Shown here: positions 1-4,689 of the stretch, one piece after another
Layout of the letters: every line of letters begins with the position of its first letter
Position numbering within the stretch: the first letter of the stretch is position 1
Origin: a virus
Taxonomy: Duplodnaviria; Heunggongvirae; Uroviricota; Caudoviricetes
Reading direction: 5' to 3' (one strand)
Length of the DNA: 4,689 bases
Virus record (IMG/VR): IMGVR_UViG_2648501400_000011
Location: 1-4,689 of that record
The notes under the pieces: model-generated
The model's database searches: none
The model's input: the letters and a program-made list of their open reading frames with translations, nothing else
Told to the model about the DNA's origin: nothing
Made by a program: the position numbers and the translations under genes

Positions 1-3000
1 ACGAACATATTACAAACTGTTGATTTTGGTACACCCAGGCGACGCCCGGCCACAACCCGGGGTAAATGTTCTTCAAAGTGAAGACGTAAAGCTTCAGTAG
101 ATCGCCTTCAATCTGGTTGGCGGACAGTTTTCCCAGAACCCGACAGTTTTCGTTAATCGTGACGTTGTTGAGCGTCCCGGAGTTCGCATTCACGTTACCG
201 CTGATATCGGCATTTTTCGCCGTCAGCCGCCCGTCCGGTGTCAGGGAAAATGCCGGAGGATTACCGCCACTGGTAATGGTGGGAGCCGTCAGGTATTTCA
301 GGAACACTTCGTTCATGAATATCTGATCGCCCTGACCAACAAACATCGGCTTTGTGTTGCCATTCGCAGGATTAATCATCGCAATCCGGTCAGCAGCCAG
401 AAGCACCTGACTCTGCATACCTGCTGGCGTATTCTCAATACCGGCTCCGATACCCGCAATATAAAGGCGTCCGTCCTTCATCTGCTGCAGTTTCACGGCC
501 CACATGCTGTTCAGGTTATTATTTGTATCAACCTGAACTTTCTGTATCTGCTGGATTGCCGCGCTCTGATTTTCCAGTTTTTTATTGACGGTCTGCGTGA
601 TTTCATTGCTGACATTCGTAATGGACGTCCTGATTTCAGCCAGATCAGGCGCAAGCTGACCGTTATCAATCTGCGTCCACAACTCCTGAGCCAGATGGGT
701 TTTCCCTATCTCTCCTTTGAAAAAATCCAGATAGCCGGATGCATCATCACTCGGCTGGCCAACAGCCTCCACAAATGCCGATTTGCCAACAGTATTCACA
801 CTGCGGATATAAAAATAATAATCATGGCCCGGTTTGATATTGATACTGGCAGCTATCCAGTACAGCGCCGAGCCAAGATAGCGGGCTGCGGTTTCAACCT
901 GCCTGATATCCGCAATCCGCTTTTCCGAGAACCAGAACTCAAACTGTACCGTCGGGTCATAAACGGCAAGATGCGGCGTGGCGGTTATCTGAAAATAGCC
1001 CTGCGTCAGCTCAATCCGCGACGGTGCTGCCGGTGCGGCAATCCGGAAGGTGGTGGTGGCAGGTTCACCCTGCTGGCCATAGCTGTTTATCGCCCGCACC
1101 GTCAGGGTGTATTCCCCGAGCGGCAGGCCGCTGAAACGGTGCTCCGTGTCTGCGGTGATGGCGGTGGTCACCAGTCTGGCATCCGTTCCCTTACCACTGG
1201 TCAGGCGCAGACTGAAGCGCACACCCTTCACCACCCGCGGCGTGTCCCATTTCGCCTGCGCCAGATACTGGCCGTCAGCTGCGCTCACCTCCACCGTCAG
1301 GTGCTGCACTGCCGGTGGGATGACGCTGTTCAGGGAACCTGACTGCGGCTCAAAGCGGGCACCGTTATCCACGATGGCTTCTTTTTCCGGTACGTGCTGC
1401 ACCGCCGTGATGGCAAAGGTGCCGTCCGTGTTTTCCCGGACGGAGACACAGCGGAACAGGCGACGGCGCAGTGACGGCAGGGAGAGTCCCCACACCCCGT
1501 ATGTCTCCACACCATCAGGCAGGGTACTGACCTGTATCCGGTCCGGCGCGGGGTGTTCGGTGATGTCCACACTCACCGGCTTACCGCTGCCGTTAATCAG
1601 GTTCACCGTGGCGGCACCGGTCTCCGGAAGTGTCACTTCACGGTCCAGCGTCAGGGTGCGGGTGGCAGCATCAATGGACAGGACACGTCCGCCGGTCAGG
1701 GTCCCGGCATAGTCGTTATCACAGATTTCAATGATGTCACCGGGTGTGTGCCGCAGCCCCTGAGACCCGAGCGTGAAATCCACCGTCTGCGTTTCCAGCA
1801 GTCCGGTCTTTATCACCCACAGTCCGGCACGGTGGGCCTGACCGCGGCTGGTACAGCCGAACGCGTCCATCTTCAGCAGGTTGCGTCCGTAGCGCAGTAT
1901 GGCTTCCGGGTCTTCCACCAGTTCCGTGGAGGTCTGCCAGCCGTTCTGCGGGTCGGTGTAATTCACCTCCACCGCCGTGTGCCGGTCCTTCAGGGCACTG
2001 AAGCTGTAGCGGAATCCCACGCCGTTATCATCCACCACCACATCGCTGTTGGTGTACGGCCACACCACATCCGACGGGCGGTCCTGAACGAACGTCAGCG
2101 TCTGACCGTTCCATACCGGCATACAGCGCATCGCAGAGCAGAAATCACTGAGAACGTCCCACGCCTTACGCTGTTGTGCCAGGTACGCATTAAAGGTCAT
2201 CCGCGGCTCTGTCCCCCCGAAACCATCCGGGACCGTCTGGTCGCAGTACTGCCCGATGGCATACAGCGCCCACTTGTCCACATCCGCCGCCCCCAGACGT
2301 TTTCCCATGCCGTAGCGCGGGTGAGTCAGCATGTCCCACAGGCACCAGGCCGGGTTGTTGCTGTATGCCGGTTTCAGACTGCCGTCCCAGATACCACTGT
2401 ACGTGCGTTTTTCCGGGTCATAGTTTGACGGCACCTGGATGATGCGACCGCGGATATGGTAGTTCACCGTCATCTGCTGGCCGCCGAACTGCTCCGCATC
2501 CACCTGCAGCCCCACAATGGCCGTGTTCGGGTAGCACTGTTTCACATCGATGATTTCGGTGTATGACGACCACAGCGTCTTATTCTGCAGCTGGTCCGTG
2601 GTGCTGTCCGCCGTCTCCCTGACCATCCGGATGTTAAAGGGCCGGGGAGGCAGATTATCCAGAATCACCGAGGCCAGGAACTGTGAGGTGGTCTTGCCGT
2701 TAATGGTGACGTCCTTTTCCGTCACCCAGCGGCCATTACGCTGTAACTGAATCAGAATCCGGACAGAGGAAGGATTACGGTCGCCCTTTGACGTGGTCTG
2801 CACCAGTGACTGCACCCCGAAGGTAACCCGCAGGCGGTCAATGTTCGCGGACGTAATGGTGCGCGTCACCGGTTTTGCCTTCGTCACTTCCACGCCCAGT
2901 CCGGTTTCAGCTCCGGAGGACTCAAAGCCTTCCGGTGGTGTCTGCTCCTGCTCCCCGGCGCGCCAGACCGCCGTCACACCGTGTATCACGGGATTACCGT

Positions 3001-3166
3001 CCGTGTCCGTCAGCGGGGTTTTGTTCACCAGAATACTCTGCAGGCCTTTCACCGGGCCTTCTATCGGTCCCTCACCAATCGCATCAATCACGCTCATCAT
3101 CTGCGTGGATTTGAGATTGTCTTTCGCCTCACGCGGTGTGTGCGCCTTGCCGCCACCTTTGCCCAT
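1..3166 (-). CDS. J: Tail tip host-specificity protein J (gpJ-like central tail fibre), partial: N-terminal 1055 codons, C-terminus lies beyond the left edge of the window
   Basis: Minus-strand ATG at 3164..3166, preceded by a Shine-Dalgarno AAGAGGTGA (plus coords 3171..3179) 4 nt upstream. The translation begins [52 protein letters not shown]... and continues in one frame to position 2 with no stop; the ORF track lists no complete minus-strand ORF here, consistent with an ORF truncated by the window edge. It matches lambda gpJ as I recall it over most of its length, e.g. [112 protein letters not shown]. Homology is from memory, not from a search. Confidence 0.95.
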
Positions 3167-3170
3167 TACA

Positions 3171-3179
3171 TCACCTCTT
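3171..3179 (-). promoter_or_regulatory. Ribosome-binding site (Shine-Dalgarno) of J
   Basis: Minus-strand sequence AAGAGGTGA followed by tgta and then the J ATG; strong complementarity to the 16S 3' end at suitable spacing. Confidence 0.6.
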
Positions 3180-3198
3180 ACCGTGATAATTGTTCACT

Positions 3199-3231
3199 CA
3201 CAAAAACAACAGGCACCTCACCGGGTGCCTG
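3199..3231 (-). terminator. Terminator-like hairpin plus U-rich tract on the minus strand, immediately upstream of the J RBS (possible attenuator or RNA-stability/processing structure)
   Basis: Plus-strand palindrome 3210..3217 (CAGGCACC) / 3224..3231 (GGTGCCTG) with a 6-nt loop; on the minus-strand RNA the 8-bp stem is followed by GUUGUUUUUGUG (plus coords 3209..3199). Lies between the I stop (3407) and the J SD (3171..3179). Confidence 0.35.
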
Positions 3232-3339
3232 CGTCATGACGGAATAAAATTTCTGAATATCTTCACATTTTCACACACTGACTGTGGCGCTTATAATTTC
3301 GCTGCGTTAGTGTTTTTTTGCCCGAGTAACAAAAACAAC
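3200..3339. repeat. Exact 11-bp direct repeat ACAAAAACAAC, two copies (3200..3210 and 3329..3339)
   Basis: Read directly from the sequence; flanking bases differ on both sides (c/a before, a/t after). Copy 1 forms the U-tract of the minus-strand hairpin; copy 2 lies inside the candidate sRNA. Confidence 0.6.
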
Positions 3340-3350
3340 TCCTTCACATT
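3261..3350. repeat. Exact 9-bp direct repeat CTTCACATT, two copies (3261..3269 and 3342..3350)
   Basis: Read directly from the sequence. Copy 1 overlaps the -35 region of the candidate promoter; copy 2 lies inside the candidate sRNA body, 2 nt after the second ACAAAAACAAC copy. Confidence 0.55.
3270..3297 (+). promoter_or_regulatory. Candidate sigma70-type promoter in the I-J spacer, directed opposite to the tail genes
   Basis: Plus strand: -35-like TTCACA (3270..3275, 5/6 match to TTGACA), 16-bp spacer, perfect -10 TATAAT (3292..3297). Predicted start around 3301..3306. Sits in an AT-rich spacer between two minus-strand genes. Confidence 0.35.
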
Positions 3351-3401
3351 GATCTTCATTTGTCTGTCCCCGCAGCTCCGCGATCACTGCGGGATTTTTT
3401 T
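3304..3401 (+). ncRNA. Candidate small RNA (about 95-100 nt) bounded by the plus-strand promoter and intrinsic terminator; function unknown
   Basis: The region between the predicted start (~3304) and the terminator T-run (3395..3401) has no credible ORF: the only listed plus-strand ORF (3190..3426) is TTG-initiated, lacks an SD and reads through the promoter and terminator. The transcript would contain an internal U7 tract (3313..3319), an (ARN)4-like tract AAC-AAA-AAC-AAC (3328..3339) and a 3' stem-loop plus U-tail, features typical of Hfq-associated sRNAs. Prediction only; no expression data. Confidence 0.3.
3369..3401 (+). terminator. Rho-independent terminator (plus-strand orientation)
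   Basis: Stem CCGCAGC (3369..3375) pairs with GCTGCGG (3387..3393), 7 bp and GC-rich, around an 11-nt loop; followed by A plus T7 (3394..3401). On the opposite strand the hairpin is followed by gacagacaaatg, not a U-tract, so it should terminate only plus-strand transcripts. Confidence 0.5.
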
Positions 3402-3406
3402 ATGTT

Positions 3407-4087
3407 TTATCCCTGTCGCCCGATAACCACGACCTTTCCGCCCCCGCCTTCATCACGGGTGCTGATGTACTGGGATATACGGCGGGAGCCAACCAGCATT
3501 TCCCCGTAAGGCACCGGCATCGGGTTCCCCTGGGCAATCATGTTATCCAGCGAGGAAAAGTACGTGTTCTGTCTGCCGTTATCCGTTGCGCGGTAATCCG
3601 GTGTTTTTGCCTTCGGGGCCAGCATCTGGGCCACACCGCCCAGAATCATGCTGGCTCCAAGTGAAAACAGCATCGTGGTGGCAGAAAAACCACCGGCTGC
3701 CAGGGCTGAACCCCATAACGCCATTGATGCCCCGGCAGTGAAGAAAGAGCCCACGATGGCTGCCGCCCCCAACACAATCTGCAGTCCACCCTTTCCGGCC
3801 CCGGCCAGTCGCGGCACAATGTGGATGACCGTTCCCTCACCCAGCTGTTCGTGAAGGCGGGCGTACACCACCTCCGGTGCCGTGTCTTCACCGGCAATAC
3901 GTATCTGGTACCAGCCTTCGTTCATCTGAAGGCGAAAGCCCGGCATCTGCATCGACAGGGCGCGAATGGCTTCCGCTGCCGTGTTCACATACAGGCTGAG
4001 GCGGCGGCCAAATCGTTGTAAATCCCCGTGAAGGCAGATGTGTGCCAGTGGCGGTGACGCCAGACAGAATGCGTTCGTCGTTGCCAT
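3407..4087 (-). CDS. I: Tail assembly protein I (gpI-like; ubiquitin-like N-terminal region and glycine/alanine-rich hydrophobic C-terminal region)
   Basis: Complete 226-aa ORF (ATG at 4085..4087, TAA at 3407..3409). The translation MATTNAFCLASPPLAHICLHGDLQRFGRR...QNTYFSSLDNM.AQGN...YGEM.VGSR closely parallels lambda gpI as I recall it (MAAT...ICLYGDLQRFGRR...). The C-terminal half carries a Gly/Ala-rich hydrophobic segment (GGLQIVLGAAAIVGSFFTAGASMALWGSALAAGGFSATTMLFSLGASMILGGVAQMLAP). A possible SD GGAGAGG (plus coords 4099..4105) lies 11 nt upstream, which is slightly long; the gene overlaps K, so translational coupling is plausible. Confidence 0.93.
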   Translation of the reverse strand: MATTNAFCLASPPLAHICLHGDLQRFGRRLSLYVNTAAEAIRALSMQMPGFRLQMNEGWYQIRIAGEDTAPEVVYARLHEQLGEGTVIHIVPRLAGAGKGGLQIVLGAAAIVGSFFTAGASMALWGSALAAGGFSATTMLFSLGASMILGGVAQMLAPKAKTPDYRATDNGRQNTYFSSLDNMIAQGNPMPVPYGEMLVGSRRISQYISTRDEGGGGKVVVIGRQG

Positions 4088-4626
4088 TTTTCGGAATACC
4101 TCTCCCGTTTACTCAGTTGTTCAGGAATATGGTGAAGCAGTTCACCGTTGCCGCAGTATATGGCGGCATGATTGGCCACCGATGCGCCAAAGCAGCACAG
4201 CAGGATATCGCCAGGCTGTGCGGAAGGCAGGGAAATCCTGTAAAAACCAGTCGCCTCCATATTGTCCAGGTACAGGTTCTGACCGTTGCGCCACCAGTCA
4301 TCCTCACGCTCAAAATCCGGCATATCAATTCCCGCCAGATGGTAGGCATCCCGGAACAGCGTGTAACAGTCCGTCACCCCGTGCTCAAAGCGCCGTCCTG
4401 TCAGATGTGGCACACAGCGGAATTTATGAATTTCCCCCCGGCAGACCAGCCACCAGGACAGTGCACTTTTTATCTGCAGCCGCCGGTCGGCCTCGCTCAG
4501 CCAGGGCAGACCACCGGGATGACTGTGGACCAGTGCCACAATCTCCCCCTGCATCTCTGCCCGCAGCCAGTCTTCCGGTGCAATACGAAAATACGTAAGC
4601 GTAAACTGACCGCCGTATGTAGCCAT
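3985..4626 (-). CDS. K: Tail assembly protein K (gpK-like; N-terminal JAMM/MPN metalloprotease-like motif plus C-terminal NlpC/P60 cysteine peptidase-like domain)
   Basis: Complete 213-aa ORF (ATG 4624..4626, TGA 3985..3987). The translation contains a JAMM-type motif H34-S-H36-x7-S44-x2-D47 (VHSHPGGLPWLSEAD) with an upstream Glu, followed by an NlpC/P60-like Cys in TDCYTLF (C87) and His residues in ANHAAIYCGNGELLHH (H153, H165/166). The 3' end overlaps the I gene by 103 nt out of frame, the same K/I arrangement I recall in lambda. No obvious SD; an in-frame TAA lies 18 nt upstream, so the start cannot be further 5'. Confidence 0.93.
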   Translation of the reverse strand: MATYGGQFTLTYFRIAPEDWLRAEMQGEIVALVHSHPGGLPWLSEADRRLQIKSALSWWLVCRGEIHKFRCVPHLTGRRFEHGVTDCYTLFRDAYHLAGIDMPDFEREDDWWRNGQNLYLDNMEATGFYRISLPSAQPGDILLCCFGASVANHAAIYCGNGELLHHIPEQLSKRERYSEKWQRRTHSVWRHRHWHTSAFTGIYNDLAAASACM

Positions 4627-4689
4627 CAGACGAGAATTGGTAACTTAGACGCCCATCTGATATAGACGGACATCTAAGTATGGAATTAC

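Follow-up and report, generated by a model that had tools for sequence, protein, structure and literature searches.

Does the gap between tail genes I and J of this lambdoid prophage hold a gene of its own? In the window (the whole stretch of 4,689 nucleotides that was analyzed), three tail genes lie on the minus strand: a partial K gene for a C40 peptidase (3985..4595), the tail assembly gene I (3407..4087), and the 5' part of the tail tip and host specificity gene J (99..3166; ATG at 3166-3164), which is cut by the left window end. Gene I was taken in its lambda-like long form (226 aa); this form and the end of K overlap, as I and K do in lambda, and the RefSeq annotation has a shorter gene I (3407-3988). 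Between the gene I stop (3407-3409) and the J start (3166), both on the minus strand, lies a spacer of 240 bp (3167-3406), and its GC fraction is 0.429, compared with 0.579 in K and I and 0.574 in J. The length and AT-richness of the spacer had both been noted in the original prediction, which placed in it a promoter-terminator pair for a small RNA antisense to the late tail operon.

Comparison with enteropathogenic E. coli (EPEC) E2348/69 showed that the whole spacer is 100% identical in that strain. The window differed from E2348/69 at 10 positions, all outside the spacer, and both window ends were unmatched; the E2348/69 K gene had no match to the last 94 nt of the window. In the sequence comparison, gpJ was 99.8% identical to gpJ of the E2348/69 prophage PP6. 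An Rfam scan of the whole window (E <= 1) gave no match in the spacer and two chance snoRNA-like matches in J only.

The spacer unit encodes PasB

Between I and J, the promoter-terminator unit encodes PasB, an sRNA that depends on Hfq and was already known. PasB (E2348CN_0006) was described as a pathogenicity-associated sRNA of prophage PP6 in EPEC E2348/69 (Pearl Mizrahi et al., Sci Adv 2021, PMC8550237), where it was detected by RNA-seq, northern blot, and RIL-seq; its strand, ends, length, prophage, and northern probe are given in Table S6 (PMC8550237). The published 83-nt RNA (NC_011601.1, 1466343 to 1466261) matched the window exactly at 3319..3401 on the plus strand, and the published northern probe matched exactly at 3374-3396 on the minus strand, i.e., antisense to the plus-strand RNA. 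The original prediction thus rediscovered a known feature of EPEC.

The PasB northern signal was present in uninduced cultures, and northern blots showed that PasB stability is Hfq-dependent and that PasB is higher in the non-activating condition (PMC8550237). Table S2 lists PasB with a log2 fold change of -6.8 in one DESeq2 comparison sheet and of -2.4 in another, and we interpreted the two sheets as hfq deletion versus WT under two growth conditions (PMC8550237). In RIL-seq, PasB was RNA2 in 99-100% of its chimeras, with a U-tract of 7 (PMC8550237). These published experiments on the identical sequence cover the transcript, its strand, size, Hfq dependence, and Hfq-mediated partners, and they support the central proposal of an independently transcribed Hfq-type RNA antisense to the late tail operon; the promoter, the contact between the ARN tract and Hfq, the seed position, and the regulatory outcome are what we infer here.

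The predicted plus-strand transcript of about 100 nt corresponds to the published 83-nt RNA, transcribed from the strand opposite the tail genes, and its 3' end falls at the predicted terminator. Its assignment as an Hfq-type RNA agrees with the strong reduction of PasB in the hfq deletion and with its behavior as a typical RNA2 in Hfq RIL-seq, both published for the identical sequence. Its noncoding nature also held, as the plus strand from 3304 to 3401 contains no ATG. The proposed start near 3304 stood only in part: it is predicted from the -10 element, but the reported 5' end is 3319, 15 nt downstream, which suggests either that the RNA is trimmed at the U7 run or that the coverage-based end is imprecise. 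Overall, positions 3270-3401 of the plus strand are very probably the pasB gene, a self-contained promoter-sRNA-terminator moron transcribed against the late operon. The distribution of PasB was surveyed by Zhu, Shabalina and Storz (bioRxiv 2026), and its function has not been elucidated, according to the authors. Little is added as discovery, given the experimental identification of PasB in 2021 and the 2026 survey of its distribution; reading the sequence alone nevertheless recovered a real, experimentally verified prophage sRNA gene and got its strand and 3' end right.

PasB belongs to a family with a fixed slot

PasB is a diverged homologue of EcOnc22/23/24 of enterohemorrhagic E. coli (EHEC) Sakai, with 65-69% identity, the same slot, and the same strand. 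EcOnc22/23/24 are Hfq-bound sRNAs of EHEC O157:H7 Sakai (Tree et al., Mol Cell 2014, PMC4104026), which gave a northern band of ~85 nt and were destabilised without hfq (PMC4104026). They lie in the I-J spacers of prophages Sp15 (Stx1), Sp14, and Sp11 on the same strand as PasB, and the probe used for EcOnc on northern blots lies in the body of the homologous transcript. The link between PasB and EcOnc is not in Table S6 (PMC8550237), and the name EcOnc is absent from the Zhu et al. 2026 preprint.

Like PasB, the EcOnc22/23/24 RNAs are Hfq-dependent, about 85 nt long, and encoded on the same strand of a 240-bp I-J slot, and they share the upstream block, the -10 element, the U-run, the A-rich tract, the AUCUU core, the CCCGCAG/CTGCGGG stem, and the U7 tail. 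Unlike PasB, they do not conserve the -35 hexamer; they are 69% identical to it along the full 83 nt, falling to 52% within the RNA body, and the presumed seed adjacent to the terminator differs, UCGUUCUCUCC against UUUGUCUGUCC. The target sets of PasB and EcOnc22/23/24 therefore probably differ. Variants with 52-57% identity in the RNA body keep the -10 element, U-run, ARN tract, AUCUU, terminator stem, and U-tail, and both diverged subfamilies and free phage genomes (BP-4795, Stx phages) retain the I-J slot. EcOnc54 (Sakai Sp6) was considered as a further I-J RNA and rejected, being a different insert between L and K beside an antirepressor gene. EPEC PasB and EHEC EcOnc22/23/24 are one family with a fixed slot, which joins two literatures, extends PasB as known so far to Stx1 and Stx2 phages, and shows seeds that have diverged on a conserved scaffold.

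The PasB module and the late-strand hairpin

The lambda I-J gap had been put at about 60 bp; with the end of I at 15444 and the start of J at 15505, it is indeed 60 bp, and it contains only a late-strand hairpin, AAACCGCCTGCGGGCGGTTTTGTCATTT. The counterpart of this hairpin occupies the left third of the spacer, where the late-strand RNA has a terminator-like hairpin with a U-rich run (3199..3232, minus strand; stem 3232-3224/3217-3209, U-run 3208-3199), 33 nt upstream of the J start. Its fold had an energy of -22.5 kcal/mol (z = -3.4), all 9 pairs formed in 6/6 variants, and one pair followed a C-G > U-G > U-A series that is compatible with the late strand only. No minus-strand promoter feeding this hairpin was found by eye or by scan.

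Judged by this comparison, the extra DNA relative to lambda is the PasB module, approximately 3241-3406. The moron-like extra unit that had been proposed was accordingly recognized in the spacer, with a predicted promoter (11/12) and a terminator, and it is absent from the lambda junction. Occupancy of the I-J spacer varies among lambdoid phages, as anticipated, with 60 bp and no PasB in lambda and 240-343 bp in other prophages. The cassette is very probably an insert in a lambdoid prophage, with the gene I stop on one side and, on the other, the ancestral hairpin together with the J ribosome-binding region.

Predicted promoter and upstream block

A sigma-70 promoter of pasB was predicted at 3270..3297 on the plus strand, with the -35 hexamer TTCACA (3270-3275), a 16-nt spacer, and the -10 hexamer TATAAT (3292-3297). 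The promoter scan confirmed the near-consensus match that had been read by eye (11/12) and ranked it as the best site in the window; chance alone would give 0.03 matches of this quality with a spacer of 16 nt per window, and 5/200 shuffles gave one. The predicted transcription start is approximately G3304. In the -10 element, A2 and T6 were kept in all variants (TATAAT, AATAAT, or TATCAT), and the -35 hexamer was conserved only within the PasB-like subfamilies, not in the Sp15 and BP-4795 subfamilies. Site counts across the window were not above chance, either for promoter-like sites (3 vs 2.4 expected) or for terminator-like sites (6 vs 4.1 expected); what distinguishes the promoter-terminator pair is quality, pairing, and conservation rather than the number of sites. 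In the published PasB work, no mapping of the pasB transcription start site or promoter assay was found, and the word "promoter" is absent from Zhu et al. 2026.

An A/T-rich block that precedes the promoter (3241..3270, plus strand; positions -63 to -34) is nearly invariant and is the best-conserved promoter-proximal block in all subfamilies. Within it, TCTGA-N6-TCACA (3252-3267) matches the CRP core at 9/10 positions; this dyad is centered at -44.5 rather than -41.5, and 0.18 such matches are expected per window, which is not above chance. As a whole, the block is a putative UP-like element.

RNA body, terminator, and proposed action

The internal U7 (3313-3319) and the AAC-AAA-AAC-AAC (ARN)4 tract (3328-3339; n = 5 if counted from 3325) are present as described in the original prediction. 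The U7 run and the A-rich (ARN)4-5 tract (3325-3339) span 3313..3339 of the plus strand and make up a candidate Hfq distal-face motif. Every subfamily had a U5-7 run and an (ARN)3-5 tract despite differing sequences, and a U6-7 tail occurred together with the (ARN)3-5 tract in all subfamilies, a combination that would fit a putative class II Hfq sRNA, one bound at both the proximal and distal faces. Hfq may contact the RNA at the (ARN)n tract.

A single-stranded seed, GAUCUUCAUUUGUCUGUC, was predicted at 3351..3368 of the plus strand, where the RNA was unpaired in folds. Its core AUCUU (3352-3356) was invariant across the aligned family, and the best local duplex of the seed with the top RIL-seq partner had an energy of -17.2 kcal/mol. 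The putative seed position at 3351-3368 agrees with Zhu et al. 2026, who likewise locate the seed immediately before the terminator. The intrinsic terminator of PasB (3369..3401, plus strand) consists of a 7-bp stem, CCCGCAG/CTGCGGG (3369-3375/3387-3393), an 11-nt loop, and an A followed by U7 (3395-3401), matching the GC stem with A+T7 reported earlier. The terminator scan itself gave 3377-3393 plus a T-run, and the conserved stem came from folding and comparison. This stem was invariant in 8 diverged sequences, with a loop that varied in length and sequence; since the stem never varies, it lends no covariation support.

In a lysogen, host RNA polymerase would most likely start near 3304 at the TATAAT promoter, and transcription would end at the CCCGCAG/CTGCGGG-U7 terminator. 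The resulting RNA of ~83-98 nt would bind Hfq by its U-tail, and probably by the (ARN)n tract too. It could then act in trans, with 3351-3368 pairing imperfectly with mRNAs encoded by the core genome or by other mobile elements.

Alternative explanations

The original prediction had speculated that the C/A-rich tract is a target mimic for a GU-rich host sRNA seed. In that reading, the tract (3325-3345) would stand in for the mRNA targets of an sRNA like GcvB and sequester that sRNA, in the manner of AgvB and AsxR. Read from the sequences, the tract CAAAAACAAC pairs with GcvB R1 (GUUGUGUUUG) at 9/10 positions, and EHEC prophage anti-sRNAs with ARN motifs exist (Tree et al. 2014, PMC4104026). 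However, PasB had 0 sRNA partners in RIL-seq, and GcvB had a single sRNA-class partner recorded, with a gcvB::sroC chimera in the table (PMC8550237). The energy of the PasB-GcvB duplex was equalled or beaten by 205/300 shuffles, a weak test in which the AgvB positive control gave 34/300, and across the family the A-richness of the tract was conserved but not its sequence. Target mimicry of the GcvB type was not borne out by these results, and a sponge role is very unlikely. Identity with AgvB or AsxR was likewise rejected; those RNAs occupy the PR' moron site (Tree 2014) and PasB the I-J slot, and the Rfam families RF02702 (AgvB) and RF02703 (AsxR) gave no match at E <= 1.

A cis-antisense role, possibly besides a trans role, is less improbable but still unlikely. 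PasB is perfectly complementary to the I-J intercistronic late mRNA, with 83-98 nt of opposite-strand overlap. After induction, pairing with this mRNA might change how the mRNA is processed or how J is expressed, or PasB itself might be cleared by RNase III; retention of the I-J slot in diverged subfamilies and in free phages (BP-4795, Stx phages) would fit such a role. On the other hand, PasB is abundant even when the prophage is not induced, the partners on record are encoded in trans, and the RNA overlaps neither the J ribosome-binding site nor the I stop region. A small protein encoded by the late strand of the spacer, perhaps paired with the plus-strand RNA in a type I toxin-antitoxin system, is extremely unlikely. 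The candidates were a 22-aa ORF, MKINVKELFLLLGQKNTNAAKL (3358..3290, late strand), and a 19-aa ORF across the hairpin. The former has a weak GGGGA Shine-Dalgarno-like sequence, the Sp15 and BP-4795 forms (39 and 31 aa, respectively) also begin with MKIN, and a single 6-nt indel leaves the frame intact; nevertheless, its ATG is lost in 3/7 distinct variants (UID36, DA33135, Stx2c_JNE), neither length nor sequence is conserved beyond residue 8, and in the window its stop codon arises as the complement of the -10 element. The 19-aa ORF lacks a Shine-Dalgarno sequence and is conserved in step with the hairpin stem. None of the small ORFs on either strand was accepted as a gene, and no conserved small hydrophobic ORF of the type I toxin-antitoxin kind was found in the spacer. 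That the 240 bp are simply an untranslated linker of the late mRNA with chance promoter and terminator matches would agree with counts of such sites near shuffle expectation, but a plus-strand RNA from the exact sequence appears in the published northern blot, RNA-seq, and RIL-seq data and is also made from the EHEC homologues, and lambda functions with a 60-bp I-J gap; the probability of this reading is negligible. A separately transcribed pasB gene remains the preferred explanation.

PasB partners in other prophages

RIL-seq recorded 37 unique partners of PasB, comprising 30 in CDS or 5'UTR, 4 in 3'UTR or intergenic regions, and 0 sRNAs (PMC8550237). In the available part of the source, the partners include ler, bfpB, ftsZ, galE, glk, and gshA (PMC8550237). 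No common target motif is listed for PasB, whose name is absent from Table S7 (PMC8550237). Within the same available part, the dominant partner is an RNA from the late strand of prophage PP2, located between its esterase and holin genes, and it accounts for 774/1,820 PasB chimeric fragments in the non-activating condition, and the equivalent PP5 remnant of the esterase-holin region is a PasB partner too (PMC8550237).

Pairing with partners was assessed by 18-nt window scans with shuffle controls, replacing whole-PasB RNAduplex, which was a poor test because it gave long implausible duplexes with GcvB or the partner intergenic regions. A 16-bp duplex is possible between the seed (3351-3368), which is conserved in the family, and a PP2 site at 743509-743527, ~190 nt upstream of the holin gene. 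No copy of this site was found within 4 mismatches in PP6, the prophage of PasB itself. The esterase-holin spacer of Sakai Sp12 has a nearly identical site with one A>G change, which makes a comparison of seed-target covariation uninformative. The PP2 partner and the seed duplex suggest that a tail-region sRNA could tune the lysis cassette of co-resident lambdoid prophages. We put forward only tentatively, as a rather doubtful proposal, that PasB regulates between prophages and that the I-J slot houses an RNA family (PasB, EcOnc22-24, DA33135, and BP-4795 types) with a constant promoter/terminator scaffold and diversified seeds. The dominant partner, a leader RNA upstream of the holin gene in other prophages, is testable as a real PasB target.

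Comparison with known systems

The closest known system is PasB of EPEC, which has the same 83 nt, the same 240-bp spacer with flanking I and J, the same orientation opposite to I and J, and the same terminator; the RNA itself shows no difference from the window. AgvB and AsxR resemble PasB as short Hfq-binding RNAs of lambdoid prophages that are convergent to late genes and carry ARN motifs. Unlike PasB, they lie downstream of PR' and a moron CDS, are 51-60 nt long, and have a common 42-nt 3' domain that is absent from PasB; they sequester GcvB or FnrS, whereas PasB has no sRNA partners. The moron concept reportedly goes back to Juhala et al. 2000. Lambda-type morons such as lom and bor share with the PasB unit their own promoter and terminator, a position between late genes, a lower GC content, and expression from the prophage. 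The classical cargo of these morons is a protein, whereas the cargo of the PasB unit is a non-coding RNA that opposes the late operon.

A known sRNA gene in the I-J spacer

The lambdoid tail genes I (3407-4087) and J (5′ part, start at 3166) lie on the minus strand, as does tail gene K (from 3985; placed from ORFs and the annotation of the E2348/69 region). The spacer between I and J (3167-3406) was 240 bp long, with a GC content of 0.429 versus 0.57-0.58 in the flanking genes, in agreement with the AT-richer spacer originally described; the lambda I-J gap measured 60 bp, in line with the value given there. Window positions 99-4595 were 99.8% identical to prophage PP6 of E2348/69, with 10 mismatches, none of them in the spacer. 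The ends of the window (1-98 and 4596-4689) had no match in any complete E. coli genome, which accounts for an in-frame stop in K upstream of 4626.

The spacer was 100% identical to E. coli O127:H6 E2348/69 NC_011601.1 1466256-1466495 (prophage PP6). PasB (E2348CN_0006) is an 83-nt sRNA annotated on the minus strand of that genome from 1466343 to 1466261, between E2348C_1436 and E2348C_1437 (Table S6, Pearl Mizrahi et al. 2021, PMC8550237), and the sequence extracted with these coordinates was found exactly at window positions 3319-3401. The published northern probe, AATCCCGCAGTGATCGCGGAGCT (Table S6, PMC8550237), matched 3374-3396 on the minus strand and therefore detects a plus-strand RNA. 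The I-J feature is thus an sRNA gene that had already been described, and the predicted independently transcribed plus-strand regulatory RNA, for which a northern blot or RNA-seq had been proposed, corresponds to an RNA of ~83 nt already reported for the identical sequence (PMC8550237). Apart from a speculative target mimicry, the original interpretation was supported.

In the published experiments, the size of PasB was confirmed by northern blot, its stability was Hfq dependent, and its level was higher under the non-activating than the activating condition (Pearl Mizrahi et al. 2021, PMC8550237). Two comparison sheets of Table S2 of that study, which we read as hfq deletion versus wild type under two conditions, give pasB log2 fold changes of -6.8 and -2.4. 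A recent survey of PasA-D recorded 1,158 PasB hits, placed PasB inside an operon for structural proteins of the phage, proposed a seed directly upstream of the terminator and stated that the function of PasB is not known (Zhu, Shabalina, Storz, preprint 2026).

Predicted promoter, terminator and conserved elements of the pasB family

The near-consensus promoter sequence TTCACA-16-TATAAT (3270-3297, plus strand) was present as described; it matched 11 of 12 positions and was the top site of the window in a promoter scan, where such a match with a 16-nt spacer has a chance expectation of 0.03 per window. The GC stem, with A and U7 after it, lay ~70 nt downstream. This part of the terminator claim held, and folding and comparison refined the stem to CCCGCAG (3369-3375) and CTGCGGG (3387-3393), which enclose an 11-nt loop; the U7 is at 3395-3401. 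The internal U7 (3313-3319) and the AAC-AAA-AAC-AAC tract (3328-3339) were likewise on the plus strand, and no plus-strand ATG occurred between the predicted promoter and the terminator. The original sequence observation is confirmed.

Ten copies representing seven distinct variants were aligned (the window, O157:H7 EC4115, phage PhiR12_2, UID36, DA33135, an Stx2c phage, BP-4795, and Sakai Sp15, Sp14, and Sp11). All copies kept, on the plus strand, an A/T-rich upstream block (3241-3270), A2 and T6 of the -10 hexamer (TATAAT, AATAAT or TATCAT), the stretch CTGCGTTA surrounding the predicted start, a run of 5-7 U, an A-rich (ARN)3-5 tract that differed in sequence from one subfamily to another, the core AUCUU (3352-3356), and the terminator stem with a U6-7 tail. 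The terminator was the sole consensus structure, its 7 pairs being invariant and its loop varying from 10 to 16 nt; 3340-3368 was unpaired in single-sequence folds. A constant promoter and terminator around a variable body, as in this alignment, is the pattern expected if the family consists of trans-acting Hfq sRNAs whose seeds diverge. The -35 hexamer of the scan (3270-3275) was conserved in PasB-like subfamilies only, and the upstream block may compensate for it in the Sp15 and BP-4795 types.

Across all subfamilies, no part of the promoter region is better conserved than the 3241-3270 block. It is UP-element-like and includes TCTGA-N6-TCACA, which agrees with the CRP core at 9 of 10 positions and has its centre at -44.5. 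The higher PasB level in LB than in DMEM would fit CRP activation, though the spacing is non-canonical.

Variable occupancy of the I-J slot

Of 5,426 complete E. coli genomes, 1,106 matched the spacer, whole or in its right-hand 166 bp, and 4,810 matched K-I-J-like DNA; the spacer was also present in 147 phage records, mainly Stx1- and Stx2-converting phages. Spacer length ranged from 60 bp in lambda through 240-245 bp (window, UID36, and Sp15 types) to 341-343 bp (EC4115 and DA33135 types), which bears out the variable occupancy that the original prediction had proposed to check.

On the minus (late) strand, the left third of the spacer has a 9-bp hairpin (3232..3209) with a U-rich run behind it, located 33 nt ahead of the J start. 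Every pair was kept in 6 variants. One pair runs C-G, U-G, U-A, and its wobble form is possible on the late strand only. With these 6 sequences the shuffle control was not significant; sliding the partner columns lowered pairing from 100% to 54% or less. The lambda 60-bp gap (L012, the lambda locus, 1446-1505) is largely an analogous hairpin and U-run, and on this basis 3167-3240 may be read as the ancestral I-J linker and ~3241-3406 as an inserted pasB cassette.

The hairpin and U-run (3199-3232, minus strand) look like an intra-operon terminator or stabiliser, through which Q-modified polymerase would read. O157-type spacers (L002 2826-3000, EC4115; L005 2825-3000, DA33135) have a perfect 18-bp bidirectional terminator (AAAGAAAACCCCGGTATC...GATACCGGGGTTTTCTTT, -34.6 kcal/mol, z = -7) in place of the simple hairpin, left of the pasB promoter, together with ~100 bp of extra DNA holding a 37-aa late-strand ORF. 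The Sakai Sp6 tail operon carries a different insert between L and K (L010 1254-2909), holding an antirepressor gene and a divergently oriented gene for a transcriptional regulator; the Hfq peak EcOnc54 lies directly upstream of the antirepressor gene.

Partners of PasB and alternative readings

PasB is a plus-strand, Hfq-requiring RNA ligated on Hfq mainly to coding or 5′UTR fragments (PMC8550237). Its 37 unique RIL-seq partners comprise 30 CDS or 5′UTR, 4 3′UTR or intergenic, and 0 sRNA; chimeric fragments numbered 258 under the activating and 1,820 under the non-activating condition, with PasB as RNA2 in 99-100% (Table S5, PMC8550237). These published transcripts contradict the reading of the spacer as holding no gene. 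Small late-strand ORFs were not conserved. The 22-aa ORF MKINVKELFLLLGQKNTNAAKL (3290-3358, minus strand), whose ATG is complementary to the conserved PasB core, keeps MKIN in the Sp15 and BP-4795 types and loses its ATG in 3 variants; it is probably not a gene. The original prediction had also speculated that the C/A tract could mimic a target of a GU-rich host sRNA seed. A sponge of this kind, sequestering an sRNA such as GcvB, is unlikely: no sRNA was among the PasB partners, the lone sRNA-class partner of GcvB is explained by a gcvB::sroC chimera in the table, the PasB-GcvB duplex energy was unremarkable, and the tract was kept only as A-richness, without conservation of its sequence. Cis-antisense action on the late mRNA may coexist with a role in trans.

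For such a trans-acting role, the seed of PasB would be 3351-3368. Among the RIL-seq rows listed, partners include ler, bfpB, ftsZ, galE, glk, gshA, hflX, and E2348C_2648; the top one (774 fragments, all 3 libraries) is an RNA of the late strand, derived from the DNA that separates the SASA esterase gene of PP2 from its class II holin gene (L017, NC_011601.1 743482-743611, plus strand), and another is the equivalent remnant in PP5 (L018, NC_011601.1 1290834-1290972) (PMC8550237). The two regions have an identical 69-nt segment in common. Between unstructured PasB and this segment, the best 18-nt-window duplex was GAUCUUCAUUUGUCUGUC with UGACAGACAGUGACGGAUG at -17.2 kcal/mol, a value reached by 5/300 target shuffles and 21/300 PasB shuffles. 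The predicted 16-bp duplex joins the putative seed to PP2 743509-743527, a site that precedes the holin ATG by 186 nt and is also conserved in Sakai Sp12 (L020). This modelled pairing is suggestive, not proof.

Relationship to EcOnc22, EcOnc23, and EcOnc24 of EHEC Sakai

The Hfq-CRAC peaks EcOnc22 (Sp15, Stx1 phage), EcOnc23 (Sp14), and EcOnc24 (Sp11) are all on the plus strand (Table S2, PMC4104026), and their RNAs gave a northern band of ~85 nt that was destabilised without hfq (Tree et al. 2014, PMC4104026). On NC_002695.2, each of the three peaks lay inside a 240-bp I-J spacer, antisense to the tail genes (spacer copies L006 2123-2213 for Sp15, L008 for Sp14, and L009 for Sp11). Their common northern probe mapped to the plus strand of the spacers, in the body of the PasB-homologous RNA, apart from 3 small differences, which may be text errors of the PDF. 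The offset between the old and new coordinates of Sakai was ~134-142 nt at AsxR and stx2; if this offset holds here, the CRAC peak would span the 3′ two-thirds of the predicted EcOnc RNA.

EcOnc22, EcOnc23, and EcOnc24 are PasB homologues, a link that we did not find stated in the 2021 and 2026 PasB papers: the 2021 table records homologues in EHEC for PasA and PasD, with none for PasB (PMC8550237), and the string "EcOnc" is absent from the 2026 preprint (Zhu, Shabalina, Storz). What this case still offers is the grouping of PasB with EcOnc22/23/24 in one family, a modular view of the spacer, the predicted promoter together with the invariant block upstream of it, and, as a concrete starting point for work on function, the holin-leader partner. 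Identity between PasB and the Sp15 copy was 69% across the 83 nt and 52% in the body, ahead of the terminator. The EHEC RNAs occupy the same slot as PasB but have diverged from it, with seed-proximal sequence UCGUUCUCUCC against UUUGUCUGUCC.
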